This document shows, in pieces, positions 1 through 64,000 of a stretch of DNA of 64,000 nucleotides (position 1 is its first letter; the number at the start of each line of letters is the position of its first letter). The notes below the pieces were generated by a model that saw only the letters and a program-made list of their open reading frames with translations, searched no databases and had not been told where the DNA came from. The DNA is from a virus: IMG/VR virus record IMGVR_UViG_3300035128_000113. One strand, written 5' to 3'. The position numbers and the translations under genes were made by a program.

Positions 1-803
1 TAATTATAGATCACAAAATCGATTAAACATCAATCGGTAAGTAATTATCGTGGATCTAAATCATAGACGATAATTCAGTTAGTAAAATATAGGTCAAAAC
101 CAATGAAAATCAACCGCAAAAAATAGTCTTGTCAAGTCAAAACCGCAAACCATTCCGAAGCCTAATCTCATATTTCAAAAATTATGGCCAAATATAGCCA
201 TATCCCTCAAAACCCAAAAGCAACCTAAAAAAATTTTCTCTACCCTGCACGGCTGCGGTCACCGCAAACCTCATCACAAAACAATACAACTCCACAACCT
301 TCTCAAACTCCCTATCAATACAGCCTATCGCAACTCCCCCCTCCACCATTCTTCAACACCTTACACCCTACCTACACCTAACCATATTCCAAACCTCATA
401 CGCCTCAATAATATATAGACCTGTACAGCTCTTCCTCTAAGCTCATAGCTTACTTCCTCCTCCGCCCTAGAGGGCCGCATTTTCTGCTGGTCCGGAGCTC
501 CCCTCGCCGGCCGCGCCGACTTCCAGGCAAACCCCGCAGGCAGACTTCGAGTGATGCCCCAGCAGAACCCATGTCCTACTGATAGACCTAACCTCCTATA
601 CCTGAAAGCTTACTGTATGCCTTACTTAGAACATTGCCGCACCCACCTAGAAAGCGCGCTTTCTACACCCAGTAACTCCTACCAAATTTCAGACTTTTAC
701 TCGAACCTCTAGACTTTCGACTTCCCCGGACTTTTACTCATAGGAGACTTTTTCTTACGCTCTTATACCCATCCTAATATAGCTTATTGTGCTCTTCATA
801 GTA

Positions 804-1112
804 CTACATCCTGGCCCTTTGCTGCCTCTTCTTCAACGAAGACTCAAACTTTTCAGACTGAGCCTTAGCTACTGCATTCGCCTCTTTGGCATCTGGGTAT
901 ACCTTATCTAGGGAAACGCTGTTGACCCAATCTCTTGCTTTTACCCGGGTAATAAACACAATATCCCCCTCGGCATTCTCCGTGACTTGAAGTGTCACTA
1001 CAGACACCTGGAACACCACGGGGTAGAATCCTACATCCATTGAATACCTTGTGATGTATAAGTATCTACCCAATAACGCTCGAGCCTCCTCTAATGTAGA
1101 AACCTCCTCCAT
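804..1112 (-). CDS. hypothetical protein
   Basis: 102-aa ORF with GGAG RBS, in the minus-strand gene run. Confidence 0.7.
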   Translation of the reverse strand: MEEVSTLEEARALLGRYLYITRYSMDVGFYPVVFQVSVVTLQVTENAEGDIVFITRVKARDWVNSVSLDKVYPDAKEANAVAKAQSEKFESSLKKRQQRARM

Positions 1113-1116
1113 GACG

Positions 1117-1404
1117 TCACTCCTTAGCCTGTTTCTTAACCCCCACCCTCATCCGCTCTTTAGAGCCCCACTCAGCAAAGGTAGTTGAAACCCCACGTTC
1201 ATAAACCCTCCACTGAGTGGTGTACTCATCTGCAACATTCCCAGGAATGACTGAGTATGCCCGAATTAAAACTAATCGGCTCCCCTTCCTGCCGAAGTAC
1301 TCCCACATCTTCCCCGTACGCTTTGACCTCCACGACCAGTCTTCAAAGTTCGCCCGGAGATAACCGACAGTTAGTTTTTCAGGCATAACCAATCCCTCTA
1401 TCAT
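1117..1404 (-). CDS. hypothetical protein
   Basis: 95-aa ORF; start overlaps the upstream stop; RBS present. Confidence 0.7.
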   Translation of the reverse strand: MIEGLVMPEKLTVGYLRANFEDWSWRSKRTGKMWEYFGRKGSRLVLIRAYSVIPGNVADEYTTQWRVYERGVSTTFAEWGSKERMRVGVKKQAKE

Positions 1405-2417
1405 CTCACAAAACTCCTTACTTCATCGCTGAGTTTCACTGTATCAAACACAAGCTTCCCGCCTTGACGGCACTCCTCCAAGCTCACTCTAAACGAAAAA
1501 TGCTTATCACAAACCTTACAACTGTCCCCTGCTCTGGCTCCGCAAGAAACACAATTGCAAGCGATTTGCAACAAATCATGGACACTGAAATCGCTAGCAT
1601 AATATACAAAATCAAAATAATTAAAGTATGATCTTTCGTCATACTCCGTGACCTCCGGACTCAATTTAGCCATCATAGGCATAAGGGCTTCCTTAACCCT
1701 AACAACACTTCTCCCCACAAAGAACCCCCAGTCGCTCAAATAAAGGTCCTCCAGAACCCTCGTAGCCACTATTCTATCCATCTCAGAGAAGTGGACTATA
1801 TCATCTACTCCAAGCAAAATTCCCCGAACCGCTGCTTCTATCTGACTCACAACAAAACTATCCGGCTCATAATCATTGAGCTCTTCTCTACACCTATCTG
1901 TACCATACGCATATGCCATCTCGTCAGCTATTGGACGATACTCATCAACAATATCCATCAGCTCGTCTACATGCTCAGTATCCTGATCGAAGTCTAAAAA
2001 GAGATCTCCAAGTGCCTCAGCATCCTCTATCCTATCCAACGCCCGAAAACACTGCTTCGTCATATCGACATAATACTCTACATACTCCTCCATGCTTGCG
2101 CTTCCAATTGACTCCCCTACAGCTACCTGTATCGTCCCCTCATCTAGGAATACCTTAATGTCCCCTTCCTCCGCGCCTTTAAACACTCCAAGAAGGTATT
2201 CAGCTGTACTTTCTGGCAGCTCAACATCGACCCGCGTCTCTTCGACCACTTGGCTTAGTGCCACTTCAACTGTAGGAACCCCATAGGAAGTATTTCCATC
2301 AGGCTCCCACTCATGCGCCTTAATCCAAAAACTATAAGCCTTTGACTCTTTTGGCGTCGCCGAAGCAGTGCCGGCCAACATAACAAACAAACTAAAAACA
2401 AACAAAACAAACTTCAT
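1401..2417 (-). CDS. secreted/membrane acidic protein with C-terminal Cys cluster (paralog A)
   Basis: Signal peptide MKFVLFVFSLFVMLAGTASA; CNCVSC...CKVC; paralog of 2414-3454. Confidence 0.8.
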   Translation of the reverse strand: MKFVLFVFSLFVMLAGTASATPKESKAYSFWIKAHEWEPDGNTSYGVPTVEVALSQVVEETRVDVELPESTAEYLLGVFKGAEEGDIKVFLDEGTIQVAVGESIGSASMEEYVEYYVDMTKQCFRALDRIEDAEALGDLFLDFDQDTEHVDELMDIVDEYRPIADEMAYAYGTDRCREELNDYEPDSFVVSQIEAAVRGILLGVDDIVHFSEMDRIVATRVLEDLYLSDWGFFVGRSVVRVKEALMPMMAKLSPEVTEYDERSYFNYFDFVYYASDFSVHDLLQIACNCVSCGARAGDSCKVCDKHFSFRVSLEECRQGGKLVFDTVKLSDEVRSFVR

Positions 2418-2701
2418 AACTCAGTCCCTTCCCCTCCCCCTCTAATAAAACCCCTTACTTCATCGCTAAGTTTCACGGTATCAAAGACAATCTTCCCCTC
2501 TTGGTAGCACTCCTCCAAACTCACCCTGAACGAAAAATGCCTATCACAAACCTCACAGCTTTCATCAGCTCGAGCTCCGCAAGGAACACAGCTGCAAGCG
2601 ATTTGCAACAAATCATGGACACTGAAATCGCTAGCATAATACACAAAATCAAAATAATTAAAGTATGATCTTTCGTCATACTCCGTGACCTCCGGACTCA
2701 A
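1556..2701. repeat. 109-bp near-identical direct repeat (1556-1664 and 2593-2701) within the paralog pair
   Basis: Visual alignment shows one mismatch (atatacaaaa vs atacacaaaa). Confidence 0.9.
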
Positions 2702-3454
2702 CAACTCCATACTCACTGCCAGAGCTTCCTTGACTCGTATTGCGCTCCTCACCGGGAAAAACCCCTTAACCCCTAAATAGAGCTCGTCCAACACCCTCGT
2801 AGCTATTACTAAATCAGCCTCAGAAAAGTGTACTGCATCCTCTATACCCAACAGCATTCCCCGAACCGCTTTTTCAACCTGCCGCTCTACAAATTGATCA
2901 GGCTCATAATGATTACGCTCCTCCAAACATCTATCATCATTGAACGCTTCAACCATCTCAGCTATCCTCGGCTGATTCTCCTCAATCACCTCCGTCAACA
3001 GATCCTCGAGCAACGTATCTAAATCAAAATCTAAATACATCTCACCCACAGCCTCTGCATCCTCAATATTCTTTAACGCCCTTAAACAACTGAATGTCTT
3101 TTCAATGTAGTAGTCTACATACTCTTCCATTGCCTCACTTCCAACCGTGGCCCCTACTAGAACATGAATCGTCCCATCTTCTAGGGATACCCAAATATCT
3201 CCTTCCTCGGCTTCTTCAAACACCCCCTGGAGATATTCTGCCGTATCATCTGACAACTCCACCCCAACCCGCTTACCGTCAACCACCTGATATAGGATAA
3301 CATCCACGGTAGGGACCCCATAGAAGGTGTTACCATCAGACTCCCACTCCGACACCTCAGGCCAAAACTCATAGGCCTTTGCCTCCTTTGGCTCCGCCGA
3401 AGCGGTGCCGGCCAACACCATAAACAAGCTACAAACTAAAAAAACAAACCTCAT
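2414..3454 (-). CDS. secreted/membrane acidic protein with C-terminal Cys cluster (paralog B)
   Basis: Signal peptide; end-to-end similarity with 1401-2417. Confidence 0.8.
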   Translation of the reverse strand: MRFVFLVCSLFMVLAGTASAEPKEAKAYEFWPEVSEWESDGNTFYGVPTVDVILYQVVDGKRVGVELSDDTAEYLQGVFEEAEEGDIWVSLEDGTIHVLVGATVGSEAMEEYVDYYIEKTFSCLRALKNIEDAEAVGEMYLDFDLDTLLEDLLTEVIEENQPRIAEMVEAFNDDRCLEERNHYEPDQFVERQVEKAVRGMLLGIEDAVHFSEADLVIATRVLDELYLGVKGFFPVRSAIRVKEALAVSMELLSPEVTEYDERSYFNYFDFVYYASDFSVHDLLQIACSCVPCGARADESCEVCDRHFSFRVSLEECYQEGKIVFDTVKLSDEVRGFIRGGGEGTEL

Positions 3455-3477
3455 AACTCAATCCCTTCCCCCTCCCC

Positions 3478-4017
3478 TCAAAACTGGCCAGACATTTTTG
3501 ACCATTCCAACTCTAGATATGCTCTACGTATCCACCTGGCATCGCCAATCGCAGTATGCATATCATCTCGGCTATTTTCCTTTACGGCGAAATCTAACTC
3601 CTCCATCCTCTGCCGCAAATCCATTGTTATCCAAGGAAACCCCTTTGGGACATCAACCACCCTACCGTATAACCCACAAAGCACTACGTGGTCATAGTCT
3701 GCATAGTAACCCCATAGCTCCAACTTCGGCTTTTTACCCACCCCCAAAAACTCCGTAACCTTATCTTTAATGTCCCTCGCACTCATCCAACGAGTAGAGC
3801 TCCTCGGCGGAAGCTTTGGGATAACATTCTCCTGAACCCAAGTGTTTGCCTTCTCCAAGAAGGCATCACTATTGCAGACATACAACTCATGATGACCGCT
3901 TTCGTCAACCATTCCCAAACTTATAAGATCAACCATACCATGCCCGAAATCCATAAACTTAGTATCGTAAAAAAATCTTCTTCGGGGACACCTTTCAATA
4001 CTATAAACCCTCTCCAT
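3478..4017 (-). CDS. DEDDh 3'-5' exoribonuclease, RNase AS (Rv2179c)-like
   Basis: FFYDTKF, LISLGMV, WVQENVIPKL, YYADYDHV, HTAIGDARW motifs. Confidence 0.8.
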   Translation of the reverse strand: MERVYSIERCPRRRFFYDTKFMDFGHGMVDLISLGMVDESGHHELYVCNSDAFLEKANTWVQENVIPKLPPRSSTRWMSARDIKDKVTEFLGVGKKPKLELWGYYADYDHVVLCGLYGRVVDVPKGFPWITMDLRQRMEELDFAVKENSRDDMHTAIGDARWIRRAYLELEWSKMSGQF

Positions 4018-4024
4018 ATTCCCC

Positions 4025-4588
4025 CTACAGATCTAGGCCCTCTGATGGCCTCCCATCTTCCGTTTTATACCCAAGGAAACCAATGACCATATTTTGAACC
4101 AAAGCATCGGGGTCAAAGGAATTAGCCTTCCAACTCATGGTTGAAGCCTTGACCGCATACTTCGCAGCCCTTACGATAAACATCCTCATAAAATTTCGAG
4201 CACTGGTTTTTACCCCCATTCGAAAAGGCGCCGGTGGCTCCCCGCAATCTTCGAAGACCCAGTGGTCGTCGTCTAAAGGTATTCTAAGAACATGAGAATC
4301 CATACATCCCTTTATTCCATTCCCCTTACCTCCGCTCAACATAACCTTCCACTCCTCATCGGTCATACCTTGGAACGTTGAAATAAGGTCTCTCAGCTCC
4401 GGGCATCCGTTTTGCTCTCCTAGCCTTAGATTAAGAATCCCTGCCTCTTCCCTAGGAGCGTTTTCTCTCGAAAGACCATACTTGCAATCACACAAAGCAC
4501 TACCTAAGTAGGCACAAACAAACTCCTGTACCAACTCCAAAACCTCAATCATCGCTTTCCGGCTAACCATATGACTACCTCCTGTCAA
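4025..4588 (-). CDS. hypothetical protein
   Basis: 187-aa ORF in gene run. Confidence 0.65.
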   Translation of the reverse strand: MTGGSHMVSRKAMIEVLELVQEFVCAYLGSALCDCKYGLSRENAPREEAGILNLRLGEQNGCPELRDLISTFQGMTDEEWKVMLSGGKGNGIKGCMDSHVLRIPLDDDHWVFEDCGEPPAPFRMGVKTSARNFMRMFIVRAAKYAVKASTMSWKANSFDPDALVQNMVIGFLGYKTEDGRPSEGLDL

Positions 4589-4920
4589 AATAGTGACTCA
4601 TCGGAATCTGTGGCCTCAGGTATTATACCTTCAAAACACTTCTCTTTACGGACATTCTCCACAAACTCAACTATACTCTTTGCTAAGCTTTCTAACTTGT
4701 ACTCGGGTTCCCCGTCCTTAGCCAATGCCGCCGGTACGTCTTTCAGCTTAATCAAAACATCACCCAAATGCCGTACGATAGCCGATGAATACAGAAAAGA
4801 ATCATTAGAATACTCATGACCAACATCGTCCAAATAACGCGCTAAATCTTCAGCTATAGCCTCAAATCGATTATTAAAGACTTTTCCCGAAGATGCCCGA
4901 AACATTAAAACCTCTTCCAC
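4585..4920 (-). CDS. hypothetical protein
   Basis: 111-aa ORF with coupled stop/start. Confidence 0.65.
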   Translation of the reverse strand: MEEVLMFRASSGKVFNNRFEAIAEDLARYLDDVGHEYSNDSFLYSSAIVRHLGDVLIKLKDVPAALAKDGEPEYKLESLAKSIVEFVENVRKEKCFEGIIPEATDSDESLF

Positions 4921-4922
4921 TT

Positions 4923-5528
4923 CTACCTCCCGACTAAAAGCTTCCTTTGCTCCTCACACTCACGCCTACACCAACAAACCTGAAAAGCTGCTTTTGACGC
5001 ATACCGCCTAGTAAGGAATTCCATCTCTCTTAAATTGTCCATACCAATTCCCTGCCAAATGTCATGGTAGACAAAATCATATCTCTCATCCTTACCTGGC
5101 TTTACCTTCAAAACATTCTCATTTCTAACTTCAAGCCGGTCGCCGTAAAGCCTATTTAAAGTTGGAACTACAAGCTCTATAACCTCCTTTGAAATCTCTA
5201 CAGCTATGACTTTATCGACCTCTTCTTTAGCCATAAGATACTCAACACTCAACCCCAACCCCAACCCGTTTAGTCTGACCGTACCCTGAGCCGACTCCAA
5301 GTCCTTGACTAAATCAGAACACTCATCTGGAGTATCACTCATCCAAGTACGCCCATCCTGAACCAACCGAGTATACGTACCCGGATAAACGAATCCCCTC
5401 CCACCCCACGAAACTTTCGCCCTCCAAGCTGAAGCCCGACTCGTTTTATGGTCAACCTGGAACTTCTCTACTTTATAATCCCCCTTAATCCCTTCAGGAA
5501 TCGATGACCTAATGACTCTAATTGGCAT
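4923..5528 (-). CDS. spermidine-synthase-like SAM-dependent methyltransferase fold protein
   Basis: WMSDTPDE, LNGLGLGL (motif I), VIAVEIS, YDFVYHDIW. Confidence 0.75.
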   Translation of the reverse strand: MPIRVIRSSIPEGIKGDYKVEKFQVDHKTSRASAWRAKVSWGGRGFVYPGTYTRLVQDGRTWMSDTPDECSDLVKDLESAQGTVRLNGLGLGLSVEYLMAKEEVDKVIAVEISKEVIELVVPTLNRLYGDRLEVRNENVLKVKPGKDERYDFVYHDIWQGIGMDNLREMEFLTRRYASKAAFQVCWCRRECEEQRKLLVGR

Positions 5529-5761
5529 TCATCTCCCTCTTTATCTTCAGAACCCTTGTAGTATGGACTTGGGACTCGCGCTCCCCACGACTCCCCGAAT
5601 ATCTCATCATGAGTCAACTGCTTAATGCTGTCGCTTCCACAACCACAGCACAATACCCCGTCTTCAGCCCTTATATATACCTCTTCCGCAACTTGGTTTC
5701 TGCAACGCATACAGCGGAAGGCCAACCATTTTTCATTCTTATCTATATCGCTCTCTTTCAT
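5468..5761 (-). CDS. hypothetical Zn-ribbon protein
   Basis: CMRC...CCGCGS; C-terminus overlaps next gene. Confidence 0.55.
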   Translation of the reverse strand: MKESDIDKNEKWLAFRCMRCRNQVAEEVYIRAEDGVLCCGCGSDSIKQLTHDEIFGESWGARVPSPYYKGSEDKEGDECQLESLGHRFLKGLRGIIK

Positions 5762-5769
5762 ACTTCTCC

Positions 5770-6225
5770 TTATAGCGACCCCGTACCCAGAGTAAAATCA
5801 GGTAACCCATCCCCACTCACGCAATGGAACAGATGAAGACACCTAGGATGGATGTTCACATGCTCCGACTTCTTGGGTAAGACCATAATGGCGTTTACCT
5901 CATCCCCAAGCCAGTTTCTCTTGAGATAAACTAAGTCATCATAATCCGGCACACTGTCTTGACGTGAAATCGATAAATGTACCCAAAGTCTAAAGTTATC
6001 GTTCGAATACCTAGCTAACGAATATATGACTCGCATACCCATACTCATATTATCCCATGCCCCGTCATACCCTCCGGCTTCCCGACGAGTCCATCCAGGT
6101 GGCAGCTTCTCACCAGCTATAACCCCACGGATCTTTGCCATATTGACCTTCTCTACCTCGGAAAGTATTTTTGTACTGTCATAGTTCACCAATACCCTCC
6201 CACCAGTGAAAAAATTATCCATCAA
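5770..6225 (-). CDS. conserved phage protein (HLSISR/HPRCLHL family)
   Basis: WVHLSIS...PDYDDL..LK, EHVNIHPRCLHL motifs common in phage proteins; GGAGG RBS. Confidence 0.7.
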   Translation of the reverse strand: MMDNFFTGGRVLVNYDSTKILSEVEKVNMAKIRGVIAGEKLPPGWTRREAGGYDGAWDNMSMGMRVIYSLARYSNDNFRLWVHLSISRQDSVPDYDDLVYLKRNWLGDEVNAIMVLPKKSEHVNIHPRCLHLFHCVSGDGLPDFTLGTGSL

Positions 6226-6360
6226 CCCTCCAACTTAATATCTTTGCATTCTTCGCCATTACCTGACATCTCCACACATAACTCCACCCGAACTCGACCA
6301 CAATTTACTCAGCCTTACCATCACCTAAAGCTTAGTCTCACGATACTCTGCATTACCCTA

Positions 6361-6425
6361 CCAACACTCTACTGCAATTTACTCATCCTTACTCTTCCAA
6401 CACTCTACTGCAATTTACTTATCCT
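6361..6425. repeat. 36-nt-period tandem duplication within the array
   Basis: ccaacactctactgcaatttactcatcct (6361-6389) vs ccaacactctactgcaatttacttatcct (6397-6425). Confidence 0.9.
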
Positions 6426-6940
6426 ACCTAGCATACGCAATACTATTGCTCCTAAATGCACAACGTTACCCTGGACAGCATAACCTTAACTTGATTCTAC
6501 ACAGCCTCACAAAACTTTAGCTCTACCCATACATGATAGGCGCTATGCCCCACTAATCACAACATCGCATCTCAATACCTATACAACACATCACCCTTCA
6601 CGCCACAACCTCAGCAGGCTAGACCCTACACGCTACGCCACAACCCGCTTCCTCACTTTACCCGTTACTTCGACATACACGTCCCAGCATCACACCACAA
6701 TATGTTCCCTCGCTTTACTCACCACTTCGACGTACATTCCCTCACTCTACACCATACAATCCAAAACCTAGCCGTCCCTTACTTCCGCTCTGCATGCCAA
6801 TACCGCACATTGATACACATCACATCCACTCCGCATAGCATCTCTACATCGCGCATCACTTTACTTTACACCAACTCTACCCTACCCTACCAATCTACAC
6901 ATTGCTCAACGAGCACTCTACCCAACAGTGCGTTACAAAT

Positions 6941-6970
6941 CTCATCCGAGCTATACTCATCCGAACTATA
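6941..6970. repeat. 15-nt (three-pentamer) tandem duplication within the array
   Basis: ctcatccgagctata / ctcatccgaactata. Confidence 0.85.
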
Positions 6971-7854
6971 CCTTCGCAACATCGCACAAAACTGCCCAAA
7001 ACTTAACTCTCACTCAACATCACCTCTCTCTGCATTTCTTCCGCTTACCCTCACTATACCCATCTCTACTAAACTACACTATTGCTTCCATACTCTGCCC
7101 TCCGCCACACTGCCTTACCCCTACCAGGCTAAACATGACACTACATTCAATACAAAACTCCTCAATACTAATGCAAACATCGCGCTGCCCAACTTCTCTA
7201 CTACACCTATACATTACCATTCCCTACACCACGTTGCCTTGCTATAACTTATTATACCCTACAATACAATATACATCACACAGCTTCACTAAACAAGGCC
7301 CTACCAAACCATACAACTACGCCTAACGTTACCGTACATAGCAAACATAACGCCGCTTAACCTCACACCTGCATCACTAAGCCATCCATACCAAACCCTA
7401 CTCCACTCTAACATTACACAGCTTAACTTCACCTTGCTATAGCCATTCAAAACTGACCCCGACTTCACCATCACCCGTACGAATGCGAAACAATACCTAC
7501 CCGAACAGTATGCTACTAAACCCTACTTAACCTTTGCTTTACACTCTCTACTCAAGACATCCATACTCAACTCCACCTTCGCCTACCAGTACCCCACACA
7601 AAACAACTATGCTTCACCTACACTATGCTATTAATGCACTAAACAATATGACACTTTCCAGATACTCTACTGAACTATACCCAACCACTTCGATACCCAA
7701 CAACCCCATACAATGTGCCCACACTATACTTAGCGAAGATGTACCTTACAACTACAATGCATCACCCGTAAAATCAATGTCCGCATAGCACCACGGAAGA
7801 CCCCATTGCTCCACCTATACAAATGTCTACGTTACTCATCAATACCATACCGAA

Positions 7855-7866
7855 CCTTAGCTAAGG
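7855..7866. other. 12-bp palindrome at the array boundary
   Basis: ccttagctaagg, 1 nt after the RAMP stop codon. Confidence 0.6.
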
Positions 7867-7867
7867 C

Positions 7868-8527
7868 TTACTTATCTCCCTTGGAATCTTCTTTAGAAGA
7901 ACCCCCCAGATCTACAATCTCAACGATTTCTGCTTTGAAACGCCCTTTCCCCGCATTTCTCCATTGCCCTAACCCCTTATACTCCCCGTACTTAATAAGC
8001 CTTGTAACAAGGGGCACCAACTCATCTGTCATCACCGTAATGGAGAACTCTATCTTCGACCCCTCGGGGCATTCTTCAGATGTCATCAACGCTGTGCGCT
8101 CCCCTAGAGGGGTTTCTGCCCTCAATGGCCTGGTACACTCTGTTATCTCTCCCCCCTCGGGGAAAACAATAGGAATCTCCCTCGGATATACAAAGAACTG
8201 ACTACTCGCAACACGCTTATGCGTGTACTTGGATACCTTTTTAGTCTTTGAAATCTGGTACGGCTCAAACTCCACAACCGTAGACAGTGCCGCTTTTAGA
8301 AACCCCTTGACCTGATAGTCATAGAATATAGGTACCCCATCCTTCCTCGGAAAGACCGTCTTTGCCCTGTCCTGGAGAACATCTGCCGGAAGGTTCTCCA
8401 TCTCCTGCTGCACCTTCTCTTTATCCGCCGACTTTGAAGCTATGTACTCCAAATGAATGTCTGGATTGTTCGAATAGGTGCCCAAGATCGGATCTGTAAA
8501 CGTTGCTACTACTACTAACTTTTTCAT
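7868..8527 (-). CDS. stand-alone RAMP/Cas7(Csf2)-like protein, Vipr-like
   Basis: N-terminal strand TFTDPILGT, YDYQVKGFLKAA, RPLRAETPLGER, Gly-rich loop GLGQWRNAGKGRF; start set at MKKLVV (GGGAG RBS), track start 8548. Confidence 0.85.
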   Translation of the reverse strand: MKKLVVVATFTDPILGTYSNNPDIHLEYIASKSADKEKVQQEMENLPADVLQDRAKTVFPRKDGVPIFYDYQVKGFLKAALSTVVEFEPYQISKTKKVSKYTHKRVASSQFFVYPREIPIVFPEGGEITECTRPLRAETPLGERTALMTSEECPEGSKIEFSITVMTDELVPLVTRLIKYGEYKGLGQWRNAGKGRFKAEIVEIVDLGGSSKEDSKGDK

Positions 8528-8529
8528 AC

Positions 8530-9030
8530 TTAACTCCCTTTTTGGCATAACACCGAAGTGTCAAAGTCTTCAAAAATATTATACAAATCATTCCAAAACG
8601 ATGGAAGAGGAGTACTTAACCTCATTGCCATCCGACAAATAGTCTCTTCTGGAACTCCATGGATATTTCTTCTCAGTGCATCCGCAATACTGCACTTCAT
8701 TTTGATGATACTAACCTCGTACCCATGGGCTTCCGCCACCTTAATATAAGGCACCATCTCCAAAGCACTCGTATTAGTATTGTCAACAAATATCAACTCA
8801 TGCCTAGCTATCACTCCAGAAACAAACTCCCGCATACACTGTAAATGCGCATCCCTACTTCTCTCGGCAGTATAAAAGTATTCGCCGTCCTCCAGAAGAA
8901 AACTATCTGCATTTATGACGAGTGGAGCCGCCGTTCGAAAACCTTTATGAATAGCGACACGGTCACTCACATATGTGCTCTTGCCTGAACCGGGCAAGCC
9001 CCGAAGAATTATTAACTTATTCATCTTCAC
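8530..9030 (-). CDS. AAA_33/polynucleotide-kinase-like P-loop protein
   Basis: LRGLPGSGKST Walker A; VDNTN; RNIHGVPEETI. Confidence 0.85.
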   Translation of the reverse strand: MKMNKLIILRGLPGSGKSTYVSDRVAIHKGFRTAAPLVINADSFLLEDGEYFYTAERSRDAHLQCMREFVSGVIARHELIFVDNTNTSALEMVPYIKVAEAHGYEVSIIKMKCSIADALRRNIHGVPEETICRMAMRLSTPLPSFWNDLYNIFEDFDTSVLCQKGS

Positions 9031-9383
9031 TCCTCAACTAAAGAACTTAAACCTCTATCGTCAGCTTCCGCTAACATATCAAAATAAATATCCGGATACT
9101 CTATACCACAACGTAGCATCTCATCGACTCCATCCTCCACCATCTCCCTGGCTATCTCTCCTTTAACCCCTAACCCTTCTATGCAAGAAATGAACCTCCA
9201 GAACCGCGCAGAACATGCTTTCCGTATATACAATATGGTATTAACCAAATGCGTGTCTGCCATGTGGCACACCCGAACTTTCCTTCCATCCCTTGTAGTC
9301 CATTCCTTGAGACGAGCTCTACCCGACCCCTTCTTCCTAGGGGTTATCACTCCTCCCTGCGCCCTCGACTTTTTTGACATCAC
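9027..9383 (-). CDS. conserved phage hypothetical protein
   Basis: WTTRDGRKVRVCHMADTHLVNTI motif. Confidence 0.65.
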   Translation of the reverse strand: MMSKKSRAQGGVITPRKKGSGRARLKEWTTRDGRKVRVCHMADTHLVNTILYIRKACSARFWRFISCIEGLGVKGEIAREMVEDGVDEMLRCGIEYPDIYFDMLAEADDRGLSSLVEE

Positions 9384-9640
9384 GCTTCACCTACGTCATT
9401 CATTCGGGATATCACTGAATGAATCCTATCTACCGAAAAATCCAATCCAAGCTTTTTAAAAATTTTGCATGACTCTACCAGAAGCTTTGGGACGGCTGCT
9501 AAAGAATACTGTTGTGCTAGAAGCTCCCATGCCACATCCATATCTTGACGACTAAAACCAAACTCATCGTGACACCCATTAATAACTCTCCGCTTACTCA
9601 CTAAAGCTATGTACTCAATATACTCATGTAAAGTATGCAT
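9380..9640 (-). CDS. hypothetical protein
   Basis: 86-aa ORF with AGGAGG RBS. Confidence 0.65.
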   Translation of the reverse strand: MHTLHEYIEYIALVSKRRVINGCHDEFGFSRQDMDVAWELLAQQYSLAAVPKLLVESCKIFKKLGLDFSVDRIHSVISRMNDVGEA

Positions 9641-9679
9641 CCATCCTCCTACCCCGAGCTGACTTTAACCCAACAGATC

Positions 9680-9788
9680 ATAAAAATAAGCTTCACACCC
9701 ATCAGAGGAAAGAAGGGAAAAACCCCTGATGCCGCCATGCCGGCTAGGGTGTGAAGCTAGAACTTCGGACAAGAATCGAACTCGTCTG
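9680..9788 (-). ncRNA. candidate structured ncRNA (T-loop hairpin + three-way junction)
   Basis: 12-bp perfect inverted repeat agcttcacaccc (9689-9700)/gggtgtgaagct (9747-9758) enclosing two hairpins; GACGAG-TTCGATT-CTTGTC hairpin; T-rich tail. Confidence 0.5.
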
Positions 9789-10202
9789 CTACCTATCGAA
9801 GCGACTTAATCCCATACGGATGTTATGGACCGCAACATAAGCTTCTCTACACTGGTTTAGATCAAAATACCCTATATGGCAATCTTTCGCAGGCAGTCCC
9901 ATCGCTTTAGCGAGCGCTTTATATGCAACTCCACGAGACATCCACTTATGCTTCCATAAGGGGTCAAATACACTATGAAGAATTCTTTTAGCCCTTCTAA
10001 GCTCATAATCTGCAAGCCTCCCCATAGGCTCATCACCAATAAACCCGTACTTGGAATTTCTCTTATGGCAACCTACCCACGCCTTGCACGGAGCGCAGTA
10101 CCAAAATCTCATATTAGACCATGGCCCAGTCCTACCATAGACCCTATCACCAGACACAAACTTCGCTCGCCCCCCACAATAAGAGCAGACCACTACTCTC
10201 AA
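9789..10202 (-). CDS. DUF3268-type zinc-finger protein
   Basis: CSYCG...WYCAPCKAWVGCH...GRLA...LHSVFDPLWK...CHIG; start uncertain (TTG 10202; track start 10313 overlaps the upstream gene). Confidence 0.8.
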   Translation of the reverse strand: MRVVVCSYCGGRAKFVSGDRVYGRTGPWSNMRFWYCAPCKAWVGCHKRNSKYGFIGDEPMGRLADYELRRAKRILHSVFDPLWKHKWMSRGVAYKALAKAMGLPAKDCHIGYFDLNQCREAYVAVHNIRMGLSRFDR

Positions 10203-10221
10203 CGAAACTAAACTACTAACC

Positions 10222-10695
10222 TCATTTGCACATCCCGCTTCCACAACATTCCCCCTTGGCCATACACTCAAATATCCTACGTTCTTCTGGGGAGGAAAAC
10301 TCATACTTAACATTATAACGGCTAAGTAGATATTTTATAATTGGAACCCCGTACATAGCGTAATTCCCCCCGTCAGCTATAAACTCCTGAGCCTCCGAAT
10401 CTTCCATTAACCAAGCCCAGTTCTTGAAATGAGACACACTTCTACTTGCCGAAATGCCCCGATGATTCACAGCCTTCTCTATAGCAAAAGGCAGATACCT
10501 CACCAACTTCCTCCGTGCACTCTCAGAACTCCTGGAATGAATCTCACCCCATTCTTCTCTCGTAACCTCTGGACGTAGCTTACTCTTCACCTCATCATAG
10601 GTCAAAACTTCATATAAATCATCTACAGTCATGCTCCCAACTAGAGTGTTCTCAATCTCTTCAATTCTTGCTAATACCTCATCTACCGTTCTCAT
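10222..10695 (-). CDS. conserved phage hypothetical protein
   Basis: 157-aa ORF; HRGISASRS...WAWL motif. Confidence 0.65.
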   Translation of the reverse strand: MRTVDEVLARIEEIENTLVGSMTVDDLYEVLTYDEVKSKLRPEVTREEWGEIHSRSSESARRKLVRYLPFAIEKAVNHRGISASRSVSHFKNWAWLMEDSEAQEFIADGGNYAMYGVPIIKYLLSRYNVKYEFSSPEERRIFECMAKGECCGSGMCK

Positions 10696-10701
10696 TTTAC
10701 C

Positions 10702-11214
10702 TCATTCACATACTGGAAAGGACCCCCAGAAATCCGAAGATAAACTCAATACCTCCTCCAAATCTTCAACAGTCATACTCTCGGGACTATAGCCAAAGTC
10801 CTCCAAATAATTTTTTTGGTCTGTAATACATGCCCCTTCCCTGCCTAAGTCACCATCGGTATCCCCATCGGTATCGGTATCCGTATCCCCATCAGTGTCG
10901 GTGTCGGTATCGGTGTCCGTGTCCGTGTCCCCATCGGTATCCCCATCGGTATCGGTATCCGTATCCCCATCAGTGTCGGTGTCGGTATCGGCAGGGGTAT
11001 CCCCATCGGTATCCCCATCGGTGTCCGTGTCCGTGTCCGTGTCCGTATCCCCATCGGTATCCCCATCGGTATCCCCATCGGTATCGGTATCCGTGGCAGT
11101 ATCGACAGGGATATCCCCCTCGGCATCGGTATCGGCAGGGGTATTCTTACCCGTTCCGCTCCCAGAACTGCACCCCAAAATCATAATCCAAATAAAACTA
11201 AACAACCTTTCCAT
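10702..11214 (-). CDS. putative lipoprotein with Asp-Thr-Gly repeat linker
   Basis: Hydrophobic leader ending ILG-C; ~95 aa of DTDTDGD repeats. Confidence 0.8.
   Translation of the reverse strand: MERLFSFIWIMILGCSSGSGTGKNTPADTDAEGDIPVDTATDTDTDGDTDGDTDGDTDTDTDTDTDGDTDGDTPADTDTDTDGDTDTDTDGDTDGDTDTDTDTDTDTDGDTDTDTDGDTDGDLGREGACITDQKNYLEDFGYSPESMTVEDLEEVLSLSSDFWGSFPVCE
10853..11135. repeat. coding low-complexity 6-nt-unit repeat (DT/DG codons)
   Basis: Runs of ccgtgt/cggtat/ccccat on + strand. Confidence 0.9.
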
Positions 11215-12007
11215 GTAAACCCTCTACTTTGTCTATCAAAGACATCTCCAAAAACCCCGGATAGCACTTAGCATTCCGGTCAACTACAGCTTTAGCCATA
11301 GCTGAAATATCCAACTTTTGACCTACAATTCTGGCCAGCCGACGAGCTACCACGCCAGGGTTCGATAGTATGTCCTCAAACCCTACTACACCCTTTACTC
11401 CCTTAGCCCTATTGAACCACTGATTAATCTGACTATAGGACTGCGCAAAGGAATCCTGCACTAATTGCAATGGCAACTCAGGCTGACCAACTATCTCACG
11501 CAAAAACTTATTAAAACTTAACGCCTGCTGAAGGGCATCCCTTTGCAAATAAATAATCTTATAGGAATACCCTACGGGTGGAAACTGCTTATAGGTATCC
11601 ACCACTTTTACTGCCTTACCCCTGCACTCCTTCCAATTGATTTTTTTTAAATCGTACTTCTCATATGCTGGGTACTTCCCCACACAAGGAAATCCACCCG
11701 CATCTAACATCTGCATAGTTAGACTTAACCCACTCCTAACACAGCCAACAACCAAAACTGTTGCCATATTTTCAACCTCCCCAAGAACCCTTGATCTCAA
11801 ACTTAGAACCCTATCCCAATCGCAAACATGGGGAATGGCTCTAGCTCCACAATCGCAACACACCAGGTAATTCGGCCTTCTATCCCAATCAAATTTCCAC
11901 CGATGAAACCTCCTCTCGCAACACTTCCGGTCGCGTTCTAATATAATTATCGGGTCGTACCCCAACCACACCCCATGCAAGACCCTATTACGCCAACAAA
12001 AACTCAT
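11198..12007 (-). CDS. sulfotransferase-like P-loop protein (strong internal start at 11767)
   Basis: VLVVGCVRSGLSLTMQML; FEDILSNP; GGAGGT RBS before ATG at 11767. Confidence 0.65.
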   Translation of the reverse strand: MSFCWRNRVLHGVWLGYDPIIILERDRKCCERRFHRWKFDWDRRPNYLVCCDCGARAIPHVCDWDRVLSLRSRVLGEVENMATVLVVGCVRSGLSLTMQMLDAGGFPCVGKYPAYEKYDLKKINWKECRGKAVKVVDTYKQFPPVGYSYKIIYLQRDALQQALSFNKFLREIVGQPELPLQLVQDSFAQSYSQINQWFNRAKGVKGVVGFEDILSNPGVVARRLARIVGQKLDISAMAKAVVDRNAKCYPGFLEMSLIDKVEGLHGKVV

Positions 12008-12270
12008 TACCCTTTACATGCCTCCTCACATGCCTCCTCACAAGCAATGCTTGCATTCGCCGTCATCACGGCCTCTCTAATAAGACGCAAAGCAACTGTC
12101 TGGTCCGCCGAAATCGGCGTGCATCGTGCAATCACTAGGGCGAACTCCTTCGCGGCATCTCGTATCTTCCCATACCTCTCAGCCTGATCGCCTTTGGGGG
12201 GATGATACGTAAACCAGTTTTCGATTTTAGTCGCTAATAACGAACCATTTGAAACATTGTCATCGTACAT
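12007..12270 (-). CDS. Acb2/Tad1-like helical-hairpin cyclic-nucleotide sponge (anti-defence)
   Basis: NWFTYHPP...RYGKIRDAAKEFA...TP.SADQTVALRLIREAVMTANASIAC resembles the Acb2/Tad1 hairpin family. Confidence 0.7.
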   Translation of the reverse strand: MYDDNVSNGSLLATKIENWFTYHPPKGDQAERYGKIRDAAKEFALVIARCTPISADQTVALRLIREAVMTANASIACEEACEEACKG

Positions 12271-12345
12271 TCTGACTCCTTCCGGCCAAATCTACTCGGC
12301 CTACGTTAATTTGGACTCAATCTGCCCTACTTGGGCAAACCACAG

Positions 12346-12474
12346 TGGGCCAAACAGGACTCGAACCTGTAATGCAGTACCTATATGGTATACAGTGTTT
12401 CGGCATTAACCGTACCCATATCGAGCAACTGCTACTCAACTTCTTCTTGCGTATACCAATTCCGCCATTGGCCC
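12346..12474 (-). ncRNA. 129-nt tRNA-like RNA with Leu-type D arm and expanded core
   Basis: Acceptor GGGCCAA/TTGGCCC; D arm GCGGAATTGGTATACGC; T arm ACAGG-TTCGAGT-CCTGT; no canonical anticodon arm; no encoded CCA. Confidence 0.7.
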
Positions 12475-12501
12475 TTAAACTTATATCCAGCTTGAAACCC
12501 T

Positions 12502-12705
12502 CTAAGCCGAACGCTGAAGATACACGATATCCCCTCGCTTACCCCTACCGAAATAATCCCCAACATCCTTAACCGAAATGGATGCCTTACCGAAATCCCC
12601 GCCCACAACCTCTAGCGCTTCTTTGGGTGTCTCTGCAATAACCAGAGCTCTTTCAAACCCCTTCGCTTCATGCCCCTCGCGGACGCTTAAATGCCATACC
12701 CGCAT
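12502..12705 (-). CDS. hypothetical protein
   Basis: Small ORF between the tRNA-like genes; start moved to MRVWHL because the track start lies in the tRNA. Confidence 0.55.
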   Translation of the reverse strand: MRVWHLSVREGHEAKGFERALVIAETPKEALEVVGGDFGKASISVKDVGDYFGRGKRGDIVYLQRSA

Positions 12706-12731
12706 AACACCCCCAATCCCATGAATATCGG

Positions 12732-12802
12732 ACAAGACGGCGGGACTCGAACCCGCAACTCTAGGAGATACTCCTTGTGCTCTACCGTTAAGCGTCGTCT
12801 TG
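12732..12802 (-). tRNA. 71-nt tRNA/pseudo-tRNA, nominal anticodon TAT (Ile), non-canonical anticodon loop
   Basis: CAAGACG/CGTCTTG acceptor; GCTT-AACGGTA-GAGC D arm; GCGGG-TTCGAGT-CCCGC T arm; AGGAG-TAT-CTCCT anticodon arm. Confidence 0.7.
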
Positions 12803-12806
12803 AAAA

Positions 12807-12856
12807 GTGGGGCGGGGAGGACTCAGTGCCCGCCGAGTTTATTCCACCCGCCCCAC
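12807..12856 (-). other. GC-rich hairpin flanked by T4 tracts (terminator or processing element)
   Basis: gtggggcggg (12807-16)/cccgccccac (12847-56) 10-bp inverted repeat. Confidence 0.5.
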
Positions 12857-12900
12857 AAAATTAGCTGGCTAGCTAAAACAGACCCTGTCTCACGGAAACA

Positions 12901-13245
12901 TCAAAGTTTGATGTACTGATGCACTTCGCCGGAACCGTTCCAACTCCGCTCTACCTCAATACGTATTAATGCCCTTTCATACCCAAAATGGCTGTATATC
13001 CACTGACCTAACCCTACCCTATACCTTGATTGATGATTAATTGCCTCCTTCTGTGCCTCTACGTCCTTCGGAGCGTATTCAAGCACTTCCACTAAACTAC
13101 ATGCTACAACCTCTTGGTCCAAAGGGACCCCGGACTCAACCACAAGATCTGTGTCACAAATCTCTTCCGCAGCTACCGGAACTCCCCAAAGAACCAGACT
13201 CAGATACAATCCAAGAAGAACCTTGCACATGAATGCTCCTTTCAC
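12901..13245 (-). CDS. hypothetical exported protein
   Basis: Signal-peptide-like N-terminus (likely start MCKVLL at 13230). Confidence 0.6.
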   Translation of the reverse strand: MKGAFMCKVLLGLYLSLVLWGVPVAAEEICDTDLVVESGVPLDQEVVACSLVEVLEYAPKDVEAQKEAINHQSRYRVGLGQWIYSHFGYERALIRIEVERSWNGSGEVHQYIKL

Positions 13246-13391
13246 TTGGACTTCTTACCCTTATCAGTATTCGCGAAAAACTCGATCTGCGCAAGCCTCT
13301 TTTCAGCTCCCCTTCGAGTCTCCCTCTTCTCTAGAAGCTTTCCATCTCGGGAGTATATCCCCCAAGAGCTCTTACCTATCCGCTTTATCAC
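13242..13391 (-). CDS. small basic phage protein (not in ORF track)
   Basis: Hand-translated GTG start with GGAG RBS: MIKRIGKSSWGIYSRDGKLLEKRETRRGAEKRLAQIEFFANTDKGKKSK. Confidence 0.6.
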   Translation of the reverse strand: MIKRIGKSSWGIYSRDGKLLEKRETRRGAEKRLAQIEFFANTDKGKKSK

Positions 13392-13402
13392 GTTAATCTC
13401 CC

Positions 13403-13606
13403 TTAAATGTAGCATGAACGCCAGAGCTCTTCGACTTTACGCTTTTGATCCAAGGTCATCTCTTCGCCGTCCTCCACAAACTCCAAGGTGTCCCGGAGGA
13501 ACTCTATGTCCTTCTCGAAAAGCCCACTGCCATCGGAGTCTTCTTCCAAGAGCTCTTCCAACTCCTCAAGCATATCCTCAACAGTCAAAACTTGTTCTTC
13601 AGACAT
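13403..13606 (-). CDS. small acidic hypothetical protein
   Basis: 67-aa ORF. Confidence 0.6.
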   Translation of the reverse strand: MSEEQVLTVEDMLEELEELLEEDSDGSGLFEKDIEFLRDTLEFVEDGEEMTLDQKRKVEELWRSCYI

Positions 13607-13650
13607 CCTCAGCCCATCCTTTCAACAGTAGCCGGCCCAAGCTCATTCTA

Positions 13651-13854
13651 TCACCCTGCCACCCCTCGAATGAAATCAATCCATTCATCCACAATAGCCG
13701 GAACAAGCGTCTCCCATCCATCCAAATCATAAATAGACAGCGTGCCCTTAACAACTTCTTCTAAATGAGACATCTGGACCACATGTGCCGCCCCACCTCG
13801 ATCCACCAAAACTACATGCTCTCTATAGTCGTCTAAATTATGTACCGTGCCCAA
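13651..13854 (-). CDS. hypothetical protein
   Basis: 67-aa ORF with RBS. Confidence 0.6.
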   Translation of the reverse strand: MGTVHNLDDYREHVVLVDRGGAAHVVQMSHLEEVVKGTLSIYDLDGWETLVPAIVDEWIDFIRGVAG

Positions 13855-13884
13855 ATTGACCCCTTCCTACCCCTCCAACTAAAT

Positions 13885-14181
13885 CTAAGCCTCCAACCTC
13901 TCTCCCTCTGTCTTAAACAGAGTGTCCAAGCTCACCGCTCTTTCCTCTTTGCTCCCGCCCATAAGACTGGCTCGATATACCTCTACCCACTTAACTTTAT
14001 CCTTGTCATCCCTAAACCATCCAGTCTTATCCAAATAAGAAATGACCTCATGACTCTCTCTAGGGGTATCAAAAGATACCAGTCTAAATTTTCTCTTGAT
14101 CATAGATATGGCGCCCTCTACCACTATACCTGAAACTACTATATACGTATAATCCAACTTCGCATTCTTAGCTTCTCTCAT
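13885..14181 (-). CDS. hypothetical protein
   Basis: 98-aa ORF with GGAGG RBS. Confidence 0.55.
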   Translation of the reverse strand: MREAKNAKLDYTYIVVSGIVVEGAISMIKRKFRLVSFDTPRESHEVISYLDKTGWFRDDKDKVKWVEVYRASLMGGSKEERAVSLDTLFKTEGERLEA

Positions 14182-14204
14182 TATACCTCCAACCCCGTGC
14201 CAAA

Positions 14205-14510
14205 CTACATGCTTAAGACTACCGCTGCCTGATATAATCCACTCTTTTTAGGCAATATCGTTAAAGAGCTGAACTCCTCGGGGGGCAACTGACCGTCAAT
14301 GTACCTAACTGTAATCATATCCCTCAATGCATGACCTCTCCTTAACCTCCACCCCATCGAAACTCCCAAAGAAGAGAGTGCATAGTCGAAGTCAAAAGAA
14401 TCCAAGACTACACTAAACACTTTTGGCCCAAATAGACCAACTCGTACACCAAATACATTGACTTCAGAATGCGTGGTCAAAGACCTTAATGTTATAGAAA
14501 CCTCTGCCAC
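14205..14510 (-). CDS. hypothetical protein
   Basis: 101-aa ORF downstream of a promoter. Confidence 0.6.
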   Translation of the reverse strand: MAEVSITLRSLTTHSEVNVFGVRVGLFGPKVFSVVLDSFDFDYALSSLGVSMGWRLRRGHALRDMITVRYIDGQLPPEEFSSLTILPKKSGLYQAAVVLSM

Positions 14511-14552
14511 TGCATGCCCCTAAAACCCATTAACCCTTAATCAATGATTAGG

Positions 14553-14581
14553 ATTCTATCAAAGCAAAAAAGAATTGTCAA
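14553..14581 (-). promoter_or_regulatory. sigma70-type promoter
   Basis: TTGACA-17 nt-TAGAAT. Confidence 0.75.
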
Positions 14582-14604
14582 TAAATATACCGTAAACGGA
14601 GTAC

Positions 14605-14847
14605 TTAGCATTTTAACTCGGCACCGTGTACGCGTTCAACATTATTCAATAGGTCACTAACATTCTTGGACAATGCCCAAAGTTTCCTTTCAGCTCGTGA
14701 CACTTCCCCTAACCAATACTCGCGGTGATACCCGCAACTCAGCCCGGCTTGCATAGTACAAATCTGAACCCGACTTTCAACCTCTGAAAAAATCTGGCAT
14801 AGCCGACCAACATTACCGATACCTTCATGTGCTTTTTCGATATTCAT
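14605..14847 (-). CDS. hypothetical protein
   Basis: 80-aa ORF with GGAGG RBS. Confidence 0.55.
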   Translation of the reverse strand: MNIEKAHEGIGNVGRLCQIFSEVESRVQICTMQAGLSCGYHREYWLGEVSRAERKLWALSKNVSDLLNNVERVHGAELKC

Positions 14848-14867
14848 AGCACCCTCCGCAATCTTAA

Positions 14868-15500
14868 TTAAATCCTACTAACCCTCCCGAGCAACTCCTC
14901 CTCCTGTAATACACTAGACTGAACGACTATTCCAGCCTTATTACGTCTTAGAACTTTAGCTGTTATTGGGTACCCGCAATCAACTCTGTGCAAACACGCA
15001 GCCTCTACCGCATCCATGGCGACACTCAATGCAGAACCTGTACCCCGTTTAGCCCCCGAGTATAACGCCCCTGAAGCCACCTCGGAACCTTCACCAACAG
15101 CACAATAACTCGAATGACATGAAATTTGCAAATCAGACTGTAGAGTAAACAACCCTACTCCGCAAGCTAACACCATCTGAAAGTCTAAGTCATTCGCATC
15201 TACCGAATGACTTACCACCTCATCGTCCATCAACCCAATAAGCAAATTCCGAAACACTCGAACATCACCCTGACTCTGAAAAGCAAAATCCCTAAATCCA
15301 TCCTCCCACACTAAGTCCCTAAACCTAAACGACCCCACAACCCCCACTAAAAACTGACTCCCCTCAGACCCCAAGACGAGAATCTTTTCCTCACTCCGAA
15401 CACAAAAACCCCCGTCGTAGTTAGCCTGCCCATCAGAAGAAACACCTATCTCGAACGACTCCCCATCCATCGACGTAATCATAGCTGCGACTACTGACAT
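14868..15500 (-). CDS. HslV/proteasome-beta-like Ntn-hydrolase
   Basis: M-SVVAA, GVSSDGQ, EKI, VGVVG, YCAVGEGSEVASGAL. Confidence 0.7.
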   Translation of the reverse strand: MSVVAAMITSMDGESFEIGVSSDGQANYDGGFCVRSEEKILVLGSEGSQFLVGVVGSFRFRDLVWEDGFRDFAFQSQGDVRVFRNLLIGLMDDEVVSHSVDANDLDFQMVLACGVGLFTLQSDLQISCHSSYCAVGEGSEVASGALYSGAKRGTGSALSVAMDAVEAACLHRVDCGYPITAKVLRRNKAGIVVQSSVLQEEELLGRVSRI

Positions 15501-15547
15501 TTAGAACTCCTTTAAGTGTTGAACCCCAAACTGTGTATCTGTCTACC

Positions 15548-16006
15548 CTAACGCCTATAGCCTATATACCTAGAAGGATGGCTTCCCTCCGGCCAATAGG
15601 CTTGCTCTCTCAACCCATAAAGGTCTCGGACTTCTTGCTTTTCTCTCAAAAGAATGCGCCTCAATTTTGACACTGAAAATATGACTGGGCTATTAGATCG
15701 ACTTCTAAAAAGCTCCCTTTGCATATCATGTACCCAACTACACGACTTCGGAACTGCAATAATATACTGCAATGAACAACCTAAACCACTACGCCCATAA
15801 TCGGGTTGACTACCCCTCGCAGCTAGGCTAAAAACATCCCCTTCTCTTGCAAAGCCGATGACCTCCACTAGACGATTAAACGCCCTGAACCCTATCGTCT
15901 CCCATCCGTCATCAACGCTCACTGTGGGCATATTTAGGACTTTGTATCCCTTCTTAGTAGGATCGTACACTCCAAACTCAAAACTGAATGAATAATCACA
16001 ATTCAT
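15548..16006 (-). CDS. hypothetical protein
   Basis: 152-aa ORF with GGAGGTG RBS. Confidence 0.65.
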   Translation of the reverse strand: MNCDYSFSFEFGVYDPTKKGYKVLNMPTVSVDDGWETIGFRAFNRLVEVIGFAREGDVFSLAARGSQPDYGRSGLGCSLQYIIAVPKSCSWVHDMQRELFRSRSNSPVIFSVSKLRRILLREKQEVRDLYGLREQAYWPEGSHPSRYIGYRR

Positions 16007-16036
16007 ACATCACCTCCTCAAACCATGTCTTCTCTA

Positions 16037-16177
16037 CTATTGGTCCCACGGAAGTGGGTCGTTATTAACCTCACTTCCCAACTCCAACTCAGCCTCGCAC
16101 CCCCTGAACGCCAAAAAAGAAACTCCAATGACTATAAACAAAACCAACAAAAGCTCTCCGAACCTAAAATCTCTCAT
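16037..16177 (-). CDS. small membrane protein (not in ORF track)
   Basis: Hand-translated: MRDFRFGELLLVLFIVIGVSFLAFRGCEAELELGSEVNNDPLPWDQ; GGAGG RBS. Confidence 0.55.
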   Translation of the reverse strand: MRDFRFGELLLVLFIVIGVSFLAFRGCEAELELGSEVNNDPLPWDQ

Positions 16178-16201
16178 CGAACCCTCCAATTAAATATCTA
16201 G

Positions 16202-16816
16202 CTACTTAACACGAACCCCAAACTGCTGCGCTTCCCTAATACTCAGTGGACGGTTCCATCTAATCAATCCAAAGATAAAATTCATAGTATCCTTCAACTC
16301 TGCCTGCACCCAAAACGGCCTCCCATAGCCATCTCTTCTTGGCTTAACTCCGGGGACCACTTTATCAATCCCCAACTTCTTCGCGGTATCCTCCTCAATC
16401 ACAGGAACCATAAATAATAAACCGTAGTCTGTAAGAGCAATGTCAATCCCATCAGGTAATCCACCAACCTGTTCTGCCCTGGCCTCCCAACCCCGCTTTA
16501 CGAACTCGGAATAAAAAATTCGTTGGTCAACAAGAATTTCCCCCGAAGCCTCCTTCGACGCTAGAACCTCTAAGAAACTTGTGTGCTGCTGCTTCTCTCG
16601 TGCCTTTTTCTCGTTCCTCTGCTTTCGTAACTCAGATGCATAAACCCAATTGTCGTATGCTATCTGCTCTAGGACTCTTGCATCCCTTGTATACTTAGGC
16701 CCTTCAAGACCCAAACAATTTCCAAGACCTTCTCCCATAAGATATGGCCTCTTCTCTCTCGGCTGCGGATTTCTGTTCCAATTTACAGCCCTTCCTACCT
16801 TACGATGTGCACTCAT
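16202..16816 (-). CDS. hypothetical protein
   Basis: 204-aa ORF. Confidence 0.65.
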   Translation of the reverse strand: MSAHRKVGRAVNWNRNPQPREKRPYLMGEGLGNCLGLEGPKYTRDARVLEQIAYDNWVYASELRKQRNEKKAREKQQHTSFLEVLASKEASGEILVDQRIFYSEFVKRGWEARAEQVGGLPDGIDIALTDYGLLFMVPVIEEDTAKKLGIDKVVPGVKPRRDGYGRPFWVQAELKDTMNFIFGLIRWNRPLSIREAQQFGVRVK

Positions 16817-16982
16817 GGTTTTTCCTTCTTTTAGTTAAACACAATCTATTTTGGATGAACCTCTAAACCCCGTATCCATACACGTAGACGTCTTCATATA
16901 CACACAATCACATCCGAAAACCTCTAGCATAAGAATATCCAACATCATAACAGGGAACTATCCTGTCACAAAAGAATAATCA

Positions 16983-17011
16983 ATAATATATCAATAGATG
17001 CAATGTGTCAA
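16983..17011 (-). promoter_or_regulatory. sigma70-type promoter
   Basis: TTGACA-17 nt-TATTAT in AT-rich intergenic DNA. Confidence 0.8.
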
Positions 17012-17093
17012 GGATCAACAATGTTTATCGGGATTAGTGTAATTATGGATTATTAGTGAAATCGACTTTAAAGATAGGTTATCTTTATTAAGC

Positions 17094-17516
17094 TTAACCA
17101 ATCAAGCTTAAAAGCCCATCAGCTTCTTGAACAGGCACACTTTCGGTGAGCACCATCCGCTTTACAGCTTCATCAAAGGACTTTTGCTCCAACTTCGGAA
17201 CTTCTTCCTTCAATTCGTTGAAAATCTCCTCACGAGACATCGGCCTGCCAACCTCCGAAAGCAACTTCAAAACTCTCGGTCGGACCTTGATTCTGGAAAC
17301 CACAGGGGCCTGCCGAATCATCCCTAGGGATTCCCCGATACCGACCCTCTGAGCCTTAAGACTATCGAGCTCCTCCTGCATCGCGGCAATTTTCTCCCCC
17401 AAAGTCACGTAAACCCGGGTTCCTTGCTGCTTCCATGCTTCGAAATCAAACGAAGAAATGTCCTCCGAATCAACACTCTCATTACCACAATCAAATTTCT
17501 GGTCTTCCATGATCAC
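17094..17516 (-). CDS. hypothetical protein (coiled coil + possible winged helix)
   Basis: 140-aa ORF. Confidence 0.55.
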   Translation of the reverse strand: MIMEDQKFDCGNESVDSEDISSFDFEAWKQQGTRVYVTLGEKIAAMQEELDSLKAQRVGIGESLGMIRQAPVVSRIKVRPRVLKLLSEVGRPMSREEIFNELKEEVPKLEQKSFDEAVKRMVLTESVPVQEADGLLSLIG

Positions 17517-17518
17517 TC

Positions 17519-19072
17519 CTATTCCTCCCGACTTTCTTCGGGAGTTACGTTAATAGTTTCAACTTCCCCATCCTTGGAATCACCATCGGCCCCAAAGACT
17601 GAAGATAGCATCTGACTCAAGACACCCTTGGAGGTAGCCTTACCGGATAAAGTAAAGGACTCCCCATCCTCTTCTTGGCTACCTCCTTTCTTAGGCATGT
17701 AGACATCGCGAAGATCTTTAACTATGCCCACCAAATTCTTTAACTCAGCAGACACATTCTTATCAAGAGATCCGCCATGTAATTTTTCGAATAGCACACC
17801 GTTCATAACTCTACCATAAGCCGTCTCTACCAAGCTCTTCATGACCCTATGCAAATCTATCTCACTCTCGATCTGCAAGTTCATATCAAAGCCACATGGA
17901 GCTCCCGGCTTATACCTCGGACATTTCCCCTCAAAGAAACATGTACTACAATTAATCGGCTCATGAATTCTGTCGTCTCGCCGTGGGTCTCGCTTAATGT
18001 TGCTCCTTCTTAGCTGAGCTCTGGCAATAGACTGGCTACGGTCGATCAATCCATCCTTATTATATACAGACTCCTTTATAGTGGCCGCAGCTTCTCTCTC
18101 TTCATCCGTAAGCCAATAAGAATTTCGAACATCATACTTAAGCCCTTCACCCAGCTGTCTCCATGCAACCGCATTCATCATGTTAACTTCAAAAGCCTTA
18201 TCCTTCATGATGTCCGCAAAAACAATTCCATTTTCTTCGAACATCCGCTTATACTTTTTCCGAATGCTTTTGCTCTCCATATCGTAATACCGAATACGAC
18301 CATTTTCATATATCATAGTCGTACCGTATTTCCCACCATCAATCCAAGTGGTTGAGTCTACCGAATAAAATTGACCCTTAAACAAAACATCTTCGGCCGT
18401 AGCCCCAAACCCATGAAAAATGTTCCCGTTTTCCTTGCCTATCTTAAAAACATCCCGCAACCATCCCTTATAATCACCCTTCCCTATAACTGCCGACCCA
18501 ATAGCGATGTAAGGAAAGTTATCAAACCACTTAAGCTTTTTGAAATACTCTATTGGTTGACCTTGCATTACAGGGACTATAGGCACACCCCCAGAAATCA
18601 ACTCCCTTTTCATTGCCTCCCCATAATCAACCCCAACTTCAGACGGCAGATCAACCTCAGCACACATAGAAAACAAATGCCCTATTCTCTTTAACTCAGT
18701 GTAGTACTCCTCAGCATACTCACGAACATCCATCTTAACCCCAAAGTCAGGGTTCTTCTTTCGCTCCTTTAAGAGAGTAAAACCCCCGGAATCCAAGATT
18801 AAATAATCAAACCTCCCCAAATCTTTTTCAATCTCTTCAACGGAATGCTTCTTCAGCCAGTTTCTCATGTAGAGATAAGAGGCCAATAAGTGCCGCACTC
18901 CAACTCTATATAGACCGTCCCTAAAAGATTTCCCTTCACCTCCGGCTAAACACACCTTAACCCCATAAGTACGCTTCTCCTGGGGAATATCTCTATCCCA
19001 TCTGGCTAAGTGCCTACCTATAGGACTATCACCCGCAAATACACTATCCCTACTCTTACCTTCAACAGCCAT
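17519..19072 (-). CDS. TGT/DpdA-like 7-deazaguanine transglycosylase-fold protein with C-terminal extension
   Basis: YLILDSGGFT, IFHGFG, SVDSTTW; adjacent to preQ0 genes. Confidence 0.7.
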   Translation of the reverse strand: MAVEGKSRDSVFAGDSPIGRHLARWDRDIPQEKRTYGVKVCLAGGEGKSFRDGLYRVGVRHLLASYLYMRNWLKKHSVEEIEKDLGRFDYLILDSGGFTLLKERKKNPDFGVKMDVREYAEEYYTELKRIGHLFSMCAEVDLPSEVGVDYGEAMKRELISGGVPIVPVMQGQPIEYFKKLKWFDNFPYIAIGSAVIGKGDYKGWLRDVFKIGKENGNIFHGFGATAEDVLFKGQFYSVDSTTWIDGGKYGTTMIYENGRIRYYDMESKSIRKKYKRMFEENGIVFADIMKDKAFEVNMMNAVAWRQLGEGLKYDVRNSYWLTDEEREAAATIKESVYNKDGLIDRSQSIARAQLRRSNIKRDPRRDDRIHEPINCSTCFFEGKCPRYKPGAPCGFDMNLQIESEIDLHRVMKSLVETAYGRVMNGVLFEKLHGGSLDKNVSAELKNLVGIVKDLRDVYMPKKGGSQEEDGESFTLSGKATSKGVLSQMLSSVFGADGDSKDGEVETINVTPEESREE

Positions 19073-19078
19073 GATTTA

Positions 19079-19999
19079 CTACCATCCACGAACTGGTGTT
19101 CGTATTAATGCCTTACGAACGGCATTCTCATAAATACGCTTATAAGCCATATAAACAGACTCAACAGACCTCCTGTCATAAATGGCCTTAATCTTCTCGA
19201 CCTCATTACCATAATAGCTATCGTCATCCATGGAACTCAAACTTAACCCTAGCTTGTTTGCTGACCTCGGCCAATCGTCCAATGAATACTCCAAAAAATT
19301 AAACTCATCTTCAATATCAAACTTAACACTCGATGGTCTAGCAATCGGAACTCCCATAGAGCATAAATGCTCAATGCCATCTGCCGATAACTCTACTCCC
19401 GGAGCAATAATTATGCAAGAGTAACTTTTGCATAATTTATCATCAAACTTATATGGTATTCGCAAAGACACCAACTCGCCATCAAATGCCGGTCTAAGCT
19501 CCTCCACTCCAGTTAAACTAACTACTCCGATAATTCCGTCCTGCCTGGCTAAACCTTGATACATAAAATTTATAGGACGGGGCACATACACTGCACTTGG
19601 AGTATAAACTTTAAGCCCAGCTTGTGCTTCTCTTTTGGCCGTAACCAAAAACGTAGCCTGCGACATAGTAAACGCCCTCAACCGATCGTCCGTCTGACCT
19701 CTTCTCGGCTCGCTTTCAAAGAACCTCCGAATATCCGCCTCATAATTATCGGAAGCTTGAATTACCGTTGGTATACTACTAACAATCTGCAAAATACAAG
19801 CAGGACTACCCAACGCGGGAGCATGAACCACATGAGGCCCCAGCCGCAAAACTTCATCTACTAATCTAAAACACTCCGCAGGCTCCACCATATCAAAGGA
19901 GGTATAACAAACCGTAGCTCCGTTAGACAAAAACATATTGCCTAATTCATCAAACCACGTATCATTCTCATACCCGTTTTTAATATACAAAATTTTCAT
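19079..19999 (-). CDS. putative GT-B glycosyltransferase-like protein
   Basis: Weak GT4-like layout (PHVVH...EHLCSMGVPI); context. Confidence 0.45.
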   Translation of the reverse strand: MKILYIKNGYENDTWFDELGNMFLSNGATVCYTSFDMVEPAECFRLVDEVLRLGPHVVHAPALGSPACILQIVSSIPTVIQASDNYEADIRRFFESEPRRGQTDDRLRAFTMSQATFLVTAKREAQAGLKVYTPSAVYVPRPINFMYQGLARQDGIIGVVSLTGVEELRPAFDGELVSLRIPYKFDDKLCKSYSCIIIAPGVELSADGIEHLCSMGVPIARPSSVKFDIEDEFNFLEYSLDDWPRSANKLGLSLSSMDDDSYYGNEVEKIKAIYDRRSVESVYMAYKRIYENAVRKALIRTPVRGW

Positions 20000-20781
20000 C
20001 AGTACCCCATTAACTCTATGTAGGCCTTTGGGTCTTTCAAAATTGCCTCATGAACTCGGTAGAACATTCGCCTATCCCACTGCCCCCTGGTTACCTGGGA
20101 CTTATGCTCAAAATGATAACACTCCACCCCTGAATAAAACACCCCTGGCCCGGTAACCCTAGTGAACAATGTATCCTCCCTAGGGAGAGCTCCGTTCTTG
20201 TCTAAGAAATCAAACGAGTCCTTAACTCTATCCCTGCTGAAAACTATACACTGAGTGCCTGCACAACCCAAATGTGTCTCAATAACGACCTTACTGTACC
20301 TAAAATAAGGCATAAACCATGGGTATCTCTCCGTCCACTGCTTCACTTTAGGGTCCTCAGCATCCACCACCTGGTCAGTATACCCATCCAACTCGAGCCC
20401 GGCGGAAATCAACACACAGGTGGGTACTGCCCACGAAGCATGCTCCATCGAATGTGAAACCAAGACCTCTGCACACCGTTCCCCTAAAACGACGTCGTCG
20501 TCAACCATCACAATATAATCGTTCTTTGCTTCATTAATAAGATCGACTCTGGCTTTCCCTATCCCGCCCCTTCTCCGGCGCCGTATGACTCGTACTTCAA
20601 TCCCCTTAGACAAACTTAAAAGGTCCAATGCCTGGTTAACCACAAATGACTCACAAACAGGAACCGATGCCTCATCCAAAATAATGACTTCAGAAACCCC
20701 CTTCTGCCCCAGAATAGAAAACAACACCGTAGGCAATGTCTCTATTCTCCCCACAGTAGGAATACACACACTATACGCCAT
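19999..20781 (-). CDS. glycosyltransferase family 2
   Basis: SVCIPT..R, EVIILD, ARVDLI, YIVMVDDD (DxD), EDT. Confidence 0.85.
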   Translation of the reverse strand: MAYSVCIPTVGRIETLPTVLFSILGQKGVSEVIILDEASVPVCESFVVNQALDLLSLSKGIEVRVIRRRRRGGIGKARVDLINEAKNDYIVMVDDDVVLGERCAEVLVSHSMEHASWAVPTCVLISAGLELDGYTDQVVDAEDPKVKQWTERYPWFMPYFRYSKVVIETHLGCAGTQCIVFSRDRVKDSFDFLDKNGALPREDTLFTRVTGPGVFYSGVECYHFEHKSQVTRGQWDRRMFYRVHEAILKDPKAYIELMGY

Positions 20782-21637
20782 CGCTACCCACCTTCATCTC
20801 CAAAAGCTTTTCTATCGCTTTCAAATTTGCTTCATAAAACTTTCTAGGCTTAGAGTAATTCCCCTCGCCCAACCGGGTACCCCCACTCTGAGCATGCAAA
20901 TGATAAACTCTGCTGCCTAAATCAAAACAAAACTTGTACCCCCGAAGAATCTCTAACTGCAAACTCCAGGCAATGTCAGTGTATAAACTCTGATCCGAAA
21001 TATCCCAATTTGGGACCGAGATGTCCGGACGCATAAAATAAACCCCTGGAGTTAAAGCGTCCGACCAACGTAAAGCATCCACCGACACCTCACAATCCTG
21101 AAACGAACAATTCTGCTTCAGTATCAACTGAAACGGCATATATTGACCTGGGGTAGGTATAACCTCTATAATTTTTTCATCCTTCCCTGGCATATCCAAC
21201 TTGTCATTTGCCTTAGGTCCATCCCACTCCGAATTTACATAGGGGGTCAATGCAGACAAAACTACAGGCCCGTCAGCTCGTCGTTCAGCTATGCTGAACA
21301 TACGATACATCCGGTTTATAACTCCAGGCTCAAACCACATATCGTCATCAACACAAATCAAAAACTCAGACGTACAATGAATCTGCGCAAAATTTCTCGC
21401 CTGGGATGCCTGACGCCCAACATCCCCAATATGCGTAGCTGTAACCTTTACCCCCAAAGAGACTAACAACTCCCTCACACGAAGGACTACTCCTGACGTG
21501 TACTGCTCAGTAATTGGCCCGTTCTCAATAATCAAAACTTCAGCAACGTTTCGAACATCATTCGCAATAGATGCTAGAAGGACTGCAAGAAAATCCTGTC
21601 TACCTCTGGTAGGAATAGCAATCGTCACTTCTCCCAT
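20771..21637 (-). CDS. glycosyltransferase family 2
   Basis: TIAIPTRGR, ARNFA, LICVDDD. Confidence 0.85.
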   Translation of the reverse strand: MGEVTIAIPTRGRQDFLAVLLASIANDVRNVAEVLIIENGPITEQYTSGVVLRVRELLVSLGVKVTATHIGDVGRQASQARNFAQIHCTSEFLICVDDDMWFEPGVINRMYRMFSIAERRADGPVVLSALTPYVNSEWDGPKANDKLDMPGKDEKIIEVIPTPGQYMPFQLILKQNCSFQDCEVSVDALRWSDALTPGVYFMRPDISVPNWDISDQSLYTDIAWSLQLEILRGYKFCFDLGSRVYHLHAQSGGTRLGEGNYSKPRKFYEANLKAIEKLLEMKVGSDGV

Positions 21638-21638
21638 G

Positions 21639-22718
21639 TCACACCTTTACCCTTTCCAACCGTGGGTTGTTCACGAACCACTTTCTCGCCGCCGGCTTCA
21701 ACTTCAACAGCTTGTCGTCGGGAACCTCATGCCTGGACCTCCTCCTACCCTCCGACACGCCTACGTTCGAGTCCCTTGACCGCCGTAGACACTCAACGTT
21801 TTGATCCCAGCTGCAACCGGTGCACGGAACCCCCGCATCAATAAGCTCCTGATACCTACTCCTTCGCTTGGGGTCAGTCATCTCCCAAGCATAGATGTCC
21901 TCGGGTAACGGATGATCCACACAATATCGAATCTTACCATCGGCATCGATGGTTAAGGCAGCCTTTCCAGTGCATTTCCACCCATTGCTCACAAAGATCT
22001 CACCCCACTGAGCAAACCACTCAGAATCATTGTGCAATAGATACCCACCGCTTTTAGCCATAGCCTCTATTGTTTCTCCAACACGATCTGCCTGCTCCTG
22101 ATTAGCCTGGTGCAATCTAGAGGACCTCCCATACTCACGGGTTTCATCGCCGACCTGCAAGGGCGTCATTATCGCCCAAATCCCCTCGGCGGTTAGCTCC
22201 TCGACCATCCTTGGCAAATGCTCGATATTGTACCTGGTTATTGTGATACACGCGACTAAATCACGTATACCATAAGTATCCCTAAACATTCTCAACGCCT
22301 CTAAACCATTTTTCGACTTTATCAACGAAGACCTGTCGTAATATGGGACGCCACTTAGTCGGTCCAGCGACACACTCCAATTAGCTAACCCTGCATCTAC
22401 CAATCTTTTGGTGTATTCACTATCGTGTAACACCCTAATAGAATTAGAAATCACGGGCAACTTAACCCCAAACCTCACTCCTGCGGCCAAGATGTCTGGC
22501 AAATCTTCCCGAGTAGTCGGCTCTCCACCATAAATCACCATCGGCGCCCCCGGCCACAACTTAGAGAACATCTCTACAATCTCTATAGCCCTCTCTGTAG
22601 AGATTTCGGACATACCTTCTGGCTTATTTCTAATTTGGCAATACTCACATCGCAGATTGCACTCTCTAGTTACAAGCCACTCAGCCTTCAGCACCATGCA
22701 GTCTTTTAGCTCACTCAC
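21639..22718 (-). CDS. radical SAM/SPASM-type protein
   Basis: CNLRCEYC; YGGEPT; C-terminal Cys motifs. Confidence 0.9.
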   Translation of the reverse strand: MSELKDCMVLKAEWLVTRECNLRCEYCQIRNKPEGMSEISTERAIEIVEMFSKLWPGAPMVIYGGEPTTREDLPDILAAGVRFGVKLPVISNSIRVLHDSEYTKRLVDAGLANWSVSLDRLSGVPYYDRSSLIKSKNGLEALRMFRDTYGIRDLVACITITRYNIEHLPRMVEELTAEGIWAIMTPLQVGDETREYGRSSRLHQANQEQADRVGETIEAMAKSGGYLLHNDSEWFAQWGEIFVSNGWKCTGKAALTIDADGKIRYCVDHPLPEDIYAWEMTDPKRRSRYQELIDAGVPCTGCSWDQNVECLRRSRDSNVGVSEGRRRSRHEVPDDKLLKLKPAARKWFVNNPRLERVKV

Positions 22719-23439
22719 CTAACACCTCCAGTATTCTTCCACAACGTTGCTCACTGTACTCCCCCAACTTTGCCGCTTTTCTATAACTATCCGCCAAGCT
22801 AGAACTCAAAGGGTCAACTCTGTACTCCTCACTTAAACCATTAATACTCAGAGCAATGTATCTCCGGATACATGCACTGCACTCGCCGCACGGAATATAC
22901 GAAGTAGAATTATAACATGCCCAAGTACTCAACAACTCATCAACTGAATATCCCTTAGACAAATACCATGCCACCATATCTGCCTTATCCATATCCCTGA
23001 ATGGGGTCGCCACATGAACCTCCGAGCCAACCAACACACTACAAACCTCTGACATCTTCTCAAAAAACTCTTCACTCCTATCCGGAATACTCATCTCATC
23101 TTTTTGAACCGTAAGCCAAACAAAAACTTTACTGGACTTAACAACCGCATATTTCAAAGAAGCCAAAACTAAATGTGCATTCCTCCCCGGAATATGCGCA
23201 AAATAGTCTTCAACTTTACCCAGTCCTTTAAGGGTAAAATCCCGCATAACTTTACTGCCCAAAGTATTCGCAACTGCCGCCAGCTCCTGGTGCTCATACC
23301 TGTGTCCGAGACTAAAATAAACAGGATAAACTATATCATTATCACCCGAAATTCGCCCAACATACTTATAAGTAATATACGAATCCATACCACCGCTGTA
23401 CAAAATAATGTGTAAATCACCCAGAACTTCAGGACTCAT
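22711..23439 (-). CDS. queC: 7-cyano-7-deazaguanine synthase
   Basis: ILYSGGMDS PP-loop; IPGRN; TWACY...CGECSACIRR. Confidence 0.9.
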   Translation of the reverse strand: MSPEVLGDLHIILYSGGMDSYITYKYVGRISGDNDIVYPVYFSLGHRYEHQELAAVANTLGSKVMRDFTLKGLGKVEDYFAHIPGRNAHLVLASLKYAVVKSSKVFVWLTVQKDEMSIPDRSEEFFEKMSEVCSVLVGSEVHVATPFRDMDKADMVAWYLSKGYSVDELLSTWACYNSTSYIPCGECSACIRRYIALSINGLSEEYRVDPLSSSLADSYRKAAKLGEYSEQRCGRILEVLGE

Positions 23440-23798
23440 CTTAGCCTCCCTAGAATCTCTTCTAACAAACTAACCCTGGTCTCGTCATTAGAACTATACA
23501 ATAAAGCCCTATCATCAATATACACCTGACCTAACGGCTTATCGAACACAACTTTAGAATATGGTACTGAATTCCTCCTAAGCCAAGACTCCGTAACACC
23601 TCTATCTACTTCCCACCTTGCGGTATGAATCACAATCTCATGACCCAAACGTACAAGCCTATGCAAAACTCCTATGACTTCTTGATTCGGCTCGCAGTTG
23701 GAATACTCAGTATGGCTCGCAACCGGCTTCGCGATGACCCCATCCAGATCACAAACTATGGTGGCCACGGGTAACCCCCAAAGCCTGGAAAAACTCAT
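23436..23798 (-). CDS. small HAD-family phosphatase
   Basis: CDLDGVIA; IHTAR; FDKP...YIDDR. Confidence 0.85.
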   Translation of the reverse strand: MSFSRLWGLPVATIVCDLDGVIAKPVASHTEYSNCEPNQEVIGVLHRLVRLGHEIVIHTARWEVDRGVTESWLRRNSVPYSKVVFDKPLGQVYIDDRALLYSSNDETRVSLLEEILGRLR

Positions 23799-24351
23799 TC
23801 TTGGCTATCTTCCCCCTGATTGCCGTAGTAACAGTTTTATGATTTTCTTTTTTAATGCCCCTCATGGACATGCACTGGTGATGCCCTTCTGCAACCACAA
23901 TAATCCCAACCGGGTCCAGCTCATCAACACACTTATCCGCTATCTGTGAAGTAAACCTCTCCTGAATTTGAGGCCTTTTTGCATACCACTCAACAATTCT
24001 ACCCAACTTCGATAACCCGGCCAGCCGACCGCTCGGAAGGTATCCAATATGAACTCTACCTGTAAACGGTGCTAAATGATGCTCACACAAACTCGTGTAC
24101 GCAATGTCAGAAACTATTACCATTTGATCGGTAGACCCCTTACTAAACGTTGTCATATGAGGGGGCGACACCCTTAAACCTTCCGTCATCTCCAAGAACA
24201 TATTGACTACGCGTCTAGGGGTATCCAACAACCCCTCTCGGCGAATATCTTCACCCATACCTCGAAGAAGAACTTTTACAGCCTCCTCCATCTCCCGCTG
24301 TATTTCAGTGGTCACGCCTTCCCCCTCCAATAATAGGGACTCCTCCAACAT
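23749..24351 (-). CDS. folE: GTP cyclohydrolase I
   Basis: REGLLDTPRRV, SLCEHHLAPF, GLSKLGR, RPQIQER, HQCMSMRG. Confidence 0.95.
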   Translation of the reverse strand: MLEESLLLEGEGVTTEIQREMEEAVKVLLRGMGEDIRREGLLDTPRRVVNMFLEMTEGLRVSPPHMTTFSKGSTDQMVIVSDIAYTSLCEHHLAPFTGRVHIGYLPSGRLAGLSKLGRIVEWYAKRPQIQERFTSQIADKCVDELDPVGIIVVAEGHHQCMSMRGIKKENHKTVTTAIRGKIAKNEFFQALGVTRGHHSL

Positions 24352-24679
24352 TTCTTGGAGCTCTCCTTCCAGCGGCCGCTTTTTGAACAGACCTCATACT
24401 CTTCAACATAGCATCAGCCGTATACCTGCTGGAGATGGTAGCCTCAGCTTCTGCTTTTGCTACCGAAGTCATCATAACTACATCGTGATATGTTGCCTGC
24501 CTATCGACTTTTATCCCCTTAATGTCCGTCAACAACTCAACTCCACGGGGAGTTAATACCAACAGGATTGCTGATATAGCCGAGACTTGCTCTCCGGTTA
24601 CAGCATCCTCAAAAGAATCTTCGACCCCATCTTCCGCTTCAGCTTCATTATTGCCTTCTCTGTACTCTTTCATACTCAA
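24305..24679 (-). CDS. hypothetical protein
   Basis: 124-aa ORF between folE and queE. Confidence 0.6.
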   Translation of the reverse strand: MSMKEYREGNNEAEAEDGVEDSFEDAVTGEQVSAISAILLVLTPRGVELLTDIKGIKVDRQATYHDVVMMTSVAKAEAEATISSRYTADAMLKSMRSVQKAAAGRRAPRNVGGVPIIGGGRRDH

Positions 24680-24685
24680 GACCTC

Positions 24686-25363
24686 CTAAATTATCCCCAT
24701 GAAACGATGTACCTGGGGAATTACTCTCCATAACTGTCTATGTCGAACCCATAGCTTTTTTTGCAAACTGACAGCTTCCCGACAATTTTTTCTAAACTGC
24801 CCCAAAACTCCATCCTCTACCCTTATTGGCTGTAATACCAAGTTAACCTTCCATCTTCTTACATCACTATAATTCACCTTTCCCACTAAACTGGATACTT
24901 CTATACCCTCAAAAACTGGAACCAAAACTTTAACCGTAGTCGCATATCTCAACGCAGGCAATTCGTCGATAGGTCTCTTTGGCGAAACTGTAACTTCATC
25001 CAAGGATATCATCCACTGCTCACCTATCGTACCATTAGTCTCAATGCACAGTAAAAACCCAGCTTCCCTAAGTGCCCCAATAAGATTCACATCTAACTGA
25101 AGCATTGGCTCCCCACCCGTAAAAACGCATCTTGGCCTATCTTTAGATAAAAAACCATACCCTTGGTGCATCCCCAACTTAGCCCTCATGGCAACTATAG
25201 CCGACACTAAACCATCTAATGAATACTCAGTAAACGTATCATGCTCAGTATCGCAGAAAGGACAAGCTAAATTACACCCGGAGAACCTAACAAATATTGC
25301 TGGATACCCAATACTGACCCCCTCACCCTGAATACTATAAAAAATCTCATTAATCTGATACAT
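24686..25363 (-). CDS. queE: 7-carboxy-7-deazaguanine synthase
   Basis: INEIFYSIQGEG, FVRFSGCNLACPFCDT, TGGEP, IETNGT, VSPK. Confidence 0.95.
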   Translation of the reverse strand: MYQINEIFYSIQGEGVSIGYPAIFVRFSGCNLACPFCDTEHDTFTEYSLDGLVSAIVAMRAKLGMHQGYGFLSKDRPRCVFTGGEPMLQLDVNLIGALREAGFLLCIETNGTIGEQWMISLDEVTVSPKRPIDELPALRYATTVKVLVPVFEGIEVSSLVGKVNYSDVRRWKVNLVLQPIRVEDGVLGQFRKNCREAVSLQKKLWVRHRQLWRVIPQVHRFMGII

Positions 25364-25793
25364 GTGGAACCTTAACTACTGCGCAACAAGTGGGAGTTTC
25401 ATAGACCGAAATTGAATGCAGAATATGCCCGAGGTATGGCCACTGATACGGTATCACAACTTTCACTAAGTACTCCGCCAAGACTTCCGCTGTGGGATTC
25501 TTCTCAAAACTGAAAATAGAACTCACAGTACACAAACTTGTATCCACTAAATACTTACCTAGTGGGTCTTCCGAATTCAGAAGCAACTTATGATCCCAAT
25601 TCTCGGAAATCCACTTCCCTACGCTATCGCTTATCCTGCTGAAGTCTATAGATAAACCGTCATCTCTCACTTCTCTGTAATTGAGCGCTACCAGGACCCT
25701 ATATCTATGCCCATGAATGTTAGCACACTTTCCGGGGTACCCAAATAACCTGTGTGCGGCGTCAAACGCCACTTCCTTAACAACTTTATTCAT
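25350..25793 (-). CDS. queD: 6-carboxy-5,6,7,8-tetrahydropterin synthase
   Basis: FDAAHRL, CANIHGHRY, WDH..L, NPTAE, VYETPT; start MNKVVK with AGGAG RBS. Confidence 0.95.
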   Translation of the reverse strand: MNKVVKEVAFDAAHRLFGYPGKCANIHGHRYRVLVALNYREVRDDGLSIDFSRISDSVGKWISENWDHKLLLNSEDPLGKYLVDTSLCTVSSIFSFEKNPTAEVLAEYLVKVVIPYQWPYLGHILHSISVYETPTCCAVVKVPHVSD

Positions 25794-25804
25794 CACTCCT
25801 CCAG

Positions 25805-26113
25805 CTAAATAGAAACCACCTTCATAGACATCGCAGTACATTTCCTCCCCCCTATGAACTCATCCCGAAATCCTGGCTTAATGACAATAGAATAACCCTC
25901 TGGAGCTATCATGCCCTGAGATACACATATCGCCTTTAATGCCTGATTTACCGCTCCTGCCCCTATGGCCACAATGACCGGAGTATTTCCTTCCCGAATA
26001 GACCTGCTTATTGCTCCAGCTACCAGCTTAACTTGAGACCCACCGGCTACTCTGAATAGAACTTCTGACCTCTCTCCAACCTCCGTCACCAACTCCGTCT
26101 TCTGTGTTTTCAT
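25805..26113 (-). CDS. spoVS: SpoVS-family protein
   Basis: FRVAGGS...VAGAI...AIGAGAVNQALKAI...KPGF. Confidence 0.85.
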   Translation of the reverse strand: MKTQKTELVTEVGERSEVLFRVAGGSQVKLVAGAISRSIREGNTPVIVAIGAGAVNQALKAICVSQGMIAPEGYSIVIKPGFRDEFIGGRKCTAMSMKVVSI

Positions 26114-26142
26114 GCTTATCTCCCGGAATATCCTAAGCTATT

Positions 26143-26706
26143 CTAGGCCAGCATTGCCGATAGTGCAACAAACAACGCATCCCAAGCGTGAACTCCCCTC
26201 ACACAAAAAAGAGGCCCCTTACACTTAACTGTCCCCCTATAGGGGTCATTGCCCCCACCAGTAGGATCAAAATAGCTCTTTGCACAAGACTTTAACAACT
26301 TAGTATCTACCCCTTTTCTGGATGTAGCATCTTTATAAACTAATGACCCATAGAGCATCATCTTCACTGTCGGCCGTGATATAGCCTCAACTCTTCCCAC
26401 TGTCCACTCAGCTGCCGTATGAAACTTTCCAGACCACCAAGCCGTATCCATAGTTTCCTGCCCAACCGACCTACCATAGGTCACTACCTTCTCTATAGAG
26501 ACCTTATCAATACAAGAAAACAAGACAATGTCTTCGCTCCCAGGACCCCGAAAAACATCATTCTTCTCGAAAGTCTTCATAATATGCTCATTCGGATACT
26601 GATTATCTGCCATAAGTACCTGGCGGTTAACCCAGTCAAGGACCACAACTCCACTGGACTTTTGTCCCGGGTCTATTCCTAGACAGATCCTGCTATCTTC
26701 TTGCAT
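26143..26706 (-). CDS. RuvC-like (RNase H fold) resolvase
   Basis: LGIDPGQKSSG, SIEK, HAWDAL. Confidence 0.75.
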   Translation of the reverse strand: MQEDSRICLGIDPGQKSSGVVVLDWVNRQVLMADNQYPNEHIMKTFEKNDVFRGPGSEDIVLFSCIDKVSIEKVVTYGRSVGQETMDTAWWSGKFHTAAEWTVGRVEAISRPTVKMMLYGSLVYKDATSRKGVDTKLLKSCAKSYFDPTGGGNDPYRGTVKCKGPLFCVRGVHAWDALFVALSAMLA

Positions 26707-27157
26707 CTTCTATGTCACCTCTGCGCCGCGTTATTTCACGACTGATTACAGACTCTCGCTCAACATAGGTCTCCAACAATGATGATAGAATTTTCTTCTC
26801 AACTCTTGCCTGCATAAAATTTTCATCATACTGCTGGATAGTCTCCGAGCTGTCCACAGCCGCCCTTAGCGCAGTAACTGTCTTATAATCTGCTGCATGC
26901 TTAACCATCTCCTGACTTCTAAATATGCCTTTTTGAGACTCATAAGCAACCTGATTCGCAGACGCTACAGCTAATAGCACCCTGGTATATCCTGCCCACC
27001 CAGACCATACCGTGAGATGTAGTGCTAATTGCTCATTCGTCAAATCCCCCACACTCTTTGGCCAACCTAAACTGTCATCTGACGGCTTACTCGGCCTAGG
27101 AAAGCCCTCCGTTATTATCTTCATTTTCGCCTCAGAAACAGCTGGGTGATCTTCCAT
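26693..27157 (-). CDS. helical hypothetical protein, possibly UvsY-like recombination mediator
   Basis: Coiled-coil ending ISREITRR; recombination context. Confidence 0.4.
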   Translation of the reverse strand: MEDHPAVSEAKMKIITEGFPRPSKPSDDSLGWPKSVGDLTNEQLALHLTVWSGWAGYTRVLLAVASANQVAYESQKGIFRSQEMVKHAADYKTVTALRAAVDSSETIQQYDENFMQARVEKKILSSLLETYVERESVISREITRRRGDIEDARR

Positions 27158-27161
27158 CGTA

Positions 27162-28079
27162 TTACTCCCTAGAAAAGCAGGCTACTCTCTGTCCGCATTT
27201 CTTTGCTCTTTTTGCCTCCTTGGTGTCACATAAAGCACACCTTTCGGGCAGCTCCCCAGTAACCGTGTACCTATCAAACTTAGTTAATTCATCAAAACTC
27301 GCCTGTACTAATCCCTCATCTATATTAAAAGAATGCTCAATTTCATCAGAAGTGTTCCTATTAACATAGAATACCGAAACTTCCTCTGGGCTCGGAATAT
27401 CCTCACGAGAGCACCCATCAACATAACCCCTTTTAATCAAATATGCATAGAGATTAGCCTGCCTCCTATGGGGTTCGAAAGCCGCCTTCTTATATTGAAA
27501 CTTGAAAATTTCATCCCTACATGTTTTTATGTCCGCGCACACCCAGTGTTTCTTTGAGTCCTCCCACACTAACGCATCAGAACTCCCCACCACATCCTTA
27601 AAAATTCCTTCTGCTAATCCTGGCTGTGCCCACTCATAAAATTTTAATCGTTCCTCAGCCTTAACCCTTATAGGGATCTCCTGATAAGACCAACGATGCC
27701 CCTTACCATCATGATAACACCCTACACCATCGATAAAAGACGCAGGCTTAAAACCCCATATGACCTTACTGCATCTAAGACATTCCCACTTACCCCATAA
27801 TACATTGGCTCCGCCAAAATACCAGTTCTGATAAATGAGGTGTATGCCCTTACCTAAATCGTACAACTTTTCAGTAACCGGATCGTTACTAAACATCGCA
27901 GGGACCCCAAACATTTTAAGAGCTCTAGCTCTTGCACACATCATACAAATATCTGATATATGCCAGCCATCCTCCCGAAAGTCTTGCGGCCTTGACACTA
28001 AATACGACCTGACAATCCTAGACAAGTCCGAATTGTCTTCACCTCGCTTAATAGCCCTTATTCTGTCTTTAAGAGACAT
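27162..28079 (-). CDS. Cas4/AddB-like PD-(D/E)XK exonuclease with probable Fe-S cysteines
   Basis: HISDICMMCAR; GSSD...DIKT; QANLY; C-terminal CALC...C...C. Confidence 0.8.
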   Translation of the reverse strand: MSLKDRIRAIKRGEDNSDLSRIVRSYLVSRPQDFREDGWHISDICMMCARARALKMFGVPAMFSNDPVTEKLYDLGKGIHLIYQNWYFGGANVLWGKWECLRCSKVIWGFKPASFIDGVGCYHDGKGHRWSYQEIPIRVKAEERLKFYEWAQPGLAEGIFKDVVGSSDALVWEDSKKHWVCADIKTCRDEIFKFQYKKAAFEPHRRQANLYAYLIKRGYVDGCSREDIPSPEEVSVFYVNRNTSDEIEHSFNIDEGLVQASFDELTKFDRYTVTGELPERCALCDTKEAKRAKKCGQRVACFSRE

Positions 28080-28085
28080 CTACCC

Positions 28086-28493
28086 TCACTTCCATAGACT
28101 TATCAAAAAATCCAACCTCTCCCTCAAACCCTCAACCTTAGCGTCTAAATCTTCAATCTGTCTCCTCAGACTCGGAACCTGATCGCATGCAGCTTGGAAA
28201 CTCCCCTCTCCAAACTCTTCTACTTTGGCTATAAGCTTCTCCCGAGACCTATCCGGACTCTTCTGCTTTTTTATTCGCGCAAACCTCCTCTTACATGCGG
28301 CACCTGTAACACAAACTAAAGGCAATAACCTCCCGGCCACCGCATCCCAAGCGTTACTCTCGGTATACCCCTTATTGGACTCTTTATAATAGTTAAACAG
28401 CGGCTCACACTCTGAAATCATCTTCAGCAAAAGCTCGTCATCAGAATCGGTCCATGTATGCCTAATCATCATAGCAGTTAAACCTCCACTCAT
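28086..28493 (-). CDS. RsfA-like Myb/SANT-domain transcription regulator
   Basis: HTWTDSDDELLL...WDAVAGRL...AACKRRF + coiled coil. Confidence 0.65.
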   Translation of the reverse strand: MSGGLTAMMIRHTWTDSDDELLLKMISECEPLFNYYKESNKGYTESNAWDAVAGRLLPLVCVTGAACKRRFARIKKQKSPDRSREKLIAKVEEFGEGSFQAACDQVPSLRRQIEDLDAKVEGLRERLDFLISLWK

Positions 28494-29614
28494 TTCTTCG
28501 TGGTCAACATCTCCCCGGAAATCTTCATCAGCTCCAGCTTTCTATCCGAGTCAGAAGTGTCATTCGCTAACCACGAAACAGCGTTGCTCATTCTCCACGC
28601 AGTATTACCCGGCGGTAGCTGAACTACATCTGGGGTATTAAACCTATCCTTGACCTCTCCAAACTCCTTGGCTGAAAAACGTTTCTTAAAACGCTCTAAC
28701 TCAATGGTGGGGTCTATCTGCTTCTCCCCAGCCTCCCGTATAACTTCACAAAGTACCTCAACGGTATCTGGTGACATGGTAGTTCCGATAACGTCCTTCA
28801 TAGCCGAGATAGTAACCTTAGTATCCATATCAACCGTCTTCTGGCTTATCATCGGGTTATCCGGTAGCCTACTTCCTAAATGAACCTGAGAAAACCCCGT
28901 AGTCATTATTGCCTTATTAGTACACCACAAACGAGACACAAAAACCCACAATCTATTTCTGGCCGCACCATAATCGCTATTCTCCCACATGCAACCAATA
29001 GACAGAACTTCATTATCTATCGGCTCGAACACCCTGGGCAATACCGCTTTCATAGAAACTCGGGTATCAGACCCTATCCCATCATAAGGTAACGCTCCTA
29101 CCTGGTTACACGCCTCAATAAAACCATCCAACAATGGCCGTGAGTCCCTTCGTTTATACCTATCAGACAGAAACCCCCTGAGCTTACCGCCGTAACTTCT
29201 AAGAAGAAACCTTTCAGACTGGTTTTGAAAAATCTCTCTAAAATTATTTGCCGCCAGACGAATCCCCCAACTCCTCCGCTCAGTTTCCTCTAACCAAGAC
29301 AAATACTTTCGAGGCATCCCGGACCTCTGACATAATTGACCCCTTGAATGCTTTGTCGCTTCAAATAAAGAACCTTCATACCCAACAAGAAGCCCAACTG
29401 GCTCCCCAGAGCTCCGGCTATCCTCATCCCCATCAAACCTTAACCCCCTACTTCTAACTACCGCATCTTCTGGGACTTCAGTCTGAACCCTTTCAATAAT
29501 ATTTGAGGCAAAAACCTTACCTCTTTCAATATCTTCCATCAGCTTCTGCCTCGCATGCCTTGCGGCGTCCGAAGCGGCTTCTTTATACGTCTGCTTAGAA
29601 TGGTGAACTAACAT
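28490..29614 (-). CDS. DUF932-like protein
   Basis: LRGFLSDRY, WENSDYG, RLWCTN. Confidence 0.65.
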   Translation of the reverse strand: MLVHHSKQTYKEAASDAARHARQKLMEDIERGKVFASNIIERVQTEVPEDAVVRSRGLRFDGDEDSRSSGEPVGLLVGYEGSLFEATKHSRGQLCQRSGMPRKYLSWLEETERRSWGIRLAANNFREIFQNQSERFLLRSYGGKLRGFLSDRYKRRDSRPLLDGFIEACNQVGALPYDGIGSDTRVSMKAVLPRVFEPIDNEVLSIGCMWENSDYGAARNRLWVFVSRLWCTNKAIMTTGFSQVHLGSRLPDNPMISQKTVDMDTKVTISAMKDVIGTTMSPDTVEVLCEVIREAGEKQIDPTIELERFKKRFSAKEFGEVKDRFNTPDVVQLPPGNTAWRMSNAVSWLANDTSDSDRKLELMKISGEMLTTKK

Positions 29615-29662
29615 CTTGACTCCTGTGTTGAAACTATAATGAATTCCTACCTATAACAAAGA

Positions 29663-30712
29663 CTACTCAAACACCTGTCCAATAATATCCCTCATCAGCG
29701 TTAGGGTGACTTTCGGCTTCTCCGGATTTATCTCCCTGGCCTTCTGCATGGCTTGACCGACAAGAAACTGAACCCATAGAGACTTAATCTCATCTGTACC
29801 CTTTATCCCCCTAGAAGAATTTACGGCTTCAATCAACTCAGCCTTGGCCGTATCATTAATAGGTATGTCATCCTCCACCTGGTCCGCGCAATCATCCAAC
29901 AACTTAGCCACGACACCCAAATCATCCGGCCCCAAAGAACGATAGTTCACAGACTTTACGGCCTCCGCCTCTTCGTCCGAATATCCCAATCCAGCACAAA
30001 CCACCGAAGAAGCCTTTTTGATCATACGGACATGCTCCGTAATCACAGCGGCATCTGGTGACTTCGGCTTTTCTTTCTCCATCCCATCAAGCTTCTGCTG
30101 AATCTTATCCAGCTCTTTTTGAACCATAGCCTTGAGCTTTGCTCCCCTGAACTCACGAGCAATGCCTACAAACTTTTCCTGCTTATTCTGCGGCAACCGA
30201 TCTATTTCAAGAGCTGCCTGAACAGAAATTTCTTCTGCCTGCAACGCGTTCAACACCACACCTTGAAGGCGCAACAGGTCAAGCCTGTCAGTAACAAACT
30301 TCTTCTTGAGACCCAAAGAAGTGCTGACTTCAGCTACCGACATTCCATACTCCTCCTGGAGTCGATAAAATGCCCTGGCCTCGTCCACCGGGTTCAAATC
30401 CCTTCGCTGAACATTCTCGCAAATGTTATCAAGAAGCATGTCCTTGCGAGTCATGGCTCTTCGCTTCCGAACCATAACCGGTACGACTTTCAACCCAGCA
30501 ATCGCAGCTGCCGCAAGCCGTCTGTACCCAGCATAGATCTCTACCTCCCCCTTGGGATTCTCTCGGTCTTTACCCATAAGGGCGACCAAAACCCCACTAT
30601 CTTTGATGGACTCAACCAACTCAGAAACATCACCAATACCCTTAGTACGGGTATTAAACAAATCATCAACCACGCACAACTCTATCGGAACTTCCCGAAG
30701 CTCTCCTTGCAT
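29663..30712 (-). CDS. parB: ParB/RepB/Spo0J-family protein
   Basis: ELVESIK..GV, YAGYRRLAAA, ENVQRRDLNPVDEA, HTH. Confidence 0.9.
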   Translation of the reverse strand: MQGELREVPIELCVVDDLFNTRTKGIGDVSELVESIKDSGVLVALMGKDRENPKGEVEIYAGYRRLAAAAIAGLKVVPVMVRKRRAMTRKDMLLDNICENVQRRDLNPVDEARAFYRLQEEYGMSVAEVSTSLGLKKKFVTDRLDLLRLQGVVLNALQAEEISVQAALEIDRLPQNKQEKFVGIAREFRGAKLKAMVQKELDKIQQKLDGMEKEKPKSPDAAVITEHVRMIKKASSVVCAGLGYSDEEAEAVKSVNYRSLGPDDLGVVAKLLDDCADQVEDDIPINDTAKAELIEAVNSSRGIKGTDEIKSLWVQFLVGQAMQKAREINPEKPKVTLTLMRDIIGQVFE

Positions 30713-30714
30713 AA

Positions 30715-31788
30715 CTACTCCTTTAACTGGTCCCTAGGCATGGGACATTGACTAGCATTTTTATCAGGCCTCATACGAACAAACCTTGGGTGTCTCAACT
30801 TACCCTTGGCAGTAAGACCGCTTGACCGTACCTCTATGACTTTCCCAATAAGCTGTTTACTATAAAACGTAAACCAAGACCGAGTGCCCGGCTCCCCAAC
30901 ACACTCCGGGCTCATGACTAAATGATTTCCTGAACCCTTACTTCTACTTCCAGCATAGGCCCACCGAACTGCCCCATCGGGCATCCCAGAGCACCTACCA
31001 ACCGGAACCAAAGCGTTTGCTCCTTTACGTGTCTCGTAACAGGAGAAATCAATAGCCCCTATCAACTCCTTAAATTTACCTTTTCCCTCACGAAACCCGC
31101 TAATCACTACATCAAAATCTAAACTATTATCTAAATACCCCGCCTTCAACTTCCAGACATTCTTTCCGTATCTCCCCCAGATATGCTTGAGTACAATACC
31201 TTCACCACCCCTCTTTATAACCCCATCAAAAAACTCTCGAAACCCTCCACCCGCATAGATTGAAGGATGTCTCCTAACCCAACGAGGAACCGCAGAAGGC
31301 TCTAGAAGGGTCACCACCCTAAAAAAGTCATCTATCCTATCTTGCCTTACATAGTATGGCTCATCTCTAACATCCTTCCCATCATAGAATAAAATATCAT
31401 AGACAAAATACACTGCACGACTATTATCCTCCTGCCACAAAATTGCCCTCGCAGGCTTAGCCCCCATAACGGACTGAACAGACTCAAAAGGATGACCTGG
31501 TACTACTATTTCCCCATCTAGTACCGTATACCCTAGAGAATTTCCCCTGGCTATTCGCTGAGCTTGTTCTGTGATATGGGGAATGTTTTCCCCCTTCTCA
31601 CAAAACATACCGGTACCTGACGACTTTCGTTTGCTCGTCATGTACCCCCTATCAAGCTCGCCCCCACAATGAAGTAATCCCCTATGCCCGTCGAGCTTCT
31701 CTTCTAAGACCCAATCCACACTGTGGCAAAACTTGAGTACTTTATCCGTAACATATCGGCATTTTCCGGGGTGTAGCTGCTTAATCAT
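30715..31788 (-). CDS. ATP-dependent DNA ligase
   Basis: EEKLDGHR (KxDG), LDGEI, FVYDIL, EGIVLK, LRHPRFVRMRPDK. Confidence 0.92.
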   Translation of the reverse strand: MIKQLHPGKCRYVTDKVLKFCHSVDWVLEEKLDGHRGLLHCGGELDRGYMTSKRKSSGTGMFCEKGENIPHITEQAQRIARGNSLGYTVLDGEIVVPGHPFESVQSVMGAKPARAILWQEDNSRAVYFVYDILFYDGKDVRDEPYYVRQDRIDDFFRVVTLLEPSAVPRWVRRHPSIYAGGGFREFFDGVIKRGGEGIVLKHIWGRYGKNVWKLKAGYLDNSLDFDVVISGFREGKGKFKELIGAIDFSCYETRKGANALVPVGRCSGMPDGAVRWAYAGSRSKGSGNHLVMSPECVGEPGTRSWFTFYSKQLIGKVIEVRSSGLTAKGKLRHPRFVRMRPDKNASQCPMPRDQLKE

Positions 31789-31830
31789 GTTGTCTCCTGT
31801 GTCGATGGCATAATGTTAGTACATTAATTA

Positions 31831-31859
31831 AGTATTAAAGATTCTTAGCATTTTGTCAA
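31831..31859 (-). promoter_or_regulatory. possible sigma70-type promoter
   Basis: TTGACA-17 nt-AATACT upstream of ligase. Confidence 0.5.
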
Positions 31860-32254
31860 GTAGAATCAAAGAGATATGCAGGAACCATTACCCAATCGTG
31901 CGGTACTGGCTCCTGAACTCCGTAAATAGAAATAATCATAACAGGCTCCTTACCCGAGTATTTTGCTTCAGCATAAACCTTACCCAACATCTCCCCGGTA
32001 ATACGGATAGACGATGCCTTTGTTTCCTTGCACTCAATGACAAAGTCATCGGTCCTACCATCGCCCTTCTTTCGTAAACACGGCACACACCCAGAACCCG
32101 GAGTAAGATCAAACCCTAAACGCTCGGATAACCGCTTCTCATTAAAGCTTGATACCTCCCTCACTGTAGGCTCTTCTTCATCTTCAGACAAAAACTTCTG
32201 AACAGGTGACTTTGAAAATGGACTCCGAACTTTAACCTTCTTCTTTTTCTTCAT
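31856..32254 (-). CDS. Hjc-like PD-(D/E)XK nuclease/resolvase
   Basis: TPGSG...KGDG...VIECK.T..SSI. Confidence 0.7.
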   Translation of the reverse strand: MKKKKKVKVRSPFSKSPVQKFLSEDEEEPTVREVSSFNEKRLSERLGFDLTPGSGCVPCLRKKGDGRTDDFVIECKETKASSIRITGEMLGKVYAEAKYSGKEPVMIISIYGVQEPVPHDWVMVPAYLFDST

Positions 32255-33461
32255 TACTCCCAGCCCATGCTAACCCATCATTCTCTCCAAACTTACCCTC
32301 ATCCTTCCAAACCTTCTCTTTACGCCGTATCTCATCCATCAACTCTAGCACATATTCCGGCCGCTTCTGTAACTCCCTTACAAGTGCTGGCTTTCCCTGA
32401 ACCTTTATATCTTTAAACGTATACCAAGAACCTGCTTTGGCTATAAGCTTCCAATACTCGCCATACTTTATAACCTGTTCTTCGGTATTTGTGGACCCCA
32501 CATAGTGTCTTCCCTTAACCTTTGAGAAATACAAAGCAAATTCGCCATAAGGCAATGAAGGAGGATACACTTTACTCTTAAGTATATGATAAGAAATTAA
32601 GGACCCAACATTTCGGTTCGTAACCTCATCAACAATATACTCCTCAGCCTTGGTCATTATCTCTAATGACTCCGAGAAACCAAACCCCATGCCCCCAGGA
32701 GACGTTAACCCCCCATATGGACCCAACTTCTCCCTTAACTGATTTATTAGCAGCATAGTGCACTTCGTATCCGCTAAAAGCCCAAACGAATTAAAACCTG
32801 CCGTCCACTTTCTACAGGCTTTATTAAACAACTTGGCTGCAACCCCCATCTGCTGGTCACCGGCCGCAGAAGCCGACTCAATAATAGGAGTCAATGACGC
32901 AATAGAATCCACTACCACAAGATCACACTGCCGAGTTCTAATGGCCTTATCGATAACATCTATTGCCTGCTCTGCGGACTCTGGCTCCAACAACAAAACA
33001 TCGTCACAATTCACCCCCCACTGGGAAGCCCACTCAGGGTCAAAAACGTGCTCCCCATCTACCCACAAACCAACCCCACGAACTCTCTTTCCGCATTTGC
33101 AGTCAACCTCATGGACCTCCCCGAATAAATCAACAATCTCCAGCGGCTTCCCACAAAACCTACACATGCGCTGTACAGAACTCAATCCCTTATAGCACAA
33201 CGCTGTTTTCCAGGAAGAAAACTTCCCCTTAATAAGCGTGATTCTCCCCCTAGGGAATCCGCCTCCTGTTCGCACATCAAAGTCGAAAATGCCCGTTGGA
33301 ATCCAGTCTACTATTAGACTTTCTGCCCTTACCGCCGGTAGTAGCGTTCCCTCTCCATACGTAGCATTCACCTGCTGTATCAGCCTATCTAAAGCTGTGC
33401 CTTCCCCTTCGTTCTTAGCCGCTTTTCTACCGGCGCCCTTCGTCTTCTTACTTGGAGGCAT
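32232..33461 (-). CDS. recA: RecA-family recombinase
   Basis: IPTGIFDFD..TGGGFPRGRI, VVVDSIASL, INQLREK, TSPGGMG. Confidence 0.9.
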   Translation of the reverse strand: MPPSKKTKGAGRKAAKNEGEGTALDRLIQQVNATYGEGTLLPAVRAESLIVDWIPTGIFDFDVRTGGGFPRGRITLIKGKFSSWKTALCYKGLSSVQRMCRFCGKPLEIVDLFGEVHEVDCKCGKRVRGVGLWVDGEHVFDPEWASQWGVNCDDVLLLEPESAEQAIDVIDKAIRTRQCDLVVVDSIASLTPIIESASAAGDQQMGVAAKLFNKACRKWTAGFNSFGLLADTKCTMLLINQLREKLGPYGGLTSPGGMGFGFSESLEIMTKAEEYIVDEVTNRNVGSLISYHILKSKVYPPSLPYGEFALYFSKVKGRHYVGSTNTEEQVIKYGEYWKLIAKAGSWYTFKDIKVQGKPALVRELQKRPEYVLELMDEIRRKEKVWKDEGKFGENDGLAWAGSNEEKEEG

Positions 33462-33861
33462 AGTCGCCGCGTCTCCATTTCTTCAAGAAGGCTTTATAAG
33501 AAGTAGAAAAATCGGACATTTCTCCAGACTTCTCCTCGGCAAAATCCCGAGCTTTTTCGAAACACTCATCAAGCTCCTCAACATAACAGGGCAACGTCAC
33601 AATAACCCCGGTTTTAACACTCTCATAATTCCCTAAATTATGAGTAATACTGATTGGAACAGTGACTGAGGCCGTAGCTGTTTGAAAAACTCCAACCTCA
33701 AACTCCTCATACTCCTCACTATCCTTACCCGGATTCTTCGGATAAGTCTTCGACACGATCACTCGACCTTTTCCGACGTGGCACTCTGAAGCAACCACGC
33801 TGTTCTCAGGCCCACACGAACAAGAATTTGCAACCACTATTTTTCCATTATTATCTGACAT
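33448..33861 (-). CDS. conserved phage hypothetical protein
   Basis: THNLGNYESVK motif. Confidence 0.6.
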   Translation of the reverse strand: MSDNNGKIVVANSCSCGPENSVVASECHVGKGRVIVSKTYPKNPGKDSEEYEEFEVGVFQTATASVTVPISITHNLGNYESVKTGVIVTLPCYVEELDECFEKARDFAEEKSGEMSDFSTSYKAFLKKWRRGDYASK

Positions 33862-33870
33862 TGTAACCTC

Positions 33871-34434
33871 CTAAAGCTCTGCTGGGTCCAAACCTCTTGG
33901 ATACCTCGCCCATATTTCCATTAACTTATCCTGAAAGGACGTATAAGAAATTCGTTTATCCAGCAACTCCTGGGTATCTTCCTCAATGACTTCCGCATAG
34001 GCCTCCAAAATCTTAAAAAACTGAAACTTTGGGTATAGCCGTCCACCACTAACCCCATTAGACTCCCTATACATAGCCTTCGGTAGAATACCCCTCTCTT
34101 CCCAACCTCTAACAGTGGCAATATTCTTCCCTAATGCCACAGATAACTGCCTTAAACTGTATACCTCTATAACTCTAACCTTACCATCAATGCATACCTC
34201 AACCTCCTTCGGGTCTTTCAGATTCCTCTTTCGCCTTTTGCACTTCGCCCTTTCGGACCTCTGATAGGACTTAGCCCTATCTAAAACCTTATCGTGATAT
34301 TCTTGGTCTGTCTTGTACCTCTCCCTCTTGTTGTCTAACAACTCATGCCTATGCTCTCTATAGTATTTCTTCGAATACTCATTCCTCTTTAGCCTTGCTA
34401 CCTCCTTGCGCCTTTCTCTTTCCTCTTTATTCAT
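33871..34434 (-). CDS. MerR-like HTH DNA-binding protein
   Basis: YSLRQLSVALGKNIATVRGWEERGILP...GRLY. Confidence 0.75.
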   Translation of the reverse strand: MNKEERERRKEVARLKRNEYSKKYYREHRHELLDNKRERYKTDQEYHDKVLDRAKSYQRSERAKCKRRKRNLKDPKEVEVCIDGKVRVIEVYSLRQLSVALGKNIATVRGWEERGILPKAMYRESNGVSGGRLYPKFQFFKILEAYAEVIEEDTQELLDKRISYTSFQDKLMEIWARYPRGLDPAEL

Positions 34435-34952
34435 AGGTCCTCTAATAAGCCTGAAATGTCTTTTGGATGCTTTACCGTTAAAACCTCAACATCTTTACCT
34501 GCAACAGCAATACTGTCAAACTCCTTCTGACTCATTTTCCCCATTTCATATAACGCTACCAATACATTTTCATCCACCGTTGGAACATTATGTATAAGCC
34601 TCGCTACCTCTGGGTCTTTCTCAGAATGTGAATTTACATACTCCTTAGCAGCCTCGATAGAATATGAGATTTTCCCTGCTCTCATACCCCTTTTGATTTC
34701 TGCTTGAATATCTCCAAGCTTCAAAACTTTATTTCCCGTTTTATCAACAACCCCCATTGTCTTTGCAAGGTCTAATAAACGTTTTCGTAATTCTGCCTTC
34801 CTACCCTTTAATACCCTCTTCTCCAACAGATCAATAACCGACCAATAAATGGTGCACTCATCTACTGTAAGCCTTGAAATACTTTTCCTGAACATAGAGT
34901 TCAGGTCAAACAGCCCAGCCGCGGACTTAACGATAGACCTATCCAATGACAT
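34431..34952 (-). CDS. hypothetical protein
   Basis: 173-aa ORF. Confidence 0.6.
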   Translation of the reverse strand: MSLDRSIVKSAAGLFDLNSMFRKSISRLTVDECTIYWSVIDLLEKRVLKGRKAELRKRLLDLAKTMGVVDKTGNKVLKLGDIQAEIKRGMRAGKISYSIEAAKEYVNSHSEKDPEVARLIHNVPTVDENVLVALYEMGKMSQKEFDSIAVAGKDVEVLTVKHPKDISGLLEDL

Positions 34953-34961
34953 ATCTACTCC

Positions 34962-36320
34962 TTATTCAATTGTACCGTGAACCTCACAGCCCATATCCCG
35001 ATATAATGCCAATCTTTTATAAGCTTGTCCAACTAATTCTCTAACTGTAGAGTCAATAAAATCAACTGTTATAAGCTTGGACTTCCCAGCGCAATCCCTA
35101 AACAACCTTCCAACTGCCTGACGTATATCGGACTGCGGCAACGCTAGAAACATAGTATCCAGCGTAGGAATATCCAACCCTTCATTAGACATTGAGTATG
35201 TAGAAAAAATGAGCTGCTTACTCTGTGCCTCTTCTCTCTCGACTTTCTTTAGGCCCCCAATCAACATTCCTATATCCGACTCGCTAACCCCATCTTTAAC
35301 CACTAACTCAGATAAGGTCCTCAACTGTATTTTCCGAGAAGACAAGACCATAACTCTCCGCCCCTTCTTAAAGGCCGCAACTATCTGCTTTGCTATAGCC
35401 AAATTCCTTCCCGAATGTACCGCCAACAAAGACAATAGCGCTGCACGCTTATGCTCCTCCTTCCCCCAACTATGATCCCACTCTGACCTGTTCAAGGGTG
35501 TCTCCAACTTGACCAGATACACAGAATTAGGCAAGTCCTCTGAATCTAACTCATAAACTGTTGGTCCAATATTACCCGAAATTACTGGCCACATACCATC
35601 AAACCTATTCGGAGTAGCTGTAAGCCCCAGTCTAAACATAGTAGGAAACTTCCAAATAGCCGTCTGCCATACCTCTGCCCCATACCTATGAACCTCATCT
35701 GCAACCAACAAACCAAACGACTCAGCAAAACCTTCCGGAATCTTACTCTTTGGTGACGTTAGAGACTGAACACTTGCTATGACTATGTCATGCGTCTTAC
35801 CTGTATTCTTCTTCTTACCCCTGTAAACCCCAACAGAAACATTAGACCTCAAAGTCTCCTTCAACTCCTTAAACCACTGCTCCTCTAAAAACTCCTTGTG
35901 TACTAGGACACACGTAGGAACTCCCATTTCCAAAATTATCTTTGAAGCCATAACGGTCTTACCTTTGCCGCAACCAGCACAAAGAACCCCCCCGGCAAAC
36001 CCCCGCTCTTCCTTCCCTGCCTTGAGAAAATTCACTACTGACCGTATGGCCTCTTCTTGCCCTTCTCTGGGAATAAACTCCGGGGCATCGGCTCTAAACG
36101 TCCGGCCCCCATCGGACACCCGCACTTCGCACTTTCTGATAAAATACTTAAAAGCACTCCACGGAAATGCATAAAATCCTGTGACGTCATCATATTGAAA
36201 CAGCTCAACAACCTTATCTTCAAAAGGCGACTTAATCAGATAAACCTTCTTCAACTCCTCAAGAAACTCAGGGTCTATCTCCGCCCTATGAAATGTTAAC
36301 ATCGCCCCTAATAAAAACAT
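34962..36320 (-). CDS. SF2 DEAD/DEAH-box helicase
   Basis: GCGKGKT, VADEVH, GLTATP, EGLDIP, QAVGR. Confidence 0.92.
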   Translation of the reverse strand: MFLLGAMLTFHRAEIDPEFLEELKKVYLIKSPFEDKVVELFQYDDVTGFYAFPWSAFKYFIRKCEVRVSDGGRTFRADAPEFIPREGQEEAIRSVVNFLKAGKEERGFAGGVLCAGCGKGKTVMASKIILEMGVPTCVLVHKEFLEEQWFKELKETLRSNVSVGVYRGKKKNTGKTHDIVIASVQSLTSPKSKIPEGFAESFGLLVADEVHRYGAEVWQTAIWKFPTMFRLGLTATPNRFDGMWPVISGNIGPTVYELDSEDLPNSVYLVKLETPLNRSEWDHSWGKEEHKRAALLSLLAVHSGRNLAIAKQIVAAFKKGRRVMVLSSRKIQLRTLSELVVKDGVSESDIGMLIGGLKKVEREEAQSKQLIFSTYSMSNEGLDIPTLDTMFLALPQSDIRQAVGRLFRDCAGKSKLITVDFIDSTVRELVGQAYKRLALYRDMGCEVHGTIE

Positions 36321-37045
36321 GGCCTCTCCATATAACCGAACTCATGCGCTATACCCCAATCAATACCCTTGGCTATTAACTCCAATGCCCTTGGTGATAA
36401 CCTATGACGCCACTTTTCTGTGCCATAATAATTCTTGTACCAATCAGAATCGCGAGACTCTCCATGGACCGTAGATCTATTATATCCCTCAAACTGAGAG
36501 TACCTAAAATCCGACTCCAACCTTTTCGCCAGCTTATAAATAGTCTTACGTGGATTACAAACTAAATCTTCAAACTTCATTAAATAAAAACCAGAATGCA
36601 AATAAGAATAATTCTTAACATTCCATAAATCCATGACATTCTTGGCTCTACACATATCCCTATCCAAAATCGGCCATTCACTCGTCAAGAAGTCCTCAAA
36701 GCCCCGTGGCATATCATAAGCATGGTAAGGCATCCTATGCATCGACAACAGCCAAGAATATGGATTTCTGACTAAACAAACAAAAAACGTCTTTTCAAAA
36801 ATCTTCTGCTCATACAAAGCTGCACAATGTACAGCTGAATGCTTCCATCCCAACACTGTAGGAAATGTCTTCCTAAAATACATATCATAAGCCAGCTCCA
36901 CCCACGGCCTATAATACAGCTTTTCAAGAACCCATGACCCAGTACCCTGAACTATATTAAACTCTGGCATATTCAACTCTATCAACTTCAACAGATACTT
37001 TGTGCCAGTATGCCTCTCCCCAAACACCTTTATATTCTCATACAT
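36308..37045 (-). CDS. sulfotransferase-family protein
   Basis: GERHTGTKYL; LGWKH; VRNPYSWLLS; KFEDL. Confidence 0.75.
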   Translation of the reverse strand: MYENIKVFGERHTGTKYLLKLIELNMPEFNIVQGTGSWVLEKLYYRPWVELAYDMYFRKTFPTVLGWKHSAVHCAALYEQKIFEKTFFVCLVRNPYSWLLSMHRMPYHAYDMPRGFEDFLTSEWPILDRDMCRAKNVMDLWNVKNYSYLHSGFYLMKFEDLVCNPRKTIYKLAKRLESDFRYSQFEGYNRSTVHGESRDSDWYKNYYGTEKWRHRLSPRALELIAKGIDWGIAHEFGYMERPCFY

Positions 37046-37049
37046 ACCT

Positions 37050-39005
37050 CTAACCCTCTTCTCTCTTTTTGGCGTCTAAACACGCCTGCTTCCAACTATA
37101 GCCAATACCCGGATTAGCCTTCATTGGAACTCTTAACTTGACTGCATTCTCCAAATGCCTACGAAGATCCGCTGCCCCTTCTTCAGCAAAATCTTTTCGG
37201 AACTCACAAATTGCTTCATCATGTACAAACGAAAGTATTTTTACCTTCCCCTCCCCAGTCCAATAATCGTACAAAAGCCCTCGGCTCTTCCACTCCCTAT
37301 ACATATTCCTGGCCGCCAACATAAGAACATCCGCAACGCTACCCTGGTCAGGGGTATTCGATGCCTCCCGAAAAGCCGAAGAATATTTTCTTGAGGCCTT
37401 AGGATTATTTATAATCTTAAGCCTATGATCCAACTCAGACTCCCCATCTAGAAGGTTCCTCTTGTCTACCTTTATGTATCCTTTTGGAATAAACCTTAAC
37501 CTGCCGGTTATGGTCCTCACATAACCATGTGTAGCCACGAACAGATGCATATCCTTTTGATACTTTCGAACTCCGGGGTAATTGCCGTGCCATCTATTCC
37601 AAATAATCTTCGCCGCAGATACGGGTATACCCAACCCATGAGCCAACGTCCCTGCCATCATCTCATAAATAATACCCAAATTTACAACTTTACCGGCACC
37701 TCTGTCACACCCACAAGCATCGGCAGTCTGCTGATGAACGTCTAAATCTTCATTGTACGCCCTCATCAAATTAGGATCACAACTCAAATGAGCCATCATA
37801 CGTAAATCCGCTTGGGAATAATCAGCATCACAAATATCCCAACCTTCATCCGCAACAAAACTGTCCCTAATCTCACCCCCAAGCTTCTTCAAATTAGGAA
37901 TATTCTGCAAATTGGGATTCGATGAAGCTAACCTACCTGTCGCTGTTCTCGTCTGGTTAAACTCACATCTGAGCCGTCCATCAACCGACCGGTCAGCCTT
38001 CTCCACTAGAGAGACAGTATAGTTGGAAATGAACTTTGACACCTTCGAATGCCTATCCTTAAGCTCGAGAATATGGAGCCCTTTCGAACCCCTTTTAAGA
38101 TGATACCTCAGCTCCCCACGAACTTCTTTGTTTACTGGATACTCACCACTACTACCCTTCTCAAAATGAGGAAGTATCGGCCAAACCTGCATCTCCTTGA
38201 ATAGTCGCGCTGATACTGCTTGATTCCTGTTAGGATGCACTCCAACAAGTGACTCAAACTCTTTGACTATGCGCGTCTCTTCTTCTCGAAACTTTAGATC
38301 TATCTCAAGAATTCTGTCCCTATCGATAGCAAAACCGACCTCCCTCATATGGGACAAGACTTTTGCGAACTCACAAGACATCTCCACAAACGCTTTATAT
38401 GCCCCATACTCTTTGAGCTTAGGGACCCAAAACTCACCCAACCTCAGCGCCGCTAGAGAGTCGTCTCCACAATAATCCCCCACGGTATCCGAAGGTACCT
38501 CGTGAGCTCTTGTCCCTACTGGAACAACGTCTTCCCAATCGAGCATCCTCATCTTTAGAAATTTTCTCGCCGCCGGCTTCAACTTCAATCCGTCTTTGCC
38601 AGGAAGCCTCTGCCCTAAAGAATACTGAGCTATCTGACTGCAAAGAAGTGTACCAACTATCTCGATACCAAATGACCTTAGAGCCATATGCTCGTACTTG
38701 GAGTTATGTGCCCAAATTACAGCTTTAGGATCTTCAAGAACTCTCTTTACTGCCCCATAGGCTCCACCAGGCGCCCTTGGTCCTTCTGCATGTGCAAAAG
38801 GAAAATAAGTTTTCGACCCATCAGGAAACCCAAACCCAATGCCAACGATCTGAAGTAAATCATGACGCAAAGGAGCATCCTCTAACGCTACAGCTGCGGT
38901 CGATTCCACGTCCGTTCCAAACGTGCAGTTACATGCTTCCACCTTCTCCAAAAAAGCCGATACATGAGCCTCAGAGGATACAATAGTACTCCACTCCATT
39001 AACAA
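37050..39005 (-). CDS. polA: family A DNA polymerase with 3'-5' exonuclease
   Basis: DVE/HNSKYE/YCGDD exonuclease motifs; TGRLASSNPNLQNIP; DYSQ; FVHDE. Confidence 0.95.
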   Translation of the reverse strand: MLMEWSTIVSSEAHVSAFLEKVEACNCTFGTDVESTAAVALEDAPLRHDLLQIVGIGFGFPDGSKTYFPFAHAEGPRAPGGAYGAVKRVLEDPKAVIWAHNSKYEHMALRSFGIEIVGTLLCSQIAQYSLGQRLPGKDGLKLKPAARKFLKMRMLDWEDVVPVGTRAHEVPSDTVGDYCGDDSLAALRLGEFWVPKLKEYGAYKAFVEMSCEFAKVLSHMREVGFAIDRDRILEIDLKFREEETRIVKEFESLVGVHPNRNQAVSARLFKEMQVWPILPHFEKGSSGEYPVNKEVRGELRYHLKRGSKGLHILELKDRHSKVSKFISNYTVSLVEKADRSVDGRLRCEFNQTRTATGRLASSNPNLQNIPNLKKLGGEIRDSFVADEGWDICDADYSQADLRMMAHLSCDPNLMRAYNEDLDVHQQTADACGCDRGAGKVVNLGIIYEMMAGTLAHGLGIPVSAAKIIWNRWHGNYPGVRKYQKDMHLFVATHGYVRTITGRLRFIPKGYIKVDKRNLLDGESELDHRLKIINNPKASRKYSSAFREASNTPDQGSVADVLMLAARNMYREWKSRGLLYDYWTGEGKVKILSFVHDEAICEFRKDFAEEGAADLRRHLENAVKLRVPMKANPGIGYSWKQACLDAKKREEG

Positions 39006-39040
39006 CCTCCAACTACTTCGGGTATACCTCTAAACCCTAA

Positions 39041-39790
39041 CTAGAAAGGTATTTGGTCGGTTCCCTCACCGATGCGGGCATTGACCCTTGTACCCCCAGA
39101 ATCCACTGGGTCGGCCATATTGCCAAGAATCAGATATCGAGTTATTTCTTCTGGAGTCTTTGGGGCCAAAATTTGAGAATAATCAAACGGCTGTAGGTTG
39201 TCGGGCAACTCAACCTTTCCTACCCATTCAACTTCACCCCCAGTACTCGGCTCCCCCTTTTCCGACCGGATGAACAGCCCCTTCCACCCTCTAAGCCCAC
39301 CTTCCTGAAATACCTGCCGGCGCTTCCTTCTCAACTTGCCCGCAAACTTAGTCTTCGCAATCAATAAAGTGATTTCATCCCCATTAGGATTTCGGAGCTC
39401 TTCTTTTACCATATATGGCGTATGATTAATCACAGTATATGCATGTGCTGTATACGGCCGTTTCTGATTTGCCGGGATAACCTTACTTCTACAAATAGGG
39501 CACGCCATTGGCCTTCCTGTAATGGGATGCGGAAGACCTTCAATACACGTAGTATGATTAAACCAATTGCCCCTCATCTCAAAATTGTGTTCTTCAAATG
39601 CATAGGGAGTATTGTACCCGCCTGGATTGACGTTGCCATCCAAAAAAGTAAATGGCATACCGTCAGAGTCCTCCGGAGTAACCGGCATATAGACTCTGGG
39701 AATAAAACCCCGCTCAGCGGTCTTTATTCGCTCCGTCAACTCCGTGTCAGCTTCATCCCCCGATCTGAAATACCTTGGTCGTTCTGTCAT
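39041..39790 (-). CDS. single-stranded DNA-binding protein (phage type)
   Basis: FEEHN...CPIC; C-terminal DQIPF tail; next to polA. Confidence 0.7.
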   Translation of the reverse strand: MTERPRYFRSGDEADTELTERIKTAERGFIPRVYMPVTPEDSDGMPFTFLDGNVNPGGYNTPYAFEEHNFEMRGNWFNHTTCIEGLPHPITGRPMACPICRSKVIPANQKRPYTAHAYTVINHTPYMVKEELRNPNGDEITLLIAKTKFAGKLRRKRRQVFQEGGLRGWKGLFIRSEKGEPSTGGEVEWVGKVELPDNLQPFDYSQILAPKTPEEITRYLILGNMADPVDSGGTRVNARIGEGTDQIPF

Positions 39791-39862
39791 GCTGTCTCCT
39801 TGGCTCTAAAGCCTTTTGTGTTTTATGCTTCTGGGCGTAGCTTATCATCAAAACCAGTTTTG

Positions 39863-40426
39863 TCAATCTCTTCCTGCCGAATACTTTGATCTATAAAAGA
39901 TATTTTTGAACTTAACTCCTGCCTCGGGTAAAACTCTAACCCAACTGGCATGCGGGGTATCCATGCTACCTCCCCAATGAATAGCTCCCTTAACTGGATT
40001 CGGTCTAAACCCCTTAGACCACTGCTCAAGCTCAAACAATATCTTGTTCCAAAACTTCAAATGCCCTTTCCAACTTAACCTCTTTGGCCACCCCTTTGGC
40101 CGCTTTCCATCCAATCTCAAGTCAAAAATCCACTTACGCTTATGAGAATTTCTACTCTTTACCGCCGCCGAATAACTTCGAATAACCCCCTCCAAAGTGT
40201 CCCTCCCAGCAGAAGACTTCCATCGCACAGCATATACCCAAGCTATTCCAATGCACTCCTCATATGCGTCAAATCCTGCTTCCCCCACACACGATCTGGC
40301 AAGCCATACTTTAGTGCTATCGGTCCATTGCTCGCGGGGTATCGGCCTCCCACCTCTGGATACTCCACTCCCAAAACATGCAAAAGATATCATCAGAATT
40401 AAAATGACCGTCAACAGACTTTTCAT
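39863..40426 (-). CDS. SleB/Hydrolase_2-like cell-wall hydrolase
   Basis: Signal peptide; LARSCVGEAG; PNPVKGAIHW; NIFY. Confidence 0.55.
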   Translation of the reverse strand: MKSLLTVILILMISFACFGSGVSRGGRPIPREQWTDSTKVWLARSCVGEAGFDAYEECIGIAWVYAVRWKSSAGRDTLEGVIRSYSAAVKSRNSHKRKWIFDLRLDGKRPKGWPKRLSWKGHLKFWNKILFELEQWSKGFRPNPVKGAIHWGGSMDTPHASWVRVLPEAGVKFKNIFYRSKYSAGRD

Positions 40427-40434
40427 AGTACCTC

Positions 40435-41463
40435 CTAAACAGCTATCAACCCAGCATTATCGATAAGCGATATTACATCCACCCCATCCTCTACCAACTT
40501 GGCCGGGTCACTTTTGACATATCCTGCTACTCTCGGATACCTCACTCCCCTCAACAAAGTCCTATCCTGAATAGCTACAATCAGCTTTCTTTGTCCCGTC
40601 CATCCGGCCGGGTCATTATCAAAAAATGCAACTACAGATTTAAAATTGTCGCATAGGAACTTCTCCCTTTTACCTGACACCTCCGTACCCAAAAGACCCA
40701 ATACACTATACTCTTCAGACCTCCCGGCTCGGTGTATCTCCTGCCAAACAGAAATGGTATCCACCACTCCCTCAACAACTACAGCAACAGTATCCTTCTT
40801 AGCTAAATGCTCACCTAGAAAATACCTCGACGTAGGAAAATTAAAATAATTGTGATACCTCTTTTTCCCCACAACTGAGCGCCCTACTGCCCCAACTAAA
40901 TTTAAATAATTAAAACAACTGTACCCAATTGATTTTTGCATCTCTCTTACTGGAAATACAAACCGATTAAACCTACGATCATACATGCACTCCCATACAC
41001 CTAGAGTGTCATCTTCCAGACCTCTCTTGGCTAACACCTCAGGTCTGTACCCACTCTCAAAATGCATATTCAACAAGCCTTCACATAAAATATCGACCCT
41101 GTGGCTCTCCTCGCCGTCCCTTTCGTCAAACCCGCGTATATCCAAAACCATCTGAATTGGATCACCTTCCTCAATATCATCAACCCAATCCCTAATCTTT
41201 TGTATATTTTTCCCCGATAATTGAGCATACTTAAACAACAAATAGGACAAATTACCTTTAAACTGGCATGCAAAACAATTCACCAACGATGGCTTTCCCT
41301 TATCATTAAAAGAGATGCCCATAGACCCCGCATGGTCGCTTCCTTTAGTATGGCCAAACCTCCACTTAGCTAACAGACAGGGAATCTGAACATTTTTTTC
41401 ATACTCTATGACTTCTTTGACTCCTAACTCCTCAAGCATCTTCCATAATTGCTTCTTGTTCAC
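40435..41463 (-). CDS. dnaG: DNA primase (Zn finger + TOPRIM)
   Basis: CLL..H...NCFAC; VVVEGVVD; FFDNDPAG. Confidence 0.88.
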   Translation of the reverse strand: MNKKQLWKMLEELGVKEVIEYEKNVQIPCLLAKWRFGHTKGSDHAGSMGISFNDKGKPSLVNCFACQFKGNLSYLLFKYAQLSGKNIQKIRDWVDDIEEGDPIQMVLDIRGFDERDGEESHRVDILCEGLLNMHFESGYRPEVLAKRGLEDDTLGVWECMYDRRFNRFVFPVREMQKSIGYSCFNYLNLVGAVGRSVVGKKRYHNYFNFPTSRYFLGEHLAKKDTVAVVVEGVVDTISVWQEIHRAGRSEEYSVLGLLGTEVSGKREKFLCDNFKSVVAFFDNDPAGWTGQRKLIVAIQDRTLLRGVRYPRVAGYVKSDPAKLVEDGVDVISLIDNAGLIAV

Positions 41464-41720
41464 TATTCGCCCTCGCCCCTATTTCCGCCGAACAACGGCA
41501 ATACTGCATCTATTTGCATCGCCACCCCGGAGGCCCTACCCCCAACTCTACCGAAACGTTCATTCTTTACATGATCAACAACTTCCGATAGCACGCCATG
41601 AAGATGCTCCACCATAACGGTGTCAACCACTTCGCCCTCACGTGAAATGACATACTTGATAACCTCAACTAACTTTTTAAAGTCCTTTTCCCCAACTTCT
41701 ATAAACATGACTCTCCTCAA
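41463..41720 (-). CDS. hypothetical protein
   Basis: 85-aa ORF. Confidence 0.55.
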   Translation of the reverse strand: MRRVMFIEVGEKDFKKLVEVIKYVISREGEVVDTVMVEHLHGVLSEVVDHVKNERFGRVGGRASGVAMQIDAVLPLFGGNRGEGE

Positions 41721-42976
41721 TAATCTATTTCTTCAGTTACCATAACTTCCTGTGCCCTTTTGACCTCTTCTGTACCCGGACCTTTATCCGGGAACTCCAT
41801 CGCATCCAAATCCCATCCACTAACCCACTCAACGTTGAACTCTTCACTCTCCCGTATCTTCAACACCCTGAACAACATCTCTTTATTCAACCTTAACTCA
41901 TCTGTCTGGTACATACCCAAAATAAGATCAAACCACATTTTCACATCACCATACTTAAGTGTGTCGGCCGAACCTTCTGAACCTCTACCTTCCAAATTAA
42001 ACTGATGTGAAATGCCTACCGGTATGCCCTCGTCTTGTCCCAACCTCTTAAGTTGACCACAGACATTAGACCATCGCTCCCAAGACTGCCGTCCATGCGA
42101 CTCATCCGAAAGTAAATACCCGCCATCAATCCATAAAACATTCGGCTTATACTTTCGAACCTTGGCACGTATCCCCGTGACAGTAAGTTGCCTCCTATCC
42201 CCTGAAACCCAGAATGGCAACCCATCTTTCATGTCACGCAACGAACGCTCCCACCTCTCCAACTCTTCTCCACTAAGCATACCTGCCCTAAATCTCTTAT
42301 AAGGCAATTTAGCACAAGTAGCATCAATACGCCTGACCATTTGCTTCACTGACATTTCATTTGAAATAACTAACGGTACATAGCCCATCATCCACTCAGT
42401 ACAAGCAAAAACAACCTCACTCCAGGTCTTACCCACCCCACTTCTGCCCGCCAGCATTATTAAATCTTCAGACTGCAAACCTAATGTAGCCTCATTCAAC
42501 ATCTTCCAAGGCGTAGGTATACCTATCATCCCATCGCACTTTGCAATATCATTATACTCGCTTAACCGCGCCTCAGTGTTTTCAACTAGATTCACATCCC
42601 TAGAAAAATCTTCATCAGCCTGTATCCTTAATACCGTCTCCTTCATCAACCCGAACGCGTCTAATGGCTTCGCCTTCTCCATCAATCGAGCCATACCTCG
42701 AAGAGACTCACGCATCGCATTGTGGATATGTCGCTTTTTCAGCTCATCTACTATAAGCCCTACTGGAGCATCCGACTTCTTAACCTCAAAACTCGGAAAA
42801 TGTTGCTGAACAATCTCTATAGAAGGGGGTCCACCATGCTCACGATAAGACCATAGAACAAACTGCCATACCGACAAATTAGTAACAAAATAATCATCCT
42901 TTATACCCTTGTCGATAATTTCCCCAACCGCATTGTCTAGAATAGCCTTCGATATTGCTATTGATTCATAATCCAT
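41717..42976 (-). CDS. dnaB: DnaB-like replicative helicase
   Basis: GIPTPW, AGRSGVGKT, SNEM, WIDGGYL, HQFN. Confidence 0.9.
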   Translation of the reverse strand: MDYESIAISKAILDNAVGEIIDKGIKDDYFVTNLSVWQFVLWSYREHGGPPSIEIVQQHFPSFEVKKSDAPVGLIVDELKKRHIHNAMRESLRGMARLMEKAKPLDAFGLMKETVLRIQADEDFSRDVNLVENTEARLSEYNDIAKCDGMIGIPTPWKMLNEATLGLQSEDLIMLAGRSGVGKTWSEVVFACTEWMMGYVPLVISNEMSVKQMVRRIDATCAKLPYKRFRAGMLSGEELERWERSLRDMKDGLPFWVSGDRRQLTVTGIRAKVRKYKPNVLWIDGGYLLSDESHGRQSWERWSNVCGQLKRLGQDEGIPVGISHQFNLEGRGSEGSADTLKYGDVKMWFDLILGMYQTDELRLNKEMLFRVLKIRESEEFNVEWVSGWDLDAMEFPDKGPGTEEVKRAQEVMVTEEIDY

Positions 42977-43397
42977 GTACCCTCTCTGTCCATCCTGAAT
43001 GCCTATCTACGACTTTATTTAACCCCAAAAGATACGGGTCATTTGTGAATACCCTAACCAAATCTGGCGCTACACAAACCCACTGCTTGAACTTATATCG
43101 GTCATCAAACAACAGCACATCTGATAACCCTTGTAAAAGAACTTCTTTTATAACTTCTGAATAGACACCCTTCCCCACAATAAACCCTACTGCTCTGTAC
43201 TCAAACTCCCTACTAATCCAATCTATCGCCCCATCCCTCCACTTATACCGATACATCAGAAACCCTGGCATACCTGAAGCCATAAGAAACCTATCGACAA
43301 TCTTGCCGACTTTTGAACTCTCTGGCTCCTCCAAAAGAATCCGGAAATCCACCCCAAACATGGGTGACAACATGTTAGACAACTCACCTCTAAGCAT
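42966..43397 (-). CDS. hypothetical protein
   Basis: 143-aa ORF. Confidence 0.6.
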   Translation of the reverse strand: MLRGELSNMLSPMFGVDFRILLEEPESSKVGKIVDRFLMASGMPGFLMYRYKWRDGAIDWISREFEYRAVGFIVGKGVYSEVIKEVLLQGLSDVLLFDDRYKFKQWVCVAPDLVRVFTNDPYLLGLNKVVDRHSGWTERVHGL

Positions 43398-43405
43398 GTC
43401 TAAAC

Positions 43406-44023
43406 CTATCGAATACCGACTTTATACTTCATGTACTCTTCTGCAACCCCATAGACCCCCGGAGTACCCTCAGTGTACCTTGACCTCAAAAACCTTACGA
43501 CTTTTTGTCTCATCTCAAAGCCCAATAATCCAAACTGAACCCCTGAAAGAACATAGACCAATAAAAAATATTTAAACCCCACAAAAAAACAAAACAAACC
43601 AGCATAAGGCAATCTAAATATCCACCTGAACACACTATACGCTTCATAATCCACTACATAATCCACAGCTTCTCTCAAAGCGTACTGTTGCCCTTCTGCT
43701 CTACTTACATGCTTAGGCGGCCTATACCACCCCCCGTGCCCTAGAGGGCGAACATGTCGGCCCTTGGCTTTCCCCCGGGGGAGTTCACACCACAGGCCGC
43801 CAATGAACCACAGTCGACCCCCATAAAGAAGACGAACGCATAGAACTACAATCCATGAAGCCACATCTGGGCTAACACAAGTGAAACGTAAAATCCTACC
43901 CAAAACTGTAGCATCCTTTTCCACTTCACTTATTGGCCTTTCTCGCTGCCATCTCCGCCAACCGGTCCTTCCGGTCTTGTGCTCGAGCATCAAACATCCG
44001 TTGGTCTCGCCACAAATTCTCAC
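43406..44023 (-). CDS. hypothetical protein (start probably GTG at 43924)
   Basis: Track start overlaps the upstream gene by ~100 nt. Confidence 0.5.
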   Translation of the reverse strand: MRICGETNGCLMLEHKTGRTGWRRWQRERPISEVEKDATVLGRILRFTCVSPDVASWIVVLCVRLLYGGRLWFIGGLWCELPRGKAKGRHVRPLGHGGWYRPPKHVSRAEGQQYALREAVDYVVDYEAYSVFRWIFRLPYAGLFCFFVGFKYFLLVYVLSGVQFGLLGFEMRQKVVRFLRSRYTEGTPGVYGVAEEYMKYKVGIR

Positions 44024-44351
44024 TACTCGAGATCCTTCCGGTATTTTTTACTACTTGAACAGCTCTTGCCGACCAAAGCTCCGTAGTACCCGTGTCTATC
44101 CCACTCACGATAGGAAGGACTTTCCCAATATTCCTAATACACCAATCACGAATACCTGCCGTTACCGCCGGACTGGTTACGCCTTCAACTCTGGCCGTAA
44201 CTATTCTGACATCTTTCCCTTCTGCCAACCACCACTTCACCCGTTTAATCATCATAGCCACAGGCTGCCCAATCCCCAAAGCATCCTGATATGAAACCTC
44301 GGTGGCTAATGTCCCATCCAACTCAACTCCTACCCAATCTTTATCGCTCAT
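43926..44351 (-). CDS. small phage HAD-like protein
   Basis: WVGVELDGTLA, VRIVTARV, ELWSARAVQV. Confidence 0.7.
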   Translation of the reverse strand: MSDKDWVGVELDGTLATEVSYQDALGIGQPVAMMIKRVKWWLAEGKDVRIVTARVEGVTSPAVTAGIRDWCIRNIGKVLPIVSGIDTGTTELWSARAVQVVKNTGRISSSENLWRDQRMFDARAQDRKDRLAEMAARKANK

Positions 44352-45319
44352 GCTGTCCTCCTAGATACTTTATACGGCATAATGCACTCTACATCAAACA
44401 ACCCTGCATCCCAATACTTCTTAGCATAGTTCCGAGTTCTCTGATACCGACCGTTTTCCAAGTCATCACTCCAACGACCAAACGAAGAATTACCAAAGGC
44501 AGCAACGATAGCTTTCGAAACCATAGGGCTCTGCTCCTTTATTGCTTCAACTCCAAGCTTATCTACGACTTTTCTGCAAAGGACTTTTAGAGCATATCCT
44601 GGAGCATTAACCGAATGGCTCCAAAACAGGCTCATAGCTAAACTGTAATGGTCGGGCAAACCACAAACGGCTGTTAACGAAACCCCATCGTAGAACACCT
44701 CAGACAAAGTCATTTTTGCATATGCATCGTTACGACAGAAACGGAGCCTACGCCGGCTCATAGTCTCAAAATGACGTTTACCGTAATTCAACTGGGCATC
44801 CAATCCGTAGGGCTCTGAAAACGCCTCATGAAACTCAACAACCCATCTACGACACTCCCTTCTTCCTTTGCCGTCTAGAGGCATAATGCCCTCTGCATCG
44901 CCTGTAAACATGTTCCGGATAAACTGACCGGTAACCGGCTTACCTGTATCCTCGGATACACACTTGCCATCCAAGGATAGATACACACCATATTCTTTAA
45001 GATGCCGATCTATAGCTGCCGTTAAGCCAAGAGTTCTAAATTCATCAAGCAACTTCCACAATGGCCCCTGGTCATTGGCTCGATTATTGTCCGCAAGAGC
45101 CGAAGGATAGACTGCGATTGCCTGATGGATACCCGCGGTCATTCCCGTTCCATCATAATTCATCACACACCCGAAACGACCATTACTCTCGACCATAGCG
45201 GTCAACCATGATGCCTCATCTAGGTGATTCTCGGCCATCGGCGGGCTCATAATTGTACTTCCGTGTATCTTCATCCCCCGATATTTCCCGAAATTAACAA
45301 CTTGCACTCTAGCCATCAC
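44348..45319 (-). CDS. hypothetical protein, possible muralytic enzyme
   Basis: 323-aa ORF; ESNGRFG..MNYDGTGMTAG; function not established. Confidence 0.4.
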   Translation of the reverse strand: MMARVQVVNFGKYRGMKIHGSTIMSPPMAENHLDEASWLTAMVESNGRFGCVMNYDGTGMTAGIHQAIAVYPSALADNNRANDQGPLWKLLDEFRTLGLTAAIDRHLKEYGVYLSLDGKCVSEDTGKPVTGQFIRNMFTGDAEGIMPLDGKGRRECRRWVVEFHEAFSEPYGLDAQLNYGKRHFETMSRRRLRFCRNDAYAKMTLSEVFYDGVSLTAVCGLPDHYSLAMSLFWSHSVNAPGYALKVLCRKVVDKLGVEAIKEQSPMVSKAIVAAFGNSSFGRWSDDLENGRYQRTRNYAKKYWDAGLFDVECIMPYKVSRRTA

Positions 45320-45948
45320 TTTACTCCTTGAAACTTTGATACTTGCTTCAGCAACTTATACGCCTCAGCACTCCTATGATTAACATCGACCAAATTTATT
45401 ATGTGCATACTCTCGCGAGCCAACTCGCAAGTAGACCTGCCGTAGGTCCCCTCAAACTCCTTCATGGAAAAGTTTGTAGTTATAACCGTAACCTTACCGT
45501 CACGTACCCGACTTCTAATCAAGGCCCCAAATCGATTCTCAGCAAACCCGGAGCCTGCTCGGTACTCCTTACCCAAATCGTCAATGACTAAAAAACGAAC
45601 GTCGTTTGCTCGTTCACTAACCGTTTGCCGCGCTTCAGGATACACCGGCCTATCTGTAATCCAGGCCTCCTTCAGCTCCGAAGCCGTTACACAAAAACTA
45701 GGGTATCCATACATCCCCCAAGCGACTTTGCACATAACGGAACCCAAATAAGACTTCCCAACGCCGTTATCCCCATGCAAGAAGACTCCAACTCCAGAAG
45801 GTACAAACTCATCCATATGAGAAAGGTAATACCCACAAGCGGCTCTCTGAGCTTCACTTAAAGCCGCTCTGGTTGCCCTCCAATATTTCACCCCAATGTT
45901 CATAAGATGCATGTGTCCTCTTCGGAGCTTCGTCATCCAACCCCCCAT
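45316..45948 (-). CDS. DnaC/IstB-like AAA+ helicase loader
   Basis: LHGDNGVGKS; LVIDDLGKE; ITTN. Confidence 0.88.
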   Translation of the reverse strand: MGGWMTKLRRGHMHLMNIGVKYWRATRAALSEAQRAACGYYLSHMDEFVPSGVGVFLHGDNGVGKSYLGSVMCKVAWGMYGYPSFCVTASELKEAWITDRPVYPEARQTVSERANDVRFLVIDDLGKEYRAGSGFAENRFGALIRSRVRDGKVTVITTNFSMKEFEGTYGRSTCELARESMHIINLVDVNHRSAEAYKLLKQVSKFQGVK

Positions 45949-46292
45949 GTTTCTTTGTACTCTTCATGATATTTTTCCGGGGTTTTCCCCCGTATGATTG
46001 CCTCCGGAGGGACTTTAAACCGTACTGCCCAATCTCGGCAGAACCTCGCAATATCGTTCTCGCTATATGCCTTTAACACATGCACTACCCGGCCCCCGGA
46101 ATGCCCGATGGTTTTCCCTGAAGTAAAATCAATAAGCTTTACCCAAAATTTCTTCCCCGTCTCATCCGGGGTTATGAAAATATGCTTGCACCGAATCAGA
46201 CTTCTCGGGCTTACGGTTCTTTTTTCGCTGGCCATCGCTCCTCCACTTATGCTTTTCATCAACAACATCAAAAAGAATATAGCATAAAACAT
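45933..46292 (-). CDS. hypothetical protein
   Basis: 119-aa ORF (start may be MASEKR). Confidence 0.55.
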   Translation of the reverse strand: MFYAIFFLMLLMKSISGGAMASEKRTVSPRSLIRCKHIFITPDETGKKFWVKLIDFTSGKTIGHSGGRVVHVLKAYSENDIARFCRDWAVRFKVPPEAIIRGKTPEKYHEEYKETWGVG

Positions 46293-46316
46293 CCAGCCTT
46301 AATTGCCTTTACTCGA

Positions 46317-47426
46317 CTAACTGTCCTCACCGAATGTCTCCGCAATAAATTCTTCAACACTCAATCCCCGAGACGATATGAGCTGTAGCTCATAATCACC
46401 TAGACCATACTTCCGCGCCAAACGAGACTCAGCATCCCGTTCCTCCTTGCTCATACCGCGTTTCTCTCTAAACTCCTCGACACTGGCATCCACCACCATG
46501 GATCTATCCCGATACTCGTTATCATGCACAACAGGCAATCCGTTAACCATCTCTGGATAAAGAGACCTACTATACGCAGACAGTATCCCAACCGTCGGGT
46601 AACCGTGGATCTTATACCTACGACATACGTCTTCCCAATTTTTAATTACGTACTTAACGTACAGCACAACTTGCTCAGCACCATAATTAACAATAAGGCG
46701 TTTCATAAGCCCCCGGTCCTTCCCCACCCATCTAGGGATGCTCCCCCTCCATCCCTTCGCTTTCCAAGCGTCTTCAAAAACAAACCGCATATCGTTGCAG
46801 TTGTATTCGTCAAGAGACTTGTCTTCCATTTTGTCTCTAAGACGTTCTTCCCTACTCGGCCAACTGAAAGGCTTCTTCGGTGGTTTCTCCTTCGGGGGTC
46901 TAGAGACGACTTCTTCAAGCGCATCTGACAAGGAGCTCCTCTGCTTAAACCTCAATGGAGCCATTTTGACTCGTGGGTCTTCACTCAGGTGAAGAGCCAC
47001 ATTTGGGGGACCCAAATAAGTAATAGTATTTTTAAATAAAGCTAGGGAAGAAGAGAAGAAAAGAGAAAGAGTCCCTCTTTCTTGTGGGTCTTCATCTGAC
47101 TGAAGACCCACTGCAGAGCCCCCATTCTGAAGGTCTCCCGAGGCGTCATCCGGATGAAGACCCACTGCATCGTCATCCGAATGAAGAGCCGCAGTAAAGG
47201 AATATATCCACCGATAGGGACCGCTTCTTTTCATTAGAAGTATCCCCTTTTGTTTTAAACTCCGTAGTACCCTCTCAACCGTTGATTTACTTATCGATAA
47301 ATAAGTGATGAGATCTTCTTTAATTACATCCTTAACTTTAGATAACTCCTCGATAGTCAGAATAACACGAACCTCTCTGTCACTTAATCCTGGATACGCC
47401 AACACCCTAGATACCTCGATGCTCAT
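46317..47426 (-). CDS. wHTH replication initiator-like protein
   Basis: N-terminal wHTH (LSISKSTVERVLRSLKQKGIL); low-complexity linker; upstream of DnaC-like gene. Confidence 0.7.
   Translation of the reverse strand: MSIEVSRVLAYPGLSDREVRVILTIEELSKVKDVIKEDLITYLSISKSTVERVLRSLKQKGILLMKRSGPYRWIYSFTAALHSDDDAVGLHPDDASGDLQNGGSAVGLQSDEDPQERGTLSLFFSSSLALFKNTITYLGPPNVALHLSEDPRVKMAPLRFKQRSSLSDALEEVVSRPPKEKPPKKPFSWPSREERLRDKMEDKSLDEYNCNDMRFVFEDAWKAKGWRGSIPRWVGKDRGLMKRLIVNYGAEQVVLYVKYVIKNWEDVCRRYKIHGYPTVGILSAYSRSLYPEMVNGLPVVHDNEYRDRSMVVDASVEEFREKRGMSKEERDAESRLARKYGLGDYELQLISSRGLSVEEFIAETFGEDS
46973..47193. repeat. iteron-like repeats TCA-N6-TGAAGA(C/G)CC plus AT-rich tract; candidate origin
   Basis: gtgggtcttca-N6-tgaagagccac (46973-47000); gtgggtcttca-N6-tgaagacccac (47084-47111); further copies at ~47146 and ~47173. 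Confidence 0.7.
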
Positions 47427-47634
47427 TGATACTCCTAGTAGAAATGGTTAGCACAGTGGTCCACACATTATTAAAAGTGAAGACCTTAACGTAACCGTGC
47501 AGTCCTCAATTTACAGAATTCTTATTTATTCAACCGCTAACTCCGCGTACTACTCTACACAGTACCTACTATATGAGTCAACAGAAAAAGAACCCTTTTC
47601 AAAATTTTGCATACTCTTACCTGTACGATTGAAC

Positions 47635-49005
47635 TTAGACTGAAAAATCATAACATATAGACCATAAATGTTCCACTCCGGTTAAAATTGTAGAGACTTT
47701 TTCCTTTGCTACTGCATAATCTGCCATGCCACGGAATAGTATTCTTTGGGCAAATTCTCGATTCCGTAGAACTTCAGTAGTAATACCGATAACTTCATTA
47801 TCATAGTCAATGCAATAATAAGCATCTTCACGAGATAGCTCTACAACTTCAACCGTAAATGTAGACAATATTAGAAAATCAATAAATTCTTCATCAATCT
47901 CATCAGACTTCCACTTTGCCATATCCCCTATTAACTTATAGTATAAACCTACAACGTATCTCAGCACTGTACTCTGAACCTCTGTTAGCTCACTGTCATG
48001 GATATTTCGCACAACTTGTACTGAATAATCTTTTTCTAAGTCTGAAACCGCTGGAACTTTCGACTTTTTTAATACCTCTTTTGCCCTACCGCCGACAATG
48101 ACAGGCACCTTGCCTGCCCTCCGAACAACCGAGGACTCTTCTTCTGAACTAACTGGAACTGCGTCCTCACCGTGGTCTTCTTGAAAATACTTACCAAGTC
48201 TTTCGTGACTACCATCGGATAAATTTGGAAAAGTACATTCAGGCTTGTCTTTAAGAATCAAATCATAAACTACCCGGGACTTAGACTGTCGTTCATAATG
48301 GGAGAGTACCTGCCCGGCTTCCCACTTCACGTCAAAATCCGGTAACATATTCCTATCACGATCAAGAGTAAGATTATTCAAATCGTAACCATAATCGAAA
48401 TCATCTCTTGTTTGAACATATATTCCCTTAGAATATATCATTCCCGAGAACCGTTTGTCTAAAATCAATGTACCCATTGGAGCTTTATGGAACTTGTCAA
48501 CTGGGATTGTCTCTTCTATAAGTGGTAAAAATTTAATTTTGTATTCTTCCCAAACATCCGGGAGAATACTTATACCTACAAGGACTTCTTGAGTATAACG
48601 TTCATTGACTGGTTTTTGCGTTAAACAAAATAAATCTCTATTGATAACAAACCCATTAAGACTCCTTACCATCTCGAAAGAAGGCTCCCATGAATAATCT
48701 CCTGATTTCACCCAAACCTTTATACCAGCTCTGCATAAAGCCAGTAACCCTAATGCCAATCCCTCCCCGTGCTTTCCACGCAAACCCTTGATTTCCCTCT
48801 TTCCGGACTCACCTAACAAAAACGAATCCGCGCCAATTTCGTCTCCCATAGTACGAATATACAAAGTGTCGTTCTCATAGAACACCTTCATTTCAGCCCC
48901 TTGGTCGAGCTCGTCTAGGGAGTTTTGTAACAGCTCCCTTAGCCCCTCCCATAAGCCCCAACTCATCGCGTAATCAGGAGTCATAGTAAAAAATAATTTT
49001 TCCAT
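47635..49005 (-). CDS. GHKL (HATPase_c) ATPase-domain protein
   Basis: LRELLQNSLDE, LLGESGK, GKHGEGL. Confidence 0.8.
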   Translation of the reverse strand: MEKLFFTMTPDYAMSWGLWEGLRELLQNSLDELDQGAEMKVFYENDTLYIRTMGDEIGADSFLLGESGKREIKGLRGKHGEGLALGLLALCRAGIKVWVKSGDYSWEPSFEMVRSLNGFVINRDLFCLTQKPVNERYTQEVLVGISILPDVWEEYKIKFLPLIEETIPVDKFHKAPMGTLILDKRFSGMIYSKGIYVQTRDDFDYGYDLNNLTLDRDRNMLPDFDVKWEAGQVLSHYERQSKSRVVYDLILKDKPECTFPNLSDGSHERLGKYFQEDHGEDAVPVSSEEESSVVRRAGKVPVIVGGRAKEVLKKSKVPAVSDLEKDYSVQVVRNIHDSELTEVQSTVLRYVVGLYYKLIGDMAKWKSDEIDEEFIDFLILSTFTVEVVELSREDAYYCIDYDNEVIGITTEVLRNREFAQRILFRGMADYAVAKEKVSTILTGVEHLWSICYDFSV

Positions 49006-49111
49006 TCGATACCTTCCTGGGGATGCAGCTCTCCGTCTGCCTATACCCTGCAATAGACCTAATAAACTCTATTTACTTTACACAAACCCTAATAAAGTTT
49101 CATGTACAGTA

Positions 49112-49139
49112 ATTGTAATTGAAGGTGATGTTTTGTCAA
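49112..49139 (-). promoter_or_regulatory. sigma70-type promoter
   Basis: TTGACA-16 nt-TACAAT. Confidence 0.65.
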
Positions 49140-49145
49140 GAAGTG

Positions 49146-49619
49146 CTACTTAGATACTTTTATTACTTGTGTAGCTCCGACCATGATCCCAGAAGTTACC
49201 ACAACCCCAACCGTAAACCATACTGCTGGGTGCTTCCACCATGGACTCTTAGACCTCTTTAGCTTGTCATTCTCTTCCCATGCCCCCTCAAGTGCTTTGA
49301 GAGACCCCTCCAAGCTTAAATATAGCATCTCCATGTGCCCATGCTCGACCGTCTCTAGACTTACAGCTTTATTAAGCGAGTTTTCACTTAACTTTAGACT
49401 CTCTTCAAGTAGCTGAATCTTTTTCTTGAGAAGGGGTACGGTTTCTACATCGCTTAAAATCCTATTGCTCATCTCATCAGGAAACCATACCCCGGACTTC
49501 CCGTTAAACTCCAACCTTACGGATTGAGCGCTCGCCGACAGACTAACCGTACAGGCTATTAAAGCGATTAACAACTTCTGACGGCTCAAGCTGCTTGACT
49601 TCATTTTTAACCCTCTCAA
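49146..49619 (-). CDS. membrane-anchored coiled-coil protein, spanin-like
   Basis: Signal peptide + coiled coil + C-terminal TM. Confidence 0.45.
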   Translation of the reverse strand: MRGLKMKSSSLSRQKLLIALIACTVSLSASAQSVRLEFNGKSGVWFPDEMSNRILSDVETVPLLKKKIQLLEESLKLSENSLNKAVSLETVEHGHMEMLYLSLEGSLKALEGAWEENDKLKRSKSPWWKHPAVWFTVGVVVTSGIMVGATQVIKVSK

Positions 49620-49893
49620 TCTTCCTGTCGATTTTCTCGACTTCTTCTTTAATGATTTTTACTTCAATAGAGTCTTTTTTAATGTCTTCTATATATAGTT
49701 TACGAATGGCTTCTATGTTCTTTTTATCACTCTGAAGCTTTTCCATCTCCTTTGTAAGCTCTATGCCTCTAATTTTGCTTTTCTCATGGGATACGGCAAA
49801 CAACATGGCTATAACCCCACCAGCGGCAACAGCTATTAACACCACATTCTTTTTTACCCAAGAAAAAGCTGACTTAATCCAGCTTAAGAACAT
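49543..49893 (-). CDS. N-terminal TM + coiled-coil protein, i-spanin-like
   Basis: Single TM then coiled coil. Confidence 0.45.
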   Translation of the reverse strand: MFLSWIKSAFSWVKKNVVLIAVAAGGVIAMLFAVSHEKSKIRGIELTKEMEKLQSDKKNIEAIRKLYIEDIKKDSIEVKIIKEEVEKIDRKIERVKNEVKQLEPSEVVNRFNSLYG

Positions 49894-50323
49894 CTTTACC
49901 TCCTATATCCAAATCAACATCGTATCTCTTTTTTGCCCATTGCTTTACAATGTCATATCCGATTATAGCAAAACATGCGCATGCACTAAAATATAATACT
50001 CTGTGCCCTAGAGAGATTACTCCCGGAGCGACCTCACTTTGGACTATGCATCCAATCAGAGCGCTTAGCCCTATGAGAGTTAGCGGGAAAACTCTCCGTA
50101 TCCAGAAAACCACTCGGTATTTTCGAGCATATTCCGAGGTTAGAACCCTGGTTTTCACCGTCTGCGCTGTTACCGATACCACGAGAGTGTAAAATATTCC
50201 TATCCAATGCGGCCAAATAGACTCCGACACAAACTCCCAAGCTTCCTTGAACGTTTCCATGACTCCTCCTGAATTTTTAGCTGAAAAAAAGATGCCCTCT
50301 TGTGGGGTGTTAGCGAGAACCAC
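49874..50323 (-). CDS. three-TM membrane protein, holin-like
   Basis: Three hydrophobic segments; charged C-terminus. Confidence 0.5.
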   Translation of the reverse strand: MVLANTPQEGIFFSAKNSGGVMETFKEAWEFVSESIWPHWIGIFYTLVVSVTAQTVKTRVLTSEYARKYRVVFWIRRVFPLTLIGLSALIGCIVQSEVAPGVISLGHRVLYFSACACFAIIGYDIVKQWAKKRYDVDLDIGGKDVLKLD

Positions 50324-50356
50324 AAGAGGGCCATGGCTTAGAGGTGACTCTTTATA

Positions 50357-50746
50357 CTATGCATCCGGCTTGTATGCAAGCGTAATCGACACACCATCTA
50401 CCGCAGGGGTATCCCCATCGGCATAGACGGTGATGGTGCAGCCCGCGGCTGCAATCCCCGCAAGCGCTTCGTAGGGAATACGGTCGGAAAGTCGCCGGAT
50501 GGTGTTCGGAGACCCCGAATAGGGGCAGGACCCCTGAATTTGAATTTCATCCGCCTGTGCCGGATCCCCGACCTGGAACGCTTTCGTGGTGTTATTCCAG
50601 TACTCATTGGCTGTCAGCTCTTGAATCTTCATGAAATAGGCTTTGCTTTGATTGACCTCTGCCTGAACCACCCCGGGAGTTCCGGAGTTTGTCCCTGCCT
50701 GCGAAGCCCCTGCAAACACATTGTAACCAACTTTTAATACACTCAT
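50357..50746 (-). CDS. hypothetical (probable virion) protein
   Basis: 129-aa ORF with AGGAGG RBS. Confidence 0.55.
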   Translation of the reverse strand: MSVLKVGYNVFAGASQAGTNSGTPGVVQAEVNQSKAYFMKIQELTANEYWNNTTKAFQVGDPAQADEIQIQGSCPYSGSPNTIRRLSDRIPYEALAGIAAAGCTITVYADGDTPAVDGVSITLAYKPDA

Positions 50747-50755
50747 TTGCTCCTC

Positions 50756-51286
50756 CTACAGAACATACGCTGAGGTCAAAGCCGCCGCCGTATGGAGGTT
50801 GTATTTAGCTTTGACAGAATTTACTCTCGTGATCAACGTCGCGAGATCTGTTGCTGCGGACCCACCCACCGCATTGGTGGTATCATTATTGAGATGCACA
50901 CCTGCCTGGGTCAAATGCGCATCAAAATCCGTCGCCAACTCATTCACCAATGCGAGACCCGTCGCAAGGTCTGTCGCCGCCGGCGCCGCGATGGCATTAG
51001 TCGTATCAGCCGTTGCATGTGCCCCAGCTTGACCGGTGGAGACAAAATGCGCCACGATCTTTCGCCTCAAAGAATTCACCAACTCGATGGCCGAAGCGAG
51101 AGTTACGGCCGCGTCTGCACGGCCCTCCAATGCTCCGTCATCGATGCCCTGGTGATATAGAGTGGCTCCCGCCGCTAAATTCACCATGTCGTTTCGGGCA
51201 TCCTGCAACCACTGATGAAGCTTCTTTGTAGCTACACCACTGGCAGACACTGCAAGAATGTCCCTTTTACTCATTGTACTGGCCAT
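50756..51286 (-). CDS. Ala-rich virion protein with internal repeat
   Basis: H...DTTNA...ATDLAT repeated twice. Confidence 0.55.
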   Translation of the reverse strand: MASTMSKRDILAVSASGVATKKLHQWLQDARNDMVNLAAGATLYHQGIDDGALEGRADAAVTLASAIELVNSLRRKIVAHFVSTGQAGAHATADTTNAIAAPAATDLATGLALVNELATDFDAHLTQAGVHLNNDTTNAVGGSAATDLATLITRVNSVKAKYNLHTAAALTSAYVL

Positions 51287-51332
51287 GCATTTCCTCCTTA
51301 CGCCCCGTTAGCCCGGGGCAACAGCTTTTGGC

Positions 51333-53207
51333 CTAGACTCCCGTCATGTCTATGTAACCATAACCTATATCCACTTGCTGTGTCAGCTTATTCTGAATTC
51401 TTACCTGATCTGTACCCTCAGGGTATACATTTACGTGCCCAGCTTCGTTTTCATTGATCGAAAAATACCCACTGTTTCCGCTTATCATCTCAAACAAGGT
51501 ATCATTTTCTTCAGTCCGAAACAAAGCCACATGCTTACCCTGCATGACATGATGAAGTCTAACGGCTAAAAAACCCATCCTACGCGTAAAAACTCTTTCC
51601 TGATCAACAATATAGGTCTGCAACTCCCTGGTAAGATTGAAGTCTTTCGCATGTACCATCAAAGGGTCAACAATTACTTCATTTGTCCAGTCACCTATTG
51701 TCCACGCAGTATAGGAAAAAGCGTGGTACATTAGGCGAAAACCCCCTTCAATAAACCGAACAAGAAAACTCGCCGAAATAGGTGCGACCGAAGTGAACTC
51801 CCCAGTAGCCCGATCATATGAAGTGTTCAATGTCCACCAAATCTCGCTATCATTATAATGTATCTGGGAATAATACCCTGCATCCACACCGAACATCTTC
51901 ATGGGATTAGCCCCCAACACAGTGGGGTCACCCAAAAGATGCGCGTCATCCTCTAGTTGGAGAAAAGAACCCTCCTTAAGAGCTAGGGTATTGTGGACCG
52001 CTATTTCACCCCCCTTAAAAATCGGTCCGGAGGAAGCAAACTGAGTTTCAGAATCCCACGTATCGTCATCTAGATATGCAAGACCTAAATCTGCTCCCGG
52101 GGTGTTATCCGACCCGTACTTCACAAACCCCTCGGTGTCAAACCAAACAGGATACGTTGTGCTCGTACCTACAAAGACATGTCCATCAGCTTCTAGATAC
52201 CCGCCCTTCACTAGAATGAACCTGCCCTGCCACTGGTAGATGCTGAACGTGGCACTATCCACCTCCGCATCGCTTTTCCTCCCCATATTCCGCCAAACCA
52301 ACATGGGTAAAGAGGTATAAAAGTCGGTGCCCCCCAACCCAGACTTAACCTGAGAGGCTCCCGCCGGGAAGCAAAACCACGGTAGAATGACGTCTGAAAC
52401 ACTGCGCTCAATATAACCAATATTCAAATAACGAACCCCAGTAGAATACGGGTCGGGAGTGCTCGGGGAGACGCCCCCTTCTGCAACCCGAACGCACGAC
52501 CTCAATTTACTGCGATGCGATGGCTCCAACCCCAAAGCTGGATTCAATAAATCGGTATCTTCTTCAGCGTTTATGTCGTCAAACCATGCCTGGATGTAAA
52601 CCTGATCAACCCGAACAGTGCCCGGTGTGGTAAGCGCCGGAGGCAGCATAAGATAGGTGTCGCCGGGTGCTATTGTGCCGGTACCCCCACTCAACGTTAG
52701 GGTGGTGGCATTCACCAAAGCCGATATAACGAAATCATTGCCGCTCTCAGTACCCGAAGTCATTCGGATTCGACAATTCACCACATTCATAAAAGACGAA
52801 TAGAATGTGTGCTCATCTACGATGTTGCCCCCTCCAATCGATGAAACCGTACCCTCCATCATATAGTTATCAGAGGAATCGTAATCAATGTCTCCGGGCT
52901 CGCTGACCCCATGTTGAGAAGGCACAATAACCCCATCAACACAAGCAAGCCCTCCGGAAATGGTGAAATTGTTCGAAGCCCCTGTACCCGTGATAACAAA
53001 GCCTGGAGTATCACTCGAAGCTCCTGCTGCAAGCCGGCAATTCCCAAGAGCTACAATATTCTGCCGGATTTCTCGCAAACGAATAATGTCCTGAAGCTCA
53101 TTCCAATCCGCATCGGTAATAGGAACGCCTTGTTGAAGTACGACTTTTGCATACTCCTTGATAAAGTTGAAAGTATCGTCACTTATGTTTGGAACATTGC
53201 CTGGCAT
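51333..53207 (-). CDS. DUF6519-type tail/baseplate-fibre protein
   Basis: VVLQQGVPITDADWNE; VRVDQVYIQAW. Confidence 0.7.
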   Translation of the reverse strand: MPGNVPNISDDTFNFIKEYAKVVLQQGVPITDADWNELQDIIRLREIRQNIVALGNCRLAAGASSDTPGFVITGTGASNNFTISGGLACVDGVIVPSQHGVSEPGDIDYDSSDNYMMEGTVSSIGGGNIVDEHTFYSSFMNVVNCRIRMTSGTESGNDFVISALVNATTLTLSGGTGTIAPGDTYLMLPPALTTPGTVRVDQVYIQAWFDDINAEEDTDLLNPALGLEPSHRSKLRSCVRVAEGGVSPSTPDPYSTGVRYLNIGYIERSVSDVILPWFCFPAGASQVKSGLGGTDFYTSLPMLVWRNMGRKSDAEVDSATFSIYQWQGRFILVKGGYLEADGHVFVGTSTTYPVWFDTEGFVKYGSDNTPGADLGLAYLDDDTWDSETQFASSGPIFKGGEIAVHNTLALKEGSFLQLEDDAHLLGDPTVLGANPMKMFGVDAGYYSQIHYNDSEIWWTLNTSYDRATGEFTSVAPISASFLVRFIEGGFRLMYHAFSYTAWTIGDWTNEVIVDPLMVHAKDFNLTRELQTYIVDQERVFTRRMGFLAVRLHHVMQGKHVALFRTEENDTLFEMISGNSGYFSINENEAGHVNVYPEGTDQVRIQNKLTQQVDIGYGYIDMTGV

Positions 53208-53218
53208 TATGCCTCCTC

Positions 53219-53743
53219 CTACTGGGTAACAAACTCAATTCTGACTTTTCGTTGAATTTCAAAACCTGACGTTTTGTCAATCCTATCATGCACAATCCAA
53301 TTCACCATTTCGCCGGTATCCAAAGTGGATGTGGCCGTTCCCCCGAACAGACCGAATTCTCGCATGGTGCCGTTGGCCGCCGAATACCCGATGATAACGG
53401 TGATCTCTAACTTATTGGTGGGACTCCCTGCTGGTGACCCAGTACTCGGGTCAATAAAAATGATTTCCCCTTGGGGAATCGTCAACCGATAATACTCTGC
53501 CTCTAGAGTGCTTTGGGCGTAGCTCTGAACCGGCGGGGTGGTGTCCCAGCCCGGCAACCCTGTACCAATCCCCATAAACCCTATACGTCCGTATCCCGAC
53601 TCTTCTCGCGCCCAACAAGCCAACAACGTCCGAAAAGAATTCTGTATCTGGTTAAACCCCCAGACAAACTCGCCGGCTCTCCCCGGGGTGACCTGCCCGT
53701 TCGAATACCGATAAACATCCTGCCATCGACCTACAATTTTCAT
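53219..53743 (-). CDS. baseplate/tail-collar-like structural protein
   Basis: GIGTG...LEAE..R...MREFGLFGG...IDK. Confidence 0.65.
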   Translation of the reverse strand: MKIVGRWQDVYRYSNGQVTPGRAGEFVWGFNQIQNSFRTLLACWAREESGYGRIGFMGIGTGLPGWDTTPPVQSYAQSTLEAEYYRLTIPQGEIIFIDPSTGSPAGSPTNKLEITVIIGYSAANGTMREFGLFGGTATSTLDTGEMVNWIVHDRIDKTSGFEIQRKVRIEFVTQ

Positions 53744-53763
53744 TACGACCTCTTTTCAGCCCT

Positions 53764-54999
53764 CTAGGGGGGATAATCAAAGCTTAGATAACTGTGCCAT
53801 ACCCGACTTTCATCGGTGTTTGTTAAGCACATATCGTGATTAGACATGAACATAAATAAATCGGGGGAATACGGGGCATCTTCTTCGTCCAACTCAGCGC
53901 TCACGCTACGCTCTATAAACGCAATGAGGGGTTCCAAAGCTTCGTCAAGTACCCAGTCCGCTAGATACTCTTCTTCCGATATCGGGACAATCCGGACCTC
54001 GTAGACTACGTAACTGGCTTTCCCCCACTCGATGAGAAATAGGATTCGATCCCACATTTCTTGGGTGAACGGACCGGTAACCCCGGGTATCTCCGTCAAA
54101 TAAAATCCCAACCCGGTATAAGACTGCCACCTAGAGGGGTCGTTCGTATACCGAAGGAGGTCACCGACTCCGCCTACATCGGCCAATAAATCAGGATCAG
54201 TTAAATCCGGAGTGGTGCTATAGGCACTGTTCGACCAAAAAAGGTACTTCCACCCTGAAGTGAGAGTAAACTCCCAATCTGTAACAGATGCAAAAAGCTG
54301 GCTATACCCATACTCAGTGCCTAACCGCTTATACGTCTCAACAGCATTCGCCGAGTCCCGCCTTTTATGAACCCCTCCAGCTTGAATCCAGGTAGGCCAC
54401 CCAATCTTGCTGTCCGCTATCGGAAGTAAATCTTCATGAACATCATAGATAGAGAACAGAGTCTTTAAGTACTCACAATCGGTCTTGAGATTGTCCGCAA
54501 CCGCGCCAAACATCTCAACAAAGTTGTACAAATCTTGGGTTTCATCATGAGACCTCCATCCCCTAGGAAGGCTCATATACATCGACTTCGCACTCCCCCA
54601 CCGCTCATAGGGGTAAGCCGAATCCATTTCAGCTCGACTTGAATACCAAATCCCATCGGTACCCAAAAGAAACAGCCGATAGTAGTAGTCCTTGCCCGCG
54701 ACCAAGTCTGGGTCCAAGAAGGAATACTCAGTAGACCCCAAATCCACTACATCGGAAATTACAAAGACATTCGTATCATCGACCGCCTGCGGCCATTCGT
54801 TGCTCTTGCGAAGAATCGTAAACCTTCGCGACCACTGGGGGCTATCAGCCGCATCAGGAGTGGTTAGAGTAACCTTTATGGTGTACCCTTGGGACATAGC
54901 AACCACCCTAAACTGGAATTCTCCGAATCCTTCATCTAAAGTAGGCCCTATCCCACCCCAGTAATCTAGGCCCCAATACTGAACGCCCCATCCGAGCAA
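53764..54999 (-). CDS. baseplate wedge (P2 gpI-like) protein
   Basis: LLPIADSKIGW...AVETYKRLGT; N-terminal FN3-like segment. Confidence 0.65.
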   Translation of the reverse strand: MLGWGVQYWGLDYWGGIGPTLDEGFGEFQFRVVAMSQGYTIKVTLTTPDAADSPQWSRRFTILRKSNEWPQAVDDTNVFVISDVVDLGSTEYSFLDPDLVAGKDYYYRLFLLGTDGIWYSSRAEMDSAYPYERWGSAKSMYMSLPRGWRSHDETQDLYNFVEMFGAVADNLKTDCEYLKTLFSIYDVHEDLLPIADSKIGWPTWIQAGGVHKRRDSANAVETYKRLGTEYGYSQLFASVTDWEFTLTSGWKYLFWSNSAYSTTPDLTDPDLLADVGGVGDLLRYTNDPSRWQSYTGLGFYLTEIPGVTGPFTQEMWDRILFLIEWGKASYVVYEVRIVPISEEEYLADWVLDEALEPLIAFIERSVSAELDEEDAPYSPDLFMFMSNHDMCLTNTDESRVWHSYLSFDYPP

Positions 55000-55000
55000 T

Positions 55001-55528
55001 TCAACCTCCTACTTTGCGCATAACGTTGGGTACATTTTTAGCGTCTTCTTGAACACTGGCCGTTATCAGCCCCAATCCCATAAGGAAAGCGACCTCCTTA
55101 GCATTAATCAGGTTATCACACCATTCATACTTTATCGGCTCTATGTCCAACTCTATTTCTTTATTCCCGAGCGTTTTCAAGTTTTCTTGGTGCTTAACAA
55201 ACTCCTGAAACTCAGATGCGTACTCCTCCCGGAGACTTTCCTGCTCCCGTGCAAATGTTCCCTTCGCCTCCTCTGGGACTTCATACCTACGAAACCCATT
55301 AACTTCTTCCACGACAGACCCGTGTTTCATAACCAGACCCTGAGCTCTATCCTGAAATCTCTTTGCTCCATCAGACGGTTTTCTGGCTTCGTTTAATGCA
55401 TCAACGAATGGTTTAAATTTACAAATCCTAACTGCAAATTCCCACCGCGAAACCTCATCTGTTGTGTTTCCGAGCTTATCAAACACTGCGCTAACTGCTG
55501 CCAATTGATTATTTGTAACTACTGTCAT
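55001..55528 (-). CDS. helical hypothetical protein (possible chaperone)
   Basis: 175-aa ORF. Confidence 0.5.
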   Translation of the reverse strand: MTVVTNNQLAAVSAVFDKLGNTTDEVSRWEFAVRICKFKPFVDALNEARKPSDGAKRFQDRAQGLVMKHGSVVEEVNGFRRYEVPEEAKGTFAREQESLREEYASEFQEFVKHQENLKTLGNKEIELDIEPIKYEWCDNLINAKEVAFLMGLGLITASVQEDAKNVPNVMRKVGG

Positions 55529-56261
55529 GATGCCTCCTTTGATGACTGGTATACTTTATACTCTTTAGCTCATCTGGTATCCAATTCTTTTTGCCGTCAA
55601 TCGTGAACGTTGACAACTCTGCGTTCTTAGAATGGCCTACTATAGACTCCATAGGCCCATATGCCTTTATCCTAGGCAGCGCTTCCCAATTAGGCGTTTT
55701 AATTTTATGATGCTTCATTGACTCAAAGATTCTAATCGGCACTTGAGTATCGGCTTGAAAGTAATGGGTATTCATGGCGCGAATGGCCAGCTCAGCGGCT
55801 TTACGAGACATTAAATACGCCCCTAATGTCCTAGCAAACCTAACTTGTCCGTCCGGAAAAAGCCCTATACGATAACCCGGATGGTCTGGCCCGATAAGAT
55901 AGAAAAAGTCACAGGCTTCAGGAATATCCACCGATAAAATATCCTTAATAGGCATAGTGTCGTCTTCTACAAAGACTCCCCACTCTTCATCACTGTTTAA
56001 AAAGTGCTCCCATGCTTTAATGTGAGAAAGATTACAACCATAGGTAGTAGGAAACATTTCAAAATACTTCGTAGATGCATCGATGGGGAGTTCAGCCCAG
56101 CAAGGCTTGCCCATACGGTCCCACTCACCCGAAGCAAACTGCATACCGTCTACGGCGTCAATCCGTATCACTTTATCACCGAATAATGTGACAATATCTA
56201 TCCACCGCTTAGGCGACCGCTCAAGATTTATACACCGAACTTTAGCATGATTTATTTTCAT
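55509..56261 (-). CDS. glycosyltransferase family 25
   Basis: CINLERSPKR, RIDAVDG, GCNLSHIKAW, VFVEDD, GAYLMS..AA. Confidence 0.9.
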   Translation of the reverse strand: MKINHAKVRCINLERSPKRWIDIVTLFGDKVIRIDAVDGMQFASGEWDRMGKPCWAELPIDASTKYFEMFPTTYGCNLSHIKAWEHFLNSDEEWGVFVEDDTMPIKDILSVDIPEACDFFYLIGPDHPGYRIGLFPDGQVRFARTLGAYLMSRKAAELAIRAMNTHYFQADTQVPIRIFESMKHHKIKTPNWEALPRIKAYGPMESIVGHSKNAELSTFTIDGKKNWIPDELKSIKYTSHQRRHHDSSYK

Positions 56262-58172
56262 TTAACTACTCGCATTGTACGCCGTTTGAGCTATGACCAT
56301 TTCCGTAACATAAGCTACGTGGAAAATATTCGGATTCCCACTTGTTCCAGTAACTTCTATTGATAATCCAAACTCTCCGTCAACACCCCCCATATAAACC
56401 CCAATAGAAGACGCCCAAGTAGACCTATCATTGATGACTGTAGCCGCCGGCCCCCAATCCCAAGAGTTTACTGAACTATTCCAAAAAAGCACATGACGCT
56501 CTTGCACACGCACACCGGTACTCGTGTCTACCCCAGAAGATACTACTTTGACCTTAAAAGCCATAACCCTATTCTCTGAAAGTTTTATAGGATTATCGGT
56601 ACCCCCAGATACTAGCCGAAATGACGCCGTAGTATCTCCCGTGGTTTCACAAACCAGAACTAAATTATCTGCGACTTGAGCAGAACCTGTATCAGTACCT
56701 CGTCTAGAATAGGCGACAAACTGGGCTCCTGAAAATTCAGAATTCACATACCTACCGAATACGCTGGAATAATCATACGAAACAATGGAATCGGCAGCTA
56801 CCTTAAACCTTAAGGTGTCAGTTAACATGAAATCCGGAGACTGGTCTAGCGCTCCACTAGGAGCTCCGAAAACTATTTGGTCTTCTGCTAGACCCGAAAC
56901 ACTAAACCCCGTTGTCGACGCTTGAACAATGGCGTTAAGAATAGACACTTCACCAAAAGCGCTATAATAATCATCCATTTCAGTAAAGTCATCGATTAAG
57001 TAAACATAATCCCCAGGCCAAGATGGAGCTGCATAAATATCGGCATTCCAGAAAGTAATCTTACCCGTATTATTCTCACCTATTTGTATTCTGCCCTCAT
57101 CCACTGAAGCCCCGGCTTTACCCCTACACGACAATACTAGAGAGGCTCCTCCATGCGTCGACTCAGAAGAAATCCGTAGATACGACCACTCAGTACCCAT
57201 ACACCGGGATGAAACTCCGACTGTTGAGACATCTTCGGATACCGCCAATACAGATATTGAACTTGAATACCCCGAGCTATTCCATGCGTTAACGCCAACA
57301 TAGGTATCCGTTCCATCATATGCAGCTACCTCAACATAGCTACTTCCAGCGGTATAACCTGCTCTACTCCATAAATTAAGATTTGACCCTGCGTTATCGT
57401 CTGTCCCGATAGCCTCTACATAGAATGTGGCTGGGGCTCCTGAGGACTCCTTATAATGTGACAGATAAAACTCATAACAAGAGTCATCAACGTCATAGGT
57501 TTCAAAATAAAGCCCACCCCACATTTCATACAGGGTCACCCCAGGGTACCCATTAACCGTAACCGCAATCTCCCCGGTATTCCTTGACCACAACCCCGTC
57601 TCCGCATCCCCACCAAGCACTAAAGAAGGCCCCGCAAAAGTTCCTGCGGGAAGTGCTACTCTCTCGTCCAATGCAGGCTTCAGGTATACCCCGGAGCCCC
57701 CAATGAGACTGCCGGCAAACTGCTCCCAGTAGGTCGCCCCAATTCCCCCGATGCCGTCGTCGACTTTACGCATGAAATCCTGTAAGGCTGGGTCCCATCC
57801 CGCATAGGCATCGAACTCCTTGGTCTCTTTCGCGCTGGGTATTCGAACTTCCATGACTTCTGTCGTGAAAGCAACCCCGTTGGTCAAAATGGTTGCACCG
57901 TTATTCAGTGAGCACTGAACAATATACGTTCCAGCAAGACCTATATCCGGATTGAAACTCGCTATGGGTGACGTGGCGTTAACCATAGTCACCGTAGACC
58001 CTAATGGCCTCGAAACAAAAGACCAAAAATATTGGTTTACCCCAGTGTCATCAGTCAGCGAAAGATTAATCAAAGGAGAAGAACTTTCGATCACAGAATA
58101 GGGATGAATTTCACTTTCACCCGGACTGCCTAGAGGAAACCCTGTAACTTCGATATTGATTTTTGCAGCCAT
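56262..58172 (-). CDS. tail fibre/receptor-binding protein with N-terminal PKD-like domain
   Basis: YFWSFVSRP..S...ASFNPD..GTYIV; LPAGT...PSL...D.ETG. Confidence 0.7.
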   Translation of the reverse strand: MAAKINIEVTGFPLGSPGESEIHPYSVIESSSPLINLSLTDDTGVNQYFWSFVSRPLGSTVTMVNATSPIASFNPDIGLAGTYIVQCSLNNGATILTNGVAFTTEVMEVRIPSAKETKEFDAYAGWDPALQDFMRKVDDGIGGIGATYWEQFAGSLIGGSGVYLKPALDERVALPAGTFAGPSLVLGGDAETGLWSRNTGEIAVTVNGYPGVTLYEMWGGLYFETYDVDDSCYEFYLSHYKESSGAPATFYVEAIGTDDNAGSNLNLWSRAGYTAGSSYVEVAAYDGTDTYVGVNAWNSSGYSSSISVLAVSEDVSTVGVSSRCMGTEWSYLRISSESTHGGASLVLSCRGKAGASVDEGRIQIGENNTGKITFWNADIYAAPSWPGDYVYLIDDFTEMDDYYSAFGEVSILNAIVQASTTGFSVSGLAEDQIVFGAPSGALDQSPDFMLTDTLRFKVAADSIVSYDYSSVFGRYVNSEFSGAQFVAYSRRGTDTGSAQVADNLVLVCETTGDTTASFRLVSGGTDNPIKLSENRVMAFKVKVVSSGVDTSTGVRVQERHVLFWNSSVNSWDWGPAATVINDRSTWASSIGVYMGGVDGEFGLSIEVTGTSGNPNIFHVAYVTEMVIAQTAYNASS

Positions 58173-58180
58173 AGTATCAC

Positions 58181-58534
58181 CTACTCGTCGTTTACATCCT
58201 CAAAAATAGTAACCAAAATATTACCATTTTCAGGAAGTGTCATCGTTTCCCCTGCCCCGTAATCCACGTCAAACTCTGCAACATATTCTCCGGCGGTATC
58301 TACATCAACAGCCTTCCACTGATACTCTAGTAGGCCCTCTGTAACCGGACTTACAATAACCCCGGCCGAGTTGACCTTCTCGACACCACTTATTCTATTG
58401 ACCATAGTGAACGTGACTGACAAGGCACCCGTGAAATCAAAAGGGGTCTCATCGGACCCGCTGACTCTCACTCTAAGGTATGGCCTTTGAGAATGCCGTT
58501 TTTTCACCACCCTTAAAACATTAGGAACACTCAT
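58181..58534 (-). CDS. BppU-N-like Ig-fold structural protein
   Basis: FDFTGA.SVTF...EGLLEYQW...D..G.Y.AEF.V. Confidence 0.7.
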   Translation of the reverse strand: MSVPNVLRVVKKRHSQRPYLRVRVSGSDETPFDFTGALSVTFTMVNRISGVEKVNSAGVIVSPVTEGLLEYQWKAVDVDTAGEYVAEFDVDYGAGETMTLPENGNILVTIFEDVNDE

Positions 58535-58542
58535 AGACCCTC

Positions 58543-58776
58543 CTACTCACAGTCCAAAGATAACACAGGCTCATTCTCAAGGGATATTGTTAATTCATCC
58601 ACAACTTTGCACTCGTACTCTGACGCCACCACTGTATTAAGTGAGTCCACCATAGTAATCAGTCTTTCTGTTGTTACCCTAAGCGGCGACTCAAAGAAAA
58701 TATCCGGTGGCTTATCCCCCTCCAACCCCCGACGAAACAGCACTTGAGACCGCTTATTTTTCGATACTAAAAACAC
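58543..58776 (-). CDS. hypothetical protein
   Basis: 77-aa ORF. Confidence 0.5.
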   Translation of the reverse strand: MFLVSKNKRSQVLFRRGLEGDKPPDIFFESPLRVTTERLITMVDSLNTVVASEYECKVVDELTISLENEPVLSLDCE

Positions 58777-59375
58777 TAACCCACCGTGGTGAAAGCCTGT
58801 CCGGTTACGACCGTTCCCAGACTATCAGTTATAGAAACCACTGCATTGTGCGGCCGGTTCTCCACTAGAGAAACGACACCTGACACACTAAACCGACCAT
58901 CGACTTTAGGTGTACTCGAACTTCCTGAAAATAGAAGATTCTCTAAGTCGTCATACACCTCAACCCTGGCCGAAACCAACCCAGTAAGCACCGTCTCTCC
59001 ATTCCTATCCAACCACATCTCTAAGAAGAGTATCGAAGTATCCTCATCGTATGCCGCGTTCATCTGCGCCTCCGATACTCCATTAAAATCTTCAACGAAT
59101 GAGGTAACATGCATACCCCAAACGTCACCTGTACTCGGAAGCTTTACTACAATGGCCCACTGCGCCGAATCGGTGGGGGTGAACGTAACTTGATAAATAC
59201 CGCTTGTGCCTATCTCCGAGACTGTAGCTGTAACCGCAACCTCGGTGTCATTGCGAAACTGGGAAATATCAAAAGAACTCGGAAGCACACCTGATAGATA
59301 CGAAACACCGTCTTCATCAAATATAGGGAACTGCGATACTACAACTTCCCCTACCTGCCTTACATGTGTCTCCAC
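58776..59375 (-). CDS. probable virion Ig-like protein
   Basis: Beta-rich; SEIGTSGIYQVTFTP. Confidence 0.55.
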   Translation of the reverse strand: METHVRQVGEVVVSQFPIFDEDGVSYLSGVLPSSFDISQFRNDTEVAVTATVSEIGTSGIYQVTFTPTDSAQWAIVVKLPSTGDVWGMHVTSFVEDFNGVSEAQMNAAYDEDTSILFLEMWLDRNGETVLTGLVSARVEVYDDLENLLFSGSSSTPKVDGRFSVSGVVSLVENRPHNAVVSITDSLGTVVTGQAFTTVG

Positions 59376-59376
59376 G

Positions 59377-59928
59377 TTACCTCCCGGAAAGGGCTTCCAT
59401 TATCGTACTTCGAATAACGTTTAGGGTCTCTTCATCGGCCTCTTTCTTCGGGGTTATCCCGTCGAACTGCTCCCTCATCTCGGCTACGTCTTCTTCAATC
59501 CGTTTTACCGAAGTGCTAACTGTATCTGCTTTCGTTTCAGCCCTGATTATATAGGTTGCCCCGGAAATCAGCGCTAGAACGATCGCGAGCACTCCTCCTA
59601 GACGAAAAGATTTCCATCGACTAATGCTTCCCTCGATATTGCTTATACTCTTCTGGATGGCCGACATGCTCGACGACATCAACTCTATACGAGTAATCTG
59701 GCTGCATTCATGCTTGCTTACGGCTTCCTTGAGCTGTACGACTTCCAGGTCTACAACTTTTGCGTCCTTTTTTCTGTCCAACTCGGCTTTCATGCGAAGC
59801 TCCAACTCCATTATTCGGGCATGTAATGCCCGAATATCTTGCTGCCTCACTCCAGTCGGCTCTGATGGAACATCCCTTTTGTCCATACCCAAACTCCATG
59901 TCTTCCCCAAGAACATGCTCAATACCAA
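59377..59928 (-). CDS. coiled-coil + single-TM protein
   Basis: TM LGGVLAIVLALISGATYII. Confidence 0.55.
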   Translation of the reverse strand: MVLSMFLGKTWSLGMDKRDVPSEPTGVRQQDIRALHARIMELELRMKAELDRKKDAKVVDLEVVQLKEAVSKHECSQITRIELMSSSMSAIQKSISNIEGSISRWKSFRLGGVLAIVLALISGATYIIRAETKADTVSTSVKRIEEDVAEMREQFDGITPKKEADEETLNVIRSTIMEALSGR

Positions 59929-59988
59929 TACGCTCTAATCCTAAAATCAGAGCATACTTACGCAATACACAAACCAATATCCCTAACC

Positions 59989-61635
59989 CTAGTACTTCGT
60001 AATACTTGAGCTCTGTGCCCCGGTAGAAAAGTCCAGCGACAATTTACCAAACTCGACATATCTGTGATAGACATCCGAATCACCTGCATCTACTTGAATA
60101 ACCGGCGTAACTTCATAAACTAAACCCATGTCAGAAACATCTGGCCTACTCCACCAATCGACTTCCGCGGACGAAGCCCCATAATAAGCATCGCTTGTTC
60201 CAAAAGCCTCCAAAGCAAACATCAAAGCTGAAATAAACCCAAAGTTGAAAAGGTCGCTCCCATTTGCGTTTCCATTAGAGACTATTCCAGAACCTACAAG
60301 ATTAATTCCATACGTATATCGATGAGCGATGGCCTTAGCCCCTCTATACGCCCAATTGGCCTTTGACTCATATCCATTGTTCGCGGAATATGCCGAAGTA
60401 TTAACCGCAAAACTCTCAAGCAAATAATAATCATCCCAAGTCAAATTGGACTCAACTAAACTTGGATTCCACGTAGTGTTTGGGTATGAGGCATCGTTCA
60501 CTGTACCCAGCACATGATCCATATTCCAAGAATTAACAAAACAAAGGTTCGAATTGGTTTTACCGTGAACAAAGTCAACCTTAGTGTTGAACGCAGTCCT
60601 GCTATTTGTGGATGTAGTACCATAATCATACCCGGACTCATCCATAAAGATCCCATGAACCCCCTCTGCATCCCACTCGTTAACCCGAGCTGTCCAGGGT
60701 GTATACTCAAGTGGAGTTTTCACGTATCCAAAAATCTTCGTTCTCGGATTAAGAGCTTTTACCCTAGCTATGATAGTCGAAGCGTTTGTATAGTCTGGAT
60801 GACGAATATCATACACGTCATCAGTATCCCAATCATTATCGGTACCCCCAGATAACGTGGCCGTGACTGTAGTAGCCGTATTGGCTGTTATTGTACCAGA
60901 ACTCCCGTCGGTACTGTTTGTTACAGTAAGCCCAACGAGCTCATTTGTCTCCCAGCTCTTACTCGTGTCCTCTAGGGATGCTGCCCCATTGCTCCCAGTA
61001 TGGCTTCCCGACTCATGCCTAACAATGGACCCACCTAAGACTATAAGACTATACTTAGCCATATCTTGAGCGACTAATTCATTATTCCAAGAATTGTTGG
61101 AGTAATTAAAGGAGTTCAAATACCCATAATAGATCAACAAAGCTTTTGGCTTAGAATATCTTGCTTGCATTAGCTCCACCCTATGCCATCCTGTCTTTTC
61201 GTGGATGTCTAAAAGATATTGTACAGAACCCAGCTCCCCCAACAAAGGAGTGTACCCTGCTTCGTATAATGGACTATCACTGTCATTATACAAGGCTTTC
61301 CTGTTCAACATTAACTGCATTATAAAAAACGGACCATACAAACTCGTTGTTGGATCTGTAACAATGGTATTAATATCCAAAAACTCAGTTATCTCAGAAC
61401 TCTGTGCTGGGTCTTCGTCCCCACCGTGTGCTGCAACAATCGCGTCAAGAGTGGCTTCTTCGCCAGAAGACAATGTCCCATCAAAGTCTAAATAAACTTC
61501 ATCCTCATTACCCTGAGTAGTTATACCATTTAGATCAACGGTAATACTACTCTCTGCTATTTCTTTATGCAGTTTCCCCGGTGCAACTTTTTGTGCTGGA
61601 AAATCTGTAGACTTATAATACGTATAGATAGCCAT
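59989..61635 (-). CDS. virion protein with probable glycoside-hydrolase-like TIM barrel
   Basis: KIFGYV...WDAEGVHGIFMDE.GYD...FVNSWN...YLLESF. Confidence 0.5.
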   Translation of the reverse strand: MAIYTYYKSTDFPAQKVAPGKLHKEIAESSITVDLNGITTQGNEDEVYLDFDGTLSSGEEATLDAIVAAHGGDEDPAQSSEITEFLDINTIVTDPTTSLYGPFFIMQLMLNRKALYNDSDSPLYEAGYTPLLGELGSVQYLLDIHEKTGWHRVELMQARYSKPKALLIYYGYLNSFNYSNNSWNNELVAQDMAKYSLIVLGGSIVRHESGSHTGSNGAASLEDTSKSWETNELVGLTVTNSTDGSSGTITANTATTVTATLSGGTDNDWDTDDVYDIRHPDYTNASTIIARVKALNPRTKIFGYVKTPLEYTPWTARVNEWDAEGVHGIFMDESGYDYGTTSTNSRTAFNTKVDFVHGKTNSNLCFVNSWNMDHVLGTVNDASYPNTTWNPSLVESNLTWDDYYLLESFAVNTSAYSANNGYESKANWAYRGAKAIAHRYTYGINLVGSGIVSNGNANGSDLFNFGFISALMFALEAFGTSDAYYGASSAEVDWWSRPDVSDMGLVYEVTPVIQVDAGDSDVYHRYVEFGKLSLDFSTGAQSSSITKY

Positions 61636-61655
61636 GTAATGCCCTCTGCCTTTCT

Positions 61656-62600
61656 CTAGGGGAGCTGGAAAATCATTATGCGAGCTCTTCTGATATACGC
61701 AGGGTTAAACCCATACGCATTATTCCAATCCATATCAATGTTGATTGCACCGCTCAACGCCGAACTCGGGTAAAAACCACTACATGGCATATATCGCGTG
61801 ACATACGGATTGTTCTTCCAAGAATGCGTGGCTATGGTTGTGGTATCGTCAAGCTGCATTCGAAACTCAACATCCTCATCAGCCCATGCCCCTATTTCGC
61901 AAGACCATTGAATCAAATAAGACAATCCGTTAGTCAAAGAAGGAGTTGTAACTCTAAGCTTCTGTTGAAATGATGACGACGTTGTACTTGACTCAGCCTC
62001 ACTAACTCCACTTGCAACTGTAACCATTCCTACCGGGGCTTCAACCCAAGAAGGTGCCACCCCTGCTCCGTTGGTCTGCAACAAATACCCTGAAGTTCCA
62101 GCAGCTAGGCGGTCCCACGCTGAAGACCCTCGATAGATAATATCCCCATGAGCAGGACTCGAGATAGCCGGTATAGCCCCCACCTGCGCCGCTGACACGC
62201 TGTGAGGGTTTGAAGTATTTCCTACATGAGAATCCAAAGTGGACCCATCAGCCGAAACGTCTCTACCGTCAACATTACCTACACTGGTAATTGCGTTTCC
62301 GCCCAAACTCAAATTACCCGACATAGCTCTTCTACCGTCGATGTGCAAGTACTGAGTATGATCGTCCGCAGGTGCGGGCAACCCTGAAAGATCGCCGTGA
62401 GCGGATAGGGTACCGAACGCTTGCCACGTAGGGGAAGTATCAACCAAGAGCCATAAAGACAAATCATCTAGCTGCAAAGCGACTTTATAGACATCGGTAG
62501 AAAGAAAACCGGTAGCACCCTCCCTTGCGGCCTGATTTGCATACTCCCAATTATGCGGACCATGCCTTGCTCCTAGACTGACTGTCGAATGAAAACTCAT
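61656..62600 (-). CDS. tail-fibre-like protein
   Basis: DDHTQYL, GDIIYR...WDRLAAGTSGYLL...PSW. Confidence 0.65.
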   Translation of the reverse strand: MSFHSTVSLGARHGPHNWEYANQAAREGATGFLSTDVYKVALQLDDLSLWLLVDTSPTWQAFGTLSAHGDLSGLPAPADDHTQYLHIDGRRAMSGNLSLGGNAITSVGNVDGRDVSADGSTLDSHVGNTSNPHSVSAAQVGAIPAISSPAHGDIIYRGSSAWDRLAAGTSGYLLQTNGAGVAPSWVEAPVGMVTVASGVSEAESSTTSSSFQQKLRVTTPSLTNGLSYLIQWSCEIGAWADEDVEFRMQLDDTTTIATHSWKNNPYVTRYMPCSGFYPSSALSGAINIDMDWNNAYGFNPAYIRRARIMIFQLP

Positions 62601-62603
62601 GCT

Positions 62604-62858
62604 TTACTCTCTTACCAAAACGTTACCAAGAACGTCGTCTGTTAACACTTCACCTGTTACGTCATCCACAAGAATACTATCTACATCAAACGAACTAAAT
62701 GGCTTCCAGGAACCCCCAGCTTCTTTATACTCAGCGTTCCCAGAACCATCAGTTCGAAGTCCTATAATATTCTGTCCTGGAGTATCTATATCCCCCTTCC
62801 CGATATAGAACTCCTCTTGCAATGTCCCTTCAAGGTTGCCCGCTTTTACATTACCCAT
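62604..62858 (-). CDS. small structural protein
   Basis: 84-aa ORF in tail module. Confidence 0.5.
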   Translation of the reverse strand: MGNVKAGNLEGTLQEEFYIGKGDIDTPGQNIIGLRTDGSGNAEYKEAGGSWKPFSSFDVDSILVDDVTGEVLTDDVLGNVLVRE

Positions 62859-62865
62859 TCTTCAC

Positions 62866-63678
62866 CTAAATCAGGTCATAATGAACAACGATAATCGCCT
62901 GCCCTTGTGTAGGAGTACCTCCATTGTTGCTCAAAGTCACATTCACGTCGGTTGCCACTCCATAGAGATATCCTGCGTCGGTAACCTGAACCCCAACCTT
63001 CGCTAAGTCGTTTCCCTTCTCTTGCATCAGCCGGTCGGCGTCTGCGGCATCTCCTACCTCAACATACGGCTGGTTTACATCCCACGCTTGAGTGACATTG
63101 AGAATAACCTTGGTTACAATCGCGTTTGCCGGGACATTGACAATCAAATTTGCTCCAACATCGGCATAATCAAAAGCCAGTCTCGACGACTTCACAACCT
63201 CCTGTGCCGCCGGCGTCGGCCCGAGGTCTACCCAAGCACTTCCGTCGGCATCCCAAAGATAGAGATGGTCTCCTGTGAACTCTACCGTTCCTCCTGAAAG
63301 ATCATCGGTGACAGACACCACTTGCCCCTCAGCCGGAACAATCTCATCCCACGTAACTCCGTTATCCCAGTAGAGATAATTAATAGTGTACCCACCACCT
63401 GTAGTGGTGCATATGAACACTCTTCCCGGAGTCCCCGCAGCCGGTGGAGATCCCCCGTCAATCTGCCCGGTAACATAAACCGAAGCCCGGGTCTCCATAT
63501 ACCGCTTGGTGACGAAATCATTTGCAGCTACCGGGTCCGCACCACGGACAACGACAAAATCATCGTCGGCTTGATTCCGAAACTCTACAGCACCACTGTT
63601 ATCCTTAACCCTCGGACCCCTTTTGCCAATTTCAACATTGCTATCAATACCCGACAATTCATAATGCTTAGAAGCCAT
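62866..63678 (-). CDS. structural protein (fibre/whisker-like)
   Basis: GADP....D.VTK.Y; W..DG..W; decoration-like C-terminus. Confidence 0.55.
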   Translation of the reverse strand: MASKHYELSGIDSNVEIGKRGPRVKDNSGAVEFRNQADDDFVVVRGADPVAANDFVTKRYMETRASVYVTGQIDGGSPPAAGTPGRVFICTTTGGGYTINYLYWDNGVTWDEIVPAEGQVVSVTDDLSGGTVEFTGDHLYLWDADGSAWVDLGPTPAAQEVVKSSRLAFDYADVGANLIVNVPANAIVTKVILNVTQAWDVNQPYVEVGDAADADRLMQEKGNDLAKVGVQVTDAGYLYGVATDVNVTLSNNGGTPTQGQAIIVVHYDLI

Positions 63679-63689
63679 TCGATACCCTC

Positions 63690-63998
63690 CTAGGTAACCG
63701 GTATGGTTGTATACCTATACCGAAATATGGGATTTTCACCTATCCCAGTACACTGAATATAAAGTTGAATATTAACTCCTACTATTCCAGAACTAAATTC
63801 AACTTCGCTAATTTCAGGCTCAGAAAAACTGTATCGATGACTTAAACCTATGCCTGATGAATCCTGAATTAAAATCAACTCCCCGGTCTGAAACCTATTC
63901 GCTATAGTAAGCTCTAATCCATACTCAATATTAACTTTGCGATTCTCTAAAACACTCCCAACAATAATAGTCTCAACTGAATTATCATTAATATCCCT
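63690..63998 (-). CDS. partial structural protein running off the window edge
   Basis: Frame open to the window end: RDINDNSVETIIVGSVLENRKVNIEYGLELTIANRFQTGELILIQD... Confidence 0.6.
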   Translation of the reverse strand, partial: RDINDNSVETIIVGSVLENRKVNIEYGLELTIANRFQTGELILIQDSSGIGLSHRYSFSEPEISEVEFSSGIVGVNIQLYIQCTGIGENPIFRYRYTTIPVT

Positions 63999-64000
63999 TC

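What the first reader, a model, noticed from the sequence alone, without database searches (positions are those of the whole stretch)
6245..8527. Stand-alone Cas7/RAMP-like gene with a ~1.6-kb pentamer-coded non-coding array: VIPR-like RNA-guided system
Seen: the 219-aa protein has RAMP hallmarks (TFTDPILGT, YQVKGFLKAA, RPLR, GLGQWRNAGKGRF). No cas3/5/6/8/1/2 genes or CRISPR repeats occur in the window. The stop codon is followed immediately by ~1.6 kb with no minus-strand ORF, built from 5-nt units. On the transcribed strand these read NN + DGY, e.g. AT-AGC AA-GGT GA-AGT TA-AGC TG-TGT AA-TGT; the array opens GGT-TC GGT-AT GGT-AT. Recalled from the literature, not verified here: phage VIPR systems pair a RAMP protein with RNAs of alternating GGY/NN units whose dinucleotides specify a gapped dsDNA target. 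Inference: this is such a system, with a relaxed DGY motif and roughly 300 units, enough for many guides against competing phages, the host or itself.
Basis: partly seen in the sequence, partly recalled or inferred. Interest (0 to 1): 0.96.

Follow-up and report, generated by a model that had tools for sequence, protein, structure and literature searches.

The report
Phage VIPR system with giant guide array
A 110-kb wetland phage carries a VIPR system, a CRISPR-related RNA-guided DNA-binding system first described in 2026 preprints: a lone Cas7-like protein gene followed by about 313 five-base repeats over 1.6 kb, the longest such array among the roughly 85 relatives examined. It is a real but already known kind of system.

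Summary

**Protein.** Window 7868-8527 (-) encodes a 219-aa RAMP-fold protein. Its five best non-CRISPR structural matches in AlphaFold DB are exactly the five founding Vipr entries named in the VIPR discovery preprint.

**Array.**
- Directly after the stop codon lie 1.64 kb (about 6240-7867, -) with no coding signal, built from about 313 pentamers N-N-N-G(0.89)-Y(0.83).
- The parse scores 205, against 5±5 for shuffles and 6±7 for other segments of the same strand.
- It is the only such tract in the 110-kb genome.

**Relatives.** Nearly all of 80 relatives (40-50% identity) and a syntenic 62% relative have the same gene-plus-array layout. Their arrays are usually 450-850 nt and at most about 1 kb.

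**Grammar.** The family's arrays have no tails. A +1-nt slip comes after about 6 units, giving roughly 31-nt modules.

**Motif and protein.** The relaxed first G fits two substitutions at the G1 contacts of SUSP1 Vipr (H17→T17, D177→Q188). The G2 and Y contacts, W and R, are kept.

**Not shown.** Transcription, processing, the pairing rule and the targets. All target searches were null or at chance level.

**Prior knowledge.** Relaxed motifs (YNNNG, WGT/NN) and 'staggered' arrays are already in print. This scan has noted VIPR systems 61 times in at least 54 other genomes. This is a new member of a known kind, notable for the size of its array.

The parts
7868..8527 (-). vipr gene: a 219-aa stand-alone RAMP (Cas7-like) protein. 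In the model the RRM core is beta1 2-10 and helix-1 70-87. The alpha-helical bundle is 24-55. The thumb is a beta-hairpin at 129-153 with invariant R133-P-L-R136. The G-loop is 185-196 (GLGQWRNAGKGRF).
   Evidence: ORF. AF2 pLDDT 89.1, pTM 0.81. PDB fold hits are Csm3 and type VII Cas7, E about 4e-8. Top AFDB hits are the five founding Vipr entries. A profile hit to type VII Cas7 has E 4.5e-5. hhalign aligns it to SUSP1 Vipr over its full length, E 6e-4. No Pfam or PHROG family matches.
8534..8538 (-). GGGAG ribosome-binding site, 6 nt upstream of the vipr ATG. The stop codon of the upstream gene overlaps this spacer.
   Evidence: Read directly from the sequence.
7855..7866 (-). 12-nt perfect palindrome CCTTAGCTAAGG between the stop codon and the first GGT units. 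Its function is unknown.
Evidence: Sequence. Not tested in relatives.
6240..7867 (-). Presumed vrRNA array of about 313 pentamers N-N-N-G-Y. It falls into about 50 in-phase blocks of mostly 5-9 units, separated mainly by single extra nucleotides. It has no 3' tails, no hairpins and no ribozymes.
   Evidence: Periodicity and parse. No inverted repeats. No Rfam match at E <= 1. Folding is no better than shuffles, z = +0.92. No convincing promoter or terminator lies between the gene and the array.
6277..6428 (-). Three diverged copies of a 36-42-nt segment at the distal end of the array, with spacings of 74 and 36 nt. In some strains 54 nt at 6392-6447 are replaced by 18 nt.
   Evidence: the repeat finder families D1, D2 and D6. 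Joint seen in the contigs of runs X8 and X10.
8530..9030 (-). Upstream gene in the same transcription direction: a 166-aa P-loop NTPase (AAA_33; PHROG 'ATPase' / 'polynucleotide kinase'). It is a candidate accessory gene of this subclade.
   Evidence: Pfam AAA_33, E 5e-12. phrog_2071 2e-25 and phrog_505 4e-11. It holds the same position, at 43% identity, in the syntenic relative L091. It is absent from the 80 more distant relatives.
5770..6225 (-). First gene after the array, a DUF7694 protein. It marks the distal boundary of the array.
   Evidence: Pfam DUF7694, E 2e-20. It is syntenic in L091 at 50% identity.

Best explanation
This is a VIPR (Viral Interference Programmable Repeat) system of a 110-kb wetland phage. 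It has a stand-alone Vipr protein gene and, on the same strand directly behind it, an exceptionally long guide-RNA array.

**Shown here**
- The protein has the Vipr fold and its nearest structural relatives are the founding Vipr proteins.
- The 1.6-kb tract is non-coding, unstructured and built of about 313 N-N-N-G-Y pentamers.
- The gene-plus-array arrangement is conserved across hundreds of viral relatives, while the array sequences themselves are not.

**Inferred from the published SUSP1 and P. fulva work**
- The tract is probably co-transcribed with vipr, as no terminator lies between them.
- One Vipr protomer would bind each pentamer.
- The thumb and G-loop would sequester the constant G-Y (W189 and R190 correspond to SUSP1 W178 and R179).
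- The variable bases would be presented to pair with double-stranded DNA in a gapped register, silencing genes of competing mobile elements.

**My own inferences**
- The first G of the canonical GGY is free here because both of its SUSP1 contacts are replaced in this clade (H17 to T17, D177 to invariant Q188).
- The single extra nucleotide after every 5-9 units punctuates the transcript into about 50 short, tail-less guide modules.

The targets and the exact pairing rule are unknown.
For: **Literature**
- VIPR is defined as Vipr plus GGY/NN pentamer RNAs, is mostly viral and has minimal loci.
- Alternative YNNNG, NNNGG and NNNNG repeats and tail-less 'staggered' arrays are described.
- WGT/NN and TGH/NN variants are described.
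- The structural roles of H17, D177, R138, W178 and R179 are given.

**Protein**
- AF2 pLDDT is 89.
- AFDB ranks 1, 2, 3, 6 and 9 are the five founding Vipr accessions. The best is A0A1F4YLN4: E 9e-17, TM 0.73, 28% identity.
- PDB hits are Cas7-type RAMPs.
- hhalign to SUSP1 Vipr aligns GLGQWR with GVGDWR and T17 with H17.
- Q188, W189, R190, R133, L135 and R136 are invariant in 33 family members; P134 is conserved in at least 90%.

**Array**
- It lies on the gene's sense strand, as in SUSP1.

**Conservation**
- At least 567 viral relatives exist.
- Of the 80 fetched, all with usable downstream DNA show a lag-5 array starting at the stop codon.
- In nearly all of them position 4 is G at about 0.8-0.9, and position 5 is mostly C.
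- The syntenic 62% relative has an array of about 750 nt with no detectable sequence similarity to this one.

**Context**
- The genome is a virus record judged 100% complete.
- It has no Cas1, no Pfam RAMP and no CRISPR repeats.
Against: - There is no direct evidence of transcription, processing or protein binding. No RNA run holds the locus.
- No conserved 3' tail or pseudoknot was found, unlike the characterised type II vrRNAs.
- No accessory (vap) gene is shared across the clade.
- No target was found under the published 1-nt-skip rule or 10 alternatives, either in a 1-Mb local set or in the phage's own genome.
- Exact-pattern scans under the 1-nt-skip rule found nothing, or hits at chance level, in IMG/VR and JGI metagenomes. 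One guide gave 4 hits, 2 of them independent, against 2 hits for a shuffled control.
- hhalign probability to SUSP1 Vipr is only 29%, so the residue correspondences outside the G-loop and N-terminus are weak.
- The array is about 99% conserved between strains while a flanking gene differs by about 7%. It is therefore not hypervariable at this timescale.
Confidence: 0.85

Rival explanations
1. The Vipr-like protein and the array are a VIPR derivative that is not a multi-guide targeting system. The very long, weakly punctuated RNA could instead be a decoy or sponge that titrates a competitor's Vipr. Alternatively it could be one continuous nucleoprotein filament with a structural or regulatory role.
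For: - The array has no tails, no processing signals and no ribozymes.
- Block lengths in this phage are irregular, with lags 26 and 36 stronger than 31.
- No targets were found.
- Decoy use of vrRNAs by satellites is described in print.
Against: - The cognate vipr gene sits directly upstream in the same operon, in this phage and in all relatives.
- The variable positions are fully diverged between relatives while G-Y is kept. That is the pattern expected of guides.
- Indels between related arrays come in whole units and whole modules of 5, 10, 15, 26 and 31 nt.
Confidence: 0.08
2. The tract acts at the DNA level, for example as a pentanucleotide-periodic binding platform, a curvature element or a replication or packaging site. 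Its adjacency to the RAMP gene would then be incidental.
For: The periodicity is a property of the DNA as well as of any RNA. No promoter or terminator could be assigned.
Against: - The strand-specific G-Y motif always lies on the sense strand of vipr and starts at its stop codon, in about 80 independent loci from otherwise unrelated phage backbones.
- The same arrangement in SUSP1 is experimentally shown to yield Vipr-bound RNAs.
Confidence: 0.03
3. The tract is protein-coding. It could be the + strand ORFs of 181, 132, 84 and 79 aa, a decayed gene, or a gene read in an alternative code.
For: Open frames of up to 181 aa exist on the + strand.
Against: - Periodicity is 5, not 3. Lag-3 excess is negative inside the tract.
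- The + strand ORFs have no Pfam match and are low-complexity products of the C-rich complement.
- All other genes nearby lie on the - strand.
Confidence: 0.01

Closest known systems
VIPR systems (Vipr protein + vrRNA): bioRxiv 10.64898/2026.04.26.720920, structures in 10.64898/2026.04.26.720927, and non-canonical motifs in 10.64898/2026.10.21.760802
   Same: - It has a stand-alone RAMP with RRM, bundle, thumb and G-loop.
- Its nearest folds are the five founding Vipr entries.
- It lies in a viral genome with no cas genes or CRISPR array.
- A sense-strand array of 5-nt units with a fixed G-Y and variable remaining positions follows the gene.
- The repeat corresponds to the published alternative YNNNG / WGT-NN type consensus.
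   Different: - It has about 313 contiguous units over 1.64 kb. Published vrRNAs have 9-16 units, and the published de novo callers stop at 40 units.
- No 3' tail or pseudoknot and no hammerhead ribozyme was found.
- The array is punctuated by single extra nucleotides. This may be what the paper calls 'staggered arrays' (Fig. S18), but the figure could not be seen.
- Which of the seven published types it belongs to could not be determined, because the supplementary tables are not held.
Type II VIPR of Escherichia phage SUSP1 (KT454805; Vipr = L084:28474-29061, -)
   Same: - Gene order is the gene followed by a downstream array on the same strand.
- The G-loop has W and R (W178/R179 in SUSP1, W189/R190 here).
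- Overall fold and length are similar (195 against 219 aa).
   Different: - Sequence similarity is detectable only by profile (hhalign E 6e-4, 24% identity over 173 columns).
- SUSP1 has strict GGY, four vrRNAs of about 100 nt with pseudoknot tails, and vap1.
- Here the first G is free, and both G1 contacts are substituted (H17→T, D177→Q).
- Here there are no tails and no vap1.
Cas7-family RAMPs of type III (Csm3) and type VII CRISPR-Cas effectors
   Same: - These are the best solved-structure matches (Foldseek E about 4e-8, TM about 0.55).
- A profile hit to type VII Cas7 covers the thumb-to-G-loop region.
- Presumably it also shares one-protomer-per-repeat binding of a guide RNA.
   Different: - Identity is only 12-19%, and there is no match to Pfam RAMPs.
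- The genome has no Cas10, Cas14, Cas5, Cas6, Cas1 or Cas2 partners and no CRISPR array.
- The RNA register is 5 nt rather than 6 nt.
- The guide is hard-wired in the genome rather than acquired.

Membership tests
VIPR system | Vipr protein: a minimal RAMP with RRM core, glycine-rich loop and thumb (plus alpha-bundle) | tested here: met
   The AF2 model (pLDDT 89) has beta1, a three-helix bundle at 24-55, helix-1 at 70-87, a beta-hairpin at 129-153 and a G-loop at 185-196. The top PDB hits are Cas7-type RAMPs.
VIPR system | Belongs to the Vipr clade rather than to the CRISPR RAMPs | tested here: met
   AFDB-cluster ranks 1, 2, 3, 6 and 9 are the five founding Vipr accessions listed in the paper's methods. 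No phylogeny was built.
VIPR system | Flanking non-coding tandem pentamers with a fixed GGY (or related consensus) alternating with variable bases, on the gene's strand | tested here: met
   There are 313 N-N-N-G(0.89)-Y(0.83) units, scoring 205 against 5±5 for shuffles. This matches the published alternative YNNNG consensus. The first three units are canonical GGT-NN.
VIPR system | Minimal locus outside any CRISPR-Cas context, typically viral | tested here: met
   The genome is a complete 110-kb virus record. It has no Cas1, no Pfam RAMP and no CRISPR-like repeats. Other cas families were not searched one by one.
VIPR system | The gene-array association is conserved in homologues | tested here: met
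   All of the 80 IMG/VR loci and 2 GenBank phage loci with usable downstream DNA have a lag-5 array beginning at the stop codon. The syntenic relative L091 does too.
VIPR system | Accessory vap gene | tested here: inconclusive
   No neighbour is shared across the clade. An AAA_33 P-loop kinase-like gene is conserved upstream only in the closest syntenic relative. A small HTH regulator lies upstream in 33 of 82 gut-phage relatives. The paper notes that stand-alone vipr genes exist.
VIPR system | vrRNAs are expressed and co-purify with Vipr | not testable with these tools
   Only DNA metagenome runs hold the locus.
VIPR system | Guides match natural dsDNA targets under the 1-nt-skip (NNx) rule | tested here: inconclusive
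   No excess over shuffled guides was seen in a 1-Mb local set or in the phage's own genome. Four exact-pattern scans gave either no hits or a chance-level number. Searches that tolerate mismatches in large databases were not possible.
VIPR type II (SUSP1 / P. fulva) | Each vrRNA has 9-16 strict GGY-NN units capped by a conserved structured 3' tail (pseudoknot) | tested here: not met
   There is no recurring tail, no inverted repeats, no Rfam hit and no excess folding. The first G is not conserved.
CRISPR-Cas type III / type VII effector (Cas7 subunit) | Encoded with other cas genes and a CRISPR array | tested here: not met
   The neighbouring genes are phage genes unrelated to cas.

The most novel reading that the evidence does not exclude
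The array may be a new VIPR architecture rather than a long run of ordinary vrRNAs. In this reading one transcript is punctuated by single extra nucleotides into about 50 tail-less mini-guides of 5-9 pentamers, roughly one turn of the Vipr filament each. In relatives each module is opened by a canonical A-N-G-G-C unit and gained or lost as a whole module of 26 or 31 nt. That would give this phage by far the largest hard-wired guide repertoire known for the system. The loss of the H17/D177 contacts may also free the first G to become a third guide base, changing the pairing code. If the published 'staggered arrays' (Fig. S18, not visible to me) are the same thing, only the size and the code question remain new.
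Probability: 0.3. Interest if true: 0.65.

Novelty: new member of a known kind. Interest (0 to 1): 0.45.

Why it matters
VIPR is a months-old discovery, and its natural diversity is still being mapped. This locus adds several things.

1. **An extreme case of array size.** It has about 313 units, against 9-16 per published vrRNA. This bears on how many guides one phage can field and how such RNAs are processed without tails or ribozymes.
2. **A family-wide grammar.** Roughly 31-nt modules with a +1-nt slip behave as the unit of gain and loss.
3. **A testable link between sequence and specificity.** The G1-contacting residues of SUSP1 Vipr are substituted exactly in a clade whose repeats have lost the first G.
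4. **A candidate new accessory gene.** A P-loop, polynucleotide-kinase-like gene sits next to vipr in this subclade.

None of this changes the known principle, and the scan has already found many VIPR loci.

Tried and rejected
**Target prediction**
- gapped-word look-up of all 8-unit (2-base) or 6-unit (3-base) guide windows from 80 arrays, against 0.98 Mb of related loci plus the phage's own genome. Twelve rules were tried: positions 1-2, 2-3 or 1-3, each with skip 0-3. The only hits were trivial 5-nt-register matches to unmasked array sequence.
- self-targeting in the 110-kb genome with 5- or 6-unit guide windows, exact or with at most 1 mismatch. Counts equalled the shuffled-order controls. 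One rule (positions 2-3, skip 0) gave 7 against 1.8±1.1. I do not trust it, given the roughly 40 comparisons made.
- exact IUPAC scans under the 1-nt-skip rule. Two blocks of 11 units gave 0 hits in JGI metagenome contigs, and a 9-unit block gave 0 hits in IMG/VR.
- A second 9-unit block gave 4 IMG/VR hits. Three are the same DnaE-like polymerase gene, in frame with the skip at the wobble position. A shuffled-order control gave 2 hits, so this is chance level.

**Expression**
- No RNA run holds the locus. Laying DNA contigs gave only strain variation.

**Annotation libraries**
- Rfam found nothing, including no hammerhead.
- Consensus promoter and terminator scans were at background.
- Pfam and PHROGs have no family for the protein.
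- megablast of the locus against GenBank phages found nothing.

**Other**
- Supplementary tables of the VIPR paper are not held, so the type could not be assigned.
- Complex prediction was not used. Homo-oligomerisation without RNA would not have changed my odds.
Full report
**1. The observation**

A GGGAG ribosome-binding site precedes the ATG at 8527. Homologues align from this Met, so 219 aa is the right length rather than the 226-aa ORF.

From the stop codon down to about 6240 there is no minus-strand ORF above 57 aa. The composition there is G 36%, T 31%, A 24%, C 8.6%.

The evidence for a five-base rhythm is as follows.
- Identity autocorrelation peaks at lags 5, 10, 15 and 20, with z = 8.7, 6.0, 6.5 and 4.0.
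- A sliding lag-5 statistic is high in every 300-nt window of the tract. The mean is 0.129, against -0.016±0.027 elsewhere with a maximum of 0.060.
- No other place in the 110-kb genome shows this signal.
- An EM/Viterbi parse into 5-nt units, with single-nucleotide insertions allowed, gives 313 units. Positions 1-3 are free of constraint (C about 7%). Position 4 is G at 0.89. Position 5 is T 0.63 / C 0.20.
- The parse scores 205, against 5.2±4.8 for shuffles and 6.0±6.6 for twenty other segments of the same strand.
- Coding periodicity (lag 3) is absent.
- The + strand ORFs of up to 181 aa have no Pfam match.
- A 300-nt sample of the array RNA folds no better than its shuffles, z = +0.92.
- There are no inverted repeats and no Rfam family at E <= 1.

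C-poverty is partly a property of the whole genome. Its coding strand has a GC skew of about +0.28 to +0.35 throughout, and the array is only more extreme at 0.59.

**2. What the protein is**

Pfam and PHROGs have no family for it. There are 225 database homologues, all unnamed metagenomic proteins of about 200 aa.

Invariant residues include L15, G16, Y71, Q72, G75, K78, R133, L135, R136 and G187-Q188-W189-R190.

An AlphaFold2 model built on 33 sequences is confident, with pLDDT 89.1 and pTM 0.81. It shows:
- a beta strand;
- a three-helix insertion at 24-55;
- a long helix at 70-87;
- a long beta-hairpin at 129-153 carrying R-P-L-R;
- a glycine-rich loop at 185-196 before the last strand.

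Foldseek against the PDB returns Csm3 and type VII Cas7 subunits, with E about 4e-8. A sequence profile reaches type VII Cas7 at E 4.5e-5 and Csm4 at 0.02 over the G-loop region.

The decisive result comes from the 2.3 million AFDB fold clusters. Ranks 1, 2, 3, 6 and 9 are A0A1F4YLN4 (E 9e-17, TM 0.73, 28% identity), A0A2D6XG06, X1U2U4, A0A0F9A1L0 and A0A661D0E2. The methods of the VIPR discovery preprint name exactly these five UniProt entries as the founding non-CRISPR RAMPs 'corresponding to VIPR systems'. The protein is therefore a Vipr-family member, closest to the A0A1F4YLN4 cluster.

**3. What is known about VIPR (from the papers)**

- Vipr protomers bind one per 5-nt repeat.
- Thumb and G-loop sequester G1, G2 and Y3, and present N4N5.
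- N4N5 pair with dsDNA while skipping every third target base, and transcription is silenced.
- Natural targets are satellites and rival prophages.
- Characterised (type II) vrRNAs have 9-16 repeats and a structured 3' tail.
- Seven types exist.
- Alternative repeats YNNNG, NNNGG and NNNNG, 'staggered arrays with overlapping vrRNAs' and ribozyme-interspersed arrays are mentioned.
- A later preprint reports WGT/NN and TGH/NN variants.

The relaxed motif here is therefore within published variation.

**4. Conservation**

IMG/VR holds at least 567 loci encoding relatives.

- In the 80 loci fetched (42-50% identity) and two GenBank gut phages, a lag-5 array starts at the stop codon wherever downstream DNA is available. 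Lengths are mostly 450-850 nt, and the longest are about 990-1020 nt.
- In nearly all of them the parsed unit is N-N-N-G-C/A, with G at about 0.8-0.9.
- The closest relative (62% identity) lies in a syntenic phage, with the order AAA_33 gene, vipr, array of about 750 nt, one extra ORF, DUF7694. It has the same genome-wide GC skew.
- Its array shares no detectable similarity with this one, although the two flanking proteins compared are 43-50% identical and Vipr itself 62%.

So the architecture is conserved and the content is free. This phage's array (1.64 kb) is the longest seen, about twice that of its nearest relative.

**5. Array grammar**

In the relatives, in-phase runs are interrupted almost always by a single extra nucleotide (1288 of 1431 gaps).
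- Run length peaks at 6 units: 247 runs of 5, 335 of 6 and 204 of 7.
- G autocorrelation shows a super-period at 31, about 62-67, about 93-98 and about 124-129 nt.
- The first unit of a module is A-N-G-G-C (position 3 G at 0.88, against 0.26 in interior units). The last unit ends in G-C at 0.91.
- Indels between related arrays are enriched at 5, 10, 15, 26 and 31 nt.

In this phage the same slips occur, but the blocks are longer and less regular. They are mostly 5-9 units, and lags 26 and 36 exceed 31. The first-unit GG preference is weaker: 15 of 30 against 28 of 107, p = 0.02.

Local duplications are visible at 6277-6428, and with spacings of 15, 57, 66 and 72 nt elsewhere. These suggest growth by duplication and divergence.

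Whether the modules are separate RNAs cannot be told from sequence. The paper's 'staggered arrays' may be the same thing.

**6. Protein and repeat co-variation (inference)**

I located SUSP1 Vipr (L084:28474-29061, minus strand) beside its GGT-NN arrays. hhalign aligns it end to end with this family, at E 6e-4 and probability 29%.

- The G-loops align as GVGDWR (SUSP1) against GLGQWR (here).
- The N-termini align so that SUSP1 H17 falls on T17.
- In the structure paper, H17 and D177 hydrogen-bond G1, R138 and W178 hold G2, and R179 holds Y3.
- Here both G1 contacts are replaced (T17, and invariant Q188), while W189 and R190 are invariant.
- This matches repeats in which G1 is free but G2-Y3 are kept.
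- The correspondence of thumb residue R138 to R133 rests only on a shared R-P motif and is not supported by the alignment.

**7. Context**

The genome is a 110,050-bp IMG/VR virus record judged complete. It is found in wetland metagenomes.
- It has no Cas1, no Pfam RAMP and no CRISPR-like repeats.
- All neighbouring genes are on the same strand.
- No convincing promoter or terminator separates vipr from the array, so co-transcription is likely.
- Strain variants keep the array about 99% identical while the gene beyond it differs by about 7%. One 54-nt segment in the duplicated distal part is replaced by 18 nt.

**8. Targets**

All attempts were null or at chance level (details under Tried and rejected). 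The pairing rule for this clade is therefore untested. In particular it is unknown whether position 3 is sequestered or read.

**9. Verdict**

This is a real VIPR system and a new member of a known kind. This scan has already noted VIPR-type loci 61 times in at least 54 other genomes. Those include YNNNG arrays and 'punctuated, tail-less' arrays.

Its distinguishing points are:
- the array size;
- the documented module grammar across the family;
- the G1-contact substitutions;
- a candidate kinase-like accessory gene.

Noticed in passing
whole window (and genome G000): There is extreme strand asymmetry. GC skew is about -0.35 on the window's + strand in almost every 2-kb bin. The genome as a whole has G 29% and C 16.5% on the coding strand. 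The syntenic relative L091 shows the same skew (+0.28). Nearly all genes lie on one strand.
   Followed up: partly
window 8530-9030 (-); L091:3863-4333: A P-loop AAA_33 / polynucleotide-kinase-like gene overlaps the vipr ribosome-binding site. It is conserved in the same position in the closest syntenic relative (43% identity) but not in the 80 more distant relatives. It may be a subclade-specific accessory or an RNA-end-processing factor.
   Followed up: partly
L001:4782-4976 and 32 other relatives' loci: A 64-74-aa helix-turn-helix regulator (PHROG transcriptional regulator/repressor families) lies about 340 nt upstream of vipr in 33 of 82 relatives, mostly gut phages. It is possibly the vap-like DNA-binding partner of that subclade. 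It is absent from this window.
   Followed up: partly
window 6392-6447: In the contigs of two wetland runs (X8, X10), these 54 nt of the array are replaced by an unrelated 18-nt segment. The site lies inside the triplicated distal segment 6277-6428. This is an example of module-level turnover between strains.
   Followed up: partly
L085:2594-2619 (also L086, L087): One 9-unit guide block, read as NNx, matches a DnaE-like polymerase gene of three IMG/VR contigs exactly. The match is in frame, with the skipped base at the wobble position. A shuffled-order control pattern gave a similar number of hits, so I treat this as chance.
   Followed up: yes
genome G000:C1:12093-12135 and 13059-13105 (outside the window): There are two short tandem repeats: a 9-nt unit (ACAAAAAAC-like, at least 3 copies) and a 6-nt unit (GGATAC, at least 5 copies). 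They are not CRISPR-like.
   Followed up: no
L091:713-934: The syntenic relative carries an Acb2/Tad1-hairpin family gene (Pfam PF24729) about 3.5 kb upstream of vipr.
   Followed up: no
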